The notes beneath the pieces were generated by a model. The model was not told the origin of the DNA. It ran no database searches and worked only from the letters and a program-made list of their open reading frames with translations. Below are positions 1 through 33,254 of a stretch of DNA of 33,254 bases, piece by piece. The stretch comes from a virus (lineage: Duplodnaviria; Heunggongvirae; Uroviricota; Caudoviricetes). Every line of letters starts with the position of its first letter. Within the stretch, counting starts at the first letter, position 1. A program made the translations under genes and the position numbers. Location: IMG/VR virus record IMGVR_UViG_3300050026_000241; one strand, written 5' to 3'.

Positions 1-128
1 CGGCCGTAGTGGTTGCCATCAGAATCAGATATGAGTTTGTTCTTTCCAATATCGACGCCAATGACTTCGCCTTCCTTTGGCTCTTCGTCCGGCACTTCAA
101 CCCAGACGATCAACTTGTTCTCGGAGAC
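1..128 (-). pseudogene. TnpB-like (IS200/IS605-type) RuvC-I fragment, lacking its N-terminus and cut by the window edge
   Basis: Manual minus-strand translation after a TAG at 131-129 gives VSENKLIVWVEVPDEEPKEGEVIGVDIGKNKLISDSDGNHYG. This resembles the TnpB pattern (V/I)GxDxG...SDG. Not in the ORF track. Confidence 0.55.
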
Positions 129-288
129 CTACCGTTTCCTCAGCGATCTCGATGAAATCGCCGCCGTGGTGTTCGGCAAACTCGATTTGGTCCACGGGCA
201 TTTCGTCCACTTCAACCTCGTCCACTAGGACAGCGGTTGCAACAGAGCGAGAGCAACGACCAGTGACTCTGTAAACTAAGATCAACAC
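97..288 (-). CDS. small acidic hypothetical protein
   Basis: GTG start with AGGA 8 nt upstream, directly after the primase-helicase stop; 63 aa. Confidence 0.5.
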   Translation of the reverse strand: MLILVYRVTGRCSRSVATAVLVDEVEVDEMPVDQIEFAEHHGGDFIEIAEETVGLREQVDRLG

Positions 289-292
289 GATT

Positions 293-3001
293 CTATTCCT
301 TCGTAATGAATTGACTTCCGGTAAAGGTCAGAGGCTTGGTTTCAGGGTTTATTGTGACTTCGGTGAGGGAGAGGTTCGCTACCATCTTCTTGCTGCCGCC
401 TACAAGGCCGGTCGGATAGCGGTTGGGCATGTCCTTGAGAACTCGGTTCTTGGACCATTCACCCTTTTCGTTTTCGGTGAGGCTCTCGTAGAACTTGTCG
501 AAGAATTCTCGGAACGAGGTAAGCACGCCAGGGGCGGCAAAGCAACATTCGTCAAGGAATTCTTCCAGGGCGCTACGGTTCTCGCTTTCGCTACGCATCT
601 TACTATCGGTGATTACTACCGGAATACGTAGCCGGCTGGCGGCTTCCGGCAACTCGATATTCATTAGCGCGTACATGAAGTGCGGGGCTTCGGCTTCCAG
701 AAGCTCAAGCAGACGCTCTTTGGCGATCTCTTGGTCAGGCAGCAGATCGGGAACGTGAATCACGGTAATCCGCGAGTCACCCGGGAAGACTGGACAGTTT
801 TCCCGCCTGTTTGCGCATTGGACCCAGTGCGTCGTATTGACTTTGGTGTACTGGTCGCAACGCATTTTGCGAATTGCGATCATCAGGGACGTTACCCAGT
901 CCTTGATCTTTTCCAAAGCGCCCTTGGATTTGGACACGTCCACTTCTTCGACGTAGGCTAAAATGCAATTCGCCAATTCGCCGTTGAAGTTGCTGGCATT
1001 CGTCAAAGCCCGGTCAGCAGCCACACAGCCCTTTGTAATGAGCGTCCTTTCAATGGCCTCATGGAAGATCGACTTGCCGCTATTCTCCGGCCCGTACATG
1101 AACAAGTATGGCACCTTCAAGAACGGGTAACGAATCATGCAGGCGATCCAGGCCGTGAGATATTGAGCACCGGTCTTAATTCCCGCCCGCTGTGCCCACG
1201 GGGCCTCGCGGATACCGGCATTCAAGTCTTGGCCGATGTGCTCAAGTATCTTATCCCAGTGCGGATGGACCGGATACTCGTCGTCGCCAAGGACGGCCGG
1301 CTGGCACTTGAGTTGGGCGGCATCCATGTTCCACTGACGGCCACCAGGGTATTCCTGTTGAAAGGGGAGGTCCACTAAGGTCCAACTTTTTCCAATCGCC
1401 TCACCCATGATATTTTCTGCCTCCGGTTTTCCCATGCCTAAACTTTGAAGACGCATTTTGACGTTGCTGGCCTGCTCGCGGAACCACACACTGTCTTTGA
1501 AGAGCACCCACCCTGAGAACTCATTGGAAGGTGCCATCAACTCGCGGACGAGATTGTCGTGCTCCGAGAAGCCAAGTTCGTCGTTCTTATCACTTTTGGT
1601 CTTGGTGTCGAACACCCTGACCCACTTGTCCTTCTTGGCGAGCCACCCGATCATTTTCTTCTTGTCATCGTCGTCTTCCTTGGCGATCTCCACGGCGAGC
1701 CGGCCGTCTTTGGCGGTCTTCAATCGGACTTCGCGGCCCATCATGTCGTCCATTAGGCTGATTTTCTCGCCCAGGACACTGGCGGCCTCCAAAGCCTCTT
1801 TGGCCTCGTCGAACACGAATTCGCCGGTCTTATCCGGGTCTTCAATACCGCCGTGTGCTTTGGCCGCTACGGATAGGTCGGGCGTCCGGTTGAAGTAACA
1901 AGTGGTCCAGCCGTTACCGTCCTGGGACCATGTACTCGCTTCGTTGATTCCTTGTGAGAATCGGTAAACCTTCCAAGCGCCGGTTGGCAACGGGAAGAGG
2001 AAGCAGTTTGGCGAGCCGGGATTGTTGCCCTCGGAGATTGTCTCGAAGTAGCCGATCAATTTCAAGTCAGCCTCGCCCATGATCTTCTTCAAAGCGCAGG
2101 TGTGCGTTTGGAGCAGGTGGTGGTCGGCAATCCAAAGCGTCGTGTAGCCCGACCGCATAAGTGACTCGATCTGAGCCTTGTGGCTCTCGTCCAGCGGGAT
2201 TTTCTTCCGGCTGCTTGCCAGGGTCTCCCACGAATCCAGTTGATCCTCGGAGACAGCGTTTACACGCACTTTGCTCCGTTTCTTCTGGACGACTTCAATA
2301 TGGTCGCGCCAGTTGGCCGGAAGATCGGCCACGGCCAATTCCTTGGTCGCCGGCTTCACCATCGACAGGCCGCCGTTCTCGGCGGTCATTTTCTTATGAA
2401 AGCACCACATGACGCCGCCACAGCAGTCGATCTGGCTGGCGAAATCGAACCCCGTCTCGCTTGACATCATACCAAGGATGCACCGGGCCAGGGCGGCGTG
2501 TTCGGTGTGGTTGTTGGTCGGCACGCCCTCTGCGTCGAAGTACACGTAAAGGTGGACGCCTGAGCCGCCCGTGCTGCGCCGGGTTTCAACGTAGGGCAGT
2601 GCTTCGGCCGCCTGCTTGACCCGCTCCAACTCTTCGTCGGTGACGCCGATGCCTTTTGCGTGCGTAGTAATACTGTCAAAATCGAACGCAACCCACTGGG
2701 AACGAAGAGACTGCCAATTCCAACCTGTCATTCCGATGCCTTCGGCGTACCGCTCGAAAGGAAACTTTAGCTCGTAGTCATTCCATTCTGGCTTGTCGTT
2801 GGCGTTGCGAGGTATGCGGATATTCCACCATTGGTTGATACCGTCACTCCAAGTGGACCTTTTGCCCTCTACGGGCTCGCCGTTGCAGGCAGAGACGTTC
2901 AACTGTGTCTCTATCGCTGGCGACCAGCGGGCGATCAGATCGGCGTTGGCCGGCGTCTTGCGAGCTTCTAGGAAGACTTGGATAGCTTCGGTAATTTTCA
3001 T
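293..3001 (-). CDS. primase-polymerase (AEP-like) / P-loop helicase fusion (D5/DUF5906-like C-terminus)
   Basis: 902 aa. N-terminal AFDFD and RSTGGSGVHLYVYF (AEP-type DxD and sxGxH motifs). C-terminal Walker A MYGPENSGKS and Walker B-like AYVEEV. AAGGA upstream of the ATG. Confidence 0.8.
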   Translation of the reverse strand: MKITEAIQVFLEARKTPANADLIARWSPAIETQLNVSACNGEPVEGKRSTWSDGINQWWNIRIPRNANDKPEWNDYELKFPFERYAEGIGMTGWNWQSLRSQWVAFDFDSITTHAKGIGVTDEELERVKQAAEALPYVETRRSTGGSGVHLYVYFDAEGVPTNNHTEHAALARCILGMMSSETGFDFASQIDCCGGVMWCFHKKMTAENGGLSMVKPATKELAVADLPANWRDHIEVVQKKRSKVRVNAVSEDQLDSWETLASSRKKIPLDESHKAQIESLMRSGYTTLWIADHHLLQTHTCALKKIMGEADLKLIGYFETISEGNNPGSPNCFLFPLPTGAWKVYRFSQGINEASTWSQDGNGWTTCYFNRTPDLSVAAKAHGGIEDPDKTGEFVFDEAKEALEAASVLGEKISLMDDMMGREVRLKTAKDGRLAVEIAKEDDDDKKKMIGWLAKKDKWVRVFDTKTKSDKNDELGFSEHDNLVRELMAPSNEFSGWVLFKDSVWFREQASNVKMRLQSLGMGKPEAENIMGEAIGKSWTLVDLPFQQEYPGGRQWNMDAAQLKCQPAVLGDDEYPVHPHWDKILEHIGQDLNAGIREAPWAQRAGIKTGAQYLTAWIACMIRYPFLKVPYLFMYGPENSGKSIFHEAIERTLITKGCVAADRALTNASNFNGELANCILAYVEEVDVSKSKGALEKIKDWVTSLMIAIRKMRCDQYTKVNTTHWVQCANRRENCPVFPGDSRITVIHVPDLLPDQEIAKERLLELLEAEAPHFMYALMNIELPEAASRLRIPVVITDSKMRSESENRSALEEFLDECCFAAPGVLTSFREFFDKFYESLTENEKGEWSKNRVLKDMPNRYPTGLVGGSKKMVANLSLTEVTINPETKPLTFTGSQFITKE

Positions 3002-3062
3002 TTCGTATCCTTGATAGAGGCGTTTACACGCTCGTCTCGCCGTGTTCGGTGAGGTATTGCTT

Positions 3063-3156
3063 CACCTACATTATATGTCCAATTTGCTGATTTTTTTCAT
3101 GGAATTTTTTACTTTTCGATGAAAAAAATCGACGAAATGGACATATAATGTAGGTG
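3063..3156. promoter_or_regulatory. long imperfect inverted repeat containing back-to-back TATAAT boxes (divergent promoters and/or origin)
   Basis: CACCTACATTATATGTCCA (3063-3081) is the exact reverse complement of 3138-3156. GATTTTTTTCAT (3089-3100) is the exact reverse complement of 3119-3130. The spacers are symmetric (7 nt each). AT-rich, between divergent genes. Confidence 0.75.
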
Positions 3157-3178
3157 GAGCAGTTGAGAGAAACCCATT

Positions 3179-4078
3179 GTGAAGATCGAGTCCCGTGACA
3201 TACCTCTTTGCGACATCCATGAAACCCGACTGCTATTGCGGCTCGTGGAGAAGGACTCGCTTGAGTACATGGAGTTGCGGGATTCGATTGCGAAAGATGG
3301 GCCGCTAAACTCTATTTGCGTCCGGCCGTCAACCCTGTTTCCTGATAGCAACCCGCCCAAGTTTGAAGTTGTGGACGGGATGTATCGCTACAACATTTTC
3401 GACGAGATCGGGTATACGCCCGTGCCCTGCTTGGTTCGTTATGGCATGACCGACGAGCAAGTTGTGGCAGCGCAGATTGAAGCGAATGCAATTCGTCCGA
3501 CTACTAAGAAGTGCGACTTTGCAAGGCAACTACGGAAAATACTGGACGCGAATCCCGGCATGTCCTATGCGAGACTGCAAGGACTGGTACACAAGAGTCC
3601 GCAATGGATCGGGGAGCAGCTTGGATTACTAAAGCTGGATGTACGAATCCAGAAAGCAGTTGACCGTGGCGAGATTCCTCTGGCGTCTGCATACGTTCTA
3701 AGCAACGTGTTGCTGTGTCAGCAGTTTAGGTTTCTAGCCCTTGCCAGAACGGCGACGACAGACGTGTTCAAAGCGACTGTCGCACCCTTCATCAAGCAGC
3801 AAAGAGAAGCAGCACGACAGGGAAAACTTGACGAACTATTCAAACAAGAGTTTAAGCCCGTAGCGCATCTTCACAAGTTACAGGACATTCTAGCCGAAAT
3901 CGAAAGACCCGCGACCGGGTCAATGTTGCTCGCCGCAAAAGATGCGAGAACGCCGCTCGATGGCTGGAAAACCTGCCTGGAATGGGTGGCCCACCTAGAC
4001 GCTCAAAGTATCGCGGAGCAGCTAGAGAAGCACAACCAGAGAATGCGACGTTTTGGAGAAGGAGACCAAGCCATGTAA
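3179..4078 (+). CDS. ParB/Spo0J-like protein (paralog 1)
   Basis: ELRDSIAKDGPLNSICVRP...EVVDGMYRY, then AQIEANAIR and an HTH-like segment (MSYARLQGLVHKSPQWIGEQL). Confidence 0.7.
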   Translation: MKIESRDIPLCDIHETRLLLRLVEKDSLEYMELRDSIAKDGPLNSICVRPSTLFPDSNPPKFEVVDGMYRYNIFDEIGYTPVPCLVRYGMTDEQVVAAQIEANAIRPTTKKCDFARQLRKILDANPGMSYARLQGLVHKSPQWIGEQLGLLKLDVRIQKAVDRGEIPLASAYVLSNVLLCQQFRFLALARTATTDVFKATVAPFIKQQREAARQGKLDELFKQEFKPVAHLHKLQDILAEIERPATGSMLLAAKDARTPLDGWKTCLEWVAHLDAQSIAEQLEKHNQRMRRFGEGDQAM

Positions 4079-4158
4079 CCCTTAATTGTCTGCCCGTTGT
4101 TGAATGTTTGCGACCGTTGTTTACTCTATTTCACTTTCACCTTTGAGGTATCATTTTC

Positions 4159-4905
4159 ATGTCCGAGAACACTAATCTCGTCACCGTTGACCTGACCCAG
4201 CTTCCCTCCACCCAAGTCGGTTCCGACGATCAATTCCTCGAATTGGCCAAGTCGTCCGAATTCATCGGCCGCCTTCAACTCTTCACCAAGGGCAAGGCGA
4301 TCAACAAGGGTCTCGTTCGTCCCGGCTGCTACGGCATTCCCGAGACCGACGAGGAAGTCCAAGACCTGGGCAACGAAATCACCATCATCCCGCTCGCTCG
4401 CCGGCCGAAGGCCATCGACATGACGGACACGGACGCCGTGATCGTCAACTATGATCCAGAGTCGGAAGAGTTCAAGCGCATTGCGACCACGTCGCTCGAA
4501 AAGGAATCGCACTGCATGTACGGTCCCAGCTTCCTCGTGATCGAGGAAAGCACCGGCCGTTTCTTGGAGTTCTTCTGCGGCAGCAAGAGCACTCGCAGCG
4601 AGGCCAAGAAGGTCTATCCGTTCCTACCCTTGACGGCGGCCGACATCGCCCGCCAGAAAGCGGCGGGCAACGATGTGACCGGTCTCAAGCCGCACACCCC
4701 TCTGCCGCTGACGTTGAAGAGCCGTCTCGTCGAGAAGGGCACCTACTCGTGGCACGTTCCGGTCGTTATCAAGTCCGGCGAACCGTTCACGAAGCTGCCT
4801 GCGCTGGACAAGATCGTGGCCGAGATCAACAAGTTCGTCAACTGCAAGGGTGACGGCGTTGAGACCGTCAAAGAGCCCGAGGGCAAGAAGCACCGCGCCC
4901 GCTAA
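4159..4905 (+). CDS. hypothetical protein, possibly single-stranded DNA binding
   Basis: 248 aa, GAGGT ribosome-binding site, strong codon bias. RLQL and KG..RPG.Y segments loosely recall phage SSB-like families; the function is a guess. Confidence 0.6.
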   Translation: MSENTNLVTVDLTQLPSTQVGSDDQFLELAKSSEFIGRLQLFTKGKAINKGLVRPGCYGIPETDEEVQDLGNEITIIPLARRPKAIDMTDTDAVIVNYDPESEEFKRIATTSLEKESHCMYGPSFLVIEESTGRFLEFFCGSKSTRSEAKKVYPFLPLTAADIARQKAAGNDVTGLKPHTPLPLTLKSRLVEKGTYSWHVPVVIKSGEPFTKLPALDKIVAEINKFVNCKGDGVETVKEPEGKKHRAR

Positions 4906-4992
4906 GACAGTGAATCCGGTACGACGATGATGACTATAATGGGCAAGATGTTCTCTTGCTGGTCCCCTCTCGCACTTTACCGGATGTTTCTA

Positions 4993-5022
4993 GCACACAG
5001 GCGGAGCGCTCCGCCTGTGTGC
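4993..5022. repeat. perfect 30-bp palindrome just upstream of tRNA-Thr
   Basis: GCACACAGGCGGAGC-GCTCCGCCTGTGTGC is self-complementary over all 30 bp. Confidence 0.9.
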
Positions 5023-5026
5023 GTTT

Positions 5027-5099
5027 GCCTCCGTAGCTCAGCTAGTAGAGCGGCAGTTTTGTAAACTGCATGTCGAGGGTGCAAATCCTTCCGGTGGCT
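5027..5099 (+). tRNA. tRNA-Thr(TGT), atypical elbow
   Basis: Acceptor GCCTCCG/CGGTGGC (one U:U), D-stem GCTC/GAGC, anticodon stem GCAGT/ACTGC with loop TT-TGT-AA, T-arm GAGGG-TGCAAAT-CCTTC. No encoded CCA. Confidence 0.85.
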
Positions 5100-5118
5100 C
5101 TTAACCCGAGGATCATCT

Positions 5119-5646
5119 ATGTTAAAGCCAGATGCCGTACTATTGAGCAAGCCGAACATTGACTTCAACACCTTCCTGGGCCTATCCAAGCAGGCGTTGG
5201 GGCGTAGCATCGTTTCCAAAGTCGATGCCACGGAACGCGATATGTCGGATGCCGAGAAGTTCATAAGCTGCCTTGGTGCCATGCTCAGTCCAAAGATCAG
5301 CACCGGTTTCATACCGAGCCTCTTGAATCACGTTTCGTTCAGCGTTTTTGTAGGGGCAGAGACCCGCGACATGCTGGACATTTTGCAGTGTGCGGCCGGT
5401 ATGCCGTTTGTTGCCGTGGACACAGTCGCCGGCTCCGTCCAGATTGCTGTAATCACCGGCACGCTCGCCCAGTGGCGGGATGCGGTGAAGTCGGGAAGTG
5501 AGCCGACTGCCGAATTACCGGTACGTCAGTGCTTCAATAAGGTATATGCCTTATTCAAGGCTGCGGACCTGAATGTGTGGTCGGACTACCGTGCCAAACC
5601 GGCTGCGGACCAGACGTTTTATCTGGAAGACAAGAGAAATCGTTAA
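5119..5646 (+). CDS. ThyX (Thy1)-fold-like protein lacking the RHR signature
   Basis: SLLNHVSFSVF resembles the ThyX S.lEH..FtF segment. IAVITGTLAQWR...AELPVRQ resembles the ThyX C-terminal N.R...EIR segment. No RHRx7S motif. Confidence 0.5.
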   Translation: MLKPDAVLLSKPNIDFNTFLGLSKQALGRSIVSKVDATERDMSDAEKFISCLGAMLSPKISTGFIPSLLNHVSFSVFVGAETRDMLDILQCAAGMPFVAVDTVAGSVQIAVITGTLAQWRDAVKSGSEPTAELPVRQCFNKVYALFKAADLNVWSDYRAKPAADQTFYLEDKRNR

Positions 5647-5658
5647 AACTGACAAGAC

Positions 5659-5696
5659 CGCGCACAAAGTCGTTTCGTTTTACGACTCTCTATGTG
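5659..5696 (+). promoter_or_regulatory. conserved bipartite motif, copy 1
   Basis: CGCGCACAA-N8-CGTTTTACGACTCTCTATGTG; ends 37 nt before the MTase ATG. Confidence 0.75.
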
Positions 5697-5733
5697 GCGG
5701 GAACGAGATACCATCCCCTTACTGCGTGTAAAC

Positions 5734-6951
5734 ATGCCCTACTATCAAGACGGAAACATTACCCTCCATAGTGGGGACTTGCGAGAAGTTCTTCCCACTT
5801 TGCCCGAGAATTCGGTCGATGTTGTCTGTACTGATCCGCCCTACGGAATTTGTTTCATGGGCAAGGATTGGGACCAGCAAGTGCCCGGCCCGGAGTATTG
5901 GAAGGCGATCATGCGGGTGTGCAAGCCCGGAGCCCACATGCTGGCTTTCGGAGGGACTAGAACATTCCATCGACTAGCCTGTGCGATTGAAGACGCCGGC
6001 TGGGAGATTCGAGACCTTCTTATGTACTTGTATGGTTGCGGCTTCCCCAAGTCTGCGGACGTGGGAAAGATGATCGACAAAGCCAAGGGTGCCAAGCGGG
6101 AAGTCGTCGGCACGAAGATGGGCCTGCCCGGCTACACGCTCTCACCGAATGCCGGTGGGGCGAGTTACAACCAGGGTGTCAGCGGTCACACGGAAGACGA
6201 ACGAATCAAGACGGTCGAAATCACAGCACCGGCAACCGATCTGGCAAAACTCTGGACAGGCTGGACCCTGGCCCTGAAACCCGCCTGGGAACCAATCGTC
6301 TTGGCAATGAAGCCAATGGACGGCACGATCGCGCAGAATGCCGAGCAATGGGGTGTGGCGGGCATGAATATCGACGCCTGCCGCATTGGTCCGTGCCCCG
6401 GCTATAAGTACAATGCCGACCGGAACGGCACGACGTTTCACGGCAAGCAGGGAGAACGAATCAAGCAGTCTGCCGCCAAGAAGGGCGCAGCCACTATCGA
6501 GGCCACCAAGGGACGGTGGCCGGCAAACGTGCTTTTCGATGAAGAAGCCGCTGCCATTCTCGATCAGCAGAGCGGCTACTCCAAGAGCAGCGCCAAACCT
6601 CGAAACAATGGCGATTTCAAGAGCCCGTCGAAGGGTGCCGAGAAGGCACACGTAACGCATGGCCATGAAGACGAGGGCGGCGCGAGTAGGTTTTTCTATT
6701 GCGGTAAAGCCAGCCGTAAAGAAAAGGGCGAGTTCAACTCACATCCAACGGTCAAGCCCCTTAATCTCATGGACTATTTGCTCAAGCTGCTTTCGACGCC
6801 AACGGGCGGCGTCATACTCGATCCTTTTGCCGGCAGCGGCACGACTCTTGTGGCTGCCAAGCGGCTGGGTCGTACCTGTATCGGCGTCGAACTCACTGAC
6901 CATAATTGCGACATCGCTATCGAGCGCCTCAACAGAACAGAACCAGAATAA
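5734..6951 (+). CDS. DNA methyltransferase, N6A/N4C family, beta arrangement
   Basis: TDPPYG near the N-terminus, HPTVKP and LDPFAGSGTT near the C-terminus. Start moved to ATG 5734 (MPYYQDGNITLHSGD). Confidence 0.92.
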   Translation: MPYYQDGNITLHSGDLREVLPTLPENSVDVVCTDPPYGICFMGKDWDQQVPGPEYWKAIMRVCKPGAHMLAFGGTRTFHRLACAIEDAGWEIRDLLMYLYGCGFPKSADVGKMIDKAKGAKREVVGTKMGLPGYTLSPNAGGASYNQGVSGHTEDERIKTVEITAPATDLAKLWTGWTLALKPAWEPIVLAMKPMDGTIAQNAEQWGVAGMNIDACRIGPCPGYKYNADRNGTTFHGKQGERIKQSAAKKGAATIEATKGRWPANVLFDEEAAAILDQQSGYSKSSAKPRNNGDFKSPSKGAEKAHVTHGHEDEGGASRFFYCGKASRKEKGEFNSHPTVKPLNLMDYLLKLLSTPTGGVILDPFAGSGTTLVAAKRLGRTCIGVELTDHNCDIAIERLNRTEPE

Positions 6952-8930
6952 TGATCGAAGAACTCAAGCTAATCACGCGGACCAGTAGCGGGCGTCTAAT
7001 CAAGGTGCCTGCCGCCATCGAACGGCGCGACGGTCGAATCTATTTTGTCAAATCACCCTTCTCGTTGAAAGACGAAATCAAAGCGATGAAGGGATCGAAG
7101 TGGCACGGATTCGAGGAAGAGGGCGACGGGCCTTACTCCGGTAAGAAAGTCTGGTCGGTTGAGGACTGTCAGCGAAACGGCTTTCAGCTTGCGCTGCTGT
7201 GCGGTGACGATGTTTTCGAGTGGTTCGACCGAGAGTTGGTTCGACACGAATATCAACGACCGCTCATGCCACACCAGAAGGATTTGACGGACGCCGGCCT
7301 GACGTACCACTATCAGTTATGGGCGGCGGAAATGGGCACTGGGAAGACGCTCTCGGCCCAAGAGTTGATTGAGCGTTCGGGCGTAACCGATTGGTTCTGG
7401 ATTGGCCCCAAGACGAGCCTGCCGAACATCCAGCGTGAATTCCGCAAGTGGAAATTTCCGGCCGAGGGCTTTGACATTCAGTACCATACTTACGAAGGTC
7501 TGGTTCGTGTAATCGACGAGTGGCCCCAGGGCGTTCCGCCGCCGCACGGCTTGATCTGCGATGAATGCAGCCGACTCAAGAATGCCACCAGCCAGCGATC
7601 TCGCGCCGCTCAGCGGCTCGCGGACATGATACGCGAGAAGTGGAAGTACGATGGCTATGTGATTGAGATGTCGGGCACGCCCTCGCCTAAAACACCTGTC
7701 GATTGGTGGTCAACGTGCGAAATTGCGTGGCCCGGCTTTCTACGGGAAGGCAGCGCAAAAGCGATGGAGGCCCGAATGGCTTTCATGGTCGATCAGAAGT
7801 TTGAGACCGCACAATTCAAGAAGCGAATCGGCTGGAAAGACGACGAGAGCAAGTGCGACGTTTGCGGCGAGACTCGTGACGAAGGCCCGCACGAGTTGGA
7901 CGGCCTGACTGACCCAGCAGAATATCACCCGTTCAAGACGAGCAAGAATGAGGTTGCCTACCTCTACGAACGGCTCAAAGGGCTAGTCATTATCAAACAT
8001 AAGAAGGACTGCCTCAATCTGCCTGACAAGCGTTACCGGCAGATTGTGTGCAAGCCAAACGCCAGCACGCTCCGCGTGGCCAAGGCGTTGATGGAAGCCT
8101 CTCCGAATGCCGTCACCGGCATGACGTTGCTCCGAGAGTTGAGCGACGGCTTCCAGTATCGAGAAACCAAGGATGGCATGACGAAGTGCCACCACTGCAC
8201 GGATGGCACGGTGGAAGAGTGGTTCATACCGGGCGACGAAGAGCGAGTCTTTTCCAACATTGACTTGCTTGACGACGAGTTGGTTTCGCAACTTGAGAAG
8301 CGAAGCATAACGTGTCCGGTGTGCAGCGGCAAGCAGGAAGTGGACAAGATCATTCGCGTGACACGCGAAGTGCCCTGCCCCAAGGACGCGGCCCTGCGTA
8401 TGCTGCTCGATGAGTGTGAAGAAACCGGACGTATCGTGGTCTTTGCCGGCTTCACGGGGTCAGTTGACCGGGTTGTGAAGCTGGTCAAGAAGGAAGGGTG
8501 GAGTGCTGTTCGCTGTGACCAGGGCAATTTCAACATCCTACCGCACGACAATGAAGAGGCTGTCACGGAAGAACCGCTCGACTACTGGGCGAACGTCGAA
8601 GCGCACCCTCGCGTGGCGTTCATAGCGAACCCTGAGTCGGGAGGCATGAGCCTCACACTGGTTGAATCACGAATGGCGGTGTATTGGAGCAACTCGTGGA
8701 AGCCCGAGTTTCGCATTCAATCGGAAGACCGAATACACCGTAAAGGCATGGACGAGAATCTAGGTTGCACCATCGTTGACCTGATTCACTTGCCGAGCGA
8801 CCGGCGCGTACTGGATGTTATCTGGGCGAACCGGAAGCTGGAACTAATGACGATGGGAGAAGTCTTCCAGGGCATCAACTGGGATGACGCCGCAACGCAA
8901 GAGGGCGAATTCGAGGAATACCGAACATGA
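6951..8930 (+). CDS. SNF2-like SF2 helicase/ATPase with a Cys-rich insert
   Basis: AEMGTGKT, ICDECSRLKN, SGTP, NPESGGMSLTL and QSEDRIHRKG motifs. TAATG overlap with the upstream gene. Confidence 0.88.
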   Translation: MIEELKLITRTSSGRLIKVPAAIERRDGRIYFVKSPFSLKDEIKAMKGSKWHGFEEEGDGPYSGKKVWSVEDCQRNGFQLALLCGDDVFEWFDRELVRHEYQRPLMPHQKDLTDAGLTYHYQLWAAEMGTGKTLSAQELIERSGVTDWFWIGPKTSLPNIQREFRKWKFPAEGFDIQYHTYEGLVRVIDEWPQGVPPPHGLICDECSRLKNATSQRSRAAQRLADMIREKWKYDGYVIEMSGTPSPKTPVDWWSTCEIAWPGFLREGSAKAMEARMAFMVDQKFETAQFKKRIGWKDDESKCDVCGETRDEGPHELDGLTDPAEYHPFKTSKNEVAYLYERLKGLVIIKHKKDCLNLPDKRYRQIVCKPNASTLRVAKALMEASPNAVTGMTLLRELSDGFQYRETKDGMTKCHHCTDGTVEEWFIPGDEERVFSNIDLLDDELVSQLEKRSITCPVCSGKQEVDKIIRVTREVPCPKDAALRMLLDECEETGRIVVFAGFTGSVDRVVKLVKKEGWSAVRCDQGNFNILPHDNEEAVTEEPLDYWANVEAHPRVAFIANPESGGMSLTLVESRMAVYWSNSWKPEFRIQSEDRIHRKGMDENLGCTIVDLIHLPSDRRVLDVIWANRKLELMTMGEVFQGINWDDAATQEGEFEEYRT

Positions 8931-9274
8931 TTGGCGAAACGATTACCGACGACGAAATGGACGACAAGGCAACATACGAGATTGTGTTCTACAACGGTGA
9001 CTGGAAAGTAGTGCCGTCGCGGGAGAGAATTATCGACTGCCTTACTCACGTCTTTTGCAATCGAGACGCGGCCCATGTCACGGCGATTCAAGTCCGACTG
9101 CCTTACGCCCACGAGGAAGAGGGTATCCACCACGTAGCCCACGTTGACGTGGTTTTCACGGACACCCACAATGAAGTTGTCAGAGATGCAATCTACGGGG
9201 CCTTACTCAGTAGGTTTGTCCCAGAATATGACAGTCTACTTGAAATAGAGATTGTCGAATCGCTAACTGTTTGA
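8927..9274 (+). CDS. hypothetical protein
   Basis: 115 aa, ATGA overlap with the helicase stop. Confidence 0.65.
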   Translation: MIGETITDDEMDDKATYEIVFYNGDWKVVPSRERIIDCLTHVFCNRDAAHVTAIQVRLPYAHEEEGIHHVAHVDVVFTDTHNEVVRDAIYGALLSRFVPEYDSLLEIEIVESLTV

Positions 9275-9314
9275 ACCCTGTCTACCCTGTAACATTGGAA
9301 TGGAGCCTTGCACC

Positions 9315-10310
9315 ATGAAGTCTGTCTTGTTGTCCCTCGTGCTGCTTGCTGGCACGATGTTTGCCGCGACCCCGAACGCGATTATCGCACCCGAAGTACC
9401 CGTCGTCACTGTGCCGATTGCACCGACTCCCTCTTATCTCGGCCTCGTCTTTGCCACAACTTCCGAACCGGCGACCCCGGCTCCGACGCAGGCCAAGATT
9501 CTTGCCGATCTGCAAGCGGTGAGCGTACTTGTGAAGGTACACGGCGGCAGCGGCAGCGGCACGCTTGTCACGCGACAAGTTGGCGACGTTACGAGAACCT
9601 ACGTCTGGACGGCCGGGCACGTCGTTCGTGAGGAGCTGCAAGAGAACAAGACTTTCAATAACGTGACGATCTGCCAGGAATTCCGCAACAAGGGTAAGTC
9701 GATTGGCAAGTTGGAAGTTCAAGCCAAGGTTATCGCATACAGCGACCCCGAAACGGGCGAAGACCTTGCTCTCTTGGAAATTTTGCAAGACAACTTCCGC
9801 CCCACCACCATCAGCGCCAAGTTCGATCTTACCGCCGAATTGCAGGACATCGGAACCAAACTGATTCACGTCGGCTGCACACATGGTCTCTACAATTCTG
9901 TCAGCTACGGTGTGATTTCACAAACCGATGTCGACCTGTTGAAGACCGGCAAGATGTTCGAGCAAACATCGACAATGGCCTACCCCGGCTCGTCTGGCGG
10001 CGGCATGTATCTCGAAGACGGCACCTATATCGGTATGCTGACTCGTGGTGGCGGTGCGGGCGTGAATTTCATCGTGCCCATGCGTCGAATCCTGCCGTGG
10101 GCCAAGTCGATGAAGTGTGAGTGGGCTCTGGACCCCAAAGTCAAGGTGACGACTCCCAAGCTGTTTGATGGCACCGAGAGCGTGCCACAGGTCGATCCGA
10201 TGGACCAGATTCGTGCCTGTATCCGAGACATTATCGGTGACATCATGGATGGCGATAAGGGCCGGACGATTGCCCTTCCCCGTGTGCATCCTTATCACAT
10301 GGCAGCCTGA
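9315..10310 (+). CDS. exported trypsin-like (S1) serine protease
   Basis: Signal-peptide-like MKSVLLSLVLLAGTMFAA. GSGSGTLV, then catalytic triad motifs WTAGHV, EDLALL and YPGSSGGG. Confidence 0.88.
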   Translation: MKSVLLSLVLLAGTMFAATPNAIIAPEVPVVTVPIAPTPSYLGLVFATTSEPATPAPTQAKILADLQAVSVLVKVHGGSGSGTLVTRQVGDVTRTYVWTAGHVVREELQENKTFNNVTICQEFRNKGKSIGKLEVQAKVIAYSDPETGEDLALLEILQDNFRPTTISAKFDLTAELQDIGTKLIHVGCTHGLYNSVSYGVISQTDVDLLKTGKMFEQTSTMAYPGSSGGGMYLEDGTYIGMLTRGGGAGVNFIVPMRRILPWAKSMKCEWALDPKVKVTTPKLFDGTESVPQVDPMDQIRACIRDIIGDIMDGDKGRTIALPRVHPYHMAA

Positions 10311-10324
10311 TTTCGCAAACTACG

Positions 10325-10357
10325 ACGGGGCGGGTGCTGCAAGGCTGCCCGCCCCGT
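10325..10357 (+). terminator. GC-rich hairpin after the protease gene (possible terminator or processing site)
   Basis: ACGGGGCGGGT pairs with GCCCGCCCCGT (11 bp including one G-U). The downstream T-tract is weak. Confidence 0.45.
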
Positions 10358-10380
10358 TCTCCCGTTGAGAAGGATTCACT

Positions 10381-10539
10381 ATGGGACGACCTAACGCATG
10401 GAAGAGAACGGCTAGAAACCTGGACGCGCCCAAGCGGAAGCGCGACTTCAAGAAAGCCCTACACCGAAAGAATAGGCGGAAGGCCAACCAGAACCCAGAA
10501 ACAAAGGACAAGCCCCTAAATTCACGGGACTTTGATTGA
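10381..10539 (+). CDS. small highly basic protein (52 aa)
   Basis: AAGGA upstream. MGRPNAWKRTARNLDAPKRKRDFKKALHRKNRRKANQNPETKDKPLNSRDFD. Fills the gap, with its stop 1 nt before the next ATG. Not in the ORF track. Confidence 0.65.
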   Translation: MGRPNAWKRTARNLDAPKRKRDFKKALHRKNRRKANQNPETKDKPLNSRDFD

Positions 10540-10540
10540 C

Positions 10541-11857
10541 ATGACGAAAATATCATCGAAGAAAGCCGCTTCCATCAAGGCTGACATTCATGCGGGCAAG
10601 ACCCAACCGGTAATCGCCAGGAAGCACAAAGTCAGTCGCTCGCTTGTGAGCGACATCGCCACCGGACGTGTCCACAAAGACGTGCCGTGGCCCGAGGGCG
10701 AACCGCCCTGCCCGAAACAACAAGGCGGCCAACACAAGCCGATTGAAGATTTCGACCCGACCAATGAAAAGGTGTTGGAGTTGGAGGCCGAAATCGTTCA
10801 CCTGACCGAAGAACGCAACCGCGAACGGTCGAAGGTGAAAGCCGGCGCGAAGATCGCCGGACTCTTCAAAGCAATCACAAACGAAATGGAGCAGCGGATC
10901 AAACCATTCGTTGCCCTGCCGCCTGCCTTGGACTTCCGACGCAAGGCTGTTATCACCGAACATTGCGTCATGCACCTGAGCGACGGCCACCACGATCAGG
11001 TCGTTCGCCCCGAGGAAGTCGGTGGTCTGGAAGACTATAACTTCCCAGTCAGTTGCGCCCGCGCCGAACGCTACGTTGATTCGGTTGTGGAGTGGACGCA
11101 AGACACGCTATCACCGAAGTTCAAGTTCCCCGTGTTGTGGGTGCTGGCCTACGGCGACTTCACCAGCGGCGAGATTCACAAGGCTTGCGAGCGGTCCTAC
11201 TATCGAAACCAATTCAAGAATTGCTTCGCCATCGGTCAGCTTCACTCAATGATGTACCGTGATTTGGCGGCCCATTTCGAGCAGATCAACGTGCTGTATC
11301 TGGCTGGCAATCACGGACGGCGCACGCCTAAGAAGGATTACCTCGGCGCACAAGACAACTGGGATTACCTCGTCGCAGAGGTTGCCAAGCTGCATTGTCG
11401 TGACATTGGCAACCTGAGTTTCACAATCCCGAACTCGTGGTCCGCAAATGTAAACATAAATGGCGTCGGCTTCAACATTAGCCACGGTGATGATGTTCGC
11501 AGCAACGGAGGAATTCCCTGGTATGCCATGACACGTAGGCAGAAGGGTCTAATCGCTCTCGGTGCCGCTGGCGGCACTGATCGTTGTCGATACTATTGTG
11601 TAGGTCATCACCACACTGCGAGCACGCTGTCAGATATTGACGGTGAATTGCTTGTCAACGGTGCGTGGGTCGGCACCGATGCGTTTTCATACAACGCTTT
11701 TGCAGGCTATCGTGAGCCGGCACAGTGGATTCACGGAGTCAATCCGAAGCACGGCATAACGTGGCGGATGAACGTCAAGCTGCGGCATGACGACGAGAAA
11801 GACGGCCCGAAGCGATATATTATCGACGGCGGCCGGGAAGTAGGCCCGCTGACTTGA
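10541..11857 (+). CDS. HTH + coiled-coil + calcineurin-like metallophosphoesterase
   Basis: N-terminal HTH (QPVIARKHKVSRSLVSDIATG). Motifs LSDGH, GDFTSG, GNHG, HGD and GHHH. Confidence 0.8.
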   Translation: MTKISSKKAASIKADIHAGKTQPVIARKHKVSRSLVSDIATGRVHKDVPWPEGEPPCPKQQGGQHKPIEDFDPTNEKVLELEAEIVHLTEERNRERSKVKAGAKIAGLFKAITNEMEQRIKPFVALPPALDFRRKAVITEHCVMHLSDGHHDQVVRPEEVGGLEDYNFPVSCARAERYVDSVVEWTQDTLSPKFKFPVLWVLAYGDFTSGEIHKACERSYYRNQFKNCFAIGQLHSMMYRDLAAHFEQINVLYLAGNHGRRTPKKDYLGAQDNWDYLVAEVAKLHCRDIGNLSFTIPNSWSANVNINGVGFNISHGDDVRSNGGIPWYAMTRRQKGLIALGAAGGTDRCRYYCVGHHHTASTLSDIDGELLVNGAWVGTDAFSYNAFAGYREPAQWIHGVNPKHGITWRMNVKLRHDDEKDGPKRYIIDGGREVGPLT

Positions 11858-11927
11858 AACAACGTCGCTCAAGGTTTGGCTGTCGCCTACGCAATGAAGA
11901 CCAAACCCGTTCTTTAGGGAGGGTATC

Positions 11928-12113
11928 GTGAAAGATCGTATCGGGCTGGCGGCGTCCATTATCGGATTGCTGGCGGCCGTCGCAAGTGCGGCGGCAGTCT
12001 ATATCAAGATCGCACCGACCGCGCCAACAAACCCAGAATCACCGGCAATCGTGCGGCCGGGTCCGGTGATACTACCACCTGTGATTCGGCCTATTCCGCA
12101 CCAACACCGATAA
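11928..12113 (+). CDS. small membrane-anchored Pro-rich protein
   Basis: GGAGGG upstream, hydrophobic N-terminal helix, Pro-rich tail. Confidence 0.65.
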   Translation: MKDRIGLAASIIGLLAAVASAAAVYIKIAPTAPTNPESPAIVRPGPVILPPVIRPIPHQHR

Positions 12114-12123
12114 AGGAAGAAAG

Positions 12124-12291
12124 ATGACAACTTCAACAGGTGACACAAGCCCTGCCCCGTTGCCGGTCCCGGCTCCGAATAAAGGTTTTCCCTTCTCCGG
12201 CAGCTATGGGCCTAATGGCGCAACACCGAATCCGGCACCGAATCCGGCACCTATTGCCGGTGCAACAGGTGCGACCGGCTCTACCCATTAA
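12124..12291 (+). CDS. small Pro/Gly/Thr-rich low-complexity protein (55 aa)
   Basis: AAGGA upstream. MTTSTGDTSPAPLPVPAP...PNPAPNPAPIAGATGATGSTH. Not in the ORF track. Confidence 0.5.
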   Translation: MTTSTGDTSPAPLPVPAPNKGFPFSGSYGPNGATPNPAPNPAPIAGATGATGSTH

Positions 12292-12318
12292 CAAACACCC
12301 AATAAGGAATCAGTGAAC

Positions 12319-12630
12319 ATGAAGACCGCACAGAAAGTTCCGCAAGAGATCATCAATGCCCTTGGCCTCGGCACGATCGGCATTCTCGGCCTGTTGTATG
12401 TTGCCGTACTGATTCTCGTCCGCGCCTGGTGCATTACCAAGCTGTGGGCGTGGTTCGTTGTGCCGATGGGCCTTCCTGCCATCGGATTGCTGGCCGCTAT
12501 TGGCCTGACAATGACGATTTCGGTCGTCATGGGACTGGACCGATTGGAACAGAAGAAGACCGTGATACAGTGTATTGTCGGCCAACTGGCTTGCGTCGGT
12601 CTGGGGTGGGTCATTCACTACTTTATGTAG
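12319..12630 (+). CDS. small multi-pass membrane protein
   Basis: AAGGA upstream; three or so hydrophobic segments. Confidence 0.7.
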   Translation: MKTAQKVPQEIINALGLGTIGILGLLYVAVLILVRAWCITKLWAWFVVPMGLPAIGLLAAIGLTMTISVVMGLDRLEQKKTVIQCIVGQLACVGLGWVIHYFM

Positions 12631-12650
12631 TCGTGTGAGGTTGTGAGAAG

Positions 12651-12986
12651 GTGAGAGCGAGTGACGAGAGTTTTGAAATTCATTTCGCAGCAAACTTCAA
12701 CCGGGATGGACAAGCAAGACACGTCCGTTATCGACCACAGCATTCTTGGCACCGGGACATCGCCCGGTTCTACCGGATCGAATCCCGGCACCGGGCAAGC
12801 GGCAACTGGCTCACCGTTGCCTCTGAATCCCATCGTCGAAGATGGTATGATTCAGCACTAATTTGTGAGCAACCGCGCCCTGTTCTACGTCTTCATATTC
12901 GTGAAGACATTGAACTTAGCAAAGGTGACGTACTGATTTTTGATTTCAACCTTGTTCCTACTACTGTTCCGAGCACTGAGAAATGA
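12651..12986 (+). CDS. hypothetical protein
   Basis: 111 aa; stop is coupled to the next ATG (ATGA overlap). Start uncertain. Confidence 0.5.
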   Translation: MRASDESFEIHFAANFNRDGQARHVRYRPQHSWHRDIARFYRIESRHRASGNWLTVASESHRRRWYDSALICEQPRPVLRLHIREDIELSKGDVLIFDFNLVPTTVPSTEK

Positions 12987-13261
12987 AACGAATCCTACTT
13001 GTTGGCGGCCCTTGCGACGGTCAGGTCAAAACGATTGATGACGGCCTGACTGCGCTTTGTTTTAAGAGGCCAAAGAAGTTCGACCCTTTTGAAGACTGCA
13101 AACCAGTGAGAGTGGTGCCGACCCACAGGTATGTTGAAGTCATGTTCGGGCAACAAAGACCCTTACGGGTCTTTAAGTTGGACACCTTGCAGGACGACGA
13201 CGTTCTCCACAAGCTGGCCCACTTTTACGCTGACAAACACGAGGAACTACACGATGCGTGA
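12983..13261 (+). CDS. hypothetical phage protein
   Basis: 92 aa with N-terminal LLVGGPCDG, a pattern often seen in small phage ORFs. Confidence 0.65.
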   Translation: MKRILLVGGPCDGQVKTIDDGLTALCFKRPKKFDPFEDCKPVRVVPTHRYVEVMFGQQRPLRVFKLDTLQDDDVLHKLAHFYADKHEELHDA

Positions 13262-13337
13262 CGTTTCACAATTCGATTACATTGAGGCGCGAGCCCATGC
13301 GAACCATTGCCTTTAACAACTTGGAGATAACCAAACC

Positions 13338-13886
13338 ATGAGACGACTACTGACCATGCTGATTGCGGTGGCTATCGCTGCCGTGATTGTCTTGGCACCG
13401 GTGAAGCCAGCCAGATCGGCCACTTACCAGCTTCCACAAGACGCCTGCCTGATTACTCAGGCCAACGTCGAATACACTATCCCCTACGGCTCGTTCCTGA
13501 CTATCGACTGGGGCGACGGGCTCGTGCATCCGGTTCCCTATGTTTTGCCTCTCGGCTCGCGGATTGATCTGGTAGGCGGCGACACCTACGTCGTGAACGA
13601 CAACTACACCCGGTTGTTCTACGGCCGAACGCGCAGGCGGATCATTATCACCGTCCCGATCATCATTGATCCGCGATACCCGGACCCGAGATACGATCCG
13701 CGTTATCCGCATTACCCGCGATACCCGCACCAACCCCGGCCCGAACCCCGACCGGAGCCGCGACCGGAGCCGCGACCGGAGCCGCGACCGGAGCCGCCGC
13801 ATAATCCGGCCCCGCCGCATAATCCGGCCCCGCCGCATAATCCGGCCCCGCCGCATAATCCAGGCGGTGGAGGCCACCACAAGTAA
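13338..13886 (+). CDS. exported protein with Pro-rich tandem-repeat tail
   Basis: GGAG upstream, signal-peptide-like N-terminus, C-terminal (RPEP)n and (PHNPAP)n repeats. Confidence 0.75.
   Translation: MRRLLTMLIAVAIAAVIVLAPVKPARSATYQLPQDACLITQANVEYTIPYGSFLTIDWGDGLVHPVPYVLPLGSRIDLVGGDTYVVNDNYTRLFYGRTRRRIIITVPIIIDPRYPDPRYDPRYPHYPRYPHQPRPEPRPEPRPEPRPEPRPEPPHNPAPPHNPAPPHNPAPPHNPGGGGHHK
13749..13861 (+). repeat. two adjacent in-frame tandem repeats
   Basis: CGACCGGAGCCG x4 (13749-13796), then CCGCATAATCCGGCCCCG x3 plus a partial copy (13797-13861). Confidence 0.95.
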
Positions 13887-13898
13887 CGGAGGTAAGCC

Positions 13899-14198
13899 AT
13901 GTTCCGCTTGGTAATGTTGGCCCGGTACTTCGTGCCGGCCGTGACTGTGATTGCGAACGTGCTGTTCGTATTGCAGACGTTCGTGCCGGTGCTAAAGCGT
14001 CAGTGGTATTGGGACGCCCGCCACGAGTTGCACTTTTCCGTGCATTGGGAGTGGTGTACCTTTAGCTTCGCCCGTGATGATGTGGTAGTGAAGTACGACA
14101 CTGACACGGCGCTTAAATGCGCGGAGGCAATGGCGGACGGCAACTACGAAATACTTGACACCGTGATTTCCGATTTGAAAGCAAAGAGCCGCAAATAG
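13899..14198 (+). CDS. hypothetical protein with a hydrophobic N-terminus
   Basis: GGAGGT upstream; 99 aa. Confidence 0.7.
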   Translation: MFRLVMLARYFVPAVTVIANVLFVLQTFVPVLKRQWYWDARHELHFSVHWEWCTFSFARDDVVVKYDTDTALKCAEAMADGNYEILDTVISDLKAKSRK

Positions 14199-14204
14199 CG
14201 GCTA

Positions 14205-14278
14205 GGCAACAAAGTGACGAAGGTTGAGCACGCCTGCCTGTTTGGCAGTGGGGCTTGGTTCGATTCCAGGTGTTGCCG
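14205..14278 (+). tRNA. degenerate tRNA-like gene, anticodon GTT
   Basis: Acceptor GGCAACA/TGTTGCC, T-arm CTTGG-TTCGATT-CCAGG, anticodon arm CCTGC-CTGTTTG-GCAGT, G73. Non-canonical A8, U37 and G38, and an imperfect D-stem. Confidence 0.65.
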
Positions 14279-14323
14279 CTGACTTGTTCCGTTTGATTAA
14301 CCCTGACCTTGTGGAGAGTTACC

Positions 14324-14623
<300 letters not shown>

Positions 14624-14671
14624 TCGTCCTGAATGAAACATTGCCGGTCTCGCGTCACGCGGCCGGCACCT

Positions 14672-14744
14672 TCCGGGGTGGCGCAGTTGGTAGCGCAAAT
14701 GATTGTTAATCATTGGGTCGGGAGTTCAAGCCTCTCCCCCGGAG
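14672..14744 (+). tRNA. tRNA-Asn(GTT)
   Basis: Acceptor TCCGGGG/CCCCGGA, D-stem GCGC/GCGC, anticodon arm AATGA-TTGTTAA-TCATT, T-arm GGGAG-TTCAAGC-CTCTC, G73. A GC-rich hairpin lies just upstream (14642-14668). Confidence 0.93.
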
Positions 14745-14758
14745 CTTCTAAGTGTATC

Positions 14759-14895
14759 ACACGGGAACCGGGTGGGGAACCCCGGATCGGCCTCGAACCC
14801 CAATGAGACCGATGGTAATACGATGGAGTGAGGCTTGTAAGGGGACGCCGCTCATTAGTCAATGCCCGCTGGTTCAATCCCAGCCCTGTGTGCCA
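14759..14895 (+). tRNA. tRNA-Ser(CGA)-like gene with a 48-nt insertion in the anticodon loop (137 nt, CCA encoded)
   Basis: Acceptor ACACGGG/CCTGTGT, G73 and CCA; D-stem CCGG/CCGG; TCGGC-CT-CGA-A; insert of about 14799-14846; GCCGC; variable arm CATT-AGTC-AATG; T-arm GCTGG-TTCAATC-CCAGC. Confidence 0.65.
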
Positions 14896-14897
14896 AT

Positions 14898-14968
14898 AGC
14901 CCCGTAGTCCAGTGGTAGGTCGAGGCCATTAAGAGTCCTAAGCGTGGGTTCGATTCCCACCGGGGCCA
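14898..14968 (+). tRNA. atypical tRNA with a TAA (Leu) anticodon on a short-variable-loop scaffold
   Basis: GCCCCG/CGGGGC stem with an A1:C72 mismatch, T-arm GTGGG-TTCGATT-CCCAC, anticodon arm AGGCC-ATTAAGA-GTCCT (one mismatch), 4-nt variable loop. Confidence 0.6.
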
Positions 14969-14987
14969 TTAACTTTTGGAGAAGATC

Positions 14988-15767
14988 ATGCAGACATTCG
15001 TAGTTTCCGATTTTCATTTGTGCGATACCGGACCCAGGGATCGCTTCAACTTTGGCGACCGGCCGGCGAAGTTCAACCGCTTCCTCGATTTCGTCGGGGA
15101 CCAAGGCGGCAGGCTGATTATCGCGGGCGACTTGTTCGACCTGTGGCAGTGCAACTTTAGCCGAGCGATTGAGGCTAACTTACCGTTGTTAGATCGGCTG
15201 GCCGCGATGGGTGCCGTCTACGTTCTGGGCAATCACGATTGCGACTTGCGACAATTCACCGGCAAGCACTTCCTGAACCATCCGCTGTTTGACAACATGG
15301 TGACGCCGTTCGTCTTGAATGTCAACGACAAGATGATTAGGATTTGCCACGGCCACGAGGCTGACGCATACTGTGCGATCGAGCAACCCGGCATCGGCCG
15401 AATGACGGCTATCCTCACCGGCCTCTTGGAAGACAAGAACGGCGGCCCGATGAAGGGCAAGTTCAGTGTCGAAGAGTTGTCGGTCGGCGTGTTGGAGAAG
15501 TTGGTCAAGTGGCATGAAAAACTTTGGCATCGCCCCCAGAGAGATATTACCCTGATCGACGGTCTGCATCAGTATATCGACAAGGGCGAGTGTGACATTG
15601 TAGTAGCCGGTCACACGCATACGCCGGGCCGTAAAGGCAACTGGTACTTCAACTCCGGCTGCTGGTGTCTTCGCACGGACAGTTTTGTGTGGATCAACGA
15701 CGATGGTGTCAGAGTGTGGGACTGGGATGGCAACAGGCCGGTGCCGAACAACATCGTCTTGGGGTAG
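14988..15767 (+). CDS. calcineurin-like metallophosphoesterase (LpxH/YbbF-like motif set)
   Basis: VSDFH, AGDLFDLW, GNHD, HGHEAD, GHTH and YFNSGCW motifs. GGAG upstream. Confidence 0.85.
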   Translation: MQTFVVSDFHLCDTGPRDRFNFGDRPAKFNRFLDFVGDQGGRLIIAGDLFDLWQCNFSRAIEANLPLLDRLAAMGAVYVLGNHDCDLRQFTGKHFLNHPLFDNMVTPFVLNVNDKMIRICHGHEADAYCAIEQPGIGRMTAILTGLLEDKNGGPMKGKFSVEELSVGVLEKLVKWHEKLWHRPQRDITLIDGLHQYIDKGECDIVVAGHTHTPGRKGNWYFNSGCWCLRTDSFVWINDDGVRVWDWDGNRPVPNNIVLG

Positions 15768-15784
15768 TTTGATGGAGAAGACCG

Positions 15785-16708
15785 GTGGCCAAACGACTCG
15801 CCAAGTATGACGTACTAGCTCTGCCGTTGAAGCAAATCTACTACGATGCCGACTTCAACTGTCGCGGGCAGTTTGTCCTTGAGAGTGTGAGCGAGTTAGC
15901 CGATAGTATACGACGTAAGGGCGGGGGAGTCGAGTTACAGGGTCTCGATTTTCCTGTCGTAGTACAGCCGGCAGCCGATGTACAGGGTGGGCTGCCAGAG
16001 GGTTTTGACTATCGACTACTCGCCGGCCACCGGCGTTATCGGGCTGTCGAATTCTACTTGAAGTGGAAGAAAATCCCGGCAATGGTTCGCAAAGGACTGT
16101 CAGACTATGACGCCCGCTTGATAAACTTGACCGAGAACCTTGAGCGCGAAGACCTGAATATGTGGCAAGAGGCTGTTGCCATTCAACGTCTATACCCAGA
16201 CGGTGTTACCCTTAGACGAGCCCACGACGAATTGCACCGGCCTACCAAGTGGATTGCCGCCCGTTTGCGGTTGTTGAAACTCCGGCCCGAGGTTCAGCAA
16301 CAGGCTGCCGCTGGTCTATTATCGGCAGCGTTTATCGAACAACTCGGCAAAGACGCCTCGGAAGAAGATCAATTATTTCTGTCGAATCAAGTAGCCAAGG
16401 CCCGGAACAAGAGCGGACAACTCCCCGGACTGCCCAGCACGTATAAACGTAAGTTCAAGGATCGCCGGTCGAAAGAGCAAATCAGCAAAATGGTCGCAAA
16501 GTTGTTCAATGCCGGCATTTCCGGCCTACCCTGTCGAGTTCTTGCTTGGGCGGCTGGTGGGGTTTCTGACGAAGAAATCGACAAAGACATAAGCAGCGCG
16601 CAGAACGGTCGTCCGTTTTACGACTCTCTTAGTGGAGATAGCGATGATGCAGGAACTACCGACGCCGGCCGAGGCCCTGGCAGCCCTAAAGAAGCAGCCG
16701 GGAATTGA
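15785..16708 (+). CDS. ParB/Spo0J-like protein (paralog 2)
   Basis: ELADSIR, LLAGHRRYRA and NLTENLEREDLN motifs, plus an HTH-like region. Confidence 0.82.
   Translation: MAKRLAKYDVLALPLKQIYYDADFNCRGQFVLESVSELADSIRRKGGGVELQGLDFPVVVQPAADVQGGLPEGFDYRLLAGHRRYRAVEFYLKWKKIPAMVRKGLSDYDARLINLTENLEREDLNMWQEAVAIQRLYPDGVTLRRAHDELHRPTKWIAARLRLLKLRPEVQQQAAAGLLSAAFIEQLGKDASEEDQLFLSNQVAKARNKSGQLPGLPSTYKRKFKDRRSKEQISKMVAKLFNAGISGLPCRVLAWAAGGVSDEEIDKDISSAQNGRPFYDSLSGDSDDAGTTDAGRGPGSPKEAAGN
16597..16634 (+). promoter_or_regulatory. conserved bipartite motif, copy 2 (variant, inside the ParB2 3' end)
   Basis: CGCGCAGAA-N8-CGTTTTACGACTCTCTTAGTG; ends 9 nt before ATG 16644. Confidence 0.7.
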
Positions 16709-17012
16709 CATATCGAAGCAGCGACCGGGCACAAAGATCATTGTCGAGACCTGCAATTTGATCTTTGAATTGAAGGTTCTCGACCCCAATAAGAGGTTGG
16801 TGGAAGTGACGAGCAACTCGCCCGTCCTTCGAGAGCCGACAATCGGCCAATACCTACGTGGTGTCTATGTTCTGGACGCCAGCGTAGGCATCGACCATTG
16901 GATAGGCCGTACCATGCAAATGTTCATTCGCTTCCGAAACGGTGACTTCCTGACAGGCCCCGCCGTCACGGCCAGCTTATCTGGCCCTGGTTGGTCCTAC
17001 GACGTATTCTGA
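16644..17012 (+). CDS. hypothetical protein
   Basis: GGAG upstream of ATG 16644; 122 aa. Confidence 0.7.
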   Translation: MMQELPTPAEALAALKKQPGIDISKQRPGTKIIVETCNLIFELKVLDPNKRLVEVTSNSPVLREPTIGQYLRGVYVLDASVGIDHWIGRTMQMFIRFRNGDFLTGPAVTASLSGPGWSYDVF

Positions 17013-17025
17013 AATGTCGGTTGCG

Positions 17026-17151
17026 AGGGCTCCGGGTGTACGCGAAAGCGTTGAACCTATAGACCGTGTTGCTGGACGAGGATGGGATTGCCGCCCTGTA
17101 ACGGTAGCTGCCCCGTGGCTGGGGAGAGTGACACGAAGTACCCGGAGCCCT
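17026..17151 (+). ncRNA. putative structured RNA or 5' leader
   Basis: 12-bp closing helix AGGGCTCCGGGT (17026-17037) / ACCCGGAGCCCT (17140-17151). It encloses an ACGC-GAAA-GCGT hairpin and a CGTGTT/GACACG helix. Confidence 0.45.
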
Positions 17152-17159
17152 TAACTATC

Positions 17160-17336
17160 ATGCAACTCAAAGACCAACTTGAAGCCTGGAAAACGCTTGC
17201 CCTAGCATACGAAGTCTACATCGAGTGCGCGGCAGGGATGGACGCAAAAGGGATGGCAGCAGCATTGAACGCTGTCAACAAGGCCCGAGACGTTCTCATT
17301 GACGCCGGTTTCATGTCCGACGAGGTAGTGGAATGA
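17160..17336 (+). CDS. small hypothetical protein
   Basis: MQLKDQLEAWKT..., 58 aa. The track's start at 17082 falls inside the structured region. Confidence 0.6.
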   Translation: MQLKDQLEAWKTLALAYEVYIECAAGMDAKGMAAALNAVNKARDVLIDAGFMSDEVVE

Positions 17337-17428
17337 GTAGACACCGCCTGATACCAGACTATTCACCAGACGTTGTTGCATTGTTCTGTATGATAATAAA
17401 CCGGAGAATCTGGAAGAATGCCTCTTAA
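17333..17428 (+). CDS. possible 31-aa ORF bridging to the polymerase gene
   Basis: ATGA overlap with the upstream stop and an overlap with the polymerase start. No other support. Confidence 0.3.
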   Translation: MSRHRLIPDYSPDVVALFCMIINRRIWKNAS

Positions 17429-19916
17429 AAAATTGTACGTTGATACAGAAACGTGCGGTCTCTACGGTATGCCTGTACTGATTCAGTATGCCGTGGAAGA
17501 AGGCCCGATCACACTCTACGAAGTTTGGCGGGAGCCAGTCGGCAAGACGCTCGATCTTATTGAATGGTTCTGTGAGCACGCTATTGTCGGCTTCAACCTA
17601 ACATTTGATATTTTTATGATCGTCAAATGCTACACGGTCTTTCGTCTATGTCCGCGCGACTGGATTCCTGCCGCGCACATTGACGAGATTGCAGCACTTG
17701 AACCACAAGGCCAAGACGGGCCGTGTGTCAAGCCTGCCTCTGCCCTGGACCTACTCTTGCACAGCCGCAAGGGTCCGTATCAGGCTCTCATGGCACGGGA
17801 AGACATCCGAATCAAACGGGTGCCTACCGCTCTCGCCTACGCGCTCGCGGCCGAATTGGAACGGCGTATCCAACTCGACAGCATCTTCTTTGCGAAGTCC
17901 GCTGACCCGGACGCTCCCAAGTGGCAAGTCTTCGACCGTCACGACCGCTTTGGTGATCTTGACACCGAATTCAAGGATGTAGTGCTGCGCTTCAATCCGG
18001 CCGGTGGCCTCAAGTTCTTGGCTGAACATGCTATGGGGTTGAAGCCTAAATATCACTTCAAAGACGTGGAGTTGGATACCAAGTTCCGACCCTACGAGTT
18101 TGGCTACGCGCCCACCGCCTTGGCCGTTTCCAGCAAAGAGAAAAACTGGGAAGTGTGGGGCAAGAAAAAAGGCAAGATCAAGGTAGCCGTGCCCGAGAAG
18201 TTGCCCGTCGATACCCTCGGTCTTGACGAGGAAACGGACGACGATGCCCGCACCAGGAAGCCCAAGGAAGATGACAAACTACTTGGCGTTGCTTGGCCCG
18301 GAGTCATTCAGAAGCATATCGACCACTGGGCCACTCACACGAACGCCCGAGACTATGCTACGGACGATATAGTTTTTACGAGGGCTCTCGACAAGCATTT
18401 TGGCAGCCCGGAGCCGGGCGACGATGATTCAATCCTAGCCTGCATGGTGGCCGTCGTCCGGTGGCATGGCTTCCAGATTGACGTTCCTGGCATCAAAGCA
18501 TTGCTTGCTAAGGCACAGGCCATTATTGAACACTCGCCAGTGAACGTCAACAAGCACGGCGAGGTTCGCGCCTACATCATGGCGGCGATGGACGAAATGG
18601 AAGGCGTGATTATTGAAACGTCTACCAAGAAGTCCAACATCGAAGCGATCAAGGGGTGGGAGGTAGCGGAAGACGAGCCGTGCGGTAAGTGCGGCATGTT
18701 TGACGGCCCCGAGCCGGGTTGTGCTCGCTGCGGCGGCACCGGTATCATGCGGGCCGGTAAACACCCTGCCGCTATACGGGCGGCCCAGGTGCTTGACGTG
18801 AAGATTGCTGCCAAGGAAATAGAGTTATACAACAAGCTGCTACTGGCCGGCAAGTTTCATGCGAGCTTCGTGGTCATTGGCACGTTGTCTAGCCGAATGG
18901 CCGGTGCCGATGGACTCAATCCGCAAGGCATCAAGCATACGACGGAAGTACGCAAGATGTTTCCGCTGGTGTGGCCCGGCTATATCTTGAGCCTCGGTGA
19001 CTTCGCATCGTTTGAAGTGACGCTCGCTGACGCCGTTTACAATGATCCGCAACTGCGGGAATGCTTGTGTTCGGGCAAGAAGATTCACGCCTTGTTCGGA
19101 ATGGAAATGTATCCGGGCAAGACTTACCAAGACATCTTGGATTCGGCAGACACCGAATTCGATATGTACACGAAGGGCAAGCAAGGCGTGTTCGGGATGA
19201 TCTACGGCGGCGATTGGAACACCCTCGTAGGCAAGTTCGGCATCGCCCCGGAAGTCGCGCAACATGCCGAGCAAGGGTTCTTCAAGAAGTTCCCCGGCAT
19301 CCCCAAGGCCCGTGAGAAGACGTTCAATGCGTTCTGCTCGATGAAGCAGCCGGGCGGCCTTGGCTCCGCAGTCGTGTGGGCTGACCCTGCCGACTACATT
19401 GAATCCTTCCTCGGCTTTCGTCGGTACTTCACCCTCGAAAACAAGATCGAGAAGGCCCTGTTCGACTTGGCCCGAAAGCTGCCCAAAAACTGGCAGAGTG
19501 TAAAGGTCAAGGTCGTGCGTCGTGACCGTGTGCAGACGGCAGGTGGTGCCGTCTCGTCGGCCCTTTATGGTGCGACGTTTGCCATGCAGGCTCAAAATAT
19601 GAGGGCGGCGGCTAATCACGAAATCCAGAGCCCAGGCGCACAAATTACCAAGCACGTACAACGGAAACTGTGGGACTTGCAGCCATCCGGTGTTGGCGTG
19701 CTTCAAATCTCCATTATGAATGTTCACGACGAAATCTTGTGCGTCCATGTACCTGAGTTGACGGAGCCGATTCTTGAAGTCGTGAAGGTTGGAGTGGAGC
19801 ACTTTCGACCCAAGGTGCCGTTGATTGGCATGGATTGGTGCCGTGGCGCATTGAATTGGGCAGAGAAGCACGGTGCTTCCGACGTGGTGAAGATCAGAGC
19901 CCCGGAAATGAAATGA
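17418..19916 (+). CDS. polA: phage DNA polymerase, family A, with a 3'-5' exonuclease domain
   Basis: ExoI VDTET; motif A GDFASFEV; motif B KQGVFGMIYG (Phe at the E. coli Pol I 762-equivalent position); motif C VHDE. Confidence 0.93.
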   Translation: MPLKKLYVDTETCGLYGMPVLIQYAVEEGPITLYEVWREPVGKTLDLIEWFCEHAIVGFNLTFDIFMIVKCYTVFRLCPRDWIPAAHIDEIAALEPQGQDGPCVKPASALDLLLHSRKGPYQALMAREDIRIKRVPTALAYALAAELERRIQLDSIFFAKSADPDAPKWQVFDRHDRFGDLDTEFKDVVLRFNPAGGLKFLAEHAMGLKPKYHFKDVELDTKFRPYEFGYAPTALAVSSKEKNWEVWGKKKGKIKVAVPEKLPVDTLGLDEETDDDARTRKPKEDDKLLGVAWPGVIQKHIDHWATHTNARDYATDDIVFTRALDKHFGSPEPGDDDSILACMVAVVRWHGFQIDVPGIKALLAKAQAIIEHSPVNVNKHGEVRAYIMAAMDEMEGVIIETSTKKSNIEAIKGWEVAEDEPCGKCGMFDGPEPGCARCGGTGIMRAGKHPAAIRAAQVLDVKIAAKEIELYNKLLLAGKFHASFVVIGTLSSRMAGADGLNPQGIKHTTEVRKMFPLVWPGYILSLGDFASFEVTLADAVYNDPQLRECLCSGKKIHALFGMEMYPGKTYQDILDSADTEFDMYTKGKQGVFGMIYGGDWNTLVGKFGIAPEVAQHAEQGFFKKFPGIPKAREKTFNAFCSMKQPGGLGSAVVWADPADYIESFLGFRRYFTLENKIEKALFDLARKLPKNWQSVKVKVVRRDRVQTAGGAVSSALYGATFAMQAQNMRAAANHEIQSPGAQITKHVQRKLWDLQPSGVGVLQISIMNVHDEILCVHVPELTEPILEVVKVGVEHFRPKVPLIGMDWCRGALNWAEKHGASDVVKIRAPEMK

Positions 19917-19935
19917 CAAAAAGGAAAAGCAAGAA

Positions 19936-20262
19936 ATGACTTACGTTGACCACTACGACATTGAAGTCAAGGTCGGCGGCCGTTGGACCTTCATCGCCAG
20001 CAAGTACCCTGACTACGAGTGGACGTTTACCCGACCCTGGTATCGTCTGTGGCACAAAATGCCGACGATTGCCGAACCCGTTTGTCCTGCCCTTTGCGCA
20101 AGACTCGACTCTGTTGTAGCTGCCGCCGAGGCTGCTTACACGGTAAGGCCGTACACGGCGGCCCGCGTATGGCAATTCAATCGCTACGGCTACGGCTGGT
20201 TCGGTCTCGGCTGGCTGCGGAAACGACTGTCATGGAGTACGCCCAATGGTTCACTATGCTAA
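19936..20262 (+). CDS. hypothetical protein rich in aromatic residues
   Basis: AAGGA upstream; 108 aa. Confidence 0.6.
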   Translation: MTYVDHYDIEVKVGGRWTFIASKYPDYEWTFTRPWYRLWHKMPTIAEPVCPALCARLDSVVAAAEAAYTVRPYTAARVWQFNRYGYGWFGLGWLRKRLSWSTPNGSLC

Positions 20263-20935
20263 GATACGTTTGTGCGACATTGACGTTGATAGTTTCTGGT
20301 CGCAGGTGGATCGCCGTGGCTCTGACGACTGCTGGCTTTGGCAGGGCACCCGCGACAAAGACGACTACGGCTACCTCTCTGTTAAAGGCAGAAGTCGTAA
20401 GGCTCACCGTGTTTCCTTTCTACTGAAACATCGCCACTTGAATCGAGACTTGCAAGTCTGTCATACTTGCGATACGCCAAGGTGCGTAAATCCAAATCAC
20501 CTGTGGCAAGGCACGAACCAGCAGAATTGCGACGATATGGTCGCTAAAAGGCGGTCTCTCTTTGGGGTGCGAAACCCTAGAGCAAAATTGAAAACAGCTG
20601 ACCCAATAAAGGCTATCGCACTTCTTGAACAAGGACTCTCGCAGAAAGAGGTGGCGAAAAAACTCGGTTGCAAGCAGATAACAGTGTCAAACATCTGGCG
20701 AGGGAGGCAGTGGGGAAAAATAACAGGACGGCAATATAGTCAGGGATGCCGATTAGGTAGTTGCCATCCGAGAGCCGTTCTCAATGAAGCCACTGCAAGA
20801 AGAATAAACAACCTCTCGTCTAAGGGGGACGGAGCGACAGAGATTGCACGCCGGTTGAACTTAAAAATTCCGACAGTGTACTCCGTCATAAGCGGTCAAA
20901 CATGGTCCCATGTTACGGGGGTGAACTGTGCGTAA
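20246..20935 (+). CDS. HNH homing endonuclease with two C-terminal HTH repeats
   Basis: CWLWQG..DKDDYG, AHRVS and VCHTCDTPRCVNPNHL motifs. Two similar HTH segments follow. Visibly more AT-rich than its neighbours. Confidence 0.9.
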   Translation: MVHYAKIRLCDIDVDSFWSQVDRRGSDDCWLWQGTRDKDDYGYLSVKGRSRKAHRVSFLLKHRHLNRDLQVCHTCDTPRCVNPNHLWQGTNQQNCDDMVAKRRSLFGVRNPRAKLKTADPIKAIALLEQGLSQKEVAKKLGCKQITVSNIWRGRQWGKITGRQYSQGCRLGSCHPRAVLNEATARRINNLSSKGDGATEIARRLNLKIPTVYSVISGQTWSHVTGVNCA

Positions 20936-21347
20936 AATACGACAACCGAAACATGGACCAGAATGGTTTGTGCAGCAGGACTTGATTAAATTTCTTAGAT
21001 GCCGAGAATGGCATGTGGAACGAGTGATTGGCAACGCCCTTCAAATGGGACTTCCTGACTTGTACGTTGCCCATAAAAGATGGGGCACGCGATGGATCGA
21101 CGTGAAACGCCCCGGCCCGAAATACAGTTTCACGAAAGCGCAGAAACGAAAGTGGCCCATACTTGACGCCTTCGGCGTGGGCATCTGGATTCTGACAGCG
21201 GCCAATCAAGAGAACTACGACAGGCTGTTTAAGAAGGCCAACTGGAAAGACTATTGGAAAGAGTCGTGGGGCGTGATTCCAGACATTGACGCCCTGCTCG
21301 ACGAACTTGACCGAGAAGCTGAAACCCCGGACGTGGACTGGCTATGA
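20928..21347 (+). CDS. VRR-NUC (PD-(D/E)xK) nuclease
   Basis: GLPDLYV...WIDVKRPG and FTKAQ motifs. Confidence 0.8.
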   Translation: MRKIRQPKHGPEWFVQQDLIKFLRCREWHVERVIGNALQMGLPDLYVAHKRWGTRWIDVKRPGPKYSFTKAQKRKWPILDAFGVGIWILTAANQENYDRLFKKANWKDYWKESWGVIPDIDALLDELDREAETPDVDWL

Positions 21348-21829
21348 AACTGCAAAAGAAACCGCAACATTGGCAATGTGGTGTGACTTCCGCCGCAATG
21401 GTGCTAGGCGTGCCCGTCGCTGACCTTATCGCTGAGATCGGGCACGATGGAGGCGTATTGCCGGGCAGTGAGTGGAAGGATATTGTTCGCGGCTACCATA
21501 TTCAAGAGTTCATCGACGTGTTCTACAAGCATGGGTTCGCCGCCACCCCTGTCGAGATTTTTCCCGTGTCGATGGATGCTGCCGGCCGGCACTGGCGAGG
21601 GCACACGCTTAGCGAGAAAGGATTGCAGCAGCGGTTCTACAACACCCTTGTAACGTCTTGCGGTATGGTTGAGGGCGAGAAGCCGCTTGGCGGCCACATG
21701 GTCGCCTACGACCACGGGCACATCTACGACCCGAATGGTTACGACTACCCGTTCGAGTGTTTCTCTATCTACAACTTCAAACCACTCTGTGCCTGGCGCG
21801 TAGATGCGATTCTCCCAGGAAGGGCTTAA
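21344..21829 (+). CDS. peptidase C39-like protein
   Basis: Q..PQHWQCGVTSAAMVL (Gln and Cys) and GHMVAYD (His and Asp) match the papain-like C39 pattern. Confidence 0.6.
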   Translation: MKLQKKPQHWQCGVTSAAMVLGVPVADLIAEIGHDGGVLPGSEWKDIVRGYHIQEFIDVFYKHGFAATPVEIFPVSMDAAGRHWRGHTLSEKGLQQRFYNTLVTSCGMVEGEKPLGGHMVAYDHGHIYDPNGYDYPFECFSIYNFKPLCAWRVDAILPGRA

Positions 21830-21831
21830 TC

Positions 21832-22485
21832 ATGTCGTATAACAGTGAACTCGTCTCACAGTTACCGCCGTCTCTGTCGTCGGAAGATAACTTGAAACTG
21901 GTAGAAAAGGTTCGGGCCGGTGACAAGGATGCACGAGAGTCGATGATCTGTGGAAACACGGCCGGTGTCATTTCACTGGTGGATAACCATATCAGACAGT
22001 TTCCGTTTCTGTCACACTTGCGAGACGATTTGACAAGCGCCGGCTTCACCGGGCTTGTAAGCGCGGTGAATCAACTTGCCACTGGATACGACTCCGAGCG
22101 TGGCAACGCCAATGACTATATCGTCACTGCCATAATGAATGAAGTCTACTTGACTGTTGAAGCGGAGACAACCATACCAATACCGCATGTGACACAGTAC
22201 CGAAAGGCTGCGGCCGGTAACAAGATAAAGCCAATGACGGCGGTGGCGTTGACGCTTGAAAACTACCCCGGCGACGATATGCAGGCGTCCTTCGACATGT
22301 GTGACCTTATTGAGTCGTGCTGCGAAACTGATAAGGACCGAACCTTTGTCGAAATGCGTGAAGCCGGCTACACGCTGAAAGAGATTGCCGACACCCTGGG
22401 CGTTTCAACCCCGACCGTCTACCGATTGAAACGTGAACTATACGCCCGCGTACTGGAAAAGTCCGGCCTTCAACCAACTGAGTAG
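21832..22485 (+). CDS. RNA polymerase sigma-70-like factor
   Basis: KLVEKVRAGDKDARESMI and DDLTSAGFTGLVSAV (region 2-like), plus a C-terminal HTH GYTLKEIADTLGVS (region 4-like). Confidence 0.8.
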   Translation: MSYNSELVSQLPPSLSSEDNLKLVEKVRAGDKDARESMICGNTAGVISLVDNHIRQFPFLSHLRDDLTSAGFTGLVSAVNQLATGYDSERGNANDYIVTAIMNEVYLTVEAETTIPIPHVTQYRKAAAGNKIKPMTAVALTLENYPGDDMQASFDMCDLIESCCETDKDRTFVEMREAGYTLKEIADTLGVSTPTVYRLKRELYARVLEKSGLQPTE

Positions 22486-22489
22486 TGCA

Positions 22490-23086
22490 ATGATTCGACG
22501 AATCTATCTTGATCTGGATGACGTACTCAATACATTGTCGATGTACTTCCTGAGCCTGTCGGGCTGCAAAATCAGCCCGACAGATTATCGAGAGTATCCT
22601 GTCACCGGCGACGTTGACCTCTCTACCGTCGCCAATCAGCTTTTAGGTAGCGACTACGCGCAAGAGTCGTTTTGGAAGCTGTTCTTTCGTGACGATTGGG
22701 CGAGTGTGCCCAAATCGGACGAATGCGACTGGCTGGTGGAACAGTGCGAGCGCCTGGTTGGCCGCGAGAATGTAATGGTTGCCACGAGCCCGACTAAAGA
22801 CGGGGCCTGTGCGGCGGGTAAAGTCGATTGGATTCATGCGAACCTCCCTTCCTGGCTACATCGACAGTACGCAATCACGCCCCGGAAATGGTTTCTGGCG
22901 CAGCCCGGATCGCTGCTGATTGACGACAATGCGAAAAACGTGCGACTATTCAAGAGGGGCGGCGGCCGGACACTGTTGGTGCCCCGGCCGTGGAACCGTT
23001 TACACGCCTCTTGGACGCCCCTCGTCCTGGTGGAGAAACTCGGCCGACTCATGGCCCGGCAAGGGGAATTCAGCAAAAAATTATAG
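22490..23086 (+). CDS. HAD-family 5'(3')-deoxyribonucleotidase-like protein
   Basis: IYLDLDDVL, ATSP, K..W, LLIDD and PRPWN motifs. Confidence 0.8.
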   Translation: MIRRIYLDLDDVLNTLSMYFLSLSGCKISPTDYREYPVTGDVDLSTVANQLLGSDYAQESFWKLFFRDDWASVPKSDECDWLVEQCERLVGRENVMVATSPTKDGACAAGKVDWIHANLPSWLHRQYAITPRKWFLAQPGSLLIDDNAKNVRLFKRGGGRTLLVPRPWNRLHASWTPLVLVEKLGRLMARQGEFSKKL

Positions 23087-23090
23087 GGAG

Positions 23091-23128
23091 CGCGCACAAA
23101 GGGCCTTCGTTTTACGACTCTCTATGTG
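23091..23128 (+). promoter_or_regulatory. conserved bipartite motif, copy 3
   Basis: CGCGCACAA-N8-CGTTTTACGACTCTCTATGTG; ends 29 nt before the ligase ATG. Confidence 0.75.
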
Positions 23129-23157
23129 AACGATACCACCATCCCCGAGCGAGCAAA

Positions 23158-24294
23158 ATGGTAAAAGCAGCAAGTACCCGTCGTGAATTTCTCCAACTGG
23201 CCGAGCCCTTCAAGCCCGAGAAACGGGATCGAAAGGGCAACTACGCCTTTCAGGTGGCAGGCATGTTCATTTCGGAGAAGCTCGACGGAACCCGCTGCTT
23301 TTGGGATGGCGGGTTGAGTCGGGGCTGGCCAACCGAGCAGGTGCCGTGGGCGTCTGTGACCGACCCGAAGACCGGCAAGAAGAAGGGCAAGATCAAGCCG
23401 CTTGCCACCGGCCTGTGGAGCCGCTACGGCAACCCCATTATGGCCCCGGACTGGTTCCTGAATCAGCTTCCGTGCGTGCCGCTGGACGGCGAGTTGTGGG
23501 CCGGTCGCGGTAACTTTCAGCTTTGCCGGTCGATTTGCGGCGGCGACGACCCGGACCCCAGGTTCAAGCAGATCAAGTATGCTGTGTACTCTTGCCCGCC
23601 GATTACGACCGTGTTCGGCACTGGTGAGATCAAGAACACCAACATGGTGTGCAATCTCCACTGGCCGTCGAACGAGTTGTGGATCAAGGATCGGATGGAG
23701 GAATTCGAGGGCGACTTCCGATTCCTTAATCCAGGTGCTACGTTCTTGGAAGAGTTAAAGTTTCTGGCCGACGCAATCGAAAGCCAGAATGATCGTTGCT
23801 TCCTTCACCGGCAAACTCAACTGTCCCGCGACGAAGAGGTCGCCCGCAAGGAAATCGAAGTCCACCTTGACGCCACGTTGGCTCAGGGCGGCGAAGGCGT
23901 TGTCATGCGTGACCCGAACGCTGTGTGGCTGCCCAAACGGCACGACGGTATCTTGAAGTTCAAGCCTTTTGAGGATGCCGAAGGCCGGGTCATTGGTTTC
24001 ACGTCGGGCCGCGAGACCCTAAAGGGCAGCCGCCTACAGGGCATGATTGGTGCCTTGATTGTTGACTACAAAGGGAAGAGGCTGGAATTGTCCGGCCTCA
24101 CCGATGCCGAGCGCAAGTTTCAGTCCGGCGAGATGTCCGTCTACGCCGCCGAGCATCCGGGCGTGGATATGCCCGAGCATTTCCAGGGTCAAGTGTTCCG
24201 CAAGGGGCAGAACGTGACCTTCATTTACCGTGAATTGACGGACAACGGTACGCCCAAAGAGGCACGCTACCACCGTAAGCGCGATGTTGAGTAA
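23158..24294 (+). CDS. ATP-dependent DNA ligase
   Basis: SEKLDGTR, LDGELW, EGVVMR and LKFKPFEDAE motifs, plus a C-terminal OB-fold-like region. Confidence 0.9.
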   Translation: MVKAASTRREFLQLAEPFKPEKRDRKGNYAFQVAGMFISEKLDGTRCFWDGGLSRGWPTEQVPWASVTDPKTGKKKGKIKPLATGLWSRYGNPIMAPDWFLNQLPCVPLDGELWAGRGNFQLCRSICGGDDPDPRFKQIKYAVYSCPPITTVFGTGEIKNTNMVCNLHWPSNELWIKDRMEEFEGDFRFLNPGATFLEELKFLADAIESQNDRCFLHRQTQLSRDEEVARKEIEVHLDATLAQGGEGVVMRDPNAVWLPKRHDGILKFKPFEDAEGRVIGFTSGRETLKGSRLQGMIGALIVDYKGKRLELSGLTDAERKFQSGEMSVYAAEHPGVDMPEHFQGQVFRKGQNVTFIYRELTDNGTPKEARYHRKRDVE

Positions 24295-24464
24295 TGACGC
24301 TGATCGTTTTGAGACCAAATGAAAGTGCGCAGTCGGCCTATCGACGCCTGCAAAAGATTCTTGACCGCTCCGGCCAACGGCGCGAGTTAAGAGACCGAGA
24401 ACGGTACGAAAAACCGTCAGCCAAGAAACGTCGCGCCAAGGTACAAGCGATGCGGAGGAAATGA
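24294..24464 (+). CDS. rpsU: ribosomal protein bS21
   Basis: MTLIVLRPNESAQSAYRRLQKILDRSGQRRELRDRERYEKPSAKKRRAKVQAMRRK has the ES..SA.RR..K, E.R.R..YEKPS pattern of bS21. TAATG and ATGA overlaps with its neighbours. Not in the ORF track. Confidence 0.9.
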   Translation: MTLIVLRPNESAQSAYRRLQKILDRSGQRRELRDRERYEKPSAKKRRAKVQAMRRK

Positions 24465-24775
24465 TGGCGAAGAAAACCGGACCCGCCCGAGCCACAAGGC
24501 TCCCTGCCGACCTGAAAGGGCGGGCACAACTCAAGACGGTTGGAAACCAGAAAGATCGCGGCAAGGCCGAGATCGCAAAGTTGAAGGAACAGCTTGGAAC
24601 CAAGCCACCTGCGCAGCGTAACGTGCAAGTTGGCGGAAAGAAACTCGCCGACGCTATCGAGGCGTTCGGCCTGAACTTCGACGGGTTGAAGGGCGGCCCC
24701 GTTGTGAAGAAGAACACAACCAGCGTCCTAACCAACAAACTGTCACAGTCCCGACCCAATACCAATGAACCGTGA
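24461..24775 (+). CDS. basic hypothetical protein
   Basis: GGAGG upstream; Lys-rich, 104 aa. Confidence 0.65.
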   Translation: MMAKKTGPARATRLPADLKGRAQLKTVGNQKDRGKAEIAKLKEQLGTKPPAQRNVQVGGKKLADAIEAFGLNFDGLKGGPVVKKNTTSVLTNKLSQSRPNTNEP

Positions 24776-24784
24776 GGCCCACAT

Positions 24785-24982
24785 TTGATGTTTCAATGGT
24801 TCAAACATTTTATGAACCTGCGTGTGCGGGCCGCCCTGGGCCTCATTGAGCGAACCCGCCAATGTACCTTCTGCGGCCGTCGCGTGACGGGGCTCTCTGA
24901 GCCCAAGTGGTGGACTATCGAACAAGAAACGGCCAAGTGCAGATGCGGCCTGGGGCAAATGAGAACGGTAAAGGAAGTATGA
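24785..24982 (+). CDS. small Cys-containing protein (CxxC...CxC)
   Basis: CTFCGRR...CRCG; coupled to the next gene by an ATGA overlap. Confidence 0.55.
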   Translation: MMFQWFKHFMNLRVRAALGLIERTRQCTFCGRRVTGLSEPKWWTIEQETAKCRCGLGQMRTVKEV

Positions 24983-25473
24983 GTTATTACGAAGCCAAAG
25001 GGGCCGTCAAGAAGGCCCTGCTCGAATTGGATAAGGTCCGCGTGGCCCGCCGCAGCGAGGCGCTGGCACTGAGCAAAGAGATCGGGGCCAAGGGCTACTT
25101 GTGCTGTGAATCGGTCTTCCGGCCCTACATCGCCGGTTTCCTTTTCGAGAGCGAACCTGACCCGAAGGTCTATCGCAAAGACAAGCGTGGCGACGGCTGG
25201 ATTCCGCGTAATACCTCCAAGATTGGCAAGGCCCTTCGTGCCCGCATGGACGCTATCCATCTGGTCGGCGGCCCAGATGTGGCCAAGACCATCGGCATGA
25301 AAGTTTTCAGCAAAGGCGGTTGGCGCGTGCCTGGCATTCAGGACATTGGCGGCCGGCTAATCCTGATCGTGCCTGACGACGTGGTGCCCACCGGCTGCAA
25401 ACGCATTACCGACGTGGCCTTCGAGAAGCTCACCGCCAAGCCGAAGCGAGCCCGGAAGGCCGCCAAGAAATAA
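24979..25473 (+). CDS. hypothetical protein
   Basis: AAGGA upstream of ATG 24979 (MSYYEAKG...). Confidence 0.7.
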   Translation: MSYYEAKGAVKKALLELDKVRVARRSEALALSKEIGAKGYLCCESVFRPYIAGFLFESEPDPKVYRKDKRGDGWIPRNTSKIGKALRARMDAIHLVGGPDVAKTIGMKVFSKGGWRVPGIQDIGGRLILIVPDDVVPTGCKRITDVAFEKLTAKPKRARKAAKK

Positions 25474-25498
25474 CCATCACCAATCACGAAGGATCACT

Positions 25499-26344
25499 AT
25501 GAAGTCATTTTTCGGCTACCCCGGTGGAAAGTCCCGGCTCGCAGCACGGTGGGAGAAGGAAGGGTTCTTCAAGCCCTTGTCCCCGATCTCGTACTACGTT
25601 GAGCCGTTTGCCGGCGGCTTTTCAATGGGGCTGACGCTGCTGAAAGCGTTTGGCCCGTTCCCGGTGTGGCTGAACGACGTGGATCAAGACGTGGCCGCCC
25701 TTTGGAGCGTTGCCCTGCGGCGCACCGAGGAGTTCTGCGAGCGTATTGCGGAAACCAAGGTTACGCTCGAAATGTTCTACGAGATTCAGGAACGCATCCT
25801 GAATCCGCAGGCACCGCGAGGCACGATACTTGAACGCGCACTCGACAAACTGCTCGTTCACAAGTTGTCCTACTCGAACATGGGCGAAATGGCGGCCACG
25901 CCGGTCGGCGGCAAGAGACAGGTAGATGCCAAGGGCAAGGCGAAGAAATGGGGCTTCGACGTTCGCTGGAACACGACACCCATTTGCAGTGCGATCCGAC
26001 GTGTCGCCAAGACGGTCGGCAAGGAATTCGAGATCAGTCACATTAGCGTCTTCGATCTCTTGCCAAAGATACCGGCCAACGCCTTGGTCTATCTGGACCC
26101 GCCGTATGTTGAAGCCGGCGAGAAGTGCTACAAGCATTTCTTCACCGACGATGACCACCGCAGTCTCGCCCGAGACTTAAAGGGTGTCAAGTGGCGCTGG
26201 TTTATGACCTATGATAATGCGGCCCTTGTGCGTGAACTCTACCCGGACGCCGAAGAGATCACGTTGAACTACCAGATGTCGTCGGCCTATCGTGCCGGCA
26301 AGACCCTCAAACCCAACACCGAACGCCTTATCACCAACTTTTAG
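25499..26344 (+). CDS. Dam-like (D12 class) N6-adenine DNA methyltransferase
   Basis: GYPGGKSRLA, YVEPFAGG and VYLDPPY motifs. Confidence 0.9.
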   Translation: MKSFFGYPGGKSRLAARWEKEGFFKPLSPISYYVEPFAGGFSMGLTLLKAFGPFPVWLNDVDQDVAALWSVALRRTEEFCERIAETKVTLEMFYEIQERILNPQAPRGTILERALDKLLVHKLSYSNMGEMAATPVGGKRQVDAKGKAKKWGFDVRWNTTPICSAIRRVAKTVGKEFEISHISVFDLLPKIPANALVYLDPPYVEAGEKCYKHFFTDDDHRSLARDLKGVKWRWFMTYDNAALVRELYPDAEEITLNYQMSSAYRAGKTLKPNTERLITNF

Positions 26345-26354
26345 CGAGATTGAC

Positions 26355-26948
26355 ATGAGTGAAGACCAAGATTACTCAGGCGATCCTGAGCAGAAGTTCT
26401 CTTATCAGAAAATCTTTGCCACGGCTATCGAGAAAGATTGGCGTGCTGTTTACGATCTCTGTTTGACCGACTCAGGTTTTCACGGTGCCTGGAAGAAGAT
26501 CACGAACGCACCTTCCGAGGGCAACCATAATCCAAATTACAAGGACGCGCGGGAACTCTGTAAAGCAGTTTTGACGGCGCGATCCGGTTCTTTGCCGCCA
26601 CCTGTGTTTCCATTTCAAGCAAAACTCTGTTTGCAAACGGTTGACTGCGACTTGGTTCGACACCTGCGTTATCTTAGCCAGTCTCAAGGCAACGTATCTT
26701 TGATCGGTGACGACGCATGGTGGCTGGCTTATTATATCTGTGAGGCTTGGGGTCTGTTGGCGAGTAATAAATACAAGCGGCCATGTTGGTCGGGTGCGTT
26801 GGCATTTCTTTTAGAGGCTGACGCCTTCGACGACTTGGAACAGCTCGACGAGCCCCGAATCCTGTGGTTGGCGGACTTCTACTACCGCGAGAAGCACTGG
26901 GAGCTTCATCCTGACTACTGGCCGCCGAAAGCGGACGGCGAGATATGA
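26355..26948 (+). CDS. hypothetical protein
   Basis: ATG 26355 follows the Dam-like stop; ATGA overlap with the MT-A70 gene. Confidence 0.6.
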   Translation: MSEDQDYSGDPEQKFSYQKIFATAIEKDWRAVYDLCLTDSGFHGAWKKITNAPSEGNHNPNYKDARELCKAVLTARSGSLPPPVFPFQAKLCLQTVDCDLVRHLRYLSQSQGNVSLIGDDAWWLAYYICEAWGLLASNKYKRPCWSGALAFLLEADAFDDLEQLDEPRILWLADFYYREKHWELHPDYWPPKADGEI

Positions 26949-27547
26949 AATTCAACACCGTGCTTTGCGACCCGCCCTGGCCATACGACAACGTGGACGG
27001 GCCGCGTGCCGCACCGGACCACCGACCCAATAGTTGGTCCGGTGTGACCGGCTGCGCTGGGTCAGCCGGACGTTATGGGAGTATGAGTATTGCCAAGATC
27101 AAGGCGATACCCGTACCCGCAGCAATCAGTAGACCAGCACACTTGTACCTGTGGACGACGAATTCCTTCCTGGTGGAAGCACACGAAATTGCAAGGGCGT
27201 GGGGTTTTGTTCCCAAGACGCTGCTGACGTGGATCAAGACGAAAGCGGACGGAACGCCGTCGATGAAGACTGGCTATTACTACCGTTCCGCGACCGAGCA
27301 CATACTGTTCGCGGTACGTGGTTCACTGCGTCTTGCGGGTCCGTGCCGGCCGACCGCCTACATGCTGCCGAGACAACCCCACAGTGTTAAACCAGATTTC
27401 TTTTACGACTTGATAGAAGAACAGAGTCCAGGGCCGTACCTTGAACTTTTTGCGAGACGGCCGCGTGAGGGGTGGACAGCTGTCGGCAACGGAATTGATG
27501 GAATGGACATAGGGGAATCGCTCGCTCTACAAAACTCAACAAGGTAA
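26945..27547 (+). CDS. MT-A70 family N6-adenine methyltransferase
   Basis: LCDPPW, HLYLWTTN, TWIK, TEHILFA, HSVKP and YLELFARR motifs. Confidence 0.9.
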   Translation: MKFNTVLCDPPWPYDNVDGPRAAPDHRPNSWSGVTGCAGSAGRYGSMSIAKIKAIPVPAAISRPAHLYLWTTNSFLVEAHEIARAWGFVPKTLLTWIKTKADGTPSMKTGYYYRSATEHILFAVRGSLRLAGPCRPTAYMLPRQPHSVKPDFFYDLIEEQSPGPYLELFARRPREGWTAVGNGIDGMDIGESLALQNSTR

Positions 27548-27554
27548 AGGCAAA

Positions 27555-28283
27555 ATGACTGCCAAACGAAATCCCAAGCAAGAAGGCACCAATGTCTTTG
27601 ACTGTAAGCCACAGGTCGGGCTATGTCCGATTAACTGCGCACAGTGCTTTCATAACCGACCCGGCGCGTTCTACACCCCCATCGACCAACCATTGATCCC
27701 GACCCGTGAGGAAGTTGGCGACGGCATCGTGCGTATGAATTCGGGTCACGACAGCAACATCGAGCGTGACAAGGTTATCGCCACTGCGTTGAAGTACGAC
27801 AAGTTCTTCTTCAATACGTCGATCCCCAGGTTCGACTTCCCCGGCCCGGTCGTCCTGACGGCCAATCCGAAAGAGGAAGAGACACCGTGGATGCCCGCCT
27901 ACGAAGATCAGATTCCGCGGAACCTCATGTTCGTGCGGCTCCGCGTGTCGAGTACCAACTTGCAGAAGGTCCGAGAGGCCGCCCGCTGGTACGCTGGCGG
28001 CAACGTGCCGGTCGTGCTGACGTTCATGTCCTATTACACGCATGAACCGCAAGTGCCGGAAGCCGTTGCAGCAGCGGTCGGAGGCCCTTGCTACGTCTGG
28101 AAGACACGAATCCTGAATTCGTATTGGTGCCCGACCGAAGACTTCATTCGGTTCGTGTTGTCGCAATTCCGAAGCAATCGGCTGGTTTCTTACTGCGGCA
28201 GCCTCAAAGGCTCCCTCTGCCGAAACTGTCGGAATTGTGAAACCTACTTCGTCCAAACTGCAAAACGGCTGGCTGGTGAATAA
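27555..28283 (+). CDS. short radical-SAM-like Fe-S protein
   Basis: N-terminal CPINCAQC (CxxxCxxC) and C-terminal YCG...CRNCRNC. AAGG upstream. Confidence 0.6.
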   Translation: MTAKRNPKQEGTNVFDCKPQVGLCPINCAQCFHNRPGAFYTPIDQPLIPTREEVGDGIVRMNSGHDSNIERDKVIATALKYDKFFFNTSIPRFDFPGPVVLTANPKEEETPWMPAYEDQIPRNLMFVRLRVSSTNLQKVREAARWYAGGNVPVVLTFMSYYTHEPQVPEAVAAAVGGPCYVWKTRILNSYWCPTEDFIRFVLSQFRSNRLVSYCGSLKGSLCRNCRNCETYFVQTAKRLAGE

Positions 28284-28295
28284 TAGGAAACGAAT

Positions 28296-28868
28296 ATGTC
28301 TCTACGCATTTGCTTTTTCGGTGGTCCGGGTGTTGGGAAATCCACCTTGGCGGCGCAGTTGTTCGGCTGGTTGAAGGCCGAGAACTTCGACGCCGAGTTG
28401 GTGCAAGAGTTCGTCAAAACTTGGGCGTACCAACAGCGGCGGTTGAAGTCGTTCGATCACGTCTTCACGTTCGCCAGCCAACTTCATACTGAAGACCTAT
28501 ACTTGCAATCCGGTGTGAATATAATCGTTACCGACTCACCTGTATTGCTACAGGTGATGTACCAGTATATGCGCCAACTGCCCGGTCAGGTTGAAATGCG
28601 GCATGTCGCGGAATTGTTTGAAGACCAACACCCGTCGATCAACTTTCTGGTGAAGCGGAAGGTTGACTACAAACCGCAGGGCCGTTACGAAACACCGGAG
28701 GCCGCCGCAGCGATTCACGATCGGATCGTCAGGTATCTGGACCAGTGGAGCGTGCCTTTTACGGAGGTAGAGCCCGGCAACTTGTCAGCCGTGATTGACA
28801 TACTGGACGAAGAGTACGGTATCCGGCGAGCAGCCGGAATCAATGTTGATTCGTTCCTCAAACCTTGA
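28296..28868 (+). CDS. P-loop kinase/ATPase (AAA_28/NadR-like)
   Basis: ICFFGGPGVGKST, ELVQEFVK and IVTDSP motifs, plus GRYE near the C-terminus. Confidence 0.8.
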   Translation: MSLRICFFGGPGVGKSTLAAQLFGWLKAENFDAELVQEFVKTWAYQQRRLKSFDHVFTFASQLHTEDLYLQSGVNIIVTDSPVLLQVMYQYMRQLPGQVEMRHVAELFEDQHPSINFLVKRKVDYKPQGRYETPEAAAAIHDRIVRYLDQWSVPFTEVEPGNLSAVIDILDEEYGIRRAAGINVDSFLKP

Positions 28869-28875
28869 GAGACCC

Positions 28876-29103
28876 ATGTTCCATATTGAGCACAATACTG
28901 AAATCAGCCACGTCTTCACGTTCCAAGCACCGGAGGAAGTTGTGGCACTGTTTGACGAGCCCGAGGGTGTCGAACTTGACGGCGGCAACTTTGATATTGC
29001 CGCTGTTCGTGAACCGGGCGAACCTGCCAAACTCCGTCTGACTGTCATGGTTCGGGAGACCAAGACTCGTGGCGACACCGATCTTTCCAACGAAGAACCC
29101 TGA
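28876..29103 (+). CDS. small hypothetical protein
   Basis: ATG 28876 follows the kinase stop; 75 aa. Confidence 0.6.
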   Translation: MFHIEHNTEISHVFTFQAPEEVVALFDEPEGVELDGGNFDIAAVREPGEPAKLRLTVMVRETKTRGDTDLSNEEP

Positions 29104-29119
29104 AACCAAAGAGTATCTA

Positions 29120-30229
29120 ATGAGCGACATCATAATTAGCGTCGAGCGTATCAAATCCGTTGAGCCCCACCCACAGGCTGACCGCTTGGAGATTGCCAAG
29201 ATTCTTGGCACGCAATGCGTTGTGCCCAAAGGCGAACACAAGGCCGGCGAGAGTGTGGTCTTTTTCCCGCCCGACATGGTGCTGCCCGGCGACGTGAGTT
29301 TGCAGCTCGGCGTTCAGAAGTATCTCAAGCATTCGCTGGTCGAAGGCTTGAAGATTCCTTCGCGTGTGGCCGCCTGCCGTCTGCGTACTGTGGCCAGTTT
29401 CGGCTTCATTGCCAAACTGCCGCCTGAGTTGTCGCATTTGGCCGGGTGGGTCGGCACGGAGCAGGCCAACGTGACCGAGTTCTATCGTGGCTTCAAATAT
29501 GAGCCGCCCGCCGCGCCTCGCGGTGCGATGTGGGGCGGCATGGCCCCGGAACACCCGATGTTCCACCAGTATACCGATATTCAGAATCACTATCGTTACC
29601 CGGACGCGATTCCGACCGGAACCATTGTCCGCGTGACCGAGAAGATTGACGGAACCAATAGCCGGGCTGGCGTGGTCTATTGCGACGGTGAATTCCAATT
29701 CATGGCGGGCTCCCACAAGAAGAACCGCAAGAAGGAATTCGAGGGAGCGGCTTCGCTCTACTGGGAGCCGCTGGAAATTGAGGGCGTGCTGAACATGATT
29801 AACACGCTTTGCGACGGCCGCCGCAACATCGTTGTGTTCGGGGAGATTTACGGTCCCGGTGTTCAAGACCTGGATTACGGCATTCCGGCCGGTGACATCG
29901 GCTACCGGGTGTTCGACATTACGGACGACGGCGACTACCTGGACTTCGACATCGTGAAGGCCATGTGCGACAACAATGACGTGGAGTTGGTCCCGTTGCT
30001 GTACAAGGGTCCGTTCAGCCAGAGGATGGTTGAAGAGTTGACCAGCGGCCCGACGACTTTGGTGTCGCCCGAAGGCATCAAGAGCAAGTTCAAAGGCCGC
30101 GAGGGCATCGTCATTACGCCCGTGGTGGAAGCCTACAGCGAAATCCTGGGCGGCCGGATGATCCTCAAGAGCAAGTCCGCCGACTACCTTGATCGCAAGG
30201 GCGCGGAAGACAACGGGGAGGCCGAGTAA
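29120..30229 (+). CDS. RNA ligase, DRB0094/Rnl5-like
   Basis: N-terminal IKSVEPHPQADRLEIA domain, then nucleotidyltransferase motifs TEKIDGTN, FGEIYG, FDI, EGIV and LKSKS. Confidence 0.88.
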   Translation: MSDIIISVERIKSVEPHPQADRLEIAKILGTQCVVPKGEHKAGESVVFFPPDMVLPGDVSLQLGVQKYLKHSLVEGLKIPSRVAACRLRTVASFGFIAKLPPELSHLAGWVGTEQANVTEFYRGFKYEPPAAPRGAMWGGMAPEHPMFHQYTDIQNHYRYPDAIPTGTIVRVTEKIDGTNSRAGVVYCDGEFQFMAGSHKKNRKKEFEGAASLYWEPLEIEGVLNMINTLCDGRRNIVVFGEIYGPGVQDLDYGIPAGDIGYRVFDITDDGDYLDFDIVKAMCDNNDVELVPLLYKGPFSQRMVEELTSGPTTLVSPEGIKSKFKGREGIVITPVVEAYSEILGGRMILKSKSADYLDRKGAEDNGEAE

Positions 30230-30230
30230 C

Positions 30231-30710
30231 ATGAAGCGATTCATCCGTTGGACACTAATCGTCTTGGCCGCTCCAATCTTTCTGGTACTCGCCCCGTATG
30301 TTGGCGGCTTGTACTACATGACGACAGGTGAACACACCTACGAGCAAATCTGGCTGGACGACGCTATGGCTCATTTGAAGATTCTCCGGGCCAACACGGA
30401 TGACCCGGACTTGCAGAACGTCTTGGATTACTGCATAGGACGCTACAACAAGATTGGAGCGTGGGATGTCATGGTGTTGCCCCTTCCGTCGTATTCGGGC
30501 GACCACACGCTAGGTGCGAATCTGCCGACATGCCCCGGCGTGACGTTGGACTACGAGACCTTGAACATGACGTTGCGGGACGGGGCGCTGGTCCTGGTCC
30601 ACGAATCATTACATGATTGGTGGCCTTGCTTTGGGCACAGTCAAGTCACGCCCCGCATCGACAAGCTGTACGAATTGGAATTCGCTTTGGAGCGAAAGCA
30701 CCGAATCTGA
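30231..30710 (+). CDS. membrane-anchored protein with an HExxH zinc motif
   Basis: N-terminal hydrophobic helix and LVHESLHD. Confidence 0.65.
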   Translation: MKRFIRWTLIVLAAPIFLVLAPYVGGLYYMTTGEHTYEQIWLDDAMAHLKILRANTDDPDLQNVLDYCIGRYNKIGAWDVMVLPLPSYSGDHTLGANLPTCPGVTLDYETLNMTLRDGALVLVHESLHDWWPCFGHSQVTPRIDKLYELEFALERKHRI

Positions 30711-30716
30711 GGGCCG

Positions 30717-30754
30717 CGCGCACAACCCCGTCTCGTTTTACGACTCTCTATGTG
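30717..30754 (+). promoter_or_regulatory. conserved bipartite motif, copy 4
   Basis: CGCGCACAA-N8-CGTTTTACGACTCTCTATGTG; ends 9 nt before TTG 30764. Confidence 0.75.
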
Positions 30755-30763
30755 GAGAACTCA

Positions 30764-31609
30764 TTGACACATTACTACTCCGACCTCTACACCACGATCC
30801 TCAATGCCGATGCCCTGGACGGTGCCGATTGGCTGGTCCGTCACGGGCATAAGGTTGACTGCATCGTCACGTCGCCGCCGTTCTACGGTCAGCGCGACTA
30901 CGGTGTGGAAGGCCAGCTTGGCTTGGAGGCCGACCCGCAGGAATACTTAGACAAGCTGGTCGCCATCTTTGACGCTTTGATACCAGTCCTCAAAGATACG
31001 GGAAGCCTGTGGGTGAACCTGGGCGACACCTATTGGAGCGGCCGGGGGCAGGCCCGAGGAGGCGAGAACAAGCAGTCCGCCCGCCGCTTCGGCTGCCGGC
31101 CGCAAGATAAGCGGCGTCCCGGCCTGTGGACCCGTGGCAAGCAGCTATTGCTACTTCCCCACCGCTTTGCCATCGCCATGCAGGGCGAGGGCTGGATCGT
31201 CCGCAACGACAACGTGTGGGTCAAGGCCAACCCCACCCCGGACCAAGTGCGGGACCGCTGCGCCATGTCGCACGAGTATATGTTCCACTTTGTCCGCGAG
31301 CGGTTTTACTACTTCGACAAGAAGACCGTCGGCCGCCGCACGCAGAAGGGCGGCGTCATGCCGCCCTACGATACCTGGCAAGTCCCCTCCTCGCACGGCG
31401 GCAAGGGCCACCGGGCGACCTTTTCCAAGCAACTGGTGGAACTCCCCGTCCTGGCAACCTGCCGCTACGGCGGGACCGTGCTGGACCCCTTCGCCGGCAG
31501 CGGCACGACCCTGAACTACGCCCGTGCCCACGGCCGGCTCTCCATCGGCATCGACATTTCCCCCGAATACTGCCAACTAATGAAAGACCAACTGTGTCCG
31601 ACAAGCTGA
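30764..31609 (+). CDS. DNA methyltransferase, N4C/N6A family, beta arrangement
   Basis: VTSPPFY, WVNLGD, HEYMFHF, H.ATF and LDPFAGSGTT motifs. TTG start inferred from GGAG 6 nt upstream. Confidence 0.88.
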   Translation: MTHYYSDLYTTILNADALDGADWLVRHGHKVDCIVTSPPFYGQRDYGVEGQLGLEADPQEYLDKLVAIFDALIPVLKDTGSLWVNLGDTYWSGRGQARGGENKQSARRFGCRPQDKRRPGLWTRGKQLLLLPHRFAIAMQGEGWIVRNDNVWVKANPTPDQVRDRCAMSHEYMFHFVRERFYYFDKKTVGRRTQKGGVMPPYDTWQVPSSHGGKGHRATFSKQLVELPVLATCRYGGTVLDPFAGSGTTLNYARAHGRLSIGIDISPEYCQLMKDQLCPTS

Positions 31610-32352
31610 TCCTCCCCTCTGCCGATGTCATGTACGCCAATGCAATGGCCCGTCCCGCCGAGATCAAGCGGGAAGTTGCCCGCAAGATCAATGAACGGGC
31701 CTGCGGCGTGAAACGAATCGCCGCCGCCCTGGACTTGGCCGTCTTGAAGCCCACGGCGGGCCGACGCGATGTTGAGGTCGCCGCCGCCCTGGTGAATCAG
31801 CACGGCATTTGCTCGTTATGCGTGCCGTCCAGTTTCGTGCCGCTCGCCAGCAACTTGACCGCCCGAGTTTGCTCCGTGGTCGGTTTTCCACACGGCAATT
31901 CGTGTATCACGGCCAAAGTCGATGAAGCCGGAGAGGCCCTCTACTATGGGGCGGTTGAGTTGGACATTGTGGTCAGCTACGGGCGTTTCATGGAAGGCAA
32001 CCCCGATCCGGTAGTTTCCGAGTTGACTCAGATCGTCAATATCGCTCACGCCCGACGAGCTATCGTTAAGGCGATCTTGGAAACGTGCTGCCTGTCCCTG
32101 CCACAGATTGCCGATCTGTGTCGGCTGTGTGCGGACTGCGGCGTTGACTATGTGAAAACGTCAACCGGGTTCAGCACGGGCGGTGCGGATACGATGGGTG
32201 TGCGGTGTATGCTCGACACTGTTGGCAGCCGTTGTTTGGTCAAGGCAAGCGGCGGTATTGATTGCTATGAGAAGGCGAAGATGTTTCTCGACATGGGCTG
32301 TGCCCGTATCGGGGCATCCAAGTACCTTGAACTTTTACCATCCTGGGGGTGA
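31594..32352 (+). CDS. deoC: deoxyribose-phosphate aldolase
   Basis: VGFPHG, ELDIV, VKAILET, DYVKTSTGF, VKASGGI and RIGAS motifs. Start taken as GTG 31594; ATG 31630 is an alternative. Confidence 0.9.
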   Translation: MSDKLILPSADVMYANAMARPAEIKREVARKINERACGVKRIAAALDLAVLKPTAGRRDVEVAAALVNQHGICSLCVPSSFVPLASNLTARVCSVVGFPHGNSCITAKVDEAGEALYYGAVELDIVVSYGRFMEGNPDPVVSELTQIVNIAHARRAIVKAILETCCLSLPQIADLCRLCADCGVDYVKTSTGFSTGGADTMGVRCMLDTVGSRCLVKASGGIDCYEKAKMFLDMGCARIGASKYLELLPSWG

Positions 32353-32698
32353 ATTGGAATCGACCGGGCAGGTTGAAGTGTAGGTTGCGTTCCGTGGTTG
32401 GTCGGCAGGCCACGATAAAAGCCGACCACAAAGTAGACGCCACTAATCAAATGGCAATGGCGGCCTAGCACCGCCCCGGTTGATGGTCTTCGTCGGAGAG
32501 ACTTGACTACCGGCTGTAATTCCGAATCGCCTGGGTGAGAATCGGCGGAACCTGGGCTAAACAACTCAGCCGAATGGTCAGACGGGAACCCTGTCGGTTC
32601 GGGGACGCGAGACGACGATTGCAAATAGAATCGACTATCGAACGTAGACGCTTACATGGAAATGTCACGGGACCGGGGTTCAATCCCCCGCGCCTCCA
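32345..32698 (+). ncRNA. ssrA: tmRNA
   Basis: Acceptor GGGGGTG/CGCCTCC with G3-U70 and A73; GGAATCGAC; pseudoknot 1 with stems CGTGG/CCACG and TGGTCGGC/GCCGACCA; T-arm CGGGG-TTCAATC-CCCCG. No encoded CCA. Confidence 0.93.
32439..32468 (+). other. tmRNA tag reading frame ATNQMAMAA-stop
   Basis: GCC ACT AAT CAA ATG GCA ATG GCG GCC TAG follows pseudoknot 1 and ends in Ala-Ala. The resume codon is inferred from position. Confidence 0.8.
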
Positions 32699-32714
32699 CT
32701 TTGAAAGAAAGCCT

Positions 32715-33254
32715 ATGAATCGACTGTTTTATAATCGTGTCTATCTATCTGGCCCGATTGACAATGCTAAGGATTTTGGCACGGGCTGGCGAAATGAAAT
32801 CAAAGAGAAATTGGCCGATCTTCAACTAATTTTTCTGGACCCGTGTTCCAAACCGATGCAACCTGGCTACGCTTGTGAGGATTTGGAAAATCATGCCCGT
32901 CGAGTGGAGCAGAAGAAAAATGGTGACTTTGAGACTATTGCACGAGAGATGCACCTGATTCGATGTATCGACTTGCGGCTCGCTGACTTGTGTGATTTTG
33001 CAATCGTACATCTTGATCGAGAAGTCTACTCGACCGGAACACATGAAGAGATAGCCCTGCTAAATCGACGAAAGGTGCCGATCCTCGTCCACGTTGAACA
33101 AGGAAAGGCAGCACTACCCGATTGGTATTGGGGCACTCTCCCGCATCAGCATGTTTTCAGTACGTGGGACGAGATACTCTTGTATGTCCGCCATGTCGCG
33201 CATGACCCGCCGCCTATTGACAGTTACAATCGCTGGCGGTTTCTGGATTACGGA
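32715..33254 (+). CDS. nucleoside 2-deoxyribosyltransferase / nucleotide N-hydrolase-like protein (3' end beyond the window)
   Basis: Manual translation MNRLFYNRVYLSGPIDNAKDFGTGWR...FLDP...IDLRLADLCDFAIVHLD...STGTHEEI matches the YLsGP, D...D and G/T..E pattern of this family. Open to the window end; not in the ORF track. Confidence 0.72.
   Translation, partial: MNRLFYNRVYLSGPIDNAKDFGTGWRNEIKEKLADLQLIFLDPCSKPMQPGYACEDLENHARRVEQKKNGDFETIAREMHLIRCIDLRLADLCDFAIVHLDREVYSTGTHEEIALLNRRKVPILVHVEQGKAALPDWYWGTLPHQHVFSTWDEILLYVRHVAHDPPPIDSYNRWRFLDYG

Follow-up and report, generated by a model that had tools for sequence, protein, structure and literature searches.

A gene derived from a tRNA, with an insert in its anticodon loop, lies in the tRNA cluster of a bacterial virus, and comparison with its relatives supports the view that it is functional, because its helices covary and its sequence bears the marks of purifying selection. 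The element is 137 nt long and occupies positions 14759-14895 of the window, by which is meant the whole stretch of 33,254 nt that was analysed, itself taken from a virus record of 69.5 kb. Comparison among relatives speaks against simple splicing of this RNA, and the best explanation, to which we give an even chance, is an end-processed tRNA mimic that would function with the insert in place and would not act as a decoder.

The window covers a replication and nucleotide-metabolism region, and among its products are a family A DNA polymerase, a primase-helicase, ParB-like proteins, a DNA ligase and two DNA methyltransferases. Genes for an AAA_28 P-loop protein (28296-28868), a metallophosphoesterase and an RNA ligase (29069-30229) are also present, the last having an N-terminal OB domain and the Naegleria Rnl5-type ligase as its closest solved relative (NgrRnl-like). 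The host is taken to be a bacterium because an Rfam search of the window found a bacterial tmRNA at 32345-32701 (120 bits). The element sits between two tRNA genes of a small tRNA cluster, directly after which comes the metallophosphoesterase gene (14988-15767), starting 93 nt downstream of the element. The nearest named homologs of this protein are annotated as LpxH-like in public sources, and its named cellular matches belong to Planctomycetota (37-38% identity); a role in the healing of RNA ends is only a guess. Inspection of the genes around the cluster gave no candidate splicing endonuclease. A GC-rich hairpin, GCCGG ... CCGGC, lies at 14644-14668 between a very acidic ORF and the first tRNA, with the same sequence in L004 and L035, and possibly serves as a signal for processing or termination. 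The parts of the element and its two neighbours are listed here, lineages A, B and C being the three groups of related sequences described below.

14672-14745, plus strand: upstream neighbour, tRNA-Asn(GTT), found by ARAGORN and Rfam
14759-14895, plus strand: whole tRNA-Ser-derived element with insert, 137 nt; cloverleaf after deletion, full-length homologs in 14 further contigs
14759-14765, plus strand: 5' strand of the acceptor stem, partner 14885-14891; 100% of cells paired
14768-14785, plus strand: D arm, a 5-bp stem of 14768-14772 with 14781-14785, GG in the loop, preceded by A8 and A9; in lineage C two of its pairs differ at both bases
14786-14798, plus strand: 5' half of the former anticodon arm, with strand 14787-14791, loop CTCGAAC at 14792-14798 and CGA at 14794-14796
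14798-14801, plus strand: CCCC run with a possible GGGG partner at 14841-14844; CCC/GGG in lineages B and C, no covariation and so only compatible
14799-14846, plus strand: insert, 48 nt (46 nt in lineages B and C); its removal yields the cloverleaf
14805-14813, plus strand: insert segment GAGACCGAT, pairing with 14786-14794 (former 5' strand and start of the loop) in eight pairs
14832-14834, plus strand: insert GGC, pairing with 14847-14849 (former 3' strand); middle pair changed from G:C to C:G in lineages B and C
14847-14851, plus strand: 3' strand of the former anticodon stem, GCCGC (GGCGC in lineages B and C)
14852-14867, plus strand: long variable region with a hairpin of 14853-14856 and 14861-14864; stem invariant, sole change in the loop
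14868-14884, plus strand: T arm, 5-bp stem and loop TTCAATC (TTCGATT in lineages B and C)
14892-14895, plus strand: G73 and encoded CCA; G73 invariant, CAA in lineage C
14897-14969, plus strand: downstream neighbour, a class-I tRNA of 73 nt with anticodon TAA, found by ARAGORN and Rfam

In its genomic form the element is not called as a tRNA by ARAGORN, whether in standard or intron mode or with the threshold set to 90%; what intron mode and relaxed thresholds did return were low-quality alternatives only. There is likewise no Rfam match at gathering thresholds, nor up to E=10 on the 161-nt region 14740-14900, so that the known ncRNA family which the sequence-only reading had named as a possible refutation did not turn up in Rfam. 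When 14799-14846 is deleted, ARAGORN at its default threshold calls an 89-nt class-II tRNA-Ser(CGA), as that reading had proposed, and the same call is obtained with the 48-nt deletion shifted by 1 or 2 nt, AC being present at both junctions, which can slide by 2 nt. The deleted form has a 7-bp acceptor, a 4/5 anticodon stem, the loop CT-CGA-AC, a 4-bp variable hairpin, a T arm, G73 and CCA, and the cloverleaf is the minimum-energy structure of the spliced 89-nt sequence. The other sequence features reported earlier were also found where they had been placed: the CCCC/GGGG bracket is present, GAGACCGAT pairs at 8 of 9 positions with ATCGGCCTC, A8 is there, and the D arm is atypical, its stem being a 5-bp helix that covariation now backs.

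A tRNA call after a free choice of deletion is easily obtained. In shuffle controls that kept the acceptor, D and T parts fixed and shuffled the middle 81 nt, 157 of 300 shuffles were also called by ARAGORN for some deletion, and this procedure was rejected as a significance test because it is too lenient. Under strict geometric rules (Y32, U33, R37, at least 4 contiguous stem pairs adjoining the loop and a 4-bp variable hairpin), 91 of 20,000 shuffles passed; 63 of these were class II, and 21 had a Ser anticodon as well. It follows from the strict test that the ancestral gene was almost surely a class-II Ser-type tRNA that received an insert in its anticodon loop.

The present form nevertheless fits none of the familiar definitions in full. 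The 7-bp acceptor, 5-bp T stem, TTCRA T loop and D-loop GG of a canonical tRNA are all there, whereas a contiguous above-threshold cloverleaf is absent by ARAGORN and Rfam, and U8/A14 and a 3-4-bp D stem are replaced by A8, A9 and a 5-bp D stem that uses 14 and 21. G73 and a long variable arm are those of class-II tRNA-Ser (a 16-nt region with a 4-bp hairpin in all sequences, without covariation); a Ser anticodon within a 5-bp stem and 7-nt loop is obtained in lineage A only, and there only after removal of the insert. A strict bulge-helix-bulge, already judged missing in the sequence-only reading, is indeed not formed: read from the sequence, the best central helix reaches 3 of 4 pairs and an inner helix is lacking, and in place of two 3-nt bulges with 4 bp between them CCCC:GGGG is offset by 6 nt and 2 nt from the stem. 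Nor is the insert a group I or II intron, being only 48 nt long and giving no Rfam match to E=10; a small self-cleaving ribozyme core was equally absent from that search, and a hammerhead core was absent on reading by eye.

Relatives were retrieved with the adjacent phosphoesterase gene as a handle. The complete element, including the insert, is found in 15 contigs (the window and 14 others) from many samples, as five distinct sequences in three lineages. Lineage A comprises the window, L039 and L040, which are identical, and L004, L034, L041 and L042, which share one change; lineage B comprises L005 and L008; lineage C comprises L044, L045, L048, L050 and L052, together with L046, which has one further change. 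The neighbouring genes differ among the three lineages in which the element is kept. Many relatives of the same group have no element, including a complete 113.8-kb genome and L035, whose phosphoesterase shares a 90% cluster with that of lineage C. In two contigs (L047:1436-1489 and L049:126-179) only the last ~55 nt are left, covering the insert end, exon 2 and the 3' end and identical to lineage C; because the 5' two-thirds of the element have been lost there, along with about 480 nt upstream, the element is dispensable in both. Insert-less alleles, which the earlier reading had suggested seeking, were not found in 52 related loci, and pattern scans of viral and genome contigs, with patterns for each half (5' and 3'), for the core of the insert and for the spliced junction, gave no insert-less or host copy. 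A search of a phage collection returned tRNA-Asn matches only. Relatives that lack the element can still carry the RNA ligase and the phosphoesterase. The connection with the phage RNA ligase drawn in the earlier reading is therefore not specific, the complete relative without the element having a ligase too, and the enzyme was set aside as a specific partner. The homolog in a complete related genome (G001:C1:25498-26610) can be aligned with window 29069-30229 along 374 residues (73% identity) and contains one in-frame TGA.

The tRNA clusters of these viruses hold other irregular genes, and their gene content varies even among close relatives. The class-I tRNA next to the element (window 14897-14969) is one homologous gene among relatives, with covarying acceptor stems (L005:1073-1145; L035:2410-2479, 1995-2064; L036:544-613; L037:15-84; L043:2413-2482; L044:1910-1979). 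Its anticodon is TAA in the window and GAA in lineage B; other relatives have TCA or TTA, together with an anticodon region shorter by 2 nt. These tRNAs may act as suppressors, of the missense or nonsense type. Another class-II tRNA, of 87-88 nt, combines a Tyr/Leu-like body (long variable arm, A73) with the Asn anticodon GTT, a mismatch of body and anticodon (L004:865-952; L034:1409-1496; L044:1208-1294; L014:1817-1903). Homing-endonuclease-like ORFs of the HNH, His-Me or AP2 type lie inside the relatives' cluster (L005:335-928, L035 about 2070-2400, L036:666-1184). In the window itself, a second irregular tRNA-like sequence at 14205-14279 has a 4-bp T stem and the anticodon loop CTGTTTG, with a pyrimidine at 37; ARAGORN reports it only when the threshold is lowered, and BLAST found no homolog of it in the related loci.

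The body of the element has changed in ways that keep its helices. The acceptor stem is fully paired in the five sequences, the changes at 4:69 (CG to UG) and 5:68 (GU to AU) preserving pairing, and in lineage C two D-stem pairs have changed on both sides, 13:24 from GC to UA and 10:27 from CG to GU. Changes in the T loop are confined to positions 57 and 60, and the variable-arm stem is invariant, the single change falling in the loop. The check for covariation in relatives thus came out in favour of the tRNA body. As a neutral yardstick, the four-fold degenerate sites of the adjacent phosphoesterase gene were used, where values are even along the gene. The differences counted were as follows.

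Lineage A versus its one-change variant: four-fold sites 27/89, insert 0/48, upper body 1/71
Lineage A versus lineage B: four-fold sites 33/82, insert 8/48, upper body 3/71
Lineage A versus lineage C: four-fold sites 33/83, insert 8/48, upper body 9/71
Lineage B versus lineage C: four-fold sites 40/97, insert 5/47, upper body 6/71

Divergence of the insert is 0-17%, compared with 30-41% at synonymous sites of the next gene (Fisher P for insert versus four-fold sites 2e-6 to 0.006), and against the adjacent synonymous sites body and insert are less diverged by a factor of 3-40 for the closest pair and of 2.5-4 for the other pairs. Among the exon parts the former anticodon arm is conserved least (3/18 and 4/18), and it is kept no better than the insert. 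The insert is conserved about as well as the exons and is not junk. Judged by these substitution patterns the gene is under selection, and a pseudogene is very unlikely because body and insert diverge less than the four-fold sites.

The part of the tRNA that has not been preserved is the anticodon stem. Position 40 is G in lineages B and C, so that the G30:C40 pair becomes G.G, which is uncompensated within the tRNA, and U27.C43 is mismatched in every lineage; over the five sequences 68% of the cells of the canonical anticodon stem are paired. In lineages B and C an anticodon arm cannot be regained by any in-loop deletion, even under a relaxed three-pair rule. Lineage A has CGA as the triplet at 34-36, lineage B CGC and lineage C CCC, positions 35 and 36 being variable and 32-34, 37 and 38 fixed, with the loop frame CU-NNN-AC kept in all lineages. 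A canonical stem and the CGA triplet are restricted to the lineage of the window, and the encoded CCA is CAA in lineage C. The changing triplet is not proof that the RNA does not decode, because the neighbouring ordinary tRNA also switches its anticodon. The tRNA-like body, on the other hand, has stayed under selection without a normal anticodon stem, since the D-stem compensations arose in lineage C, where such a stem cannot be made. Of the two readings offered at the outset, a tRNA dependent on splicing and a tRNA-like RNA, the former does not hold up well, since the anticodon stem, whose conservation in homologs had been proposed as its check, is broken in two of the three lineages; the latter fits better.

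The strands of the former stem are instead complementary to the insert. The helix 14805-14813:14786-14794 has eight pairs, with 97.5% of cells paired, and holds in all sequences with the exception of one cell. The helix 14832-14834:14847-14849 has G:C as its middle pair in A but C:G in the other two lineages, so that C40G, the change that breaks the tRNA stem, is exactly compensated inside the insert by a change from G to C and the helix (74-76:89-91) is kept. This support for insert-exon pairing amounts to a single compensatory pair, one event on one branch, with an estimated chance occurrence of about 0.15, and G75C also improves an alternative local hairpin. The C-run at 14798-14801 and the G-run at 14841-14844 fall in the loops of the two exon-insert helices and shrink jointly from 4 to 3 in B and C. 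A masked model composed of the exon-insert helices and the variable hairpin has 99.4% of its cells paired. In the unspliced RNA of all variants the predicted pairing probability of the canonical anticodon stem is near 0, and forcing the cloverleaf on it has a predicted cost of 10-12 kcal/mol. The dominant predicted fold of the lower domain differs among lineages, with GGCCUC:GAGGCU in A and AUCGG:CCGAU in B, and for this reason no single predicted fold is relied on. RNAalifold also proposes a long-range helix, 56-63:100-108, in competition with the variable-arm hairpin. Three one-sided changes are consistent with this helix, none of them compensatory.

If the element is a tRNA mimic, its RNA would be transcribed together with the neighbouring tRNAs and, because the upper body is tRNA-like, would be excised by RNase P and the 3' trimming enzymes. 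It would then fold into a tRNA upper body joined to a remodelled lower domain of two exon-insert helices, with a possible contact between their loops through the C-run and the G-run. From a fold with an intact upper body would follow recognition by proteins that read this part of a tRNA, possibly including SerRS through G73 and the long variable arm, and the remodelled RNA would presumably be unable to pair with a codon on the ribosome. One guess at its role is that of a decoy or sponge, directed at a factor of the infected cell that binds tRNA, e.g., a tRNA-directed defence nuclease. In favour of the mimic are the retention of the acceptor, the 5-bp D stem, the T arm and the variable arm when only one lineage of the three allows a normal anticodon arm to be rebuilt, and the complementarity of the insert to each strand of the former stem. 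Against it, removal of the insert from lineage A leaves a clean class-II tRNA in which CGA, G73 and the variable arm all speak for Ser, and U33, A37 and C38 are kept across lineages; insert-exon pairing has only its one compensatory pair, the predicted lower-domain folds vary by lineage, and the element is dispensable in the two contigs that lack its 5' two-thirds.

The insert could also be the intron of a protein-spliced pre-tRNA, masking the anticodon stem until nucleases cut both junctions and an Rnl5-type ligase reseals the ends, which we regard as possible though unlikely. Nucleases and end-healing enzymes of host or phage would yield a Ser-accepting product, with CGA here and CGC or CCC elsewhere. 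The exact restoration in lineage A of a class-II cloverleaf with a coherent Ser identity is what such splicing would give, as is the CU-NNN-AC frame of all lineages; the position in the anticodon loop recalls the published and likewise highly conserved introns of Lak megaphage tRNAs (PMC6784885). SerRS, moreover, ignores the anticodon (PMC5389517), and the normal neighbouring tRNA switches its anticodon too. The NgrRnl-like ligase, the AAA_28 P-loop protein and the metallophosphoesterase of the window could supply the enzymes, although ligase and phosphoesterase are equally present in relatives without the element and no candidate endonuclease was found near the cluster. Against splicing, lineages B and C are under selection and yet have no formable anticodon stem after any in-loop deletion, and the stem-breaking change was compensated in the insert and not in the tRNA. 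The insert is as conserved as the exons, which would not give a functional tRNA in all carriers, two of the three lineages failing in this respect; there is no bulge-helix-bulge, ribozyme or Rfam match, and no insert-less allele in the related loci or the pattern scans. More specifically, the insert might cage a Ser-accepting tRNA, inactive until phage or host enzymes cut the insert out and the Rnl5-type ligase reseals the RNA, which is improbable. Such caging, if true, would mean protein-dependent tRNA splicing in a bacterial system, and with the CGA, CGC and CCC anticodons a deliberate missense tRNA in some phages.

Two further explanations give the RNA no role. A tRNA-Ser gene killed by the insertion and drifting neutrally, which is very improbable, would account for the silence of the tRNA finder and Rfam, for the degraded decoding parts in two lineages and for the 3' remnants in L047 and L049, in a very fluid tRNA cluster with homing-endonuclease genes; decay does not produce two compensatory D-stem pairs and acceptor changes that preserve pairing, hold body and insert below the divergence of adjacent synonymous sites, or retain the element in three lineages with different neighbour genes. 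The insert may alternatively be the footprint of a mobile element, either as its remnant or as an insertion that confers immunity by interrupting the target of a homing endonuclease in the tRNA gene, and this is the last explanation that we would expect to hold. HNH, His-Me and AP2-type endonuclease ORFs do lie in the relatives' tRNA cluster, that of L005 ending 9 nt before the element, and the AC repeat stands at both junctions. The insert, however, is present in single copy in the genome and related loci, with no repeats elsewhere, and was for this reason rejected as a repeated or mobile element; its inverted ends are 4 nt only, and DNA-level immunity would leave the selection on RNA helices, covariation included, unexplained. 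An attP-type tRNA fragment was likewise rejected, since it leaves the presence of the 5' half unexplained.

Several known systems share features with the element. The protein-spliced tRNA introns of archaea and eukaryotes are cut at a bulge-helix-bulge by EndA or TSEN and joined by RtcB or Trl1. The insert resembles them in its 37/38-compatible position, in its size range and in pairing with the anticodon region, and differs from them in lacking a bulge-helix-bulge, in its bacterial host, in its strong conservation and in that the mature stem is not preserved. Protein-dependent tRNA splicing is not known to occur in bacteria or their viruses, and if the element were spliced after all it would offer a compact, testable substrate for a new bacterial pathway of RNA cutting and joining. 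Group I introns are found in the anticodon loops of bacterial tRNAs, e.g., cyanobacterial tRNA-Leu(UAA) and tRNA-fMet, where P1 and P10 pair with the exon ends. The likeness lies in an anticodon-loop insertion in a bacterial-type tRNA with insert segments that pair with both exon ends, whereas 48 nt is too small for a catalytic core and no Rfam intron or ribozyme matches. The bacterial YrlA is a non-coding RNA that mimics a tRNA, its 5' and 3' ends forming a protein-binding stem and not an acceptor stem. Like YrlA, the element has a tRNA-like upper body on what would be a non-decoding RNA; unlike it, the ends of the element form an acceptor stem, and the element has no Rfam match. The element is therefore outside the canonical tRNAs, the bulge-helix-bulge introns, the group I and II introns and any Rfam family.

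Closer parallels come from irregular tRNAs of bacteria and phages. Allo-tRNAs and irregular tRNA polycistrons have been described in Acidobacteria and phages (Mukai et al., 2017, PMC5389517; reviewed in PMC7609411), and some of the irregular Ser-type tRNAs have extra stems, are inactive in translation and have been proposed to be regulatory RNAs (PMC5389517). The element shares with these the Ser-type identity given by G73 and a long variable arm, a long D stem, freely varying anticodons (PMC5389517) and a location in a tRNA cluster. It differs in its 7/5 acceptor/T branch, which is neither 8/4 nor 9/3, and in its 46-48-nt anticodon-loop insert, which was not described in that work. The 'enigmatic' introns of Lak megaphages (Devoto et al., 2019) are short, non-self-splicing anticodon-loop inserts in tRNA genes with sequences highly conserved between genomes; alleles with and without insert are known in Lak phages, and one insert is itself tRNA-like (PMC6784885). 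Common to both systems is a phage tRNA-type gene whose anticodon loop contains a short, conserved, non-self-splicing insert. In contrast to the Lak phages, no insert-less allele was found here, the phage group and the insert sequence are unrelated, the insert pairs with both strands of the anticodon stem, and two of the three lineages give no normal tRNA after excision. Selection that keeps the tRNA upper body and the insert, and not the mature anticodon arm, points to phage tRNA mimics with a remodelled anticodon branch. Should such a class be real, some "phage tRNA introns" would not be introns, and care would be needed with counts of phage tRNAs and with arguments about codon supply. Descriptively, the element belongs with the 'enigmatic' anticodon-loop inserts of phage tRNAs, and the element itself is new.

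Follow-up and report, generated by a model that had tools for sequence, protein, structure and literature searches.

The stop codon of a phage deoC-like aldolase gene lies inside the acceptor stem of the complete tmRNA gene that follows it. In the reading that we favor with moderate confidence, a promoterless host ssrA entered the phage genome where two genes met at ATGA, a T at tmRNA position 6 (T6) supplied the stop codon for deoC, the two genes are co-transcribed and tmRNA maturation yields a non-stop deoC mRNA as a by-product. In our view, the overlap is a scar left by gene capture, which a compact genome has tolerated, rather than a device that evolved for regulation. Coordinates refer to the window, the whole 33,254-nt stretch of DNA that was analyzed, which is part of a 69.5-kb record (67% complete).

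The deoC and tmRNA genes and their 8-nt overlap

The deoC product matches the DeoC/LacD family (PF01791) with 42.1 bits (Pfam gathering score, 23.8) and is 100% identical to the called public protein P0004. At E ≤ 1e-20 it has 6834 homologues, a good number of which carry the name deoxyribose-phosphate aldolase (DERA). Each of the DERA motifs ELD, VKAILET, VKTSTG and KASGGI was found in it, and among the homologues of alignment A2, D124, K159 and K217 never vary and K188 hardly does. These residues presumably match the catalytic D102, K137, K167 and K201 of E. coli DERA. The gene ends ...CCA TCC TGG GGG TGA; compared with the usual family end ...ELLP, at which all distant relatives in alignment A2 terminate, it is longer by three codons (Ser-Trp-Gly) ahead of the stop.

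Table 1 Features of the deoC–tmRNA region (window coordinates).
Feature	Coordinates	Strand	Remarks
Phage promoter-like bipartite motif	30717..30754	+	Repeated motif: GCGCGCACAA, 8 nt, CGTTTTACGACTCTCTATGTG
N6/N4 DNA methyltransferase (MTase) gene	30764..31609	+	PF01555, E=8e-40; start probably TTG 30764
deoC-like class I aldolase gene	31594..32352	+	252 aa, GTG start; Pfam PF01791
One-piece tmRNA gene, complete	32345..32699	+	ARAGORN; Infernal/Rfam RF00023
deoC stop codon TGA (tmRNA positions 6–8)	32350..32352	+	T6 phage-specific
tmRNA tag reading frame ATNQMAMAA and stop	32439..32468	+	ARAGORN
Downstream gene, nucleoside 2-deoxyribosyltransferase-like domain	32715..33254	+	Continues past window end

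The tmRNA was called by ARAGORN (32345–32699; tag ATNQMAMAA) and by Infernal with RF00023 (32345–32701; 120.4 bits, gathering score 47; model positions 1–374), with agreement on G1 at 32345. In its tRNA-Ala-like domain, the acceptor stem has 7 bp (GGGGGUG with CGCCUCC, in which G3·U is G32347·U32695), the discriminator is A32698, and the T-arm and PK1 are present. The resume codon of the tag is GCC (Ala). The 3′ end reads ...CCUCCA-C, with CCA only partly encoded, as is also the case in the host clade.

That this copy is a decaying passenger without function, which would make both processing and overlap immaterial, is highly improbable. Such a passenger would fit the lack of an SmpB gene in the record and the absence of the tmRNA from close relatives. 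Against it, the copies of relatives score 121–127 bits, giving 120–127 bits across the full model length for the phage set, and the tag peptide is the same in every phage copy, hence in all lineages. Identity between the tmRNAs of phage lineages is 87–93%, whereas synonymous (neutral) sites of deoC are ~50% diverged, and both the PK1 hairpin and the T-stem show compensatory pair changes. RNA libraries also contain exact copies, as contigs matching the tmRNA exactly were found in three peat metatranscriptome runs. For deoC, dN/dS is 0.08–0.18 at a dS of 0.77–1.06 among tmRNA-bearing lineages. Purifying selection is shown by these sequence comparisons to act on deoC and tmRNA alike. Searches of the 69.5-kb record for SmpB, T7-type RNA polymerase and sigma-70 region 2 were negative, which at 67% completeness is no proof of absence; the phage tmRNA presumably works with host SmpB.

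The two genes share 8 nt (G1 to the last base of the deoC stop). The stop codon is formed by U6-G7-A8 of the acceptor stem, in which U6 makes a wobble pair with G32692 and G7 pairs with C32691. The first-pass annotation had described this arrangement, and the ORF, ARAGORN and Infernal concur with it; the accompanying remark that no room is left for a promoter between the genes is literally true. The same annotation had named conservation of the overlap in related phages as a check. L004/L005/L006, L007 and L049 have an overlap identical in every base, and the stop lies within the tmRNA in every relative whose tmRNA is readable. The overlap-bearing relatives comprise four tmRNA-bearing phage types, which represent three deep lineages, and the linker before G1 differs between these lineages by an in-frame 12-nt indel and by T or C at position −1. 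The deoC of the P0008 contig, from ENA sample ERZ1426827, ends ...ELLPVV and is followed by a 385-nt uncalled gap, which may hold a tmRNA preceded by the deoC stop.

Host origin of the tmRNA and insertion at an ATGA junction

The phage tmRNA clade is sister to the tmRNAs of Pirellulales/Thermoguttaceae, and the exact phage PK1 hairpin is present in 7 metagenome-assembled genomes (MAGs) of these groups. Tags of the host clade (AESQLAMAA, AESKLAMAA and AESPLAMAA) have the ...AMAA end in common with the phage tag. As judged by this relationship, the tmRNA is derived from Pirellulales/Thermoguttaceae hosts. Host ssrA genes carry an extended −10 promoter 70–85 nt upstream of G1 that is missing in the phage. 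The host ssrA leader (CTGAACCC repeats, ...TTTAC) resembles the deoC end and linker, a resemblance too short to judge as recombination microhomology. The possibility that the tmRNA marks the place where a prophage integrated (attB in ssrA) was rejected, since the gene is complete with phage genes on both flanks; that reading is also contradicted by the synteny of these flanking genes with tmRNA-less relatives, by the single ssrA in each of the host genomes searched (G001–G003) and by the different tag of the host clade. The deoC–tmRNA region had no blastn match among 50,697 deposited phage genomes, and exact tmRNA patterns (5′ end, 3′ end, tag region and PK1 hairpin) searched in IMG/VR matched only the phage's own record.

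Relatives without the tmRNA reveal the likely state before insertion. In L003, L046–L048 and the P0007 contig, deoC ends at ELLP with its stop overlapping the ATG of the next gene, which indicates that the tmRNA entered at such an ATGA and cost deoC its stop. Gene order around the junction can be followed on both sides. The small ORF located 3′ of deoC in L046 and L045 lies 3′ of the tmRNA in L004–L006. In the present phage, the downstream gene starts 15 nt after the tmRNA, is fused beyond the window to an HNH-AP2 endonuclease domain and is 50% identical to the gene directly 3′ of deoC in the tmRNA-less L003. An MTase gene that separates deoC from the promoter-like motif is confined to this phage and L003/L046-type relatives (281 aa for the homologue of L046–L048); L004–L007 have no MTase there.

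Position 6 is C in 36/36 bacterial tmRNAs read from the Pirellulales (host order) and T in all phage copies, and the resulting U6·G wobble is an extra one unseen in the host order. With C6, the deoC frame would continue to a TGA at tmRNA positions 30–32; T6 creates an in-frame TGA while the base pair is kept as U·G.

We propose that a large phage of peat Planctomycetes with Pirellulales/Thermoguttaceae-like hosts took up a host-type ssrA without its promoter, and that this copy landed exactly at the 4 nt (ATGA) that deoC shared with the small gene after it. The deoC frame would then have read on into the tmRNA until one C-to-T change at position 6 gave TGA at positions 6–8 with the pair retained. 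This would be the earliest possible stop that leaves G1–G5 untouched, and deoC would reach only 8 nt into the tmRNA instead of 32 nt. T6 could instead have been inherited from an unsampled donor.

Transcription and processing of the deoC–tmRNA unit

The nearest candidate start of the MTase–deoC–tmRNA unit is the bipartite promoter-like motif (Table 1). Four copies of the motif occur in the window and six in the 69.5-kb record, against 0 expected by chance, all of them on the + strand and just upstream of gene starts. The same motif is found directly upstream of deoC in L004–L007 and L049, with its core ending 11 nt ahead of the deoC ATG in L004. A separate promoter inside deoC had been named in advance as a finding that would count against processing-coupled loss of the stop, and no promoter-like site was found there: consensus-based scans of MTase–deoC detected no sigma-70-like site, copy of the phage motif or + strand terminator, and both promoter-like classes of the phage were absent from deoC. 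Synonymous divergence in the last 25–35 deoC codons is about equal to that elsewhere, which argues against a hidden conserved promoter. Because no promoter-like site was found inside deoC, the host promoter is lost and the motif stands upstream, co-transcription is likely, and deoC and the tmRNA probably form one transcript. The tmRNA would then be made within a polycistronic deoC transcript driven from the upstream motif. In peat metatranscriptomes (four runs), separate exact contigs cover the MTase and the bodies of deoC and the tmRNA; none spans 32344/32345, and contigs by their nature cannot show RNA ends.

On this transcript, host RNase P would cut the 5′ end of the tmRNA and 3′ nucleases would trim the other end. 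We infer that the RNase P cut at 32344/32345 should leave a deoC mRNA without a stop, each processed transcript yielding a by-product that ends ...CCA UCC U. Ribosomes remaining on the cut mRNA would need rescue and, we infer, non-stop translation would lead to tagging of their DeoC chains. The first-pass annotation had argued that tmRNA maturation would in this way create its own substrate. The mechanical part of that argument fits everything testable here. Its further step, by which rescue capacity and deoxyribose catabolism would be tied together in a built-in feedback, found no support. Promoterless insertion at the ATGA junction followed by one C-to-T change explains the layout fully.

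Two alternatives bear on how much this processing matters. If the tmRNA were made mainly from an unrecognised promoter of its own in the 3′ part of deoC, the overlap would be of little consequence. We regard this as unlikely, although it has real points in its favor: a strong own promoter is normal for host tmRNA, the promoter rules of such phages and their hosts are poorly known, and the scans are consensus based. However, the sequence up to 4–16 nt before G1 is homologous deoC coding sequence, with the host promoter absent, neither phage promoter class present and the synonymous sites of the last codons as diverged as elsewhere; read-through deoC transcripts would be cut in any case. A second alternative is that the overlap evolved as a regulator, in which tmRNA maturation turns deoC mRNA non-stop and so limits or times DeoC through processing and rescue or proteolysis. 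Retention of the overlap in three deep lineages (dS 0.8–1.0) despite the 12-nt in-frame linker indel speaks for it, as does the TAC in the L004 linker, which could become a stop upstream of G1 in one step and has not been used. The persistence of the overlap over dS ~1 and this unused step leave room for selection favoring the overlap, and ArfA and Carsonella smpB show that non-stop logic can regulate (PMC4131195). Yet the layout follows directly from insertion at the ATGA junction, and the lineages are not independent replicates because one insertion and one C-to-T event underlie them all. There is no known link of DeoC to ribosome rescue, and close relatives manage without any tmRNA. Purifying selection on deoC is normal, so enough untagged DeoC must be made. 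Taken with these points, an evolved regulator is improbable.

A more specific form of regulation, a translation-gated maturation switch, is likewise improbable. Here, ribosomes ending at U6-G7-A8 would prevent the 5′ half of the acceptor stem from pairing. If so, RNase P would free the tmRNA only when a shortage or stalling of ribosomes thins the traffic on deoC, and the cut would turn DeoC off by making its mRNA non-stop. The change from C6 to U6 would then have been selected because it makes ribosomes terminate right on the helix that serves RNase P as substrate.

Relation to known overlaps and non-stop regulation

The overlap idea is not new, as the concept is already published for the smpB–ssrA overlap of Candidatus Carsonella ruddii (Mao et al. 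2009; Hudson, Lau and Williams 2014), which its authors termed a feedback situation (PMC4131195). Both cases have a same-strand CDS with its stop inside the mature tmRNA, and the layout and reasoning are the same (PMC4131195). Carsonella, however, is an endosymbiont with a reduced genome in which the overlapping gene encodes SmpB, the partner of tmRNA, whereas here a phage and a metabolic aldolase gene are involved. In Carsonella, the C-terminal extensions are variable and the overlap is found in only half of the strains (PMC4131195). Unlike the Carsonella gene, the phage tmRNA is a captured promoterless copy, with the stop made by a C-to-U change in the acceptor stem.

Among 2031 bacterial genome projects, tmRNA overlaps were reported for Carsonella only, and overlaps with an upstream CDS were rare among t(m)RNA genes in general (250/115,660, nearly all of them tRNAs) (PMC4131195). 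Same-strand CDS–tRNA overlaps in bacteria include FtsW/RodA with tRNA-Ile-CAT in Helicobacter (PMC4131195, Table 4). As in the phage, the upstream CDS stops inside the t(m)RNA gene, and such overlaps were proposed to be high-frequency sources of non-stop mRNA; that survey was bacterial, with no phage examined, whereas the present case is a phage tmRNA (PMC4131195). Phage tmRNAs are known from huge phages (PMC7162821) and from Melnitz and about 2.3% of isolate phage genomes (PMC9004378). Like these, the present gene is a complete host-related ssrA within a phage operon, but those reports describe no coding gene as ending inside the tmRNA (PMC7162821, PMC9004378). The Melnitz tmRNA is two-piece and located just after an early promoter (PMC9004378), whereas the tmRNA here is one-piece.

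What is new, as read from the sequences, is that the overlap is kept in relatives, together with the insertion history, the host origin with promoter loss and the phage-specific T6. Phage tmRNAs have been catalogued, but their expression is almost unstudied. The present comparison provides evidence for one tmRNA capture, promoterless, across an overlapping gene junction and from a Planctomycetes host, in which the broken upstream gene appears to have been 'repaired' by mutating the tmRNA acceptor stem. The contrasts between C6 and U6 tmRNAs, between stops inside and outside the RNA and between relatives with and without the tmRNA offer a natural test system for an issue raised in 2014 with Carsonella: does an overlapping tmRNA, as it matures, flood the cell with one particular non-stop mRNA, and is such a flood tolerated, costly or used?

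ArfA provides a further parallel. In the work on it cited in PMC4131195, an RNase III cut in a hairpin removes the stop, after which tmRNA tags the product and degradation follows. The cut proposed here would likewise be endonucleolytic and remove the stop, leading to tagging and degradation. In that cited work ArfA is itself a rescue factor, the enzyme is RNase III and regulation was demonstrated; here the enzyme is proposed to be RNase P and the aldolase is unrelated to rescue. As autoregulation of the ArfA type has a rescue factor as its product and the product here is an aldolase, the likeness is one of logic only.

The deoC stop codon inside the tmRNA

Read on the reverse strand, the initial 33,254 bases of an IMG/VR virus record of 69.5 kb (linear class, ~67% complete by estimate) make up the window, and nearly all genes lie tightly packed on its + strand. 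The deoC product has thousands of homologues, many of them labelled deoxyribose-phosphate aldolase, and the gene ends ...CCA TCC TGG GGG TGA. Because both ARAGORN and Infernal/Rfam RF00023 (120 bits, full length) placed base 1 (G1) of a one-piece tmRNA at 32345, with the TGA at 32350-32352, the 8-nt overlap described in the first-pass annotation is real, and tmRNA bases U6-G7-A8 serve as the deoC stop codon. The acceptor stem pairs GGGGGUG with CGCCUCC, G3·U pair included, and the encoded tag peptide is ATNQMAMAA; as the 3′ end reads ...CCUCCA-C-UUU, the CCA is incompletely encoded. Read from tmRNA position 2, the sequence has no stop ahead of the one that closes the tag and shares the tag's reading frame; an upstream gene entering in this frame would finish in the degradation tag itself.

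Features of the deoC-tmRNA region (window coordinates unless a contig is named)
Feature	Position	Strand	Remark
RNA ligase gene	29069-30229		386 aa
T7-promoter-like motif, copy closest upstream of the tmRNA	30717-30754	+	ahead of the methyltransferase gene
Segment with mosaic junction inside deoC	30764-31730		
deoC	31594-32352	+	matches PF01791 (DeoC/LacD-family aldolase)
tmRNA	32345-32699	+	
Open frame from tmRNA position 2	32346-32468		
Deoxyribosyltransferase-like gene	32715-33254		runs on ~530 nt past the window end (L001:423-1487, minus strand)
RNA ligase gene of a related phage	L004:880-3072		730 aa

Across three deep lineages, dN/dS of deoC was 0.08-0.18 at dS 0.77-1.06. Over the same divergence the tmRNA was 87-93% identical; its tag peptide did not vary, and the pseudoknot 1 (PK1) hairpin and two T-stem pairs showed compensatory double changes. 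At the level of sequence both genes are functional, and purifying selection on deoC clearly argues that DeoC is still produced in useful amounts.

Capture of a bacterial tmRNA and origin of the overlap

Exact matches to a 28-nt PK1 hairpin came from seven Pirellulales/Thermoguttaceae metagenome-assembled genomes, peat being the source of several; their tmRNA tags (AESQLAMAA, AESKLAMAA and AESPLAMAA) have the ...AMAA end in common with the phage tag. A 41-member tmRNA tree grouped the phage copies in a single clade, sister to the Pirellulales/Thermoguttaceae group (68-71% identity). In the host clade, an extended -10 promoter belonging to ssrA itself lies 70-85 nt ahead of G1, with a repetitive leader after it; neither is present in the phage, where homologous deoC coding sequence extends to within 4-16 nt of G1. 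At the host-clade loci L008-L013, the promoter TGCTTATAAT is strongly conserved, 70-85 nt upstream of each tmRNA, and the leader consists of two or three CTGAACCC-like repeats ahead of G1. Very abundant contigs (depth hundreds to thousands), probably host-clade tmRNAs, also occurred in peat metatranscriptomes; they are ~92-97% identical to window 32356-32432 and part from the window tmRNA at 32432, just ahead of the tag.

Conservation of the overlap in related phages, named in the first-pass annotation as a check, was borne out. One phage type from three samples (L004, L005 and L006; DeoC 83% identical) and a closely related pair (L007, 78%; L049, 80%) carry the same tmRNA and tag, with G1 8 nt ahead of the deoC stop. 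The L004 linker from ELLP to G1 is 12 nt longer, with the frame kept and C, not T, at position -1. Other relatives have no tmRNA (DeoC identity 63% in L003, 69% in the P0007 contig, 67% in L045 and 58% in L046-L048, whose contigs reach 373 kb). In these the next gene adjoins deoC, whose stop usually shares ATGA with the next ATG, and the small ORF (MN..LE.AGF...) after deoC in L046 and L045 is the one after the tmRNA in L004-L006. Since the next gene directly follows deoC in tmRNA-less relatives and the small ORF is shared, these comparisons place the tmRNA as an insertion exactly at the deoC/next-gene junction, made in the ancestor shared by one sub-clade. The small ORF was lost later in the window's own lineage, in which the deoxyribosyltransferase-like gene starts 15 nt past the tmRNA. 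As deoC stop and next start shared bases, the insertion cost deoC its stop. Distant DeoC relatives (P0010-P0021, 53-63% identity) all terminate precisely at ...ELLP; the nearest phage relatives have short, variable C-terminal extensions because their DNA carries a tmRNA overlapping the deoC end. On the contig encoding P0008 (ENA sample ERZ1426827), a DeoC 71% identical ends ...ELLPVV and is followed by 385 nt without a called gene, a size that fits a tmRNA with its 5′ end downstream of the deoC stop.

Position 6 was C in all 36 bacterial tmRNAs read from the host order (GGGGGCGA in 34) and T in every phage copy, with G kept as its pairing partner. A U·G wobble thus replaces the C-G pair, and the stop-making T is, by this comparison, a phage-specific change. 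With C6, the deoC frame would run eight more codons to a TGA at tmRNA positions 30-32; a single transition at position 6 gives the earliest possible stop that keeps G1-G5 intact. Where the linker is short (TCC TGG), no one-step route other than this transition leads to a stop that spares G1 and G2; where the linker is long, the transition is one of three such routes. The change provides good evidence that translation does run from deoC into tmRNA sequence, with enough effect for T6 to be retained; it does not show selection for a stop inside the RNA.

Transcription and the proposed feedback

Two promoter-like classes were found in the record. A sigma-70-like cassette (TTGACTTCT ... TATAAT-like) occurred only beyond 39 kb (record positions 39303-69425, reverse-strand coordinates), and a T7-promoter-like bipartite motif occurred in six copies on the + strand. 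The classes divide the genome, four of the six T7-like copies lying (window 5659-30754) in the half with replication and nucleotide-metabolism genes that the window covers. No polymerase or sigma factor for the T7-like motif was found within the 69.5-kb, 67%-complete record. In L004-L007 and L049, which have no methyltransferase gene there, the motif lies directly ahead of deoC, its core ending 11 nt ahead of the ATG in L004. Neither promoter class, even by loose criteria, nor a + strand terminator-like site was present between motif and G1. Over the final 25-35 codons of deoC, synonymous divergence is 0.36-0.54, near the average for the gene (0.48-0.57), and thus gives no sign of a conserved hidden element at the deoC 3′ end. 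For these reasons a single transcript carrying deoC and tmRNA is the most economical reading, and we consider it likely. Exact-match contigs of the tmRNA body came from three peat metatranscriptome runs of different studies, and exact-match pieces of the methyltransferase gene and deoC from two, DNA carry-over being possible in each case; no contig from the peat runs bridged the deoC/tmRNA junction.

RNase P makes the 5′ end of tmRNA, and ribosomes at an mRNA 3′ end without a stop codon are rescued by tmRNA-SmpB, their product being tagged. Given co-transcription, RNase P cleavage is very likely. Each processed transcript would leave a deoC mRNA ending ...CCA UCC U, on which ribosomes would make DeoC...ELLPS plus tag, and ribosomes done before the cut would make DeoC...ELLPSWG; cleavage would thus lead to some non-stop deoC translation. 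The first-pass annotation took this for a built-in feedback between ribosome-rescue capacity and deoxyribose catabolism. Its mechanical part, a non-stop deoC mRNA, is plausible; the feedback found no support, and the idea had already been published. Nothing indicates selection of the overlap as a regulator, because one insertion and one point mutation explain it, close relatives manage without the tmRNA, and DeoC has, to our knowledge, no link to ribosome rescue. We therefore regard an adaptive role for the arrangement as improbable.

Phage tmRNAs are already known (PMC7162821; PMC9004378) and occur in 2.3% of isolate phage genomes (PMC9004378). Overlap of a coding sequence (smpB) into tmRNA was published for Carsonella by authors who named it a feedback situation; they found no tmRNA overlap elsewhere among 2031 bacterial genome projects, and 250 same-strand overlaps with an upstream coding sequence in 115,660 t(m)RNA genes (PMC4131195). 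The deoC-tmRNA overlap is a well-documented further case of this arrangement, differing in its phage setting, its reconstructed capture history and a stop supplied by acceptor-stem mutation.

Mosaic neighbours

The deoxyribosyltransferase-like gene carries, as an in-frame fusion, an HNH-AP2 homing-endonuclease domain (residues ~185-355; phrog_99, E=3e-20). L003, L005 and L007 have the deoxyribosyltransferase-like domain only, so that this one gene has a lineage-specific insertion on either side, the tmRNA on one and the HNH domain on the other. Within deoC, the first ~40 codons and the upstream methyltransferase gene resemble the L003/L046 type, the N-terminus being almost identical to P0010, and the remainder resembles the L004 type; non-synonymous difference is 0.30-0.47 in the first windows, then ~0.02. 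The pattern suggests a recombination breakpoint near deoC codon 45. In the longer RNA ligase of L004, LAGLIDADG_2 lies between the OB-fold and ligase domains and is probably an intein or homing-endonuclease insertion.
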